From: Roseateles sp.
Lineage (GTDB): Bacteria > Pseudomonadota > Gammaproteobacteria > Burkholderiales > Burkholderiaceae_C
DNA: 24,000 nt
Direction: 5' to 3'
Assembly: GCA_019234295.1 (NCBI GenBank)
Contig: JAFALK010000030.1
Span: forward strand, 1 to 24,000
The translations under genes and the position numbers were made by a program. Below, in pieces: positions 1 through 24,000 of the stretch (positions within the stretch are counted from its first letter, which is position 1; every line of letters begins with the position of its first letter). The notes below the pieces were generated by a model that had not been told where the DNA came from, ran no database searches, and worked only from the letters and a program-made list of their open reading frames with translations.

Positions 1-459
1 GAGCAAGGCGCGCAGGCCCGAGCGGCCCGTCAGGTCGCGGCCGAACTTGCGCAGCAGCGAGGCACGGCTGACCGGGTAGTTCGCATAGTTGCCAAGGTCC
101 GGATCTTGGGCCGTGCCGGTCTTCACGTGGTGAGTCATGTGGTAGCCACGGTAGATGGCCAGATCCACGAAGACCGGGGCGCCGCAAAGCCAGTTGCCCA
201 CCCACTCGCCGAGCCGGCGCGAACGCAGGAAGGAACGGTGCGCGCACTCGTGTGTGAGGATGCCCAAGCCCAGTTGCCGGCCGCCGAGCACCACGAGGGC
301 CACGAGAACCGTGACCCAAGAGGGCCGCGCCATCACGAGCGCGAAGGCCGCGGCGATCAGCGCCCAGTTCAAGGCCAGCATGCGCCAGGCCAGAAGGTCG
401 GACTTCGCCATGAAGCGCTTGAGCTGCTCGCGCGGCAGGGTGTTCCAGGTGACGGCCAT
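1..459 (-). CDS. Membrane fatty-acid desaturase family protein, N-terminal part (gene runs off the left window edge)
   Basis: Absent from the ORF track because it is open to the edge. My reverse-strand translation from ATG (complement of 457-459) reads MAVTWNTLPREQLKRFMAKSDLLAWRMLALNWALIAAAFALVMARPSWVTVLVALVVLGGRQLGLGILTHECAHRSFLRSRRLGEWVGNWLCGAPVFVDLAIYRGYHMTHHVKTGTAQDPD... It has two hydrophobic helices followed by histidine boxes HECAH (HxxxH) and HMTHH (HxxHH), as in di-iron membrane desaturases. The + strand ORFs 106..474 and 155..490 are Arg/His-rich antisense artefacts. Confidence 0.85.
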   Translation of the reverse strand, partial: MAVTWNTLPREQLKRFMAKSDLLAWRMLALNWALIAAAFALVMARPSWVTVLVALVVLGGRQLGLGILTHECAHRSFLRSRRLGEWVGNWLCGAPVFVDLAIYRGYHMTHHVKTGTAQDPDLGNYANYPVSRASLLRKFGRDLTGRSGLRALL

Positions 460-984
460 GGCGTTGGTGTTTAAGAGACGGCTCCGATAGTGTCCATTGG
501 AGCAGCGGTGGCACATTTTCGGCTATCTTGAAGCGCCAAACGATTGATATGAACCGCCCCGCCGTGCGCGCCGCTCTGCTGCTGCCCGAGCGCGTCTGGG
601 CAGAATCGGCGCGCTCAGGCAAGATTTGCTGCTGGGGTGTCCAGCACGCTGACCTCGCGCGGCACTGACGTGGCTGCCTGTGGCTTGTTCGAACTCGATC
701 TCCTCGCCGACCGGCGCGCGCCCGTGCTCAGTCTCTGCGGTCTGCCTGACCGCTCCCCTATTCCGCTCGAAGCGGCGGCGCGGGCCGGCGCCACTCCCTC
801 GTGTTCGTGCCCGCTCAGGTCGCGCCCAGCGACGAAAGCCCGCCGGCCCGACAGCGCATGGCTAGCTGGATCGCCCCCAGCATGCGCGCGACGCCCCGGA
901 CACCGACGCGCCCATTCTTTCGGGATGGACACCCTGCGGTGACTCGAGCCAAATTACCGAACTTTGAAAAAAGGAAATACTCCA

Positions 985-1305
985 ATGCTCACCCATATCA
1001 ACCAAGCAAGGTCGTCAACCATTCCAGTCGCTGCGGTCATGGTTATGGTCGTTTCGATGCTTGTGACGAGTGCCTCAGCGACATCGCCCCAGCCTGTCAC
1101 TTGGAGCTACCCAGCCCTTCACGGGCTGTGCATCCTTGAGGCTGCCGCTGCCGCCAATGGCGAATCTGCGGCGTATCCGATCGGTCAGGTGGTCGCAACG
1201 AAGACCGGAAAATGGGTGTGCACCGCGGTGATTGCGCGCCAGGTGCCAGTGGAGTTGGCCGGCGTTTGGATCAAGCTTGGTCAGCAGCCCGCCAAGGTCA
1301 ATTGA
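985..1305 (+). CDS. Small secreted hypothetical protein (about 106 aa)
   Basis: The ORF track gives 964..1305 from a TTG. I prefer ATG at 985, which has aaggaaa 8-14 nt upstream. The N-terminus MLTHINQARSSTIPVAAVMVMVVSMLVTSASA-TS looks like a Sec signal peptide with an ASA cleavage site. The mature part has two Cys. It lies in an AT-richer patch with atypical codon usage, and I recognise no family. Confidence 0.4.
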   Translation: MLTHINQARSSTIPVAAVMVMVVSMLVTSASATSPQPVTWSYPALHGLCILEAAAAANGESAAYPIGQVVATKTGKWVCTAVIARQVPVELAGVWIKLGQQPAKVN

Positions 1306-1704
1306 CCTTTGGTTCCACATTTGAAGGCATTGTAGCGATCGCGACCATGTTGACCGGCTTGGGGCAATATTCACAGGGCGGTGCGCGCTTCTTTATTAAC
1401 GTCATTAAGAGCGAAGCCGATCGAGTCATGATGGTCGGGGTTGCAAGACGCGCCACGACGAAAATAACTTGGACCTGTAACCCACCATGCTCATTGGAAT
1501 TGATGCCGAAAATTATCGAACAAATGAAGCTTCCACATCAAAAAAATGGATGACTCCGATTCTTGGCAATTGAGGACGTGATATTTTGCGCATGACTAAC
1601 ATAATTAGCGTCTGTCTGGGTCAGAGAATTCTCCTCAGGTGATGCCGTGAGAGGAAACTTGGCCAACCTCTATGCTTCAGCAAACATCGGTCGCCAAGGC
1701 ATCA

Positions 1705-3009
1705 TCATCCCTTGATGTAATCATGCCAAATTGTGATTGGCACCAATGCAGTCCAGCCACAAAAATCTCGCCGGGATGAATTTCCGGGCGCCACTTGGTC
1801 TGGCGCATAATTTTCCCAGAAGGTACCTGTGGCCTTATAGACTTCGGCCACACACCAGTAGAATTGCCGTGCCAGCCGTTCCGCTAGTGCGTGTTGACCA
1901 ACGGTCTCAAGGCCGCGAATCACCATATAGGTCGTTGGTGCCCAGGAACTGCCGTGCCAATAGCCGCCCTCGGGATCGAAGTCAGGGCTGTCGGCTGGCA
2001 GGGTGGCGACCGGAACTTGGCGCCAGAACTGGTTCGGGTCAGTGAGGTGGGCCAGCAAGGGCGCTAGGCGCGTCTCAGGCACCACACCTGCGACCAGGGT
2101 CCAGAACATGCCAATATGGCGGCGTGGGATGTGCTTGCCGTAGCCGAGGTCGTAATAGAACCCGTCGTCTTCGTTCCAGCAGTGCGCATTGATGGCGTCC
2201 GACGTTTCCTTTGCAGAAATTCGCAATCGTTGAATATCTGTATTCTGGCCGATATGCTGTGCAATCTCGCTCAAGTTATTGGCAAACAGCACCATCTGGG
2301 CCGACATATCGACCGAGCGCCCCTGACGGTTCCACTTGGCGTCCAGGTCACCATAGATGACCCAGTAAAATAGCGGGTTTGAGAACCTGATCCCATGGCC
2401 ATCATCGCGCCAGCCTGATGGGTAGCGCGGAATATTGTCCATTCCGGACCCTAGGGAGTCGCTGAAATACAGATGGTCCTCGCCTCGATAATTTGCGGCA
2501 AGAAAATCGAAAAAACGCACCAGCTTGGGGTACACGGTCTTCAGCCGTTCGAGGTCTCCGGTCTCGCCGAACAACTCAAGCTCAGCAAAGGCTAGCAAGG
2601 GCGGATTGATGCTGACTGGGTGGGACTTCGGCCAATAGGGTGTGCCGTCGGCCTTGTACTCGCGGCAAATGAAACCGTCCGCATCCTGCCGCTGATAAAA
2701 ATTGTCCAGCGCGTTGGCGATCGGTAATTCCTTGGGGTGGAATTTCGCGTAGGTCGCAATGAAGCAGGTATCCCAGAGGTAAATGCTGCCGCTGAAGGCG
2801 GCATCGACAAAGGGTTTTTTATAAACCGGGTCGTTCGGGCCGCCGCGGACCTTTTGCTTGGCCAGCTTTAGAGCTTGGTCATACATCTCGTGCTGCAAGG
2901 CTAATGGGACAGCCCAGTCTCTCGCTTCAGCGGCCGCAAACGCCTCGGTGGACATGGAGGCGGCCCATGCCGCAAGGCCTGACAAACATTGGCGACGAGA
3001 TAGCGTCAT
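1705..3009 (-). CDS. Exported (Tat-signal) glycoside hydrolase, GH63/GH37-like (alpha/alpha)6-barrel, MGH1-like
   Basis: 434-aa ORF. The N-terminus MTLSRRQCLSGLAAWAASMSTEAFAAA carries a twin-arginine motif (SRRQCL). Body motifs resemble trehalase/GH63-type enzymes: YLWDTCF, GSGMDNIPR, GGYWHGSSWAPTTYMVIRGL, FWENYAPD. Specificity cannot be read from the sequence. Confidence 0.8.
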   Translation of the reverse strand: MTLSRRQCLSGLAAWAASMSTEAFAAAEARDWAVPLALQHEMYDQALKLAKQKVRGGPNDPVYKKPFVDAAFSGSIYLWDTCFIATYAKFHPKELPIANALDNFYQRQDADGFICREYKADGTPYWPKSHPVSINPPLLAFAELELFGETGDLERLKTVYPKLVRFFDFLAANYRGEDHLYFSDSLGSGMDNIPRYPSGWRDDGHGIRFSNPLFYWVIYGDLDAKWNRQGRSVDMSAQMVLFANNLSEIAQHIGQNTDIQRLRISAKETSDAINAHCWNEDDGFYYDLGYGKHIPRRHIGMFWTLVAGVVPETRLAPLLAHLTDPNQFWRQVPVATLPADSPDFDPEGGYWHGSSWAPTTYMVIRGLETVGQHALAERLARQFYWCVAEVYKATGTFWENYAPDQVAPGNSSRRDFCGWTALVPITIWHDYIKG

Positions 3010-3230
3010 GATCGACCCTGATGTGTTTGGAGCCGGCCGCTAATTCTTTTGCCATTTTGGGTTCAGCGGCGCCCCACAATCTCCCGCCACGTTATATATC
3101 GACTCGAGATCGCCAAGCCTTGCCAAACCGGCCAATTGCGATGTCATTTGCGGACAAGCGACGCAGTGCGATTGGTTTTCCCGCGTGTTTATGCAATTCT
3201 CGCCAGCCGTTCAAGAACTAAGGGAGCGAC

Positions 3231-5231
3231 ATGAGACTTGGCATGCGGACAAAGTTGGGGGCGAAGCTCCTGGCAGCAGTCATCTTGCTGTTACCTTACC
3301 TGTGCCATGGCGCCGAAGACGCCTTCACGGATCTTCTGGACTTCCATGGCGCGCCCACCGGCGCTGATGACCGCAGTTTCAATATCTTCTTCGACGCGGG
3401 CGCCTGGCACGGCTACAGCCTCGTGCCGGAGAAGGATGTCGATACCGGCTTCACCGGCCCCTTCATCCACAGCCTGGGCAAGGGGCAATGGGTCGGGAGC
3501 TATGTGGGACGCCTTCATTTGCGCGACGCGGACACGGGTCGTGATCTGGCCCTCAAGCCCGATGCTGCATCAGGTCACGCCGCGCCCGGCTATCTGCAGC
3601 GCAGTTATTCGAGCGATGAGCTGAAGGTCACCGAGACCTTGTTTTTTGCCGATTCATGGCACGCCCTGGTGCGCATCGAGTTGAGCGCTCCCTCGCTGCG
3701 CCACATCGCCTTGCGCACGACCGGGCGCCCTGTGGTGTCACGCAGGGCAACGGTCTCTACGGCGGGCGACCAGGTGCTTCAGCGCTTTGCCGGCACCAAG
3801 ACCGTCTTGACCACACGCTTGATCGCCACCGGAGCCACCGCGCAGCCCGCTCGATTGACGGCCACGGAGTTCAGCCTGGCGCTGAACGAGACGCTGACGG
3901 TCGGCCCGGACCGCCCCACGGTGGTCAACATTGAACAGGCCGCGACCTACGACAACGACGTCGAACACCCCGCACCCGTCGATGTCGAGCATGCGTGGGA
4001 AGCCAACCGGCTGCGCTGGGCCCGCTATCTCGCCCCGGTCGCGTCTGTCCATCTCGCCGGTCTGCCCGACGACGAAGCTCGCCGCATGGCGGCCAAGGCC
4101 ATCGTGACGCTGATCGGGAACTGGCGCGCAGCACGCGGCGAACTGTTGCATGACGGCGTGATCCCGTCCTATTCAGATTCGAATTACAACGGCTTTTGGG
4201 CCTGGGACTCGTGGAAGCATGTCGCCGCCCTCGCGTCCATTGCCCCGGAGCTTGCACGCGATCAGATGCGCGCGATGTTCGATTATCAGACCGCGAACGG
4301 CATGGTGCCGGATTGCATTTTCCTGAACAAAGCCGACAACAACGCACGCGACAGCAAACCGCCCCTGGCCGGATGGGCGGCTTGGCGTCTGTTCCAGGCA
4401 AGCGGCGACCGTGACTTCCTGGCGACCATGTATGACAAGCTGGTTCGCTACCACCGCTGGTGGTATGCCGAGCGAGATCACGATCACAACGGGTTGGCCG
4501 AATACGGCGCCACCGACGGCACGCGGGTCGCGGCGGCGTGGGAAAGCGGCATGGACAATGCAGCCCGCTTCGATGACATCGAGATGCTCAGGAACGGCCC
4601 GCACGCATGGTCGGCTAACCAGGAGTCCGTCGACCTCAACACGTATCTGTATGAAGAAAAGCGTGATCTCGCGAACATCGCCGGCGTCCTTGGATTGGTC
4701 GATGAGCGGCAGAAATGGCTGGACGAGGCGGAAAGCTTGAAGGCTGTGGTCCAGGCGCAGTTCTACGATGCCAAGCTGGCATACTTTTTCGATAGAAGAT
4801 TGCACGACGGCGCCTTGATTCGCATCTTCGGCCCCGAGGGGTGGATTCCGCTGTGGGCCGGACTGGCAAGCAGCGAGCAGGCTCGGCATGTAGCGATCGC
4901 GATGACCGACCCTCGCAAGTTCGCCACCAAGATGCCATTTCCATCACTGGCAGCGGACGACCCGCGGTTTTCACCGGTCAAGGGCTATTGGCGTGGGACC
5001 GTTTGGATCGACCAGGCCTACTTCGCCGTTTCGGGCCTGCGGCGTTACGGGTTTGGCCGAGAGGCCGATGCCATGGCGCTTCGCCTCGTGTCCAGCGCCC
5101 AAGGGCTGGCCGCTCAAACGCCATTCCATGAGGTGTACGACCCGCTCACTGGCCATGGCCTGCATGCACCCAATTTCAGCTGGTCCGCTGCTCACTTCTT
5201 CATGCTGTTGGTGGATTCAAATCAGCACTGA
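3231..5231 (+). CDS. Exported GH63-family glycosidase, YgjK-like
   Basis: 666-aa ORF with SD aagggag 5 nt before the ATG. Sec signal MRLGMRTKLGAKLLAAVILLLPYLCHG-AE. A long N-terminal beta-rich region precedes catalytic-domain motifs resembling E. coli YgjK/GH63: FWAWDSWKH, DSKPPLAGWAAW, HNGLAEYGATDG, AWESGMDNAARFD, GYWRGTVWIDQAYF, HEVYDPLTG. Confidence 0.85.
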   Translation: MRLGMRTKLGAKLLAAVILLLPYLCHGAEDAFTDLLDFHGAPTGADDRSFNIFFDAGAWHGYSLVPEKDVDTGFTGPFIHSLGKGQWVGSYVGRLHLRDADTGRDLALKPDAASGHAAPGYLQRSYSSDELKVTETLFFADSWHALVRIELSAPSLRHIALRTTGRPVVSRRATVSTAGDQVLQRFAGTKTVLTTRLIATGATAQPARLTATEFSLALNETLTVGPDRPTVVNIEQAATYDNDVEHPAPVDVEHAWEANRLRWARYLAPVASVHLAGLPDDEARRMAAKAIVTLIGNWRAARGELLHDGVIPSYSDSNYNGFWAWDSWKHVAALASIAPELARDQMRAMFDYQTANGMVPDCIFLNKADNNARDSKPPLAGWAAWRLFQASGDRDFLATMYDKLVRYHRWWYAERDHDHNGLAEYGATDGTRVAAAWESGMDNAARFDDIEMLRNGPHAWSANQESVDLNTYLYEEKRDLANIAGVLGLVDERQKWLDEAESLKAVVQAQFYDAKLAYFFDRRLHDGALIRIFGPEGWIPLWAGLASSEQARHVAIAMTDPRKFATKMPFPSLAADDPRFSPVKGYWRGTVWIDQAYFAVSGLRRYGFGREADAMALRLVSSAQGLAAQTPFHEVYDPLTGHGLHAPNFSWSAAHFFMLLVDSNQH

Positions 5232-5358
5232 ATTGGGACCGGTTTGCGATCGTGCCAAATCATCGGCGATTGACGCGAGAACTGGTGTGGCCGCGGTGGC
5301 GGCGCTCATCGCATCCCTTGATAGCTCAAATGCCTTGCAGTGTGGATGGGACGGATCC

Positions 5359-5388
5359 GGCCCGGCCGAGGCACCCGGTGGCCGGGCC
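5359..5388 (+). terminator. GC-rich hairpin downstream of the GH63 gene (possible terminator)
   Basis: ggcccggcc (5359-5367) and ggccgggcc (5380-5388) form a perfect 9-bp stem around a 12-nt loop. No U-tract follows, so a terminator function is uncertain. Confidence 0.3.
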
Positions 5389-5514
5389 CGGGCGACCTTA
5401 ATTCGGCGATGCTGCTGATGCAGAATCCTTCCACGCCGTCGGTCCTGCCTGGATGCCGCAACCGCGCTGCATCAGGGGGCTCATGCTGCGACGCGGCCTT
5501 TTTGCGAGCTACCT

Positions 5515-6291
5515 ATGCTTCGAATGCTGTGCTTGGTCCTGCTGGCGACGTTGACGACGAATGAATGCGCGGCCGCGCCCATATCGGTCTGCATACAGCC
5601 GGGGCCGCCGCCCTGGGCCTATTGGCAGGACAGCGCGAGCAACGCGACCAAACGGACACTGACAGGCATCTCGGTCGAAACCGTGCGGGCGGCCTTTCAG
5701 CAAATCGGGCAGTCGGTCGATATTCGGGGTGACTTGCCCTGGGCACGCTGCATGGAGATGGTCGAAAAGGGCCTGATCGACTTCGCGATGGACGCCTTCT
5801 TCGACAGTGAGCGCGCCAAGCGTTTCGACTACTCGATCCACTATCGCAGTGCGACGCCGCAGATCTTTTTTCGCCGCGCCGACCCCGTGGTGATCGGGCA
5901 CGTGTCCGAGCTGAAGCGCTACCGCGGCTGCGGGCTGCACGGTTGGAGTTACGAGCACTATGGTCTGTCCAAGAACGACCTGGACATCGGTTTTGTCTTT
6001 GAAAACATGGTCAAGAAGCTCAAAGCTAAGCGCTGTGACTACTTTGTCGACGAGATCGAGACCGTTTACAACCACAAGTTCATCGGCGACGACTACCTGG
6101 CCGATCCCGAACTGGGTCACGGACCGGTGCCAGGTGCCCAAGTACCGACCTCGCACCTGATGACGGCCAAGGGATCGCCCGCCTCCAGGCTGCTGCCAGC
6201 CCTCGATAAGGCGCTCGCCGGCTTGATCAAATCAGGCCAAGCCGAGGCGATCTGGGCGCAGCACACCAAAGAATTGCCGTTCAAGCCCTAG
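5515..6291 (+). CDS. Periplasmic solute-binding protein, family 3 (amino-acid/polar-solute SBP fold), orphan
   Basis: 258-aa ORF with signal peptide MLRMLCLVLLATLTTNECAAA. The layout is typical of SBP_bac_3-like proteins (GISVETVRAAFQQIGQSVDI..., LPWARCMEMVEKGLIDFAMDAF..., KKLKAKRCDYFV). No permease or ATPase gene is adjacent. Confidence 0.75.
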   Translation: MLRMLCLVLLATLTTNECAAAPISVCIQPGPPPWAYWQDSASNATKRTLTGISVETVRAAFQQIGQSVDIRGDLPWARCMEMVEKGLIDFAMDAFFDSERAKRFDYSIHYRSATPQIFFRRADPVVIGHVSELKRYRGCGLHGWSYEHYGLSKNDLDIGFVFENMVKKLKAKRCDYFVDEIETVYNHKFIGDDYLADPELGHGPVPGAQVPTSHLMTAKGSPASRLLPALDKALAGLIKSGQAEAIWAQHTKELPFKP

Positions 6292-6736
6292 GAATGGCCG
6301 ACAGTCATGAGTGGCTCCCCCGCCTGTCGCAGCGCCAAGGCGAGTGGCGGTGCCAGTCCGAAGCCGATGAGGCCCTTGCTCCACGCTCGGGAGCCTGAGC
6401 GTCTGGAGCGCGTGCGACTGCCTGGCGCCAACGACTGGCCCAGCGACCGCCTCCAGGCAGGCTGGCTCCCGGACATGAACGACCGCTCAAGGTATCGACA
6501 CTTGCCGGCCACTTCTAGACAGCTCGAACGCCAGCAAACTGGCGTCCAAACCGGGAAGACCTAGGTCGGCAACGGATCGGGCATGATCGACAAGGCCCGT
6601 TATCCGACCGAAGTGCATATTCACAGTCCCGACCCCAACCGGTCACCCGCGAGAGGCTGCTCTCGCTCTCGGGTAGGTAAATCATGAGATAAGAGGGCGA
6701 TGTCTCCATTCACACCAAGGCGCGTGGCTGTGTCCA

Positions 6737-7246
6737 ATGGCTAACTCCGTGATCGTGATGGGTGTGGCTGGCTGCGGCAAGTCGAGTCTCGGGCGTGCCC
6801 TTGCCGTCGCGCTGCACTGCCCGCTCATTGAGGGGGACGAGTTCCACAGCGCCATCAGCAACGACAAGATGCGCCGCGGCATAGCGCTGGACGATGCCGA
6901 TCGGGCCGACTGGCTCGATCTCCTGGGCGAGCAACTGCGCGCGCATCCCGAACGCGTCGTGCTGACCTGTTCTGCTCTCAAGCGCAGCTACCGCGACCAG
7001 CTGCGCTTGGCCTCTCCCGGGCTCAAGTTCGCCTTCCTGCGCATTGATCCGGTCCATGCGATGCAGCGCGTGAGCGCGCGGGCCAGTGCGCATCTGTTTC
7101 CGCCCTCCCTGGTGGCTAGCCAGTTCGAAGCGCTCGAGTCACCCGAGGGCGAACCCGGTGTACTTGTGCTGAACGCCACGGCCCCCTTGGATCAAATCGT
7201 GGAGGCCGTCGTGACCTGGACGACCTCGACCACAGACGCGGCTTGA
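6737..7246 (+). CDS. gntK: Gluconokinase (GntK/IdnK family)
   Basis: 169 aa. P-loop VIVMGVAGCGKSSLGRALA is followed by EGDEFHS, KMRRGIALDDADRADWL and LTCSALKRSYRDQLR, the characteristic gluconate kinase pattern. Confidence 0.9.
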   Translation: MANSVIVMGVAGCGKSSLGRALAVALHCPLIEGDEFHSAISNDKMRRGIALDDADRADWLDLLGEQLRAHPERVVLTCSALKRSYRDQLRLASPGLKFAFLRIDPVHAMQRVSARASAHLFPPSLVASQFEALESPEGEPGVLVLNATAPLDQIVEAVVTWTTSTTDAA

Positions 7247-7520
7247 CTGCAGGTCCGACCGCCCTCTTTCGCATCGCCGCCAGGGGACAACGAAGCATCA
7301 CTTGTACGGACGCAAAGTGCCGAACCGGCGCCCGATGTTCGGTCCGTTGTTGGGCGTGGGCACTGGGGGACTCTGTGGCTGGCGCTGAAATGCGATCTCG
7401 CGGTCTCGGCCACTTGCTGACGTTCGTCAGCGTCAGCTATCAGGAAGTCTGATGGGCCGGCTACAGCTCGCTGAGGCCACCGGAACGCGCCTGATGATCT
7501 TGCGTACGCGACGGCAGGGC

Positions 7521-7572
7521 TTGACCCCAGATAACCAGCGGATAAGATGTATACACTCAGAAGGATATACAT
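7521..7572 (+). promoter_or_regulatory. Candidate vapBC promoter plus inverted-repeat operator
   Basis: TTGACC (7521-7526), a 16-nt spacer, then TAAGAT (7543-7548). Inverted repeat ATGTATA (7547-7553) / TATACAT (7566-7572) spans the -10 element to the start codon, as expected for an autorepressed TA operon. The SD aagga at 7561-7565 lies inside it. Confidence 0.4.
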
Positions 7573-7573
7573 C

Positions 7574-7819
7574 ATGGACCTGCAAGTAGCCAAATGGGGT
7601 AACAGTCTTGCCCTACGGATCCCCTCCGAGGTCGTGCGCCGCCTCGGCTTGCGCGAAGGTGCAACTGTGCAGGCGCAACTCACCGTCGATGGCAGTCTGT
7701 CCATTCGACCGGCGCAGTGGAATCGCAAGGCATTTGCGCTCGAGTTGACCCATGCCCGCAGTGCCATGCCCATGAGCGAGCCCGTGATGGAGGAGCTGCG
7801 CAGCGGTGCGCGGTACTGA
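7574..7819 (+). CDS. vapB: AbrB/MazE/SpoVT-fold antitoxin (VapB)
   Basis: I chose ATG 7574 rather than the track start 7547. MDLQVAKWGNSLALRIPSEVVRRLGLREGATV is the classic swapped-hairpin AbrB-type antitoxin N-terminus. Its stop lies 1 nt before the PIN gene start. Confidence 0.85.
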   Translation: MDLQVAKWGNSLALRIPSEVVRRLGLREGATVQAQLTVDGSLSIRPAQWNRKAFALELTHARSAMPMSEPVMEELRSGARY

Positions 7820-7820
7820 C

Positions 7821-8255
7821 ATGGTCTATGTCGATACCAGCGTCCTCGTGCCGTTGTTCCTGAATGAGCCGTACAGCGCGGCGGTAGCCGACTGGTACGC
7901 CCGCGAAAAGAGTGAGCTCGTTGCCGCGGCTTGGTGCATTCCGGAGTTCGCCAGCGCCCTCGGTATCAAGCAGCGCACCGGTGCCATCGATTTCCAGCAG
8001 GCACAGGGGGCCTGGGCACGCTTCGAACGCATGGTAGCTGCTGACCTTCGACTGCTACCGGTTGAGCCCGCCACCTTCCATCGCGCGGCCGAGTTGGTGC
8101 TCGACGCGTCGAGCGCATTGCGAGCCGGCGATGCCCTGCATTTGGCGTGCGCCGAGGCTGCGGGTGCGAAGCGCATGGCAACCTTGGACGACGTCTTGAG
8201 CCGCAACGCACAGCGACTGAAAATCAAGTCGGTGGTTTTGCGTGACGCGCCCTGA
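7821..8255 (+). CDS. vapC: PIN-domain ribonuclease toxin (VapC)
   Basis: I chose ATG 7821 (MVYVDTSVLVPLF). The PIN acidic residue pattern is present: D in VYVDTS, E in IPEFASAL, D in AGDALHLA, D in TLDD. The gene is tightly coupled to the upstream antitoxin. Confidence 0.9.
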   Translation: MVYVDTSVLVPLFLNEPYSAAVADWYAREKSELVAAAWCIPEFASALGIKQRTGAIDFQQAQGAWARFERMVAADLRLLPVEPATFHRAAELVLDASSALRAGDALHLACAEAAGAKRMATLDDVLSRNAQRLKIKSVVLRDAP

Positions 8256-8552
8256 AAGATGCGACGGGCTCGAAATGGCGTGAACGGCGGCACTCATGGA
8301 CCCGCATTCGGGGGCGCCGGTCCGCATGCATGCGAGCGGCTGCTTTGAAGATCCAGACTGCTAAGCCAAGCCTGCAAACTTCGCTTGCACCTACTCAACG
8401 CAAAGCTCCGGCAATCCGATGATCTCGGCTCAGCGCGCGGCTGAAGCTGACCAGCACAAAGACTTGCCTGCTCCCAGTCAACTTGGCTCGAAGCCTGGCG
8501 TTACAGTTGACGGGGCCGATCACGTCTCCCGTTTCGCAAAGGACCACTCATC

Positions 8553-9020
8553 ATGAAAATCTCCCTATCGAAGAACATCGCCGTGCTCGCGTTCTCGATC
8601 CTTGCACCCCTGGCCGCCAGCGCGCAGCAACTGCCCGGGAAGCATCCGGGGTATTTGCACGCGCTTTCCGATCTGAGGGCTGCGCGCTGGTTCCTCTACC
8701 ATCAACCGGGCGATGCCAAAGTGTCCGGTTCCGAGGATGTCGCCATCACCGAAATTGATGCTGCCATCGGTGAGATCAAGCGGGCATCGATCGACGATGG
8801 CAAGGACCTTAACGATCACCCTGCAGTGGATGTCAAGGAACACGGCAGCCGTCTGCTCAAGTCCATTGAGACGCTGAAGAAGGCTCGGGAAGACATCGGC
8901 AAGGAAGAGGACAACCCCGAAGCCCGCCAGCTGCGCCACCGAGCTTACGAACATATTGATCGCGCGATCAAGGCTGCCGAAAAAGCGCACGCCGACTGGT
9001 TGAAAGAGGTCAACAGGTAG
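8553..9020 (+). CDS. Secreted hypothetical protein, predicted helical (155 aa)
   Basis: Signal peptide MKISLSKNIAVLAFSILAPLAASA-QQ with aagga upstream. The mature part is charged and helix-like (HPGYLHALSDLRAARWFL, LLKSIETLKKAREDIGKEED, RHRAYEHIDRAIKAAEKAHADWLKE). I recognise no family. Confidence 0.7.
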   Translation: MKISLSKNIAVLAFSILAPLAASAQQLPGKHPGYLHALSDLRAARWFLYHQPGDAKVSGSEDVAITEIDAAIGEIKRASIDDGKDLNDHPAVDVKEHGSRLLKSIETLKKAREDIGKEEDNPEARQLRHRAYEHIDRAIKAAEKAHADWLKEVNR

Positions 9021-9228
9021 CAAATCTGTTTCGACGGAGCACCGGGCATGCGCTCCGTGCCCCGTCGATCTGCAGTGATTGCACCACCAGGGTTGCGTCG
9101 TACGTCGCACTCAGGGCCCGCTTCAGTTCCTGCTTCTTTACTGGCGTCTGCTTCGAAGCCTGGGTCACCATCCTCTTGAGATCGCGGCCAAGCATGGTCG
9201 GCTCCCTACGCTTGTCGGCCATGTACAC
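9010..9228 (-). CDS. Doubtful small ORF (72 aa), basic, no recognised family
   Basis: MYMADKRREPTMLGRDLKRMVTQASKQTPVKKQELKRALSATYDATLVVQ... The first two thirds have moderate GC3. The C-terminal part runs through the 9034-9058 hairpin and overlaps the convergent gene by 11 nt, which argues against it being real. Confidence 0.2.
   Translation of the reverse strand: MYMADKRREPTMLGRDLKRMVTQASKQTPVKKQELKRALSATYDATLVVQSLQIDGARSACPVLRRNRFATC
9034..9058 (+). terminator. Hairpin just after the 8553..9020 gene
   Basis: acggagc (9034-9040) and gctccgt (9052-9058) form a 7-bp stem with an 11-nt loop, 14 nt after the stop codon. There is no clear U-tract. Confidence 0.25.
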
Positions 9229-9314
9229 GCGGCTCTAACAGCCGGTTCCGGGCACCTGATCGGCTCAGGCCGCACCTGCTGTCAAGTCGTTGGCGCACAT
9301 CGTCGGGGCGGGGT

Positions 9315-9639
9315 TCAGCGCGATCGCAGCAAAACGGCCGTGCCCGGCGGCATCAGCACGCTGACGCTGCCGCCGCTGTTGGAGACCGGTGCCGGTAGTT
9401 GCGGCTGCCAGCTGTCAGCTGCCCGCTGCCATCGGCCGCCATCTGAGCGCCGCCCAACAGTTGGCCGGTGGGGCGTCCACGCCACTGCCGGTGAGCCGCA
9501 GTGGGTCGAAGCTGGCCGGGGCGCTGGCGCCGCGGCTTGTGTCCAAGGCCACTTGCAGCGCTCGGTTGTGGTCCTTGTTCAGCAGCAACAGATTGAGTCC
9601 GCCTCCATTCCGGTCTCCTTGGCTAGGCCAGGCAGCGGG
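9315..9639 (-). pseudogene. Frameshifted remnant of the C-terminal beta-sandwich domain of a glycoside hydrolase
   Basis: My translation directly downstream of the hydrolase stop, in the same frame, reads PAAWPSQGDRNGGGLNLLLLNKDHNRALQVALDTSRGASAPASFDPLRLTGSG. A second frame continues TGQLLGGAQMAADGSGQL. A third ends WQPQLPAPVSNSGGSVSVLMPPGTAVLLRSR* (stop at complement of 9315-9317). Patterns such as LNLLLLNKD...V.L and V.VL.PPGTAVLL are typical of GH C-terminal domains. There is no N-terminal catalytic part, and the + strand ORFs 9079..9762 and 9389..9799 are its antisense shadow. Confidence 0.35.
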
Positions 9640-10428
9640 TCAGGCGAGCCACTCACGTACCACGCGGTTGAACTCCTCAGGCTGCTCGATCATCACCCAA
9701 TGCCCCGTCTCGAAGGCCTCCACCCGGTTTCCGGTGCGGGCGCGCAGCCGCTCAAGCCATGACTCGGCGTGGAACATGAAGGGCTTGCGCTTGCCGTAGA
9801 TGAACAGCATCGGGCATTCGGGCCGGAAGCGGCGTCCCTCGCGACGATACGAATTCTTTCTCGCCCACCAGGTCATGTAATACGCATAGCCCTGCTGCGC
9901 GCCCCGGTGGGGTTCCTGAGTGGGGCAGCGGACCAAGCTCACCATCCACAGCGCCATCCAGTCGCCCAGCCGACCGCCGATGCGCCAGGCCAAGGCGAGC
10001 CAGTTCTGGTAAGCGGCGATCAGCAGCAGCACGCGCGTGCTGGCTTCAGCTCGCAATGTCCCGGTGTCGCCAACGTCCACGCCGACGATGCGCTTCACTC
10101 TCTGCGGAAAGCGACTGTAGAACTGGTAGCCGAAGAAACAGCCCCAATCGTGCAACAGCAGGGTCACGGGCGCGCCGGGGCTGACGGCATCGACGACGCG
10201 CTCGAAGAAGCCGCACAACTCGTCCAGCGTGTGCGCGCGTCGCTTCGCGCCAGCCTCGAAGCCGGGCAAGGTGAAGCGTGCGCAGCGGTAGTCGGCACTC
10301 AGGGCCTCGACCTGATGATCCCAGAGCCGACACGTGTCGGGCCAGCCGTGGATCATGAGAATCGTCTCGGGGCCGCTACCCTCGATCCAGATGGGAACGC
10401 CGTCGACGACTAGAGGGCTTGAGCTCAT
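9640..10428 (-). CDS. Alpha/beta-fold hydrolase (epoxide hydrolase / dehalogenase-like, Asp nucleophile)
   Basis: 262 aa. Oxyanion motif MIHGWPD (HGxP), nucleophile elbow LLLHDWGCFFG, and C-terminal catalytic His in ETGHWVMIEQPEEF. Confidence 0.85.
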   Translation of the reverse strand: MSSSPLVVDGVPIWIEGSGPETILMIHGWPDTCRLWDHQVEALSADYRCARFTLPGFEAGAKRRAHTLDELCGFFERVVDAVSPGAPVTLLLHDWGCFFGYQFYSRFPQRVKRIVGVDVGDTGTLRAEASTRVLLLIAAYQNWLALAWRIGGRLGDWMALWMVSLVRCPTQEPHRGAQQGYAYYMTWWARKNSYRREGRRFRPECPMLFIYGKRKPFMFHAESWLERLRARTGNRVEAFETGHWVMIEQPEEFNRVVREWLA

Positions 10429-10566
10429 GGCGGCGCATTCTGGAGGAACTCGCAGGCGATGTCATCTGCCGACGGATTGATGCTGGCAAGCTCAGTTGAA
10501 GATCGGGTTCCGGCCACGAGCCCACGGCGGCGACTGGCAGCTCCCTGGCGATTTGCCAAGCACGCG

Positions 10567-11436
10567 TCAGATCAGTCCGGGCCAGCGGTCTGCGCCCGCC
10601 TGGGCGTGCGCCACCTGCAGCGCCAACAAGGTCTCGCCTTGTAGTGGGCCGCGCTCGACGGCCTCGATGCCCTCGCGCAGGCGCGCCAAGCTGCGCGTTC
10701 CGATCAGCACGCTGCTGATGCCTGGCGTGAACGCTGTCCAGCGCAGTGCCAGTTCGGGCCAGGGCAGACCCAGATCGGGCAGGTGCAGTTCTTGCCAGCG
10801 GTCCCAGTACTGTCCCTCGCAGAAGTCGTCTGGACGCTGATGGCGCGCCCAAGCCAGGCCTGCCAGGGTGCGCTTGGCCAACACGCCCTTGGCGGTGTGG
10901 GCGATCTGCGCCTTGTTGGCCGGGTCGACCAGGCTGAGGCTGCATTGCACGCTGCTAAAGCGCGCATCAAGCAGCGCGTATGCAAGTTCGGCGTTCTCCC
11001 CCGAGTAGGCGGCCACGCGCAGCTTGCCGGCCTTCACGCAGTCGGCCAGGGCCTCGCACACCTCGCCGCGTTGCAACACATGCAGTGGGCATGAGTGCAG
11101 GTGTCCGATGTCGATGAAGTCGGTCTGCAGCTGACGCAGTGCACGTTCCACGCCCTGCACGATGCAGGGGTAGGTCCAGTCAGCCACGCCTTCCACGCCG
11201 TAGCCAAACTTGGTGGAGAGGACGAGCTCGTGACGGCGGTGCCTTAGGTGCCGACCGATGCGCTCTTCGCTGCGGCCATAGCCACGTGCGGTGTCGATCA
11301 GGTTGACGCCGAGGTCGAGCACGCCGTTCAGAAGGCGGCCAATCTCTGCCTCGTCGTCGATGCCGTCGAAGTGCATGGCGCCGAAGCCCACGCGGGTCAC
11401 CAACAGGCCGGTTTGGCCGAAAGGTAAAGGTGTCAT
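10567..11436 (-). CDS. Aldo/keto reductase
   Basis: The track ORF is 421 aa (10567..11832), but the AKR homology starts at MTPLPFGQTGLLVTRVGFGAMHF (ATG at complement of 11434-11436). An alternative start is MGLAVRD at 11457. AKR catalytic tetrad context is present: IDTARGYG (D, Y), LSTKFG (K), IGHLHS (H). The 132 upstream in-frame codons are Arg/Ala-rich and look non-coding. Confidence 0.88.
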   Translation of the reverse strand: MTPLPFGQTGLLVTRVGFGAMHFDGIDDEAEIGRLLNGVLDLGVNLIDTARGYGRSEERIGRHLRHRRHELVLSTKFGYGVEGVADWTYPCIVQGVERALRQLQTDFIDIGHLHSCPLHVLQRGEVCEALADCVKAGKLRVAAYSGENAELAYALLDARFSSVQCSLSLVDPANKAQIAHTAKGVLAKRTLAGLAWARHQRPDDFCEGQYWDRWQELHLPDLGLPWPELALRWTAFTPGISSVLIGTRSLARLREGIEAVERGPLQGETLLALQVAHAQAGADRWPGLI

Positions 11437-11485
11437 GTCGCGAACTGCCAAGCCCATGCTCGGCGCAGTTTCCGTTTGAGAGTGT

Positions 11486-11508
11486 CGCGTGCGGCGCGGC
11501 CGCACGCG
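11486..11508. other. Perfect 10-bp GC-rich palindrome/hairpin with 3-nt loop
   Basis: cgcgtgcggc gcg gccgcacgcg lies 30-50 nt upstream of the AKR start on the minus strand. It could be a protein-binding palindrome or an RNA hairpin. Confidence 0.5.
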
Positions 11509-11612
11509 TGCGTGATCGGCCAGTCTATACGGCTCAGTTGCGGAGCGCAGGTACAGCCAAGCAAGTCGTCGTTCGATATTCGTGGCTGCGACCGCTACCG
11601 CGTTGGGCCTGT

Positions 11613-11646
11613 CCGCCGCCATAAGCCGCCGCCATAAGCCGCCGCC
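11613..11646. repeat. Short tandem duplication, 13-bp unit ccgccgccataag x2 plus 8 nt
   Basis: Read directly: ccgccgccataag ccgccgccataag ccgccgcc, in the 635-bp non-coding gap between the porin and AKR genes. Confidence 0.8.
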
Positions 11647-12071
11647 TACGAGTGTCTGCTTGCCGGCGCCACATTGATACCACCGTTCAATGCATGCGCC
11701 CTTGACGCCTAGAGCAAACCTCAAGCTGATTGCGTTGTGGGGCACGATCCTGACCGCTTGAGCCATCTTCATGAGCTCCGTGGCTGTCCTGCCTGCCGCC
11801 ATGTTGGATGTCGCAGGGAGCGTCGCTGGCATGCTTCAGGCCAACGCTGTCAGGGGCCGGCACGCTTCTGTTCGGCGTGCCGAGCCCGCCATGGATGTGA
11901 GACGTGCGCTCGTCGCCTCGCTTCCCGGGGAAGATGCTATGTAAGACGTCTCGCGCCCGCGACCTGAGCTACAAACAGGGTCAAGGTGGCCGCCGAAGCG
12001 AGCGCGCATCGCTGATGTTTCGCAAGTGCAGCGCTTCGATCACGACCGCCATGACGCAAGACGCCTCCCCC

Positions 12072-13478
12072 TCAATACTCGGCGTGGATCCGAAGCCCGA
12101 AAACTGACACCGGTCCCCGGTCGGCGTTGTAGGCCGGGTTGCGCACGTATTGGTAGTCGGCGGTGATGCTCAGGGCCTTGCCCAGGCGAGCGTTGTAGTA
12201 GGCCTCGAGGATCTGCTCCGTCGCGTAGTGCAGCAGCTGGCCGTCGCCGATCACGATGCCCAAGCCTGCGGTTGCGAAGTACTGCCGGGCGTTAGCGGAC
12301 AAGCCGTTCCTCGCCAGCGCCAAGCCCGCACTGTGTTCGGGCTGGCCCCAAATGCGGCCCTTGACCTGCAGGCCGCCAGAGACGGACTCGTTGATGTCGG
12401 TGAAGTCGTACGCCTCGGTGCGGCCGTCGTTTCGGCTGTAACGCAGGAAGGCACCCGCGTCCGGGGCCAGCTCCTGCTCGGCGTTGATGACAAAGCCTTG
12501 CTTGCGCCGGCGCTGGCGCAAGGGCGCCAGATCGCTCGGCATCTCATCGCTCGCCTGGGCCTGATTGAGCGCATCAGCGTAGCTGGCCATACGAGCTTGC
12601 GTCAGGAAGCCGAGAAGTCGCACCGCGCCGGGATGCCCCATCCAGCTGTAGCGCCGCTCGACCTCGGCGATCCACTGACGCTGCTTGAACGTGCCGTCGA
12701 TGGTCATGTCATTCGGCCGCTTGGACATGGCCATCAGGCCGCCGCGCAGCGACCAGTCGCCGCGGGTCCACTCCGCCGCGCCGCCGCTGGTGAATCCCCA
12801 GGAATCGGCGGCGTAGTCGAAGGCCCCGCCGTCGATGATCGACCAATTCAAGAAATCCGCGCGAGGGTCGTGCGCGTAGGCGTTGGTGTCGAAGATGTCC
12901 ACGACGGAGAACTTGCCGAGGGTCAGCGTGATGCGGTCATCCGGCCGCGAGCCGGCCAACTGGTTGGCATCGGATTCGACCTCGCTGAGGGCCTCTCCCA
13001 ACGCGAAGGTCTGCCGCAGGAACGCGCGTGGCAGGCGCCCGTAGACGCTGTCGTGGCCGACCTTGTAGGCCTCGCCGCTCGTAAAACCGGCGACCCCCAG
13101 CGTGCCGGCCAGGCCGAAGCCCTGATCGAGTTCCGGGTTGAGGTAGATCTCACCGCCATTCCAGACCCGCACGCCCAGGAACAGAGTGGCGTCGAAAGTT
13201 TCTTTGGCGCTTTCATGGGAGGGCAGGCTGTTGGCGCCCGCGTAAGGCGAATTGAAACTGCCGTGTTTTTGCGTCATGTCGGTCAGCTGCACGTGCCAGC
13301 CCCAGGATTCGGGCGCGCTTTGCGGTGTTGCCGCCGGCGTGCTGGTCGGTGTCTCCTCGGGTTGCGGCGTCTGGGCCAGGGCCGGGGCGCCCAGCAGCGC
13401 GAGCGCCAGCAGGAGGGTTGCGGAGCGGGTGGCGCGCGCGTCAGAAGCGCAGGCAGCTTGGGTGATCCACTTGAACAT
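12072..13478 (-). CDS. OprB-family outer-membrane porin (carbohydrate-selective porin family; possibly MnoP-like)
   Basis: The track ORF of 764 aa is over-extended. The real start is MFKWITQAACASDARATRSATLLLALALLGAPALA-QT (ATG at complement of 13476-13478), with a signal peptide and a Pro/Thr-rich linker. Beta-barrel sequence follows with OprB-like blocks (SPYAGANSL, FLGVRVWNGGEIYLNPELDQGFG, TLGKFSVVDIFDTNAYAHDPRADFLNW, YDFTDINESVSGGLQVKG) and a terminal aromatic ...GLRIHAEY. Confidence 0.88.
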   Translation of the reverse strand: MFKWITQAACASDARATRSATLLLALALLGAPALAQTPQPEETPTSTPAATPQSAPESWGWHVQLTDMTQKHGSFNSPYAGANSLPSHESAKETFDATLFLGVRVWNGGEIYLNPELDQGFGLAGTLGVAGFTSGEAYKVGHDSVYGRLPRAFLRQTFALGEALSEVESDANQLAGSRPDDRITLTLGKFSVVDIFDTNAYAHDPRADFLNWSIIDGGAFDYAADSWGFTSGGAAEWTRGDWSLRGGLMAMSKRPNDMTIDGTFKQRQWIAEVERRYSWMGHPGAVRLLGFLTQARMASYADALNQAQASDEMPSDLAPLRQRRRKQGFVINAEQELAPDAGAFLRYSRNDGRTEAYDFTDINESVSGGLQVKGRIWGQPEHSAGLALARNGLSANARQYFATAGLGIVIGDGQLLHYATEQILEAYYNARLGKALSITADYQYVRNPAYNADRGPVSVFGLRIHAEY

Positions 13479-13567
13479 ATTCTCTATTTGGAAGTTATAG
13501 GGCGAAGCAAGGCCCGCCGGCACGTCTTTATCGACGCCGCGGATGCAATGGCGATGACGGTGAAGGG

Positions 13568-15217
13568 TCAGGCGTGCGCGAGCGCCAACTGCAGCACACG
13601 CACGATGGCCATGACAACGGCCACGAACAAGTACAGGCGCAGCACACCCATCCACAGCCGGGTTGAGGGCGTGAGCGGTGCCGGGGCCAAGGTGTGCAAG
13701 GGCGGCATGCGCCACAGCACCATGGGCTGCGTGGTCTCGCTGCCGGGCGCTGCCGCGCCCAAGGAAGGCGCGGCAAGGCGATAGGCCCGTACCGCGAGGG
13801 TGCTCAGCCCGATGACGGCAGTGAGCACGCCGCCGCCGACCAGAATCGCGATGATCTGGTCCTCGCTGATATCGGGGAATGCCACTGCGGCCGTCAGCAC
13901 GGTCGACAGGATGACGAGTACCGCCACGACAGCCGAGGTGAAGGCATTCGTGAGCTTGCCGTTGACCCAGGGGCCGAGCACCTGCTTGTCGTTGCACAGC
14001 AGCAGCAAGAAGACCGAGGCGCTGGGCAGCAGCACGCCGGCCAAGGTCTGCACGGCGTTGGTCAGCAGCCCGAGCGGCACGCCGGGCAGCAGCACCAGCG
14101 CTGCTGCGAGCACGATCAGTCCGCAATAGACGAAGTAAAAGCCCTTGGCCTCGCCGGGCTTGCGGTGCAGCGAGTGGTTCATCGACAGCACGTCGCCCAC
14201 GGCATAGGCGGTCGATAGGGAAACGGCCGCCGCGCCGATCACGCTGGCGTCGATGAGCGCCAGCGCGAACAACGTTCCCGCCCAATGCCCGTGGTAGTGC
14301 GCGAGACCCTTCGCCACCGCAAGCGCATCGGCGAACGCGCCGAACTCGGGCTTTCCGGCAAAGCAAAATGCCACGAGGCTGATGAGCGCGACGGCTCCCA
14401 GTACCACCAGCACGATGCCCAGCCAGAGATCCAGCCGCTCATAGCGAATGAAGCGCGGCGTAATGCGCTTGTCGATCACGTAGCTTTGTTGGAAGAACAA
14501 CTGCCAGGGCGCCACTGTCGTTCCGACGATGCCGATGATCAGCAGCATCACGTCGCTGAGCTTGGCGTCCTTGGGCAGCTGCACGGTGGCGAAGTCGCGC
14601 ACCAGCTGCCCCATCGGCGGATGGACCATCACGAACAGCGGCAGCAACACCAGGCTGCCGAGCACCAGGCTCAGCGCAAAGCGCTCGAAGCGGCGGAAGT
14701 CCCCGGTCCCGGCGGCCACCATCACCAGCATCGCGGCGATGCCGACGCCAACAATCCTTGGAATTCCCAGATAGTCCAGCCCCAGCGCGATGCCGATGAA
14801 CTCGGTCACGATCGTCAGCGCGTTCAGCAGGAACAGGTCAATCACGCTGAAGGCACCCCAGAAGCGGCCGAAACGCTCGAGGATCAGCCGCGCATGACCG
14901 ACCCCGGTCACGGCCCCCAGGCGCAGCACCATCTCCTGGTTCACATAGAGCACGGGGATCAGCAGCGCTAGCGTCCACAGCAGCGTAGTGCCGTAGTTCT
15001 GCCCGGCCTGCGCGTAGGTCGAAAAAGCCCCCGCATCGTTGTCACCCACCATCACGATCAGTCCCGGGCCGAGGATGGCCAGCAGCATTTTCAAGCGCTG
15101 CATGAGCTTGGGCTCGTGTTGGGAGTCGGTGAGCTTGATCGTTCCCAGCGCACCGCGAATATCGCCGACATGGGCGGCGTCCAGCACGGCCGAAGTCATC
15201 GCACGTGTGTTTTCCAT
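13568..15217 (-). CDS. NRAMP/SLC11-family cation transporter with a non-canonical metal-binding site (NRMT-like), 549 aa
   Basis: SD aggaga 6 nt before the ATG. NRAMP-type TM1 region is LAILGPGLIVMVGDNDAGAFSTYAQAGQNYG and TM6 region is LLIIGIVGTTVAPWQLFFQQSY. I count about 13 hydrophobic segments, with two extra C-terminal ones (IIAILVGGGVLTAVIGLSTLAV and LWMGVLRLYLFVAVVMAIVRVL). The canonical DPGN and AxxMPH motifs are replaced by DAGA and TxxAPW. Confidence 0.9.
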   Translation of the reverse strand: MENTRAMTSAVLDAAHVGDIRGALGTIKLTDSQHEPKLMQRLKMLLAILGPGLIVMVGDNDAGAFSTYAQAGQNYGTTLLWTLALLIPVLYVNQEMVLRLGAVTGVGHARLILERFGRFWGAFSVIDLFLLNALTIVTEFIGIALGLDYLGIPRIVGVGIAAMLVMVAAGTGDFRRFERFALSLVLGSLVLLPLFVMVHPPMGQLVRDFATVQLPKDAKLSDVMLLIIGIVGTTVAPWQLFFQQSYVIDKRITPRFIRYERLDLWLGIVLVVLGAVALISLVAFCFAGKPEFGAFADALAVAKGLAHYHGHWAGTLFALALIDASVIGAAAVSLSTAYAVGDVLSMNHSLHRKPGEAKGFYFVYCGLIVLAAALVLLPGVPLGLLTNAVQTLAGVLLPSASVFLLLLCNDKQVLGPWVNGKLTNAFTSAVVAVLVILSTVLTAAVAFPDISEDQIIAILVGGGVLTAVIGLSTLAVRAYRLAAPSLGAAAPGSETTQPMVLWRMPPLHTLAPAPLTPSTRLWMGVLRLYLFVAVVMAIVRVLQLALAHA

Positions 15218-15243
15218 TCTTGTTCTCCTGCAAGCAATGGAGC

Positions 15244-15426
15244 TCAGCGGCGCGAGCCGTAGGAGTCGACGAGCAGGCTGAAGCCGCTACGCTGCGGTGG
15301 CTGACCTGCAGGCTGCAAGGCCCGTTGAATCAGCCGGCTCGCATGTTGGCGCAACAGCGAACGCGTGGCGTTGAGCGGCCGGGCCGCGACGGGAATCTTG
15401 CGAATCGAGGAAATGAGGAAGGACAT
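15244..15426 (-). CDS. Small basic ORF (60 aa) immediately upstream of the NRAMP-like gene
   Basis: MSFLISSIRKIPVAARPLNATRSLLRQHASRLIQRALQPAGQPPQRSGFSLLVDSYGSRR. A strong SD sits at good spacing (ccgcaAGGAGAaacctATG). By my count GC3 is about 80 percent, similar to neighbouring genes. The stop lies 26 nt before the NRAMP start. It has no TM segment and no recognised family. Confidence 0.45.
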   Translation of the reverse strand: MSFLISSIRKIPVAARPLNATRSLLRQHASRLIQRALQPAGQPPQRSGFSLLVDSYGSRR

Positions 15427-15429
15427 AGG

Positions 15430-15486
15430 TTTCTCCTTGCGGTTTGGCGGAGAAACCGAGGCACTCAGTCGAGCGTCGTCCTCCGC
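15430..15486 (-). promoter_or_regulatory. Leader with mutually exclusive helices, one of which sequesters the SD of the small ORF
   Basis: Minus-strand RNA reads GCGGAG(15452-15447 region)...UUUCUCCGCcaaaccgcaAGGAGAAAcc-AUG. UUUCUCC can pair with GGAGAAA, the SD, in a 7-bp stem with a 12-nt loop. Alternatively CUCCGC pairs with the upstream GCGGAG (6 bp). On the + strand the elements are tttctcc 15430-15436, ggagaaa 15449-15455, gcggag 15447-15452 and ctccgc 15481-15486. Confidence 0.3.
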
Positions 15487-15944
15487 AGCCGAGCCGCGCG
15501 GTTGGTTAGCGTCAAATCAGATGATGGGTGAGGCGCGCGCTGGCGCCTACTAGGGTCGGGATCCAAGCGTTCCTCCGTTCAGAATTGAAGACAGATATGG
15601 CTCACGCCCTTAGCGGGCAAGCAGCTGGGCACTATCGGGCCAAGCCAGCAGACCCGCACGCAAGCGGCGTGTCGGCCAAATGGTCAAGGCATCCAGTGCA
15701 GCGGAATTGACGGGGTCCAGAGACTGAGAGGACATTCCAGCCGCGGCCGGTCGCGCACGCCGCGACGGCGGCACGGCGAGCGCTCCACGCTCGGTCTTCG
15801 TCAGGGCTTCACGGTCTTGCAGCATGTCCAGTCCTCGGGCAAAGCCGGGCACCGCCATGCGCGCACAGAGCAAGCAAACGCGTCGAGCCCGGACACGCGC
15901 ACGCGCGTCATGGCTCGAACAACAGTGAATCAGAGTGGGGAGAA

Positions 15945-15961
15945 AAGCCCCGCAAGGGCTT
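15945..15961 (-). terminator. Weak orphan intrinsic-terminator-like hairpin (minus-strand orientation)
   Basis: Minus strand reads AAGCCC ttgcg GGGCTT followed by ttctcccc. The stem is 6 bp and its 3' TT plus the following TTCT give GGGCUUUUCU. No annotated minus-strand gene lies upstream of it. Confidence 0.3.
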
Positions 15962-16144
15962 GTCAATCAGGCGCCCGGTCCGCTCGGAACCGATGCGCCT
16001 GGGAGCAGGCGTCAGACGGTCGAGCAGTGAGCGGCCATCACGGCTCGCTTCAATTCACTGTAACAACTGGCACTGTCCACGCACGCGGCTCCGAAATTTT
16101 GATGGCCTCATTTTGGCACCGACGGTGCCTCGAAGTCAACAAAA

Positions 16145-16165
16145 TATAGTATCCGGGGGTATAGA
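16145..16165. promoter_or_regulatory. Second RcnR/CsoR-type operator-like site (AT-rich arms flanking a G5 tract)
   Basis: tatagtatccgggggtataga. The 12-mer GGGGTATAGAAC matches GGGGTATAGTAC on the minus strand of the rcnA-rcnR operator at 11 of 12 positions. Both sites are preceded on the + strand by AAGTCAA, 7-8 nt upstream of TA(C/G)TAT. Confidence 0.35.
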
Positions 16166-16477
16166 ACGTGAGCGACCTTTTATTCGCATGGACGCAACAT
16201 ACGTCGTGCCCGAAGCCAGCCCTCGTTCGCCTCGGCTCGGGGGCATTTCCGCTACTCGTGTCCCCTACTCAGACGCGCCCCCAAGCAACCGCGGCTCGGC
16301 CTGGTCCAACCGGCTGCCACCGAGAGCATCGAACGGCCCGGCGTCTCGCTTCATCAGGGTCGACCCGCTGCGAGCTATTTGCGCAGGCAGCGTCTTTACA
16401 CTGGAGGTCACTTCTACGCGAAGGGCGCCACCTTGCGCATACGCGACCGCGTCGCGGTCTAGTAGAATCACGATCAC

Positions 16478-16586
16478 TCCTCGGGGAGTAGCCGCTTCAG
16501 GCGCAACGCTTGAAGGCGCTCGTCAACATACTTGCCGATTGCATCGGCATGGCGTGCGCGGCAAATGCTTGGCAAGACCGATGGCA
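16478..16586 (+). promoter_or_regulatory. yybP-ykoY (Mn2+) riboswitch aptamer
   Basis: Conserved blocks are in the right order: GGGGAGUAG (16483-16491), GUCAACAUAC (16522-16531) and GGCAAGACC (16571-16579). Intervening hairpins are CGCUUCA/UGAAGGCG (16493-16518) and UUGCCG/CGGCAA (16532-16564). It aligns by eye to the L. lactis yoaB aptamer (GGGGAGUAGC...UUGACAUAC...AGCAAGACC). A -10-like TAGAAT lies at 16463-16468. Confidence 0.85.
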
Positions 16587-16637
16587 GATGTCCTTCCCAG
16601 GTCGGGGCGCGGGACTTTTTGCCATCGTGTTTTGATC
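16579..16637 (+). terminator. Riboswitch expression platform: terminator-like structure overlapping the 3' strand of aptamer P1
   Basis: Outer helix CGATGGCA (16579-16586) / TGCCATCG (16620-16627) encloses an inner hairpin GTCC..CCC aggtc GGG..GGAC (16590-16615). The inner hairpin is followed by TTTTT, and the outer helix by TGTTTTG. The 5' arm overlaps the CCGA that closes the aptamer, which is compatible with a Mn2+-ON antitermination design. Confidence 0.45.
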
Positions 16638-16661
16638 CATGCGCCCTGCCAAAGAGCTCTC

Positions 16662-17252
16662 ATGGAATCCTTCCTCGTCTCCACCAGCGTCGTTGGCCTG
16701 GCCGAAATCGGCGACAAGACGCAACTGCTTTCGCTGGTGCTCGCGGCCCGCTACCGCAAACCGATCCCCCTGATTCTTGGAATCTTCGTAGCGACGCTGG
16801 TGAATCACACCTGTTCGGGTGCGGTTGGCGCGTGGCTTGCGAACGTGATCGACCCAGGCGTTATGAACTGGGTGGTGGTCGCCTCGTTCGCCGTGATGGC
16901 CGTTTGGATAATGATCCCCGACAAGCTGGACGAAGCCGACTCGGCAATCACCCAGCGCGCCCTTGGCGTCTTTGGCACGACCGTGGTGACATTTTTCCTG
17001 GCTGAGATGGGCGACAAGACTCAGATCGTGACCGTGGCGCTTGCCGCGCGATTCCACGAAATCTGGGGCGTTGTTGCCGGTACAACCTTGGGCATGATGC
17101 TCGCCAACATACCCGTCGTCTATTTGGGAAACAGGTTCTCCGACAAGATGCCGACCAAGGCGGTCCACGTCCTCGCCGCGATCATCTTCATGGTGATGGG
17201 GGGGCTTGCACTGCGCGCTGCACTCTACCCACAGGCTGGGCCGCACTTCTGA
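16662..17252 (+). CDS. UPF0016 family (GDT1/TMEM165/MneA-type) putative Mn2+/Ca2+ exporter, 196 aa
   Basis: The real start is MESFLVSTSVVGLAEIGDKTQLL. The 430-aa track ORF 15960..17252 runs through the riboswitch and is an artefact. The two signature E-x-G-D-K-T motifs (EIGDKTQ and EMGDKTQ) each open a three-helix repeat. Confidence 0.9.
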   Translation: MESFLVSTSVVGLAEIGDKTQLLSLVLAARYRKPIPLILGIFVATLVNHTCSGAVGAWLANVIDPGVMNWVVVASFAVMAVWIMIPDKLDEADSAITQRALGVFGTTVVTFFLAEMGDKTQIVTVALAARFHEIWGVVAGTTLGMMLANIPVVYLGNRFSDKMPTKAVHVLAAIIFMVMGGLALRAALYPQAGPHF

Positions 17253-17556
17253 CGGGCAATCAACAGACGCCTGCTCGAAAGCGTCGGACCAGGCGATCCT
17301 AGGCCCGAGAAGGGACGGGCCGATCAGTCGTATTCCCGGCGACAGGTCAGCTCGACGTGTTCAGCGTTGGGCGGAACTGGAAGAGCGCCGACATTGAGGC
17401 GATGGGGGGTGAGCGGGTGCACGCAACCTAGGGTCAGCATCGATTCGGCGGCGCGCGGGTACGCAGGGCCCGCCAACCTGCGCAGTCGGCATCTCAAATC
17501 ACAAGCTCATGTGGCTGGGCGGCATTCGATCTGAAGCCGCATATCTTGCGCCGTCT

Positions 17557-18672
17557 TCACGCGGGCAAATGCCGCAAGCCCTCGATGCCGATGTACAGAC
17601 CGACTATCAGGATCAGCACACCCGAGAAGTAAGGTGCCTTGCGCGCGAAGTCCCCGAAACCGCTCCAGCGTTTCGAGACATGCTTGACGCTCAGCGCGGC
17701 CATGGCCCCGGAGCTCACCATCGTGATCGCGAGGCCAATGCTGAAACACAGCACCAGCGCCGCTCCCAGCGTGAATTGCTTGAGCTGGAGACACAGCAGC
17801 AGCACGGTGATCGAGGCTGGGCAAGGAATCAGACCGCCCGTGAGGCCGAAGATGATGATCTGCCCCGTCGTCACCTCGCGGTTGGCGAAGCGCCGCTTAA
17901 TGTCGTTGGCGTGCGCGCGCTCGTGGGCGTCCTGGTACTCGAGGTCGCCGACTTCGAGACCCTCGTGGGCATGCTCGTGCTCCTGGTAGACAAGGTCGAA
18001 GTGGTGGCGATGGCTGTGATGCCCGAGGCTCAGGCGGGCATCGAATTCGTGCGGTTCCGGAACTTCGTCGATCGACTCGACGAAGCCTTCGCGCTGGACG
18101 AAACGGAACACCTGGCTCGCGTCGTCGGCACGGGTAGTCGTGACCTCGACGTCGTCGGCGCCCCAGACCTGCCCCTTCTCGGTGTGGAGGCGGAAACGCG
18201 GCGGCACGCCGGTCTCAAAGATTTCGAGGCGGACAACGCCATGCCCGGTGTCGACGCGCTGGGGAGCGTCGCCGTGGTGATCGTGTCCGTGATCATGGTC
18301 ATGGTCATGGTCATGGTGGTGCGCCTCCGCATGCTGGTCGCGCCAGTTTCGCCAGAGCATCCACAGGGCTACGCCGACGATGAGAACGGCCGAGGCGACC
18401 TGGAAATAGGGCTCGGTGGCCTCGGCATTCCAGTTGCGACCGAAGTACAGCCCGGCGAGGGCCACGAGCCATACGACGGCCGTATGCGAGAGCGTGGCCG
18501 ACAGGCCCAGCAGCACCGCCTGCGTCAAGGTGCCACGGATCGCGACGATGAAGGCCGCCATCATGGTCTTGGAGTGGCCAGGCTCGAGCCCGTGCAATGC
18601 GCCGAGCAGGATCGCGCTGGGCACGAACAGCCATGCATTGCCCTGCTGCAGAAGGGTCGCAAATTCGGTCAT
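17557..18672 (-). CDS. rcnA: Nickel/cobalt efflux protein RcnA (NicO family) with enlarged His-rich loop
   Basis: I chose the start MTEFATLLQQGNAWLF (complement of 18670-18672), because the track start 18723 would overlap the operator. The sequence follows E. coli RcnA closely: LHGLEPGHSKT, a His/Asp run HHHDHDHDHDHGHDHH, YQDAHERAHANDIKRRF, FGLTGGLIPCPASITVLL, KRWSGF..APYFSG. Confidence 0.9.
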   Translation of the reverse strand: MTEFATLLQQGNAWLFVPSAILLGALHGLEPGHSKTMMAAFIVAIRGTLTQAVLLGLSATLSHTAVVWLVALAGLYFGRNWNAEATEPYFQVASAVLIVGVALWMLWRNWRDQHAEAHHHDHDHDHDHGHDHHGDAPQRVDTGHGVVRLEIFETGVPPRFRLHTEKGQVWGADDVEVTTTRADDASQVFRFVQREGFVESIDEVPEPHEFDARLSLGHHSHRHHFDLVYQEHEHAHEGLEVGDLEYQDAHERAHANDIKRRFANREVTTGQIIIFGLTGGLIPCPASITVLLLCLQLKQFTLGAALVLCFSIGLAITMVSSGAMAALSVKHVSKRWSGFGDFARKAPYFSGVLILIVGLYIGIEGLRHLPA

Positions 18673-18724
18673 GATGCGTCGCCGGGCGCGCCTTCGGGCG
18701 TGTCCGTTCAAGTCAATTTCCATG

Positions 18725-18739
18725 TACTATACCCCAGTA
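18725..18739. promoter_or_regulatory. RcnR-type operator in the rcnA-rcnR divergent region
   Basis: TACTATACCCCAGTA, which on the minus strand reads TACTGGGGTATAGTA. This is a TACT-N7-AGTA inverted repeat with a G/C tract, like the E. coli RcnR site TACT-G6-N-AGTA. It lies 17 nt before the rcnR ATG. Confidence 0.6.
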
Positions 18740-18755
18740 CCCTAAAAATACCTGT

Positions 18756-19037
18756 ATGACCCACACCGTCAAAGGCCAAAAGGGCCTTCTCACCCGCGTC
18801 CGGCGCATCAAAGGCCAGGCCGAAGCGCTCGAGCGCTTGATCGAATCCGGCGAAGACATGGAGTGCGGACGGGTGCTGCAGCAGATCGCTGCAATACGAG
18901 GTGCGGTGGCCGGGCTGATGGCAGAGGTCATCGAGGGGCATCTGCGCGAACACGTCGCGGCCGAGGGCATCTCGGCCGAACAAAGGCGCGGTGAGATCGA
19001 GGAGCTCGTGACGGTGCTGCGTACCTATCTGAAGTAG
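18756..19037 (+). CDS. rcnR: RcnR/CsoR/FrmR-family metal-responsive repressor (DUF156)
   Basis: 93 aa, MTHTVKGQKGLLTRVRRIKGQAEALERLIE... The family pattern R..RI.GQ...L is present. Ligand fingerprint positions are His3, Cys37, His62 and His66 (H-C-H-H), as in Ni/Co-sensing RcnR. The gene is divergent from rcnA. Confidence 0.9.
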   Translation: MTHTVKGQKGLLTRVRRIKGQAEALERLIESGEDMECGRVLQQIAAIRGAVAGLMAEVIEGHLREHVAAEGISAEQRRGEIEELVTVLRTYLK

Positions 19038-19356
19038 AAAGGTGCGCGCGCCGCCGAAAGCAATGGCAGCGCGCTGCGACTGGGCGGCCACCCGGACAGC
19101 ACGAGCGTCGCGTCTCGGCGCCTAGCCGCTCGAAGCGAATCTCTCAGATGGCTGGAGAGTCGGTTGCGTCGGCGGAAGTGCGTCAATCGCAAGCCGCCGC
19201 CTGCCTAGCCGTGCTCGATCGACTGGGATCTGGGGCACGGCCACCGGTCGCCGTGATCGGCGGCGATTGACGGGTTTCAAGAACTGCTGCAAATGCTGGT
19301 GCAGTCCACCTGCGCACGCTTGGTTTCGAACCGATCCTTCGTAATGGAGGTGGCTT

Positions 19357-19512
19357 TTGTTTGGCAGTACGCCGGACAGCGCCGCCCGGACGGTCGCCGA
19401 ATGCATAGCGCTTCTGCCAGAGATTGAGGCATGGTGGCAAACTCAGACGGCATCGAAACACATTGCCGTTTTGGTCCAAACGTTCGCTGGCCATCCGCGT
19501 GCAAGCGCCTAA
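19357..19512 (+). CDS. Doubtful small ORF (51 aa, TTG start)
   Basis: GGAGG (19346-19350) lies 6 nt before TTG 19357. My translation is (M)FGSTPDSAARTVAECIALLPEIEAWWQTQTASKHIAVLVQTFAGHPRASA. It is too short for the ORF track, sits in a lower-GC region with broken frames, and matches no family I recognise. Confidence 0.2.
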   Translation: MFGSTPDSAARTVAECIALLPEIEAWWQTQTASKHIAVLVQTFAGHPRASA

Positions 19513-19600
19513 CGGCGGCGGACTCTGATACCTGGCCGGTATGGTGCCGACTACGCTCAAACGGAGCAAGGCGGCTGAGTGGCCGAGTGAAAGGCGACCG

Positions 19601-21028
19601 ATGGATTTGAAATTCACCTCGCACGTTGACGTTTGGCGCGCGGTGCGCCCGTTGATCATCGGAATGGCCGCTTGGGTGCCGGCAGCCTGGGTGTCGGCCG
19701 CGCCGACCGAGCGAGCGACCCCCGAAGCAGTTCAAGCAATCGTGATCGACGCGCTTCGCCGCTACGAGGTTCCGGCAGCGTCGGTCGCAATCGTGGCTGG
19801 AGGTCGAATCATCCATGTCGCGGCCTATGGACAGGACAGGCTTGACCCGCCCCGATCCGCACAGCCATCGGCGCGCTATGCGATCGGCTCGATCACCAAG
19901 CAATTCGTCGCCGCAGCGCTGCTGCTGCTTCAAGAAGACGGCAAGCTAAGCCTCGACGACGAGGCCGGGCGTCACCTGAGCGGCCTGGGCAGCGCGTCAA
20001 AGGTGACGCTCCGGCAGTTGTTGTCACACACTGGCGGGGTGACGGAGTACATGCCGCAGGACTACGTCACCCCCAAGGAGCGTCAGCCGACCACAGCGAC
20101 CGATCTGGTCGCCGAGCTGGCCACGCACCCCCTCGACTTCGAGCCAGGCACACATTGGCAGTACAGCAACGGCGGCTACGTCATCGCAGGCCGTGTGGTC
20201 GAGCGGGTCAGTGGCCAGCCGCTGATCGACTTCCTGCGCTCGCGCATTTTCGCTCCCCTGGGAATGTCGACGGTGATCGATACCGATCCGGGTCTTGGCG
20301 CCGCCGATGCAGTGGGTACCACTCGTCGTGGCCTAGGCCCGATTAGGACGGCCAGCCGCTTCGGCCGAGGCTGGATGCAGGCGGCCGGAGGTTTGGCGAT
20401 GACCGCTGAAGATCTCGCGCGGTGGGCGCTGGCCATGATCGAGCGACGCCTGTTATCGGCCAGGTCGTGGCAGCAGCTTGCCACCGAGTCGCTGCTCGTG
20501 GACGGGACCCCCACCCGGTACGGGCTGGGCGTGACCGTCGGCCGGCGACATGGCCGCCTCGAAGTCGCTCACGACGGATCGATTCCAGGATACTTCGCGC
20601 TCTTGTCGGTGCACCCGACCCAAGCGTCGGCGGTGGTCGTGCTGACCAACCGCGATCATGGGGGCGCAGCGTCAGCCATCCAGGGTCAGTTGCGCGACCT
20701 TCTGCTGGAGTCAACGGCGACCGAAGATCCTTCACGGACTGCGCTAGACCTGCAGGTTCTCGAGGGCCTGATCAAAGGAACGATTGACCGCAAGAGGCTG
20801 TCGGCCAATGCTGCCGACTATTTCTCGCAGGAGGCGTTGGCCGACTTGGCCGCGGGCCTGGCGCCCCTGGGGCCAATCCGCAGCATGCGGCCAACCAACG
20901 GCGGAATCCTTGGTGGCATTGACTTTGTCGCGTACCAGATTCGGTTCGATTCCCGAACTCTCGTCGTCACCAGCCGACGACTGAGCGACGGCCGCATCGA
21001 GCAATTCACTGTCGACGCCGCTGACTGA
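19601..21028 (+). CDS. Serine hydrolase of the beta-lactamase / PBP4*-type (class C-like) family with C-terminal extension
   Basis: I prefer the start MDLKFTSHVDVWRAVRPLIIGMAAWVPAAWVSA (ATG 19601, aaagg upstream). Motifs are SxxK = YAIGSITKQF, YxN = WQYSNGGY, and a third box HDGSIPGY. About 120 aa follow the catalytic domain. Confidence 0.85.
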   Translation: MDLKFTSHVDVWRAVRPLIIGMAAWVPAAWVSAAPTERATPEAVQAIVIDALRRYEVPAASVAIVAGGRIIHVAAYGQDRLDPPRSAQPSARYAIGSITKQFVAAALLLLQEDGKLSLDDEAGRHLSGLGSASKVTLRQLLSHTGGVTEYMPQDYVTPKERQPTTATDLVAELATHPLDFEPGTHWQYSNGGYVIAGRVVERVSGQPLIDFLRSRIFAPLGMSTVIDTDPGLGAADAVGTTRRGLGPIRTASRFGRGWMQAAGGLAMTAEDLARWALAMIERRLLSARSWQQLATESLLVDGTPTRYGLGVTVGRRHGRLEVAHDGSIPGYFALLSVHPTQASAVVVLTNRDHGGAASAIQGQLRDLLLESTATEDPSRTALDLQVLEGLIKGTIDRKRLSANAADYFSQEALADLAAGLAPLGPIRSMRPTNGGILGGIDFVAYQIRFDSRTLVVTSRRLSDGRIEQFTVDAAD

Positions 21029-21066
21029 CCACACTGCGCTTCCGGACTGTGAGGTCTCGCTGCGGG

Positions 21067-21121
21067 GGCGGAGAGGCGGAGAGGCAGAGAGGCGGAGAGG
21101 CGGAGAGGCGGAGAGGCGGAG
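21067..21121. repeat. Tandem octamer repeat GGCGGAGA x7 (third copy GGCAGAGA, last copy lacks the final A)
   Basis: Read directly: ggcggaga ggcggaga ggcagaga ggcggaga ggcggaga ggcggaga ggcggag. It is followed by the complementary ttctccgtcactctcc, which can fold back on the last repeats. The repeat sits in the convergent intergenic region between the serine hydrolase and the LysR gene. Confidence 0.9.
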
Positions 21122-21229
21122 TTCTCCGTCACTCTCCGGCCGAGGCTGTGTGAGAACTCAAGCGTATTGGCAATTTTGAGGACGGTCTATCGACGCAACG
21201 CTAGGTTGTTTCGGAGTCCGGCGCTTCGA

Positions 21230-22147
21230 TCAGCGGACGTCCAACTGCGGTCCGAGTCGGCGCAACAGCAATGCGTGCGCCCAATCCATGAAGGCCTGCA
21301 CGCGCGCTGCGCGCTTTCGAGTGGTGGGCGTAACCAGGTGCAGTGGCAGCGACGGGCAGTTCCAACCGGGCAGGACACGGACCAATGCGCCGCTGCTCAA
21401 GTAGTGGCTCGCCACGAACTCGGCCAAGACGACGATGCCGAGCCCGTCCAAGCCTGCGCTGAGGGCAGCCGCACTGTCGGTCGTTACGAGGCGGGCTGGA
21501 ACTTCAAGCTCGGCCTTGTGTGCCCCTTTTGCCAGCATCACCGGCCGCAGCTTGCCAGTCGATGCGAGCACGTACCCGATCTGGTGGTGGCGAGAAAGTT
21601 CGTCCGGCGCGACCGGCAGTCCATGCTGCTCGATGTAGCGTGGTGCGGCGCACAGCACGAACCGCAGGTCACCGACGCGTCGCGCGGTCAACCTTGAGTC
21701 TGGCAGCGGGCCTCCACGCAGCGCGCAGTCAACGCCCTCATGAACGAGGTCGACCATGCGATCGGTGCAGCCCAGCTCAATCGTGATCCTTGGATAGCGA
21801 TCGAGAAAGCTGCGAATCTCGGGAGCAAACACCAGCCGACCCATTGCCACAGGCACATCGACACGTAGGTGCCCGGCCGGGGCACTGGTGCCCTTGCGCA
21901 GGAGAGTCTCGACCTCATCGACTTGCTGGAGGATGCTGCACGCATGTTGGTAATAGGCAAGGCCCTCTTCGGTCGGCAAGACCGACCGGGTGGTGCGCGT
22001 GAGCAGCCGCGTACCAAGCTTGTCTTCGAGCTGTTGGATCTGCTGGCTGACGGTGGCTTTGTGCAAGTCGAGCTGCTGGGCCGCCTTGGTGTAGCTGCCG
22101 CTGTCCAGAATCTGCACAAACGCCCGCATGGCATCAAATCTATCCAT
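21230..22147 (-). CDS. LysR-family transcriptional regulator
   Basis: The start is MDRFDAMRAFVQILDSGSYTKAAQQLDLHKATVSQQIQQLEDKLGTRLLTRTTR (ATG at complement of 22145-22147), carrying the canonical LysR wHTH. A C-terminal substrate-binding domain follows. The gene is divergent from the ABM gene. Confidence 0.9.
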   Translation of the reverse strand: MDRFDAMRAFVQILDSGSYTKAAQQLDLHKATVSQQIQQLEDKLGTRLLTRTTRSVLPTEEGLAYYQHACSILQQVDEVETLLRKGTSAPAGHLRVDVPVAMGRLVFAPEIRSFLDRYPRITIELGCTDRMVDLVHEGVDCALRGGPLPDSRLTARRVGDLRFVLCAAPRYIEQHGLPVAPDELSRHHQIGYVLASTGKLRPVMLAKGAHKAELEVPARLVTTDSAAALSAGLDGLGIVVLAEFVASHYLSSGALVRVLPGWNCPSLPLHLVTPTTRKRAARVQAFMDWAHALLLRRLGPQLDVR

Positions 22148-22271
22148 GGCATGCTCCAGTGGTGTTCTGGCATTGTCGTCGAACGCCAAACAGTGTGTTG
22201 CCCGCATCGGGCTATGCCGCGCTTCATGCGATTTCTATAGTGGAGGCACTCACCACCTCTGGAGTCATCGC

Positions 22272-22640
22272 ATGTTGAATCTACGCCCCCTCGACTCGGC
22301 TTTCCCCATCGAACAGCAATTGCACGTGCCGAGCAATCCGGTCGTCCTCGTCAACCTGTTCAGCGTCGCCGAAGCCGACATACCCGCACTCATGGCCGCC
22401 TGGACAACGGACGCAAACTGGATGAAGCAGCAGGCCGGATTTCTCTCTACTCAGCTGCATCGTGCCGTAGGAGGCAGCTGCATGTTCATGAACTACGCAA
22501 TGTGGGACTCGGTCGACAGCTTCCGCGCTGCGTTCACGCATCCGGACTTTGTAAGTGCGCTTGCTGCCTACCCGTCGAGCGCAGTCGCGCAGCCGCACCT
22601 GTTCACGAAAGTGGCGGTTCCAAACCTCTGCGCGGCCTGA
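22272..22640 (+). CDS. Antibiotic-biosynthesis-monooxygenase (ABM) domain protein
   Basis: ATG 22272 has ggag 8 nt upstream. VVLVNLFSVAEADIPALMAAWTTDANWMKQQAGFLSTQLHRAV..FMNYAMWDSVDSFRAAF matches the ferredoxin-like ABM pattern. Confidence 0.8.
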   Translation: MLNLRPLDSAFPIEQQLHVPSNPVVLVNLFSVAEADIPALMAAWTTDANWMKQQAGFLSTQLHRAVGGSCMFMNYAMWDSVDSFRAAFTHPDFVSALAAYPSSAVAQPHLFTKVAVPNLCAA

Positions 22641-22664
22641 TTTGACGAGTGAGAAGAAGTTCCC

Positions 22665-23117
22665 ATGACCAAACGCATCCATCTTGTCGCGGGGCTGTTG
22701 GCCCTGCTTTGCCTGGCCACGTTTTTCCTGTCGACCATGGTGACCGAACTCATCGGTTCCCATACGGCCGTCGCGCAGTTGAAGTCTTTGATCGTGTCGC
22801 CCGGTTTGTGGATCATGATCCCATCCATGGCTGCGGCTGGCGGCAGCGGCATGTTCCTCGCCAGGTCACGCAGAGCCAGACTCGTCGATGGCAAGAAGAA
22901 GCGCATGCCCATCATCGCTGCCAATGGGATCCTGGTTCTGGTGCCTTGTGCCCTCGCGTTGAATCACTGGGCAGCAATTGGTGCATTCGATGCAAGCTTC
23001 TATGCCGTGCAGTGTGTCGAGTTGATCGCTGGCGCTATCAACCTTGCTCTCATGATTTTGAATGCACGGGACGGCCTTCGTATCACTGGCCGGCTGCGCG
23101 CGGTATCTATTTCTTAA
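22665..23117 (+). CDS. Small integral membrane protein, about 4 TM, unknown function
   Basis: 150 aa with four hydrophobic segments: IHLVAGLLALLCLATFFL, LIVSPGLWIMIPSMAAAG, IIAANGILVLVPCALAL and AVQCVELIAGAINLALMIL. It starts 24 nt after the ABM gene, so it is probably co-transcribed. Confidence 0.6.
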   Translation: MTKRIHLVAGLLALLCLATFFLSTMVTELIGSHTAVAQLKSLIVSPGLWIMIPSMAAAGGSGMFLARSRRARLVDGKKKRMPIIAANGILVLVPCALALNHWAAIGAFDASFYAVQCVELIAGAINLALMILNARDGLRITGRLRAVSIS

Positions 23118-23189
23118 TCAAAGGCACTGTGAACCTTGGCCTACGCGCACCCGGCCTCCTCGCTGCATCCGATGCTGCGCTTCTACGTA

Positions 23190-24000
23190 TCAGCTCAGCG
23201 CGGAGCGTTTCGTTCGGACTGCCCTGGGTCCTGTGACCATCATCTTCGTCATAACGGCGACGACTCCAAGTAGGGCTAACAACAGAGCGACCACCGAGCC
23301 TTCTGAGCCGAACGTGCCGCCCGTGAGCCAAACGGGGCCAGTTAGGTGGCCATGGATGACCCCCGTACCGTCACTGGTGCCCGAGACCAGCGACGAAAAG
23401 ATTTGGCTCTGCGCAAAGTTCCAGGCGAAGTGGATGCCGATGCAAATCCAGAGCCTGCCCGTAGCCATATAAGCTGCTGCAAACAGCATCCCAAAGGCAG
23501 TGCAGGTGAGCACGCCAATCGGATTCGCCCCGACGTTGGGAGCATGCACGAGACCAAAGAAGGCCGATGAAATTACTACGCCCCAGACGGTGCCCCAGGC
23601 CCGACTGGATATGCCGAATATGACGCCGCGCCCGACCATTTCTTCCAGCAGCGCCACCCCCACATAGAAGGGGACAACGCCGAGCATGCCGAGGCCAGGC
23701 GCTGCGAAGCCGTCGATGTGGTACACGCCGAGGAGGAGCAGTGCCACGAACAGGAATACCTGCATCAACAGGCCGACCGCGATACCGTAGCCAAGCTCAC
23801 GCAATGCGCCCGGTGAAGACAACTCCGACATGGGCCGCCGCTCAATGCGCAGCACAAAGAATCGGTATGCGAGGAAGATGATCACCGACGCGAGGATCAT
23901 GGGCCAGACGTGCGCATAGGGGGCCGGCACCAGCGCTTTGGCGGTCTTGGTCACCAATGGCGCCGGCAACCACACCATGAACGAGCCCAACAGAATCCGC
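23190..24000 (-). CDS. CPBP-family intramembrane metalloprotease (CAAX protease / Abi family), N-terminus probably beyond the window
   Basis: Motifs are EExxxR = ALLEEMVGRG, FxxxH = SAFFGLVH and HxxxN = IGIHFAWN, within a polytopic membrane protein. The frame stays open upstream of the track start (a TTG at 23990) to position 24000, so the gene is probably truncated by the window. Confidence 0.85.
   Translation of the reverse strand, partial: RILLGSFMVWLPAPLVTKTAKALVPAPYAHVWPMILASVIIFLAYRFFVLRIERRPMSELSSPGALRELGYGIAVGLLMQVFLFVALLLLGVYHIDGFAAPGLGMLGVVPFYVGVALLEEMVGRGVIFGISSRAWGTVWGVVISSAFFGLVHAPNVGANPIGVLTCTAFGMLFAAAYMATGRLWICIGIHFAWNFAQSQIFSSLVSGTSDGTGVIHGHLTGPVWLTGGTFGSEGSVVALLLALLGVVAVMTKMMVTGPRAVRTKRSALS

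Follow-up and report, generated by a model that had tools for sequence, protein, structure and literature searches.

A putative Mg2+-uptake operon pairing an NRMT-clade transporter with a MnoP-like OprB-family porin in Roseateles sp.

Gene order and features of the locus

In the analyzed window, a stretch of 24,000 nucleotides from Roseateles sp. (contig JAFALK010000030.1), three open reading frames follow one another on the minus strand: a small ORF, an NRAMP-type transporter gene and an OprB-family porin gene. The ORF list and the sequence confirmed the coordinates and the two spacers described in the first-pass annotation, which comprise 26 nt between small ORF and transporter (15243–15218) and 89 nt between transporter and porin (13567–13479). 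Together with candidate leader elements upstream, the features are as follows:

16110–16168, minus strand: candidate promoter TTGACT-18-CAAAAT (16139–16110) with an operator-like site (16168–16146), from a consensus scan
15465–15566, minus strand: uORF1, 33 codons, TTG start, SD GGAGGA, encoding MDPDPSRRQRAPHP..., from a motif scan
15428–15457, minus strand: predicted hairpin GGUUUCUCCGCC...GCAAGGAGAAACC sequestering the SD of the small ORF, from RNA folding
15244–15426, minus strand: uORF2, the small ORF, 60 aa, ATG start, basic, no TM segment, from the ORF list
13568–15217, minus strand: NRMT-clade SLC11 transporter, 549 aa, ATG start, Pfam Nramp 1.5e-78
12072–13478, minus strand: MnoP-like OprB-family outer-membrane porin, 468 aa, ATG at 13478, stop at 12072, Pfam OprB 7.7e-49

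A consensus scan of the 89-nt spacer returned no match resembling a terminator or a promoter. This agrees with the earlier statement that a strong hairpin with a U-tract is absent there, and leaves the separate promoter suggested for its AT-rich end unsupported. Pfam annotation of the porin's neighbours likewise bore out that no sugar ABC, PTS or kinase genes flank it; the genes downstream encode an aldo/keto reductase and an alpha/beta hydrolase.

Transporter, porin and their adjacency across genomes

The transporter carries the site motifs DAGA (TM1) and TTVAPWQ (TM6). Its closest PDB match is EleNRMT (7QIA, 3.4e-54), 35 orders of magnitude ahead of the next chain (3.6e-19) among solved relatives. 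Its sequence places it in the clade of NRAMP-related Mg2+ transporters (NRMT), and it is thus of a known kind, because the altered selectivity site is a published hallmark of this clade (PMC4072509, PMC8806188). The first-pass annotation had presented it as an NRAMP with an altered selectivity site; the DAGA/TTVAPW residues are present, but the site is not new. As in EleNRMT (PMC8806188) and the NrmT of Clostridium acetobutylicum (PMC4072509), which share the SLC11 fold, the TM6 Met is lost (to Ala), the TM6 Ala is changed to Thr, the TM1 Asn is lost, the TM6b His is replaced by Trp, and a His is replaced by a polar non-titratable residue. In contrast to these proteins, the window transporter bears a C-terminal extension of ~100 aa; its identity to EleNRMT is at most ~40%, and its fourth TM1 position is Ala and not Gly (DxxA-TxxA-PW versus the published DxxG-TxxA/T). 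DAGA is common to 78 of 81 clade sequences, including M-box-controlled actinobacterial ones, and the orthologous clade (60–86% identity) has identical site residues. EleNRMT moves Mg2+ and Mn2+, not Ca2+, and is uncoupled from H+ (PMC8806188).

The porin consists of a signal peptide, a Pro/Thr-rich linker and a beta-barrel. Its AF2 model (pLDDT 77.8, pTM 0.78) predicts that it folds like OprB, the best Foldseek match in the PDB being P. putida OprB (4GEY, E 1.7e-13, TM 0.62/0.68). While Pfam family and predicted barrel are shared with this glucose porin, sequence identity is 16%, carbohydrate-uptake genes are missing from the gene context, and the porin falls into a divergent MnoP-like branch scoring 117–173 bits against the OprB model (canonical type: 263–372 bits). 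Within its own genome (86.7% complete), it is the sole OprB-family match. JGI and UniRef label its homologues ‘high affinity Mn2+ porin’ (MnoP), an annotation carried over by similarity and not a test. MnoP, the only characterized relative, is a Mn2+ channel whose import of Mn2+ has been shown both in vivo and in proteoliposomes (PMC9334652). The link between MnoP and the OprB family made in the first-pass annotation proved essentially right, since MnoP is a fusion with an OprB-like C-terminal domain (Reddy & Saier, PMC4827864), and the same two-domain build is found in the porins next to NRMT genes in Bradyrhizobium, Methylobacterium and Dyella. Database names put the window porin in this subfamily too, but it has no N-terminal OMP_b-brl domain.

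A survey of orthologous loci revealed that the adjacency recurs. In 24 of 62 Gram-negative loci, among them alpha-, beta- and gammaproteobacteria, the transporter has an OprB-family gene no more than 6 kb away; 19 are same-strand and five divergent, with the porin upstream or downstream. In the tightest same-strand loci the gap ranges from overlap to ~120 nt, and L018 and L030 show an overlap or a spacing of 8 nt. Of 401 evenly sampled Pseudomonadota genomes, eight carry the transporter clade, and five of these have an OprB-family gene within 2.5 kb. The adjacency is thus far above the ~1% expected by chance for a family with one to three copies per genome. This synteny in three proteobacterial classes, together with the porin's MnoP subfamily, supports the proposal of one directional, MntH/MnoP-like module for divalent cations spanning outer and inner membrane.

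The MnoP–MntH pair of Bradyrhizobium japonicum (Hohle et al. 2011, as summarized in PMC9334652 and PMC4827864) similarly combines an OprB-related channel with an NRAMP-family carrier for a divalent cation. There, Mur controls the carrier, a canonical Mn2+/H+ MntH, whereas here an NRMT-type carrier and the porin probably share one operon whose regulatory signals point to Mg2+. The mnoP and mntH genes are co-regulated but are not known to be adjacent.

The leader region

The candidate promoter is the only sigma-70-like match that the consensus scan returned on the minus strand between 11800 and 16700, and we tentatively place the start of a long leader there. The RcnR-type operator-like site abutting it, TCTATACCCCCGGATACTATA, resembles the rcnA–rcnR intergenic GTACTATACCCCAGTAC; a weak terminator-like hairpin lies downstream of the promoter, near 15961–15945.

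uORF1, a previously unnoticed ORF, has an acidic/proline N-terminus (M-D-P-D-P) like that of MgtL. Residues 2–5 read EPDP in MgtL, where they form the destabilizing motif (Glu2, Pro3, Asp4; PMC11282234), and DPDP here, so that both are acidic-Pro-acidic-Pro, and both precede RNA helices of an alternative or sequestering kind. In the nearest relatives, L012 and L013, uORF1 is ATG-started (MDPDPSW...) and stops at the same alignment position. Across the Gram-negative leaders, D/E/P-rich uORFs preceded by an SD were found in 19/62 cases in sense and 2/62 in antisense orientation.

The SD hairpin appears in the minimum-free-energy fold of the window and of both relatives, with a probability of 0.02–0.30 that the SD of the small ORF is unpaired; in L012, a U-A pair is changed on both sides to G-U and kept. 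Leaders of the alphaproteobacterial type contain an analogous CCUCC...GGAGG hairpin with compensatory changes; over the whole leader of this type there are 28 pairs, 88.7% paired, and compensatory changes affect 10 pairs, compared with 5.4 on average in shuffles. When ribosomes were modelled as masks in simple folding, no switch opening the SD emerged, which speaks against leader control.

uORF2 is kept in frame in L012 and L013 despite an in-frame length difference of 45 nt, and its C-terminus (...GLLVD..G..R*) is conserved there. At the equivalent position, Burkholderia and Paraburkholderia have ORFs beginning M-x-F with synonymous third-position variation, and M-x-F ORFs at this position also occur in alphaproteobacterial-type leaders. 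No Pfam or NCBIfam family matched the 60-aa product, and it is annotated as a protein only in one 87%-identical relative.

In having a short SD-preceded uORF before the gene of a Mg2+ importer, here a probable one, the leader resembles those of mgtA with MgtL in Salmonella and E. coli (and corA/corL). It differs in the transporter family, in its second, longer uORF, in its host group (Burkholderiales) and in that the enterobacterial Mg sensor matched it neither by sequence nor through Rfam.

The transported cation and alternative readings

While the proposed uptake of a divalent cation, left unspecified in the first-pass annotation, is supported, several lines of evidence, the MgtL-like uORF1 among them, point to Mg2+ as the main cation. 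An M-box (RF00380; 111–142 bits) lies 240–600 nt upstream of the orthologues, on the same strand, in 12 of the 17 actinobacterial loci having upstream sequence. An MgtC-family gene stands beside the transporter in 20/80 loci; it directly follows the porin in L012 and L013, which, like L021, show NRMT, porin and MgtC as one string. MgtE_N+CBS fragments adjoin the transporter in seven loci, a pairing that Shin et al. (PMC4072509) also describe for NrmT. The proteobacterial genes have no M-box; their leader contains uORFs instead, and they are partnered by a porin, MgtC or both, two features absent from the NRMT papers searched (PMC4072509, PMC8806188). As points against Mg2+, the RNA family search found no M-box within the window and no MgtC gene adjoins the porin; the genome does carry three MgtC genes, all of them outside the operon. 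The arrangement recalls Salmonella mgtCBR, where a leader with short ORFs that contain proline precedes MgtC and a Mg2+ importer induced by starvation, but here the importer is NRMT instead of a P-type ATPase, a porin is included, and MgtC lies outside the window operon. Models for CorA, MgtE and MgtA matched nothing in the window's own genome, whose incompleteness (86.7%) means that their absence is not proven; the other 24 genomes of the family all have CorA. Two complete genomes that carry the transporter clade, G025 and G275, contain none of the three, and would be left without a recognizable Mg2+ importer if the clade carried Mn2+ only.

We therefore favour an operon that serves to take up divalent cations through both membranes under Mg2+ starvation, with Mg2+ as the most likely and Mn2+ as a probable second substrate (probability about 0.6). 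At the outer membrane, the MnoP-like channel would pass the hydrated cation into the periplasm, from where the NRMT-type SLC11 carrier would import it, as EleNRMT does. Both genes are presumably co-transcribed behind the long leader, in which the Met-Asp-Pro-Asp-Pro uORF, the SD-hiding hairpin and the second small ORF precede the transporter gene. By analogy with Salmonella mgtL–mgtA, low cytoplasmic Mg2+ would cause ribosomes to drop off at the Asp/Pro-rich start, the leader would refold, and expression of transporter and porin would continue. A point against this is that the Ralstonia porin gene precedes the leader and is thus outside its control. The recurrent NRMT–porin pairing suggests that in some bacteria Mg2+, and probably Mn2+, has a dedicated route across the two membranes.

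We regard it as rather unlikely that the locus is instead a Mn2+ acquisition module like MnoP/MntH, with Mg2+ not being the physiological substrate in the host. Besides the porin's subfamily name, the activity of MnoP and the Mn2+ transport by EleNRMT, this reading draws on the NrmT of A. capsulatum, which lacks a riboswitch and behaves mainly as a Mn2+ transporter, rescuing a Mn2+-transport mutant better than a Mg2+ mutant (Shin et al., PMC4072509). The window gene is the only NRAMP-family match in its genome (86.7% complete), and this search found no canonical MntH. Furthermore, the operon adjoins a Mn2+-riboswitch-controlled exporter and rcnRA, which makes a role in Mn or transition-metal handling plausible. 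The Mn2+ reading is countered by the M-box control of orthologues with identical site residues (12 loci), the recurrent MgtC and MgtE-N/CBS neighbours, the MgtL-type Mg2+-sensing motif of the leader peptide, the two complete genomes and the transferred nature of the porin's name.

An operon for Ni/Co or other transition-metal stress under a CsoR/RcnR-type repressor, importing Mg2+ against metal poisoning or handling another cation altogether, appears improbable. The operator-like site abuts the sole promoter-like match, rcnR–rcnA is 2.3 kb away, and CsoR/RcnR-family genes are immediate divergent neighbours of the leader in L012, L037, L067 and L079. However, the operator match is short and separated from uORF1 by ~540 nt with the terminator-like hairpin in between, most loci lack such a regulator, and an importer induced by its own metal would be illogical. 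Such control is compatible with Mg2+ uptake as a possible added regulatory layer.

Least probable is that the porin is a functionally unrelated general or sugar channel, possibly with its own promoter in the spacer: although OprB is a carbohydrate-selective porin family, 38/62 orthologous loci have no porin nearby, and lone porin homologues (41–52% identity) turn up in genomes that lack the transporter, in unrelated contexts, points that also weigh against the Mg2+ reading, this is contradicted by the adjacency in several arrangements far above chance, the spacer in which the scan returned no promoter-like or terminator-like match, the lack of sugar-uptake genes around the genome's sole OprB gene and the tightly spaced pairs of L018 and L030.

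The putative operon and its surroundings

ORF listing and Pfam searches on the minus strand yielded a small ORF, an NRAMP-like transporter gene and an OprB-family porin gene in the order, at the positions and with the 26-nt and 89-nt spacers reported in the first-pass annotation. These features are given below together with the leader elements and the metal-related genes of the upstream flank.

Features of the putative operon, its leader and the upstream flank
15566-15465, minus strand: uORF1, leader ORF about 140 nt upstream of uORF2; SD GGAGGA, TTG start (ATG in relatives), product starting M-D-P-D-P-S
15457-15428, minus strand: hairpin burying the SD of uORF2, GGUUUCUCCGCC...GCAAGGAGAAACC
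15426-15244, minus strand: uORF2, the small ORF, 60 codons; followed by the 26-nt spacer
15217-13568, minus strand: NRMT-type transporter gene, 549 codons, Pfam Nramp 1.5e-78; followed by the 89-nt spacer
13478-12072, minus strand: OprB-family porin gene, 468 codons, Pfam OprB 7.7e-49
16471-16637, plus strand: yybP-ykoY Mn2+ riboswitch, 55.5 bits, preceding a GDT1/UPF0016-family exporter
16471-17252, plus strand: the Mn2+ riboswitch together with the GDT1/UPF0016-family exporter, masked by a spurious 430-aa ORF

A consensus scan of the 89-nt spacer revealed neither a terminator-like nor a promoter-like site. This agrees with the earlier remark that no strong terminator lies there, and the separate porin promoter suspected in the AT-rich end of the spacer found no consensus match. 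We infer that the three ORFs would form one co-transcribed unit. The missing sugar-gene context of the porin was likewise recovered: according to the window annotation, sugar-uptake genes are absent from the operon flanks, and the neighbours of the porin are the transporter gene, an aldo/keto reductase and a hydrolase gene on its 3' side, and metal-homeostasis genes. The latter include, on the plus strand upstream of the operon and beyond the riboswitch and exporter, rcnA and then rcnR.

Related observations come from loci with orthologues of the transporter (L numbers). Roseateles puraquae (L012) shares the pair of riboswitch (103 bits) and GDT1/UPF0016 exporter. In R. puraquae (L012:9861-10805) and Pelomonas aquatica (L013:9815-10768), the transporter, porin and MgtC genes are followed on the same strand by a gene for a cation-diffusion facilitator (Cation_efflux + ZT_dimer), which the window lacks, and a gene encoding a Na/Pi-cotransporter-PhoU fusion adjoins the transporter gene or its porin at three loci (L032:7876-9663, L037:10933-12669, L086:7669-9405).

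We also observed an RcnR-type operator-like site (TCTATACCCCCGGATACTATA, 16146-16168, minus strand) resembling the rcnA-rcnR intergenic site at 18724-18740. The sole sigma-70-like match on the minus strand (16139-16110) abuts it, and CsoR/RcnR-family genes are the divergent immediate neighbours of the transporter leader in L012, L037, L067 and L079. The site may represent an additional transition-metal input or a coincidence of the metal island.

The transporter and its cation

In a search of all PDB chains, the best match of the transporter was EleNRMT from Eggerthella lenta (7QIA, 3.4e-54), followed by the next NRAMP chain at 3.6e-19, with MntH/DMT structures matching at 1e-12 or worse; the NCBIfam MntH model scored 96 bits against a cut-off of 430 bits. 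NRAMP-related Mg2+ transporters (NRMTs) carry a DxxG-TxxA/T site instead of the DPGN-AxxMPH of transition-metal NRAMPs, and EleNRMT moves Mg2+ and Mn2+, not Ca2+, without H+ coupling (Ramanadane et al., PMC8806188). When both proteins are aligned, GDNDAGAFSTY of the window transporter lies over GNDAGGISTY and GTTVAPWQLFFQQS over GTTIAPWMMFFNQS. Its TM1 motif D-A-G-A keeps the Asp, loses the Asn and has Ala where the NRMT consensus has Gly, both being small; DAGA is found in 78/81 clade members and DAGG in 3/81. The TM6 site reads G-T-T-V-A-P-W (G-T-T-I-A-P-W in EleNRMT), TxxA/T replacing AxxM with loss of the soft Met ligand and gain of a Thr, and TT[VIL]APW is common to all members of the clade. 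The coupling histidines of TM6b, which belong to M-P-H-N-L-x-L-H-S in canonical NRAMPs, are gone in both the window protein (A-P-W-Q-L-F-F-Q-Q) and EleNRMT (A-P-W-M-M-F-F-N-Q), and the C-terminus of the window protein is longer by about 100 residues. Since the TM6 residues match those published for NRMTs, the altered selectivity site named in the first-pass annotation is the mark of a known clade. Judged by its sequence, the transporter is of a known kind, a member of the NRMT clade, with DxxA as a putative sub-clade variant.

In order to narrow down the cation, we considered 80 orthologous loci at 60-86% identity, drawn from Actinobacteria and from three proteobacterial classes (Alpha-, Beta- and Gamma-). 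Upstream sequence was available for 17 actinobacterial loci, and 12 of these have an M-box (RF00380, 111-142 bits) on the strand of the transporter, 240-600 nt ahead of it. The orthologues linked to the M-box carry the DAGA/TTVAPW residues of the window protein; a search of the window at E<=1 gave no hit to RF00380. M-box association has been argued to be the best predictor of Mg2+ transport for an Nramp-related gene (Shin et al., PMC4072509). After clustering of the flanking ORFs, the commonest true neighbours were OprB-family porins (24 loci), MgtC (20) and a soluble MgtE_N+CBS protein (7), all Pfam-confirmed, and an MgtE fragment is a partner already reported for NrmT genes (PMC4072509).

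Additional M-boxes occur beside NRMT loci in Streptomyces/Actinacidiphila (L069:950-1122(-), L084:2745-2918(-), L084:4452-4629(-)), and in L084 another NRMT paralogue (56% identity) precedes MgtE_N+CBS; such loci form small Mg2+ islands.

The inventory of Mg2+ importers points in the same direction as the M-box. The genome of the window (86.7% complete) gave zero matches to CorA, MgtE and MgtA, and CorA was found in 24/24 other genomes sampled from its family. Seven other carriers of the clade occur in an even sample of Pseudomonadota, among them four referred to here as G025, G043, G275 and G297. G025 and G275, both 100% complete, showed zero matches to the CorA, MgtE and MgtA models; of these three importers, MgtA is the sole one in G043 and MgtE the sole one in G297. 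As cells must import Mg2+, the clade is the obvious candidate for the Mg2+ importer in genomes without CorA, MgtE and MgtA. A second NRMT-like gene (38% identity) is present in G025.

Mn2+ would be the alternative substrate: EleNRMT also carries it (PMC8806188), one NrmT without a riboswitch acted as a Mn2+ transporter (PMC4072509), and no canonical MntH was seen in the window's genome at 86.7% completeness. Weighing the M-box, the MgtC and MgtE neighbours, the importer-less genomes and the MgtL-like motif of the leader (see below) against these points, we read the substrate as Mg2+ and regard a module for Mn2+ instead of Mg2+ as less likely; the transporter would carry Mg2+ and probably Mn2+ along with it.

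The porin and its association with the transporter

The window porin is the only OprB-family gene of its genome. Its OprB domain (PF04966) covers residues 91-466 with 167.5 bits (gathering cut-off 22.9), and its AF2 model (pLDDT 77.8, pTM 0.78) has Pseudomonas putida OprB (4GEY) as the closest PDB fold (E 1.7e-13, TM 0.62/0.68, 16% identity). Whereas Pseudomonas oprB lies in a carbohydrate-uptake context, the window porin does not, and conserved sugar genes (ABC, PTS or kinase) were found in none of the 24 porin-bearing loci.

Homologues of the porin are named “carbohydrate porin” by NCBI and “high affinity Mn2+ porin” in JGI/UniRef, the latter being the orthology name of MnoP, the Mn2+ porin of Bradyrhizobium. 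Those bearing the Mn2+-porin name share 52-75% identity with the window porin, the name being assigned by similarity. According to Reddy & Saier (PMC4827864), MnoP fuses a Brucella-Rhizobium-type barrel to an OprB-like domain at its C-terminus; it is a Mn2+ channel shown to work with MntH (PMC9334652). The window porin has the OprB domain alone, whereas MnoP has the N-terminal barrel domain in addition. The two-domain build (OMP_b-brl + OprB) is found in the transporter-adjacent porins of L022, L027, L032 and L037 (Bradyrhizobium, Methylobacterium, Dyella), whose OprB portions are 40-46% identical to that of the window porin. Given the build of these porins and the database naming, the first-pass annotation was essentially right in linking MnoP to OprB, the kinship residing in its C-terminal domain.

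Sixteen loci have a window-like porin within 6 kb of the transporter; in all of them it shares the transporter's strand, and it lies on one side or the other, with gaps ranging from a 4-nt overlap (L018) over 8 nt (L030) and 40-120 nt (L012, L013, L021, L040, L088) to more than 1 kb. In eight further loci, a more canonical OprB type is found near the transporter, divergently oriented in Paraburkholderia/Burkholderia and co-directional in Rhodoblastus and Bordetella MAGs. In total, 24/62 Gram-negative loci have an OprB-family gene within 6 kb; in an unbiased sample of 401 Pseudomonadota the clade was detected in eight genomes, five of them with an OprB gene no more than 2.5 kb away. As genomes hold one to three copies of the family, pairing at this rate is far above chance, and the varied gene arrangements argue for selection, not inheritance of one layout. 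The nearest relatives (R. puraquae, P. aquatica and a peat Burkholderiales MAG) share a string of transporter, porin and MgtC; no MgtC remnant was found 3' of the porin in the window, which remains syntenic with L012 and L013 exactly as far as the stop codon of the porin gene.

Against the pairing, the majority of loci have no nearby porin, and porin homologues with 41-52% identity stand alone in unrelated contexts in genomes without the transporter. The contexts of these stand-alone homologues (amino-acid permease, RND pump, alaS, sensor kinase) provided no additional support. Nevertheless, the adjacency is conserved in related genomes, and this recurrence supports the earlier proposal of a two-membrane module for a divalent cation, which stands with its cation refined to Mg2+. 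We consider an operon for two-membrane divalent-cation uptake, mainly of Mg2+ with Mn2+ likely, to be the best explanation, with a probability of about 0.6.

Leader ORFs and wider significance

The small ORF uORF2 has no Pfam or NCBIfam match and a single relative (87% identity) among 5.8 billion proteins. Alignment with R. puraquae and P. aquatica showed that it is retained in both, with a 45-nt in-frame length difference, a stop at the same place and conserved ends (N-terminal M-[ST]-[FL], C-terminal GLLVD..G..R). ORFs starting with M-x-F occur at the equivalent position in Burkholderia/Paraburkholderia, with synonymous third-position changes typical of coding sequence, and in the alphaproteobacterial-type leader. 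The hairpin burying the SD of uORF2 appears in the minimum-free-energy folds of the window, L012 and L013; in L012 a double change has turned a U-A pair into G-U.

uORF1 is a newly noticed leader ORF, conserved in L012, L013, L014, L019, L020, L021, Ralstonia and Paraburkholderia. We defined such ORFs strictly, by an SD, a length of up to 50 codons, and three or more D/E/P residues between positions 2 and 7, each kind occurring at least once; they were detected in 19/62 Gram-negative leaders in sense and 2/62 in antisense orientation. The start reads MDPYPS in Aquitalea, MEPGPS in the peat MAG, MDSPSRPY in Ralstonia and MPDPEP or MPDSDS[YC]P in Paraburkholderia. Alphaproteobacterial-type leaders have M-[NK]-P-R-S-S in place of the D/E/P start; they fold into five predicted helices, in which 88.7% of cells are paired and compensatory changes are seen at 10 pairs (shuffle mean 5.4; 1/500 shuffles reach 10; slid partners far lower), a test that is supportive only, since the structure was predicted on the same alignment.

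According to two reports (PMC11282234, PMC11552253), ribosomes translating MgtL, the mgtA leader peptide of Salmonella/E. coli starting with EPDP, dissociate at low Mg2+, which constitutes Mg2+ sensing. Both MgtL and uORF1 (M-D-P-D-P-S) are acidic/proline at residues 2-5. At E<=1, neither the enterobacterial mgtA leader (Rfam Mg sensor) nor another family was found in the leader, the Mn riboswitch being the sole Rfam match of the window. As a switch element we considered GCGGAGGA in uORF1 as an anti-anti-SD; when partition functions were computed under masking of the ribosome footprints, the uORF2 SD remained paired in every state. We therefore abandoned this specific switch and kept the conserved SD hairpin. 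As the switch modelling failed, we state the mechanism as an analogy to mgtL alone, by which the leader would exert Mg2+-dependent control. A search ahead of porin-first operons, stand-alone porin homologues and the genome's three MgtC genes found no Asp/Pro-rich uORF; against leader control of the porin, the Ralstonia porin lies upstream of the leader.

A further ORF (15610-15966, minus strand) may be the third small ORF of a long leader. Its C-terminal part (..LDALTIWPTRRLRAGLLAWP..) has a conserved counterpart in an ORF of L013 (63 aa, preceded by an SD; ..IDAASIWPTHRLRAFWLTQP..) upstream of uORF1, and it is not clearly shared by L012.

Among divalent cations, Mg2+ is the most abundant in cells, and no outer-membrane channel is known to be dedicated to it, its passage being assumed to occur via general porins. 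A conserved operon uniting an NRMT carrier with a MnoP-like porin, and often with MgtC, would therefore be a first candidate route for Mg2+ across both membranes. It would carry the single experimental precedent, Mn2+ uptake by MnoP/MntH, over to another cation and to many soil bacteria. Precedents exist for each part: NRMT carriers (transport shown), MnoP, MgtL leaders and MgtC next to Mg2+ importers. In the published literature searched, we found no description of such an operon, no account of its proteobacterial spread, no link of OprB or MnoP to Mg2+ and no case of an M-box replaced by an Asp/Pro-uORF leader before the same orthologous gene. Within one orthologous family, Actinobacteria use the M-box, whereas Burkholderiales may reuse the Asp/Pro ribosome-destabilisation logic of MgtL to sense Mg2+ before a transporter family other than that of MgtA. 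Several complete genomes appear to have no recognisable Mg2+ importer besides this clade, in which case it belongs in genome-based models of Mg2+ homeostasis.

Only tentatively do we propose a broader picture, in which the NRMT-linked MnoP-like porins would be dedicated Mg2+ channels induced by Mg2+ starvation, forming with the NRMT the principal Mg2+ import route, and the only one where CorA, MgtE and MgtA are absent. A MgtL-like leader peptide, arisen or retained outside Enterobacteria, would switch the operon on before this different transporter family.

With 8 carriers among the 401 Pseudomonadota sampled, the clade is rare, and it is missing from two genomes of the genus to which the window belongs. 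Many of its carriers come from acid, Mg-poor habitats. According to the record titles of L012-L091, it is conspicuously frequent in acid/peat-soil bacteria, with Paraburkholderia, Bradyrhizobium, Rhodoblastus acidophilus, Acidocella, Roseiarcus, Methylocella and Dyella as well as peat and SPRUCE MAGs among its carriers.

Follow-up and report, generated by a model that had tools for sequence, protein, structure and literature searches.

Nramp-related magnesium transporters

Of the routes by which bacteria take up Mg2+, the NRMT-like carriers are understood least, and only one of them has been studied biochemically. This carrier, EleNRMT from Eggerthella lenta, accepts Mg2+ and Mn2+ as substrates but not Ca2+, and its transport is not coupled to protons (PMC8806188). 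The NRMT group carries the signature DxxG-TxxA/T, in which the Asn of canonical NRAMPs is lost and the Met is replaced by Ala (PMC8806188). In EleNRMT, the T224A mutation abolished Mg2+ transport, D55 and Q379 were essential, with mutation of Q379 strongly impairing transport, and E133 is kept (PMC8806188). When the full NRMT site was placed in EcoDMT, the protein still did not transport Mg2+ and kept its Mn2+ transport (PMC8806188). Transplanting the site residues was thus not enough to make this NRAMP take hydrated Mg2+, and such residues alone are no proof of Mg2+ transport. Control by an M-box has been proposed as a marker of Mg2+ specificity for NRMT proteins (Shin 2014; Ramanadane 2022).

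A long-form NRMT-like transporter

The window analyzed here is a 24,000-nt stretch of DNA from Roseateles sp. Its minus strand contains a transporter gene with the following features at the metal-binding site.

13568..15217, minus strand: long-form NRMT-like (Nramp-related) transporter gene, an ORF with an ATG start encoding 549 aa
15026..15037, minus strand: TM1 ligand motif codons D61-A62-G63-A64 (canonical DPGN, NRMT DAGG)
14504..14524, minus strand: TM6 ligand motif codons G232-T233-T234-V235-A236-P237-W238 (canonical GAxxMPH)
14801..14803, minus strand: codon E139 in TM3, aligned with EleNRMT E133
14048..14050, minus strand: codon Q390 in TM10, aligned with EleNRMT Q379

The original prediction called this ORF NRAMP-like but not an ordinary Mn/Fe MntH, and both statements hold. 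The Pfam Nramp profile (PF01566) matched residues 66-420 with E=1.5e-78 and 264.8 bits against a gathering cut-off of 29.8, whereas the NCBIfam MntH model (NF001923) gave 96.2 bits, below its cut-off of 430. In HMM alignments, the best PDB match was EleNRMT (7qia) with 187.7 bits, as against at most 72 bits for any canonical NRAMP structure and 28.7 bits for the NRAT structure 8ont. The identity to EleNRMT is 32% over 415 aa. An AlphaFold2 model of the transporter (pLDDT 73, pTM 0.77) was nearest to 7qia_A in Foldseek (TM 0.87), and NRAMP and NRMT structures together spanned TM values of 0.77-0.87. Canonical NRAMPs showed 17-24% identity in the structural alignments, and the YcsG model 9a52 ranked 26 with 17% identity. 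A neighbor-joining tree, built without bootstrap, placed the transporter inside the NRMT-like clade and apart from ScaDMT and BfraNramp. The protein thus has the profile match of the Nramp superfamily and, in the predicted structure, the 10-helix inverted-repeat core plus TM11 of the LeuT fold. Judged by these sequence comparisons, it is not an MntH; within the Nramp (PF01566) superfamily it falls on the NRMT-like branch as a long-form protein, a placement that we regard as established. It belongs to a widespread long version of a known family. The common labels 'Nramp family divalent metal transporter' and 'manganese transporter' are probably misleading for such long-form proteins.

How does the metal-binding site compare? 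Ligand columns were set by HMM alignments to solved structures and by a 58-sequence MAFFT alignment, and both reproduced what had been read by eye. D61-A62-G63-A64 aligns with the D-P-G-N of ScaDMT and BfraNramp and with D55-A-G-G58 of EleNRMT, and the stretch from G232 to W238 aligns with canonical G-A-x-x-M-P-H and with G-T224-T-I-A227-P-W229 of EleNRMT. In other words, the soft-metal ligands are exchanged (Ala64 stands for Asn, Thr233 for Ala, Ala236 for Met, and Trp238 for His), while Asp61, Glu139, and Gln390 are kept and invariant in the alignments. Canonical motifs hidden elsewhere in the protein had been named in advance as evidence against this assignment; the whole 549-aa protein contains no DPGN, DPG, PGN, or MPH string. 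The ligand motifs are not due to chance, because NDAGA is present in 77 of 80 orthologous loci and GTT[VI]APW in 79 of 80, and alignment A1 shows no variation at the motif residues of TM1 and TM6, T233 and A236 among them.

The NRMT signature given in the original prediction agrees with the literature. The Thr and Ala of TM6 (T233 and A236, the TxxA/T element) and the loss of Asn agree with the published signature (PMC8806188), but TM1 reads DxxA rather than DxxG, with D61 kept and A64 in place of the Gly. Among NRMT-like representatives in the 58-sequence alignment, this column holds G, A, S, or T. Residues of the proton pathway are also replaced: W238 and Q243 stand for the two His of TM6b, and I136 aligns with the TM3 Asp of ScaDMT. 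The site (DxxA-TxxA) differs from the NRAT signature DxxN-AxxT. In Cellier's Slc11 outgroup and in the MntG/YcsG groups, the TM1 Asp is replaced by Gly; the transporter keeps D61 and so falls outside these Asp-less groups, for which the name 'G-motif' is in use (PMC12873925).

Proposed function and genomic context

We favor, with a probability of roughly two in three, an inner-membrane carrier of the long-form NRMT-like type that imports hydrated Mg2+, probably Mn2+ secondarily, without proton coupling, and that is induced at low Mg2+. Such a LeuT-fold carrier would take up hydrated Mg2+ down the membrane potential, and the loss of Asn and Met would enlarge the site for the hydrated ion, as in EleNRMT. 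We infer the substrate and the lack of coupling by analogy with EleNRMT, in which Thr224 is needed for Mg2+ transport. Mg2+ had been suggested as a substrate in the original prediction, and three contextual links lend it independent support: M-boxes upstream of orthologs, neighboring MgtC or MgtE_N+CBS genes, and an MgtL-like ORF in the window itself.

An M-box lies directly upstream in 10 of 15 informative actinobacterial loci, whose orthologs carry identical ligand motifs. In all ten, it is on the same strand, 240-600 nt upstream; in seven of these (L040, L044, L045, L047, L048, L058, and L071), it matches RF00380 with 115-131 bits, and in L067, L075, and L076, it was detected by nhmmer (E<=1e-41). 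No M-box was found in 11 proteobacterial ortholog loci. A search of window positions 15150..16500 likewise returned no Rfam element at E<=5, and thus neither an M-box nor a Mg_sensor (mgtA leader). Of the 80 loci, 21 have MgtC as a neighbor, which in 17 cases is a same-strand gene downstream of the transporter, and an MgtE_N+CBS gene is a neighbor in nine, in eight of which it starts within ~70 nt of the transporter stop. Both are absent from the window, but its nearest relatives (L081, L001, and L002) have the gene order transporter-OprB-MgtC. The repeated pairing bears on what MgtC does in bacteria without MgtA/MgtB, a role that has been termed elusive (PMC12810186).

In the window, the gene next to the transporter encodes a porin.

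12072..13496, minus strand: OprB-family porin gene, 72 nt downstream of the transporter (Pfam OprB, E=7.9e-49)

Counting the window, 19 of 81 loci have a homologous porin beside the transporter. The two genes are probably co-transcribed, and the porin would let the cation cross the outer membrane. MnoP was considered as a family precedent for it and dropped, as the MnoP literature found names no family.

Some observations count against the Mg2+ reading. The TM1 Ala replaces the published NRMT Gly, and EleNRMT also carries Mn2+. The window has no M-box or other Rfam element upstream of the gene and no MgtC, and its neighbors include Mn2+ and Ni/Co export genes. An alternative is therefore a chiefly Mn2+ (transition-metal) importer that substitutes for MntH with an NRMT-like site and whose Mg2+ transport is weak and physiologically irrelevant. 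EleNRMT moves Mn2+ well, EcoDMT mutants with NRMT site residues retain Mn2+ transport, and 'manganese transporter' is among the database names. NrmT of A. capsulatum restored a Mn2+-uptake mutant completely but a Mg2+ mutant only in part (PMC4072509). Moreover, a Mn2+-riboswitch-controlled GDT1/UPF0016 exporter gene lies ~1.4 kb upstream of the transporter. However, the window's sole riboswitch is this Mn2+ aptamer, which serves the GDT1 gene and is encoded on the strand opposite to the transporter; no Mn riboswitch is present on the transporter's own strand or in its leader. The M-boxes stand before orthologs with identical site residues, and the recurrent neighbors are MgtC and MgtE_N+CBS genes, not Mn regulators. 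In addition, the Met that excludes alkaline earths is missing, and Thr233, whose counterpart is needed for Mg2+ in EleNRMT, is invariant. A chiefly Mn2+ importer thus appears unlikely.

Genes for CsoR/RcnR-type repressors, which also count against Mg2+, flank ~20 of 80 orthologs, ~0.2-1.6 kb upstream of the transporter and mostly divergent. They are RcnR-type (H-C-H-H-like) or CsoR/InrS-like (HDHIDHC). They would fit Ni2+/Co2+ or general divalent-cation handling under such sensors, with the link to Mg2+ genes being secondary, as would an RcnR-RcnA pair near the transporter in the window and its closest relatives and the recurrence of the leader before efflux operons (below). Mg2+ channels such as CorA pass Co2+ and Ni2+ too. 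But repressors of this type derepress when metal is abundant, which is an odd logic for an importer, and none directly adjoins the window gene. The actinobacterial M-box control points to Mg2+, and the ligand positions offer no His- or Cys-rich site suited to Ni/Co, making this explanation quite improbable. A non-metal or unanticipated substrate, or a sensor (transceptor) signaling via the C-terminal module, is very unlikely: Nramp-related groups are diverse and uncharacterized save for EleNRMT and a hypothesized MntG (PMC12873925), and two motifs outside the site (below) are conserved without known function, but the metal site never varies at its acidic and polar residues D61, E139, and Q390, the fold is nearest to a proven cation carrier, and every contextual signal is metal-related.

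The leader and a putative attenuator

Import of Mg2+ by the carrier would be induced at low Mg2+ through a leader of ~890 nt, which includes the following elements.

15996..16153, minus strand: promoter-like site (TTGACT-N18-CAAAAT, 16139..16110) and a conserved 5' leader block of ~110 nt
15465..15566, minus strand: uORF1, MgtL-like leader ORF with a TTG start, MDPDPSRRQRAPHPSSDLTLTNRAARLRRTTLD
15479..15486, minus strand: element A, GCGGAGGA, inside the end of uORF1
15449..15457, minus strand: element B, GGTTTCTCC
15428..15436, minus strand: element C, GGAGAAACC, the Shine-Dalgarno (SD) of uORF2
15244..15426, minus strand: uORF2, 60 aa, with its stop 26 nt before the transporter ATG

The 20-nt core of the leader recurs in 16 metagenome contigs. 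uORF1, with an AGGAG-type SD, is present in 16 of 20 loci that have the core, and no uORF1-like ORF was matched on the control strand. Its product begins with MDPDP in 14 loci (MDPDPS in the window), with MEPAP in L092, and with MDPEP in L095. MgtL bears an EPDP motif at residues 2-5 (PMC11282234), and uORF1 is likewise a short uORF with acidic-Pro-acidic-Pro at these residues. The leader is lineage-specific, because among the 80 orthologs an MgtL-like uORF is found upstream of just three, those of L001, L002, and L081, which are the loci most closely related to the window. uORF2 is annotated as a gene in L081, and its C-terminal half is conserved in L001, L002, L087, and L097. The idea that small upstream ORFs (60 and 118 aa) encode MgtE-like accessory proteins was dropped, as they had no Pfam match.

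Elements A, B, and C, which together span 15428..15486 on the minus strand, can form alternative pairings. When sequences were folded one by one and compared with shuffles, the B:C hairpin had z=-3.76 in the window and z between -3.5 and -5.5 in nine of 11 loci. In each of the 11 distinct loci, the minimum-energy fold has the uORF2 SD base-paired, and changes in one arm are matched by changes in the other; A:B pairing was also computed. RNAalifold, run on a MAFFT alignment of the attenuator segments, returned 0 pairs, the arms being misaligned there. According to these computed folds, the alternative hairpins can sequester the next ribosome-binding site. One possible mechanism is that at low Mg2+ ribosomes leave the mRNA while translating the MDPDP start of uORF1, whereupon A would pair with B. 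This pairing would free the uORF2 SD (element C), and translation of uORF2 would then carry ribosomes to the transporter start. The analogy with MgtL consists of the five-residue motif and the computed hairpins; if it holds, Mg2+ sensing by leader peptides would not be confined to enterobacteria. In support of the Mg2+ reading, other contigs have this leader before mgtC alone (L082 and L088) and before the N-terminus of a P-type ATPase (L096), but it also precedes HlyD + AcrB/CzcA-type RND efflux operons, which counts against the Mg2+ reading.

Terminal motifs and the long-form subfamily

The original prediction also noted extra length and two added C-terminal membrane segments; the alignments confirm the first, and the AlphaFold2 model predicts the second.

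13568..13882, minus strand: C-terminal extension, aa 446-549 and stop, absent from EleNRMT and canonical NRAMPs
13772..13864, minus strand: predicted TM12, aa 452-482 (AlphaFold2 helix, hydropathy peak)
13574..13669, minus strand: predicted TM13, aa 517-548 (AlphaFold2 helix, hydropathy peak)
13697..13714, minus strand: WRMPPL motif codons W502-R-M-P-P-L507, in the predicted cytoplasmic TM12-TM13 loop
15137..15190, minus strand: N-terminal cytoplasmic motif AVLDAAHVGDIRGALGTI, aa 10-27, conserved in A1

The extension adds 104 residues beyond residue 445, where the core that aligns with EleNRMT ends. It brings the predicted helices to 13, as against the 11 expected of an NRMT, and has no relative among PDB sequences, where a chance match (E=0.36) was all that was found. 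In long-form relatives, extensions of 91-120 aa were seen in the MAFFT alignment. Of 80 orthologs, 71 have WRMPPL exactly or with one residue changed, and the motif is conserved in A1; NRAMP topology suggests a cytoplasmic position for its loop. In the N-terminal motif, L12, D13, G18, I20, G22, A23, G25, and I27 are invariant in A1, and AlphaFold2 confidence is low there.

The long-form subfamily covers at least 592 species. Its Proteobacteria and Actinobacteria sequences share >60% identity, and it is abundant in soil members of both phyla. On the evidence of the alignments, the motifs and the extension are a conserved trait of a widespread subfamily, not a quirk of the window gene, and the architecture is therefore less surprising than it could appear from one sequence. 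In the subfamily, nature has exchanged Gly for Ala in the binding site and added a conserved C-terminal module, which may serve in regulation or docking. Tentatively, and with less confidence than for Mg2+ import itself, the transporter, the OprB-family porin, and (in relatives) MgtC might form an undescribed envelope-spanning Mg2+ module. In such a module, the two-helix C-terminal part and the WRMPPL loop, possibly with the N-terminal motif, would be where cytoplasmic proteins that report Mg2+ status, such as MgtC or the MgtE_N+CBS protein, dock or gate the carrier. The switch of the module in Roseateles/Pelomonas-type Burkholderiales would be a new attenuator with an MgtL-like peptide, which would also control mgtC, P-type ATPase, and RND efflux operons.

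Comparison with known systems

EleNRMT (PDB 7QIA/7QIC/7QJI) is the best match in both sequence and fold. The two proteins share the TM1 Asp, TM6 Thr-x-x-Ala-Pro-Trp, TM3 Glu, and TM10 Gln, and both lack the proton-pathway His; the equivalent of the TM3 Asp is Ile136 in the transporter. At 32% identity, however, the transporter belongs to a different sub-branch of the NRMT-like clade, has Ala64 for Gly58 and PWQ for PWM, and adds two predicted helices (13 versus 11), the WRMPPL loop, and the N-terminal motif. Canonical NRAMP/MntH proteins (ScaDMT, DraNramp, and EcoDMT) and the clade B protein BfraNramp share with it the Pfam family and the LeuT fold as well as the Asp of TM1, the Glu of TM3, and the Gln of TM10, whereas their DPGN and A/CxxMPH motifs are missing from the transporter.

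CabNRMT of Clostridium acetobutylicum (Ca_c0685 / Ca_c3329; Shin et al. 2014) is likewise an Nramp-related gene tied to Mg2+ homeostasis. As far as its description allows comparison, orthologs of the window gene resemble it in standing behind M-boxes, some beside an MgtE N-domain protein. In the window, the MgtL-like uORF leader takes the place of the M-box. The MgtE_N+CBS gene is downstream in long-form loci but upstream in published NRMT cases. NrmT of A. capsulatum (ACP_2977), also compared by description, is an NRMT-group gene with an MgtE-like neighbor; the only other tested NrmT without an M-box, it reportedly acted mainly as a Mn2+ transporter (PMC4072509).

The leader can be compared with the mgtA leader and MgtL of Salmonella and E. 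coli and with the mgtCBR operon. Like uORF1, the ORF for MgtL is short and encodes acidic-Pro-acidic-Pro at residues 2-5. uORF1 has ~33 codons compared to 17 for MgtL and no Rfam Mg_sensor match, the computed switch would target a ribosome-binding site rather than a known Rho site, and the gene served encodes an NRMT-like carrier, not a P-type ATPase as in mgtA. As in the mgtA leader, mutually exclusive hairpins, here computed, would decide downstream expression, and as in mgtCBR, a gene for a proposed Mg2+ importer is linked to mgtC in the relatives of the window.

Family assignment and metal-binding residues

The gene examined here is an NRAMP-like frame with a Shine-Dalgarno-type sequence.

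13568..15217, minus strand: transporter gene, ATG-initiated, 549 codons, AGGAG ahead of the start

The original prediction that the product is Nramp-like and not an ordinary MntH is borne out by profile searches. Residues 66-420 of the protein score 264.8 bits with Pfam Nramp (PF01566), and the protein scores only 96 bits against the NCBIfam MntH model, whose cut-off is 430. In an HMM search of all PDB chains, the Eggerthella lenta NRAMP-related Mg2+ transporter (EleNRMT, 7qia; 187.7 bits, E=3.4e-54) led by a wide margin, and second was a clade B Nramp from Bacteroides fragilis (10ky; 72 bits). ScaDMT, DraNramp, EcoDMT, the human NRAMPs, and NRAT reached at most 49 bits. PF01566 comprises Slc11, an outgroup, and the sister NRMTs (PMC9606685). 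The protein is almost certainly an NRMT-like carrier rather than a MntH.

The ligand columns were assigned from HMM alignments to PDB chains and from a 58-sequence MAFFT alignment, and both gave the same assignments.

Metal-ligand positions of the transporter, EleNRMT, and canonical NRAMPs
TM1: transporter D61; EleNRMT D55; canonical D
TM1: transporter A64; EleNRMT G58; canonical N
TM3: transporter E139; EleNRMT E133; canonical E
TM6: transporter T233; EleNRMT T224; canonical A
TM6: transporter A236; EleNRMT A227; canonical M
TM6: transporter W238; EleNRMT W229; canonical H
TM10: transporter Q390; EleNRMT Q379; canonical Q

Neither a DPGN nor an MPH string occurs anywhere in the 549 residues and the alignments concur; therefore, the TM1 and TM6 residues originally read by eye are correct. 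The proposed likeness to the NRMT site holds, with one departure. T233 and A236 of TM6 are as in EleNRMT, and A64 replaces its G58 and so departs from the clade signature DxxG-TxxA/T (PMC8806188). Among NRMT-like representatives in the 58-sequence alignment, this position takes G, A, S, or T.

An extended C-terminus shared by a subfamily

The EleNRMT-aligned core stops at about residue 445, and 104 more residues follow. The two additional C-terminal transmembrane segments anticipated from the sequence are supported by an AlphaFold2 model (30-sequence alignment, mean pLDDT 73, pTM 0.77), which places helices at 452-482 and 517-548 with a low-confidence loop between them. Both coincide with hydropathy peaks. 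With a cytoplasmic N-terminus, as in NRAMPs, TM11 would end outside, TM12 would return inside, the loop 483-516 would be cytoplasmic, and TM13 would end outside. The distribution of Lys and Arg lends this topology weak support. No sequence relatives of the extension were found in the PDB.

More than 8000 database proteins match the transporter. The closest are all 540-560 aa long. Besides the ligand residues, they have in common an N-terminal motif (A-V-L-D-x-A-H-V-G-D-I-R-G-A-x-G-T-I) and, in the TM12-TM13 loop, the motif WRMPPL. Roseateles puraquae and Pelomonas aquatica (85-86%) are the closest named relatives among the matches listed. When one genome per species was scanned, a relative turned up in at least 592 genomes. 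The best 80 of these show 61-86% identity along their full length, and they span Beta-, Gamma-, and Alphaproteobacteria as well as Actinobacteria (Kitasatospora, Streptomyces, Arthrobacter, Cellulomonas). Among these 80, NDAGA is present in 77, GTT[VI]APW in 79, and WRMPPL or a one-residue variant in 71. Judged by these sequences, the extra length and the ligand residues are a subfamily trait and not a peculiarity of one gene.

Among 50%-identity cluster representatives, long forms reach down to ~45% identity, and short EleNRMT-like forms (~425-465 aa) have at most 43%; EleNRMT itself is 32% identical to the transporter. In a neighbor-joining tree of the core, built without bootstrap, long and short NRMT-like forms group apart from ScaDMT and BfraNramp. 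The long forms are a nested clade in this tree and EleNRMT lies on another sub-branch. Long forms of Proteobacteria and Actinobacteria are 61-70% identical, unusually high across phyla, which suggests that the gene may have been transferred horizontally between them. Many hosts give the impression of being taxa from acid soil or peat (Paraburkholderia, Bradyrhizobium, Roseiarcus, Methylocella, Dyella, Kitasatospora).

Genomic neighborhoods

ORFs flanking the 80 orthologs were clustered, named with Pfam, and tabulated. MgtC (PF02308 and PF21770) was present in 21 loci, downstream on the same strand in 17; an OprB-family porin in 19, the window counted; and a 429-aa MgtE_N+CBS protein in 9, starting within ~70 nt of the transporter stop in 8. 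M-box aptamers lie directly upstream on the same strand in seven actinobacterial loci (115-131 bits, Rfam), and an nhmmer profile added three. Thus 10 of 15 informative actinobacterial loci carry an M-box, all with GDNDAGAF and GTT[VI]APWQLF motifs; none was found in 11 proteobacterial ortholog loci. One or more Mg2+-linked features occur in at least 29 of the 80 loci. In a Streptomyces locus (L071), two divergent M-boxes face each other, 950..1122 (-) and 1730..1912 (+); one precedes the long-form transporter, and toward the other side lies an MgtE_N+CBS homolog, upstream and on the opposite strand, which the second M-box faces.

CsoR/RcnR-family repressors are encoded upstream in about 20 of the 80 loci. 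Such genes precede the transporter or its leader in L001, L007, L011, L013, L017, L020, L023, L027, L028, L033, L036, L043, L066, L069, and L074, and also in L083, L086, L087, L088, and L093. They are of two types, mostly divergent: RcnR-like (His3...C...H-x3-H) and HTSH...C...HDHIDHC. The window has no such gene at the corresponding upstream position.

The surroundings of the transporter in the window are as follows.

1705..3009, minus strand, and 3231..5231, plus strand: divergent MGH1-like/GH63-type glycoside hydrolase genes, unrelated to the transporter finding
10567..12071: stretch with an aldo/keto reductase gene
12072..13496, minus strand (as the transporter): OprB-family porin gene, 72 nt downstream of it
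16471..16637, plus strand: yybP-ykoY Mn2+ riboswitch aptamer (RF00080), 55.5 bits
16662..17252, plus strand: GDT1/UPF0016-family gene directly after the riboswitch, probable Mn2+/Ca2+ exporter
17557..18723, minus strand: RcnA-like gene (NicO family, His/Asp-rich loop)
18756..19037, plus strand: RcnR-like repressor gene, divergent from the RcnA-like gene

In a contig with a 94% identical ortholog (L081), the genes run RcnR-NicO-GDT1-...-transporter-OprB-(100 aa)-MgtC. No mgtC was found in the whole 24 kb of the window. The aldo/keto reductase gene stands where the closest relatives carry the 100-aa ORF and mgtC (9462..10505 in L081), which suggests a local replacement after the porin. The riboswitch and the GDT1 gene point away from the transporter leader, and the same pairing recurs in L001 with a 103-bit riboswitch. 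The RcnA-RcnR pair, a probable Ni/Co efflux unit, is kept beside the locus in L001, L081, and L088.

A leader with an MgtL-like small ORF

No gene is annotated for ~1.25 kb upstream of the transporter. Alignment of this region with L081, L001, and L002 delineated a leader in which the promoter-like site, the block, uORF1, and uORF2 are conserved.

16139..16110, minus strand: conserved promoter-like site
about 15996..16095, minus strand: nearly invariant ~110-nt block
15566..15465, minus strand: uORF1, an MgtL-like leader ORF encoding MDPDPSRRQRAP..., beginning MDPDPS
15428..15486, minus strand: alternative-pairing segments A, B, and C, at the end of or downstream of uORF1, with the Shine-Dalgarno region
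15426..15244, minus strand: uORF2, its stop 26 nt ahead of the transporter ATG

The promoter-proximal block (~15996..16153, minus strand) had no match in Rfam. RNAalifold found 25 pairs in it, 6 with compensatory changes, which is only moderate structural support, so the block may be either an RNA element or a DNA operator. A 118-codon putative ORF lies within the leader, 15610..15966 (-). Its DNA is conserved in L081, which has a called gene of 93 aa there, but not in L001 or L002, and it has no Pfam match.

The core of the block, CGTGGACAGTGCCAGTTGTT, 20 nt long, recurs in 16 contigs of a metagenome scan (L082-L097), often with a divergent CsoR/RcnR-type gene just upstream. The next gene is a long-form transporter in five, mgtC alone in two, a P-type ATPase N-terminus in one, and HlyD RND components in three, one with an AcrB/CzcA-type gene; the other five have no recognizable product or too little downstream sequence. 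The leaders before HlyD-type adaptor genes are in L083, L085, and L094, with the AcrB/CzcA-type gene following in L094. In L088 (6045..7061), a CDF cation-efflux gene comes after mgtC. Therefore, the leader regulon is broader than Mg2+ import.

uORF1, with an AGGAG-type Shine-Dalgarno, is present in 16 of 20 loci carrying the core, and its conservation is limited to the first ~12 residues. Neither the control strand nor any of the other 76 scanned genome loci contained it. MgtL of E. coli and Salmonella starts M-E-P-D-P; when Mg2+ is low, EPDP makes ribosomes drop off, and the mgtA leader is switched in this way (PMC11282234). For Burkholderiales, no leader of this kind was found in the literature searched.

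How could uORF1 act on the operon? Segment B, GGTTTCTCC, is computed to pair either with C or with A. Segment C, GGAGAAACC, is the Shine-Dalgarno sequence of uORF2, and segment A, GCGGAGGA, falls within the final codons of uORF1. The Shine-Dalgarno is paired in every minimum-energy fold (11 of 11 distinct loci), with z = -3.5 to -5.5 in 9 of the 11, and the arms covary (AAACC/GGTTT, ATACC/GGTGT, TTCACC/GGTGAA, TCCTC/GAGGA, AAAACC/GGTTTT, ACCCCTC/GAGGGG). These folds support, short of proof, a translation-coupled attenuator in which low Mg2+, by aborting the translation of uORF1, would switch the operon on.

Physiological role

Mg2+ uptake is the favored role of the transporter, with a probability of roughly 0.65-0.7. 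The analysis established the NRMT-like placement, the ligand substitutions, which spare Asp, Glu, and Gln, the conserved extra module, and, in orthologs, Mg2+-riboswitch control and Mg2+-homeostasis partners. Mg2+ limitation would induce the operon through the MgtL-like leader, cations would pass the probably co-transcribed OprB-family porin, and the transporter would take up hydrated Mg2+ electrogenically and uncoupled from H+, with Mn2+ a likely second substrate. The C- and N-terminal motifs may have a regulatory or docking role.

NRMT-type site residues alone are no guarantee of Mg2+ transport, and EcoDMT given the NRMT signature residues did not acquire it (PMC8806188). Import of Mn2+ is a less likely alternative: an NRMT from A. 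capsulatum that no riboswitch precedes acted as a carrier of Mn2+ (PMC4072509). Mg2+ uptake must also be read with the caveat that the gene adjoins Mn2+ and Ni/Co export genes in the window. A pure Mg2+-starvation account leaves unexplained the frequent CsoR/RcnR-type neighbors and the RND operons behind the leader, and it offers no reason for a derepressing metal sensor beside a presumed Mg2+ importer. A Ni/Co or general cation role is improbable, and an unanticipated substrate or a sensor role more improbable still.

Comparison with described NRMTs

The kind of protein is already known from descriptions of NRAMP-related Mg2+ transporters that appeared in 2014 and 2022. Their discovery was prompted by M-box Mg2+ riboswitches ahead of the genes; CabNRMT rescued Mg2+ auxotrophy, and an MgtE-N-domain gene adjoins many NRMT genes (PMC4072509). 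In mycobacteria, M-boxes precede 'manganese transporter-type' genes (PMC12810186). EleNRMT is an H+-uncoupled transporter of Mg2+ and Mn2+ that does not carry Ca2+; the absence of Asn and Met widens its site so that a largely hydrated ion fits, the T224A mutant no longer transports Mg2+, and D55 and Q379 are both indispensable (PMC8806188). Nramp-related proteins are paraphyletic and uncharacterized except for EleNRMT and a hypothesized MntG (PMC12873925). No description of the long form or characterization of a member was found in the literature searched. To a specialist the gene should be useful rather than astonishing. The most novel by-products are the MgtL-like leader and the recurring linkage of transporter and MgtC. 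In contrast to EleNRMT with its 11 helices (PMC8806188), the transporter has 13 predicted helices and a conserved loop motif, and it differs from described NRMTs further in one signature residue, in its partners, and in its regulation. It is therefore best classed as a variant of the NRMTs and not as a strict member.
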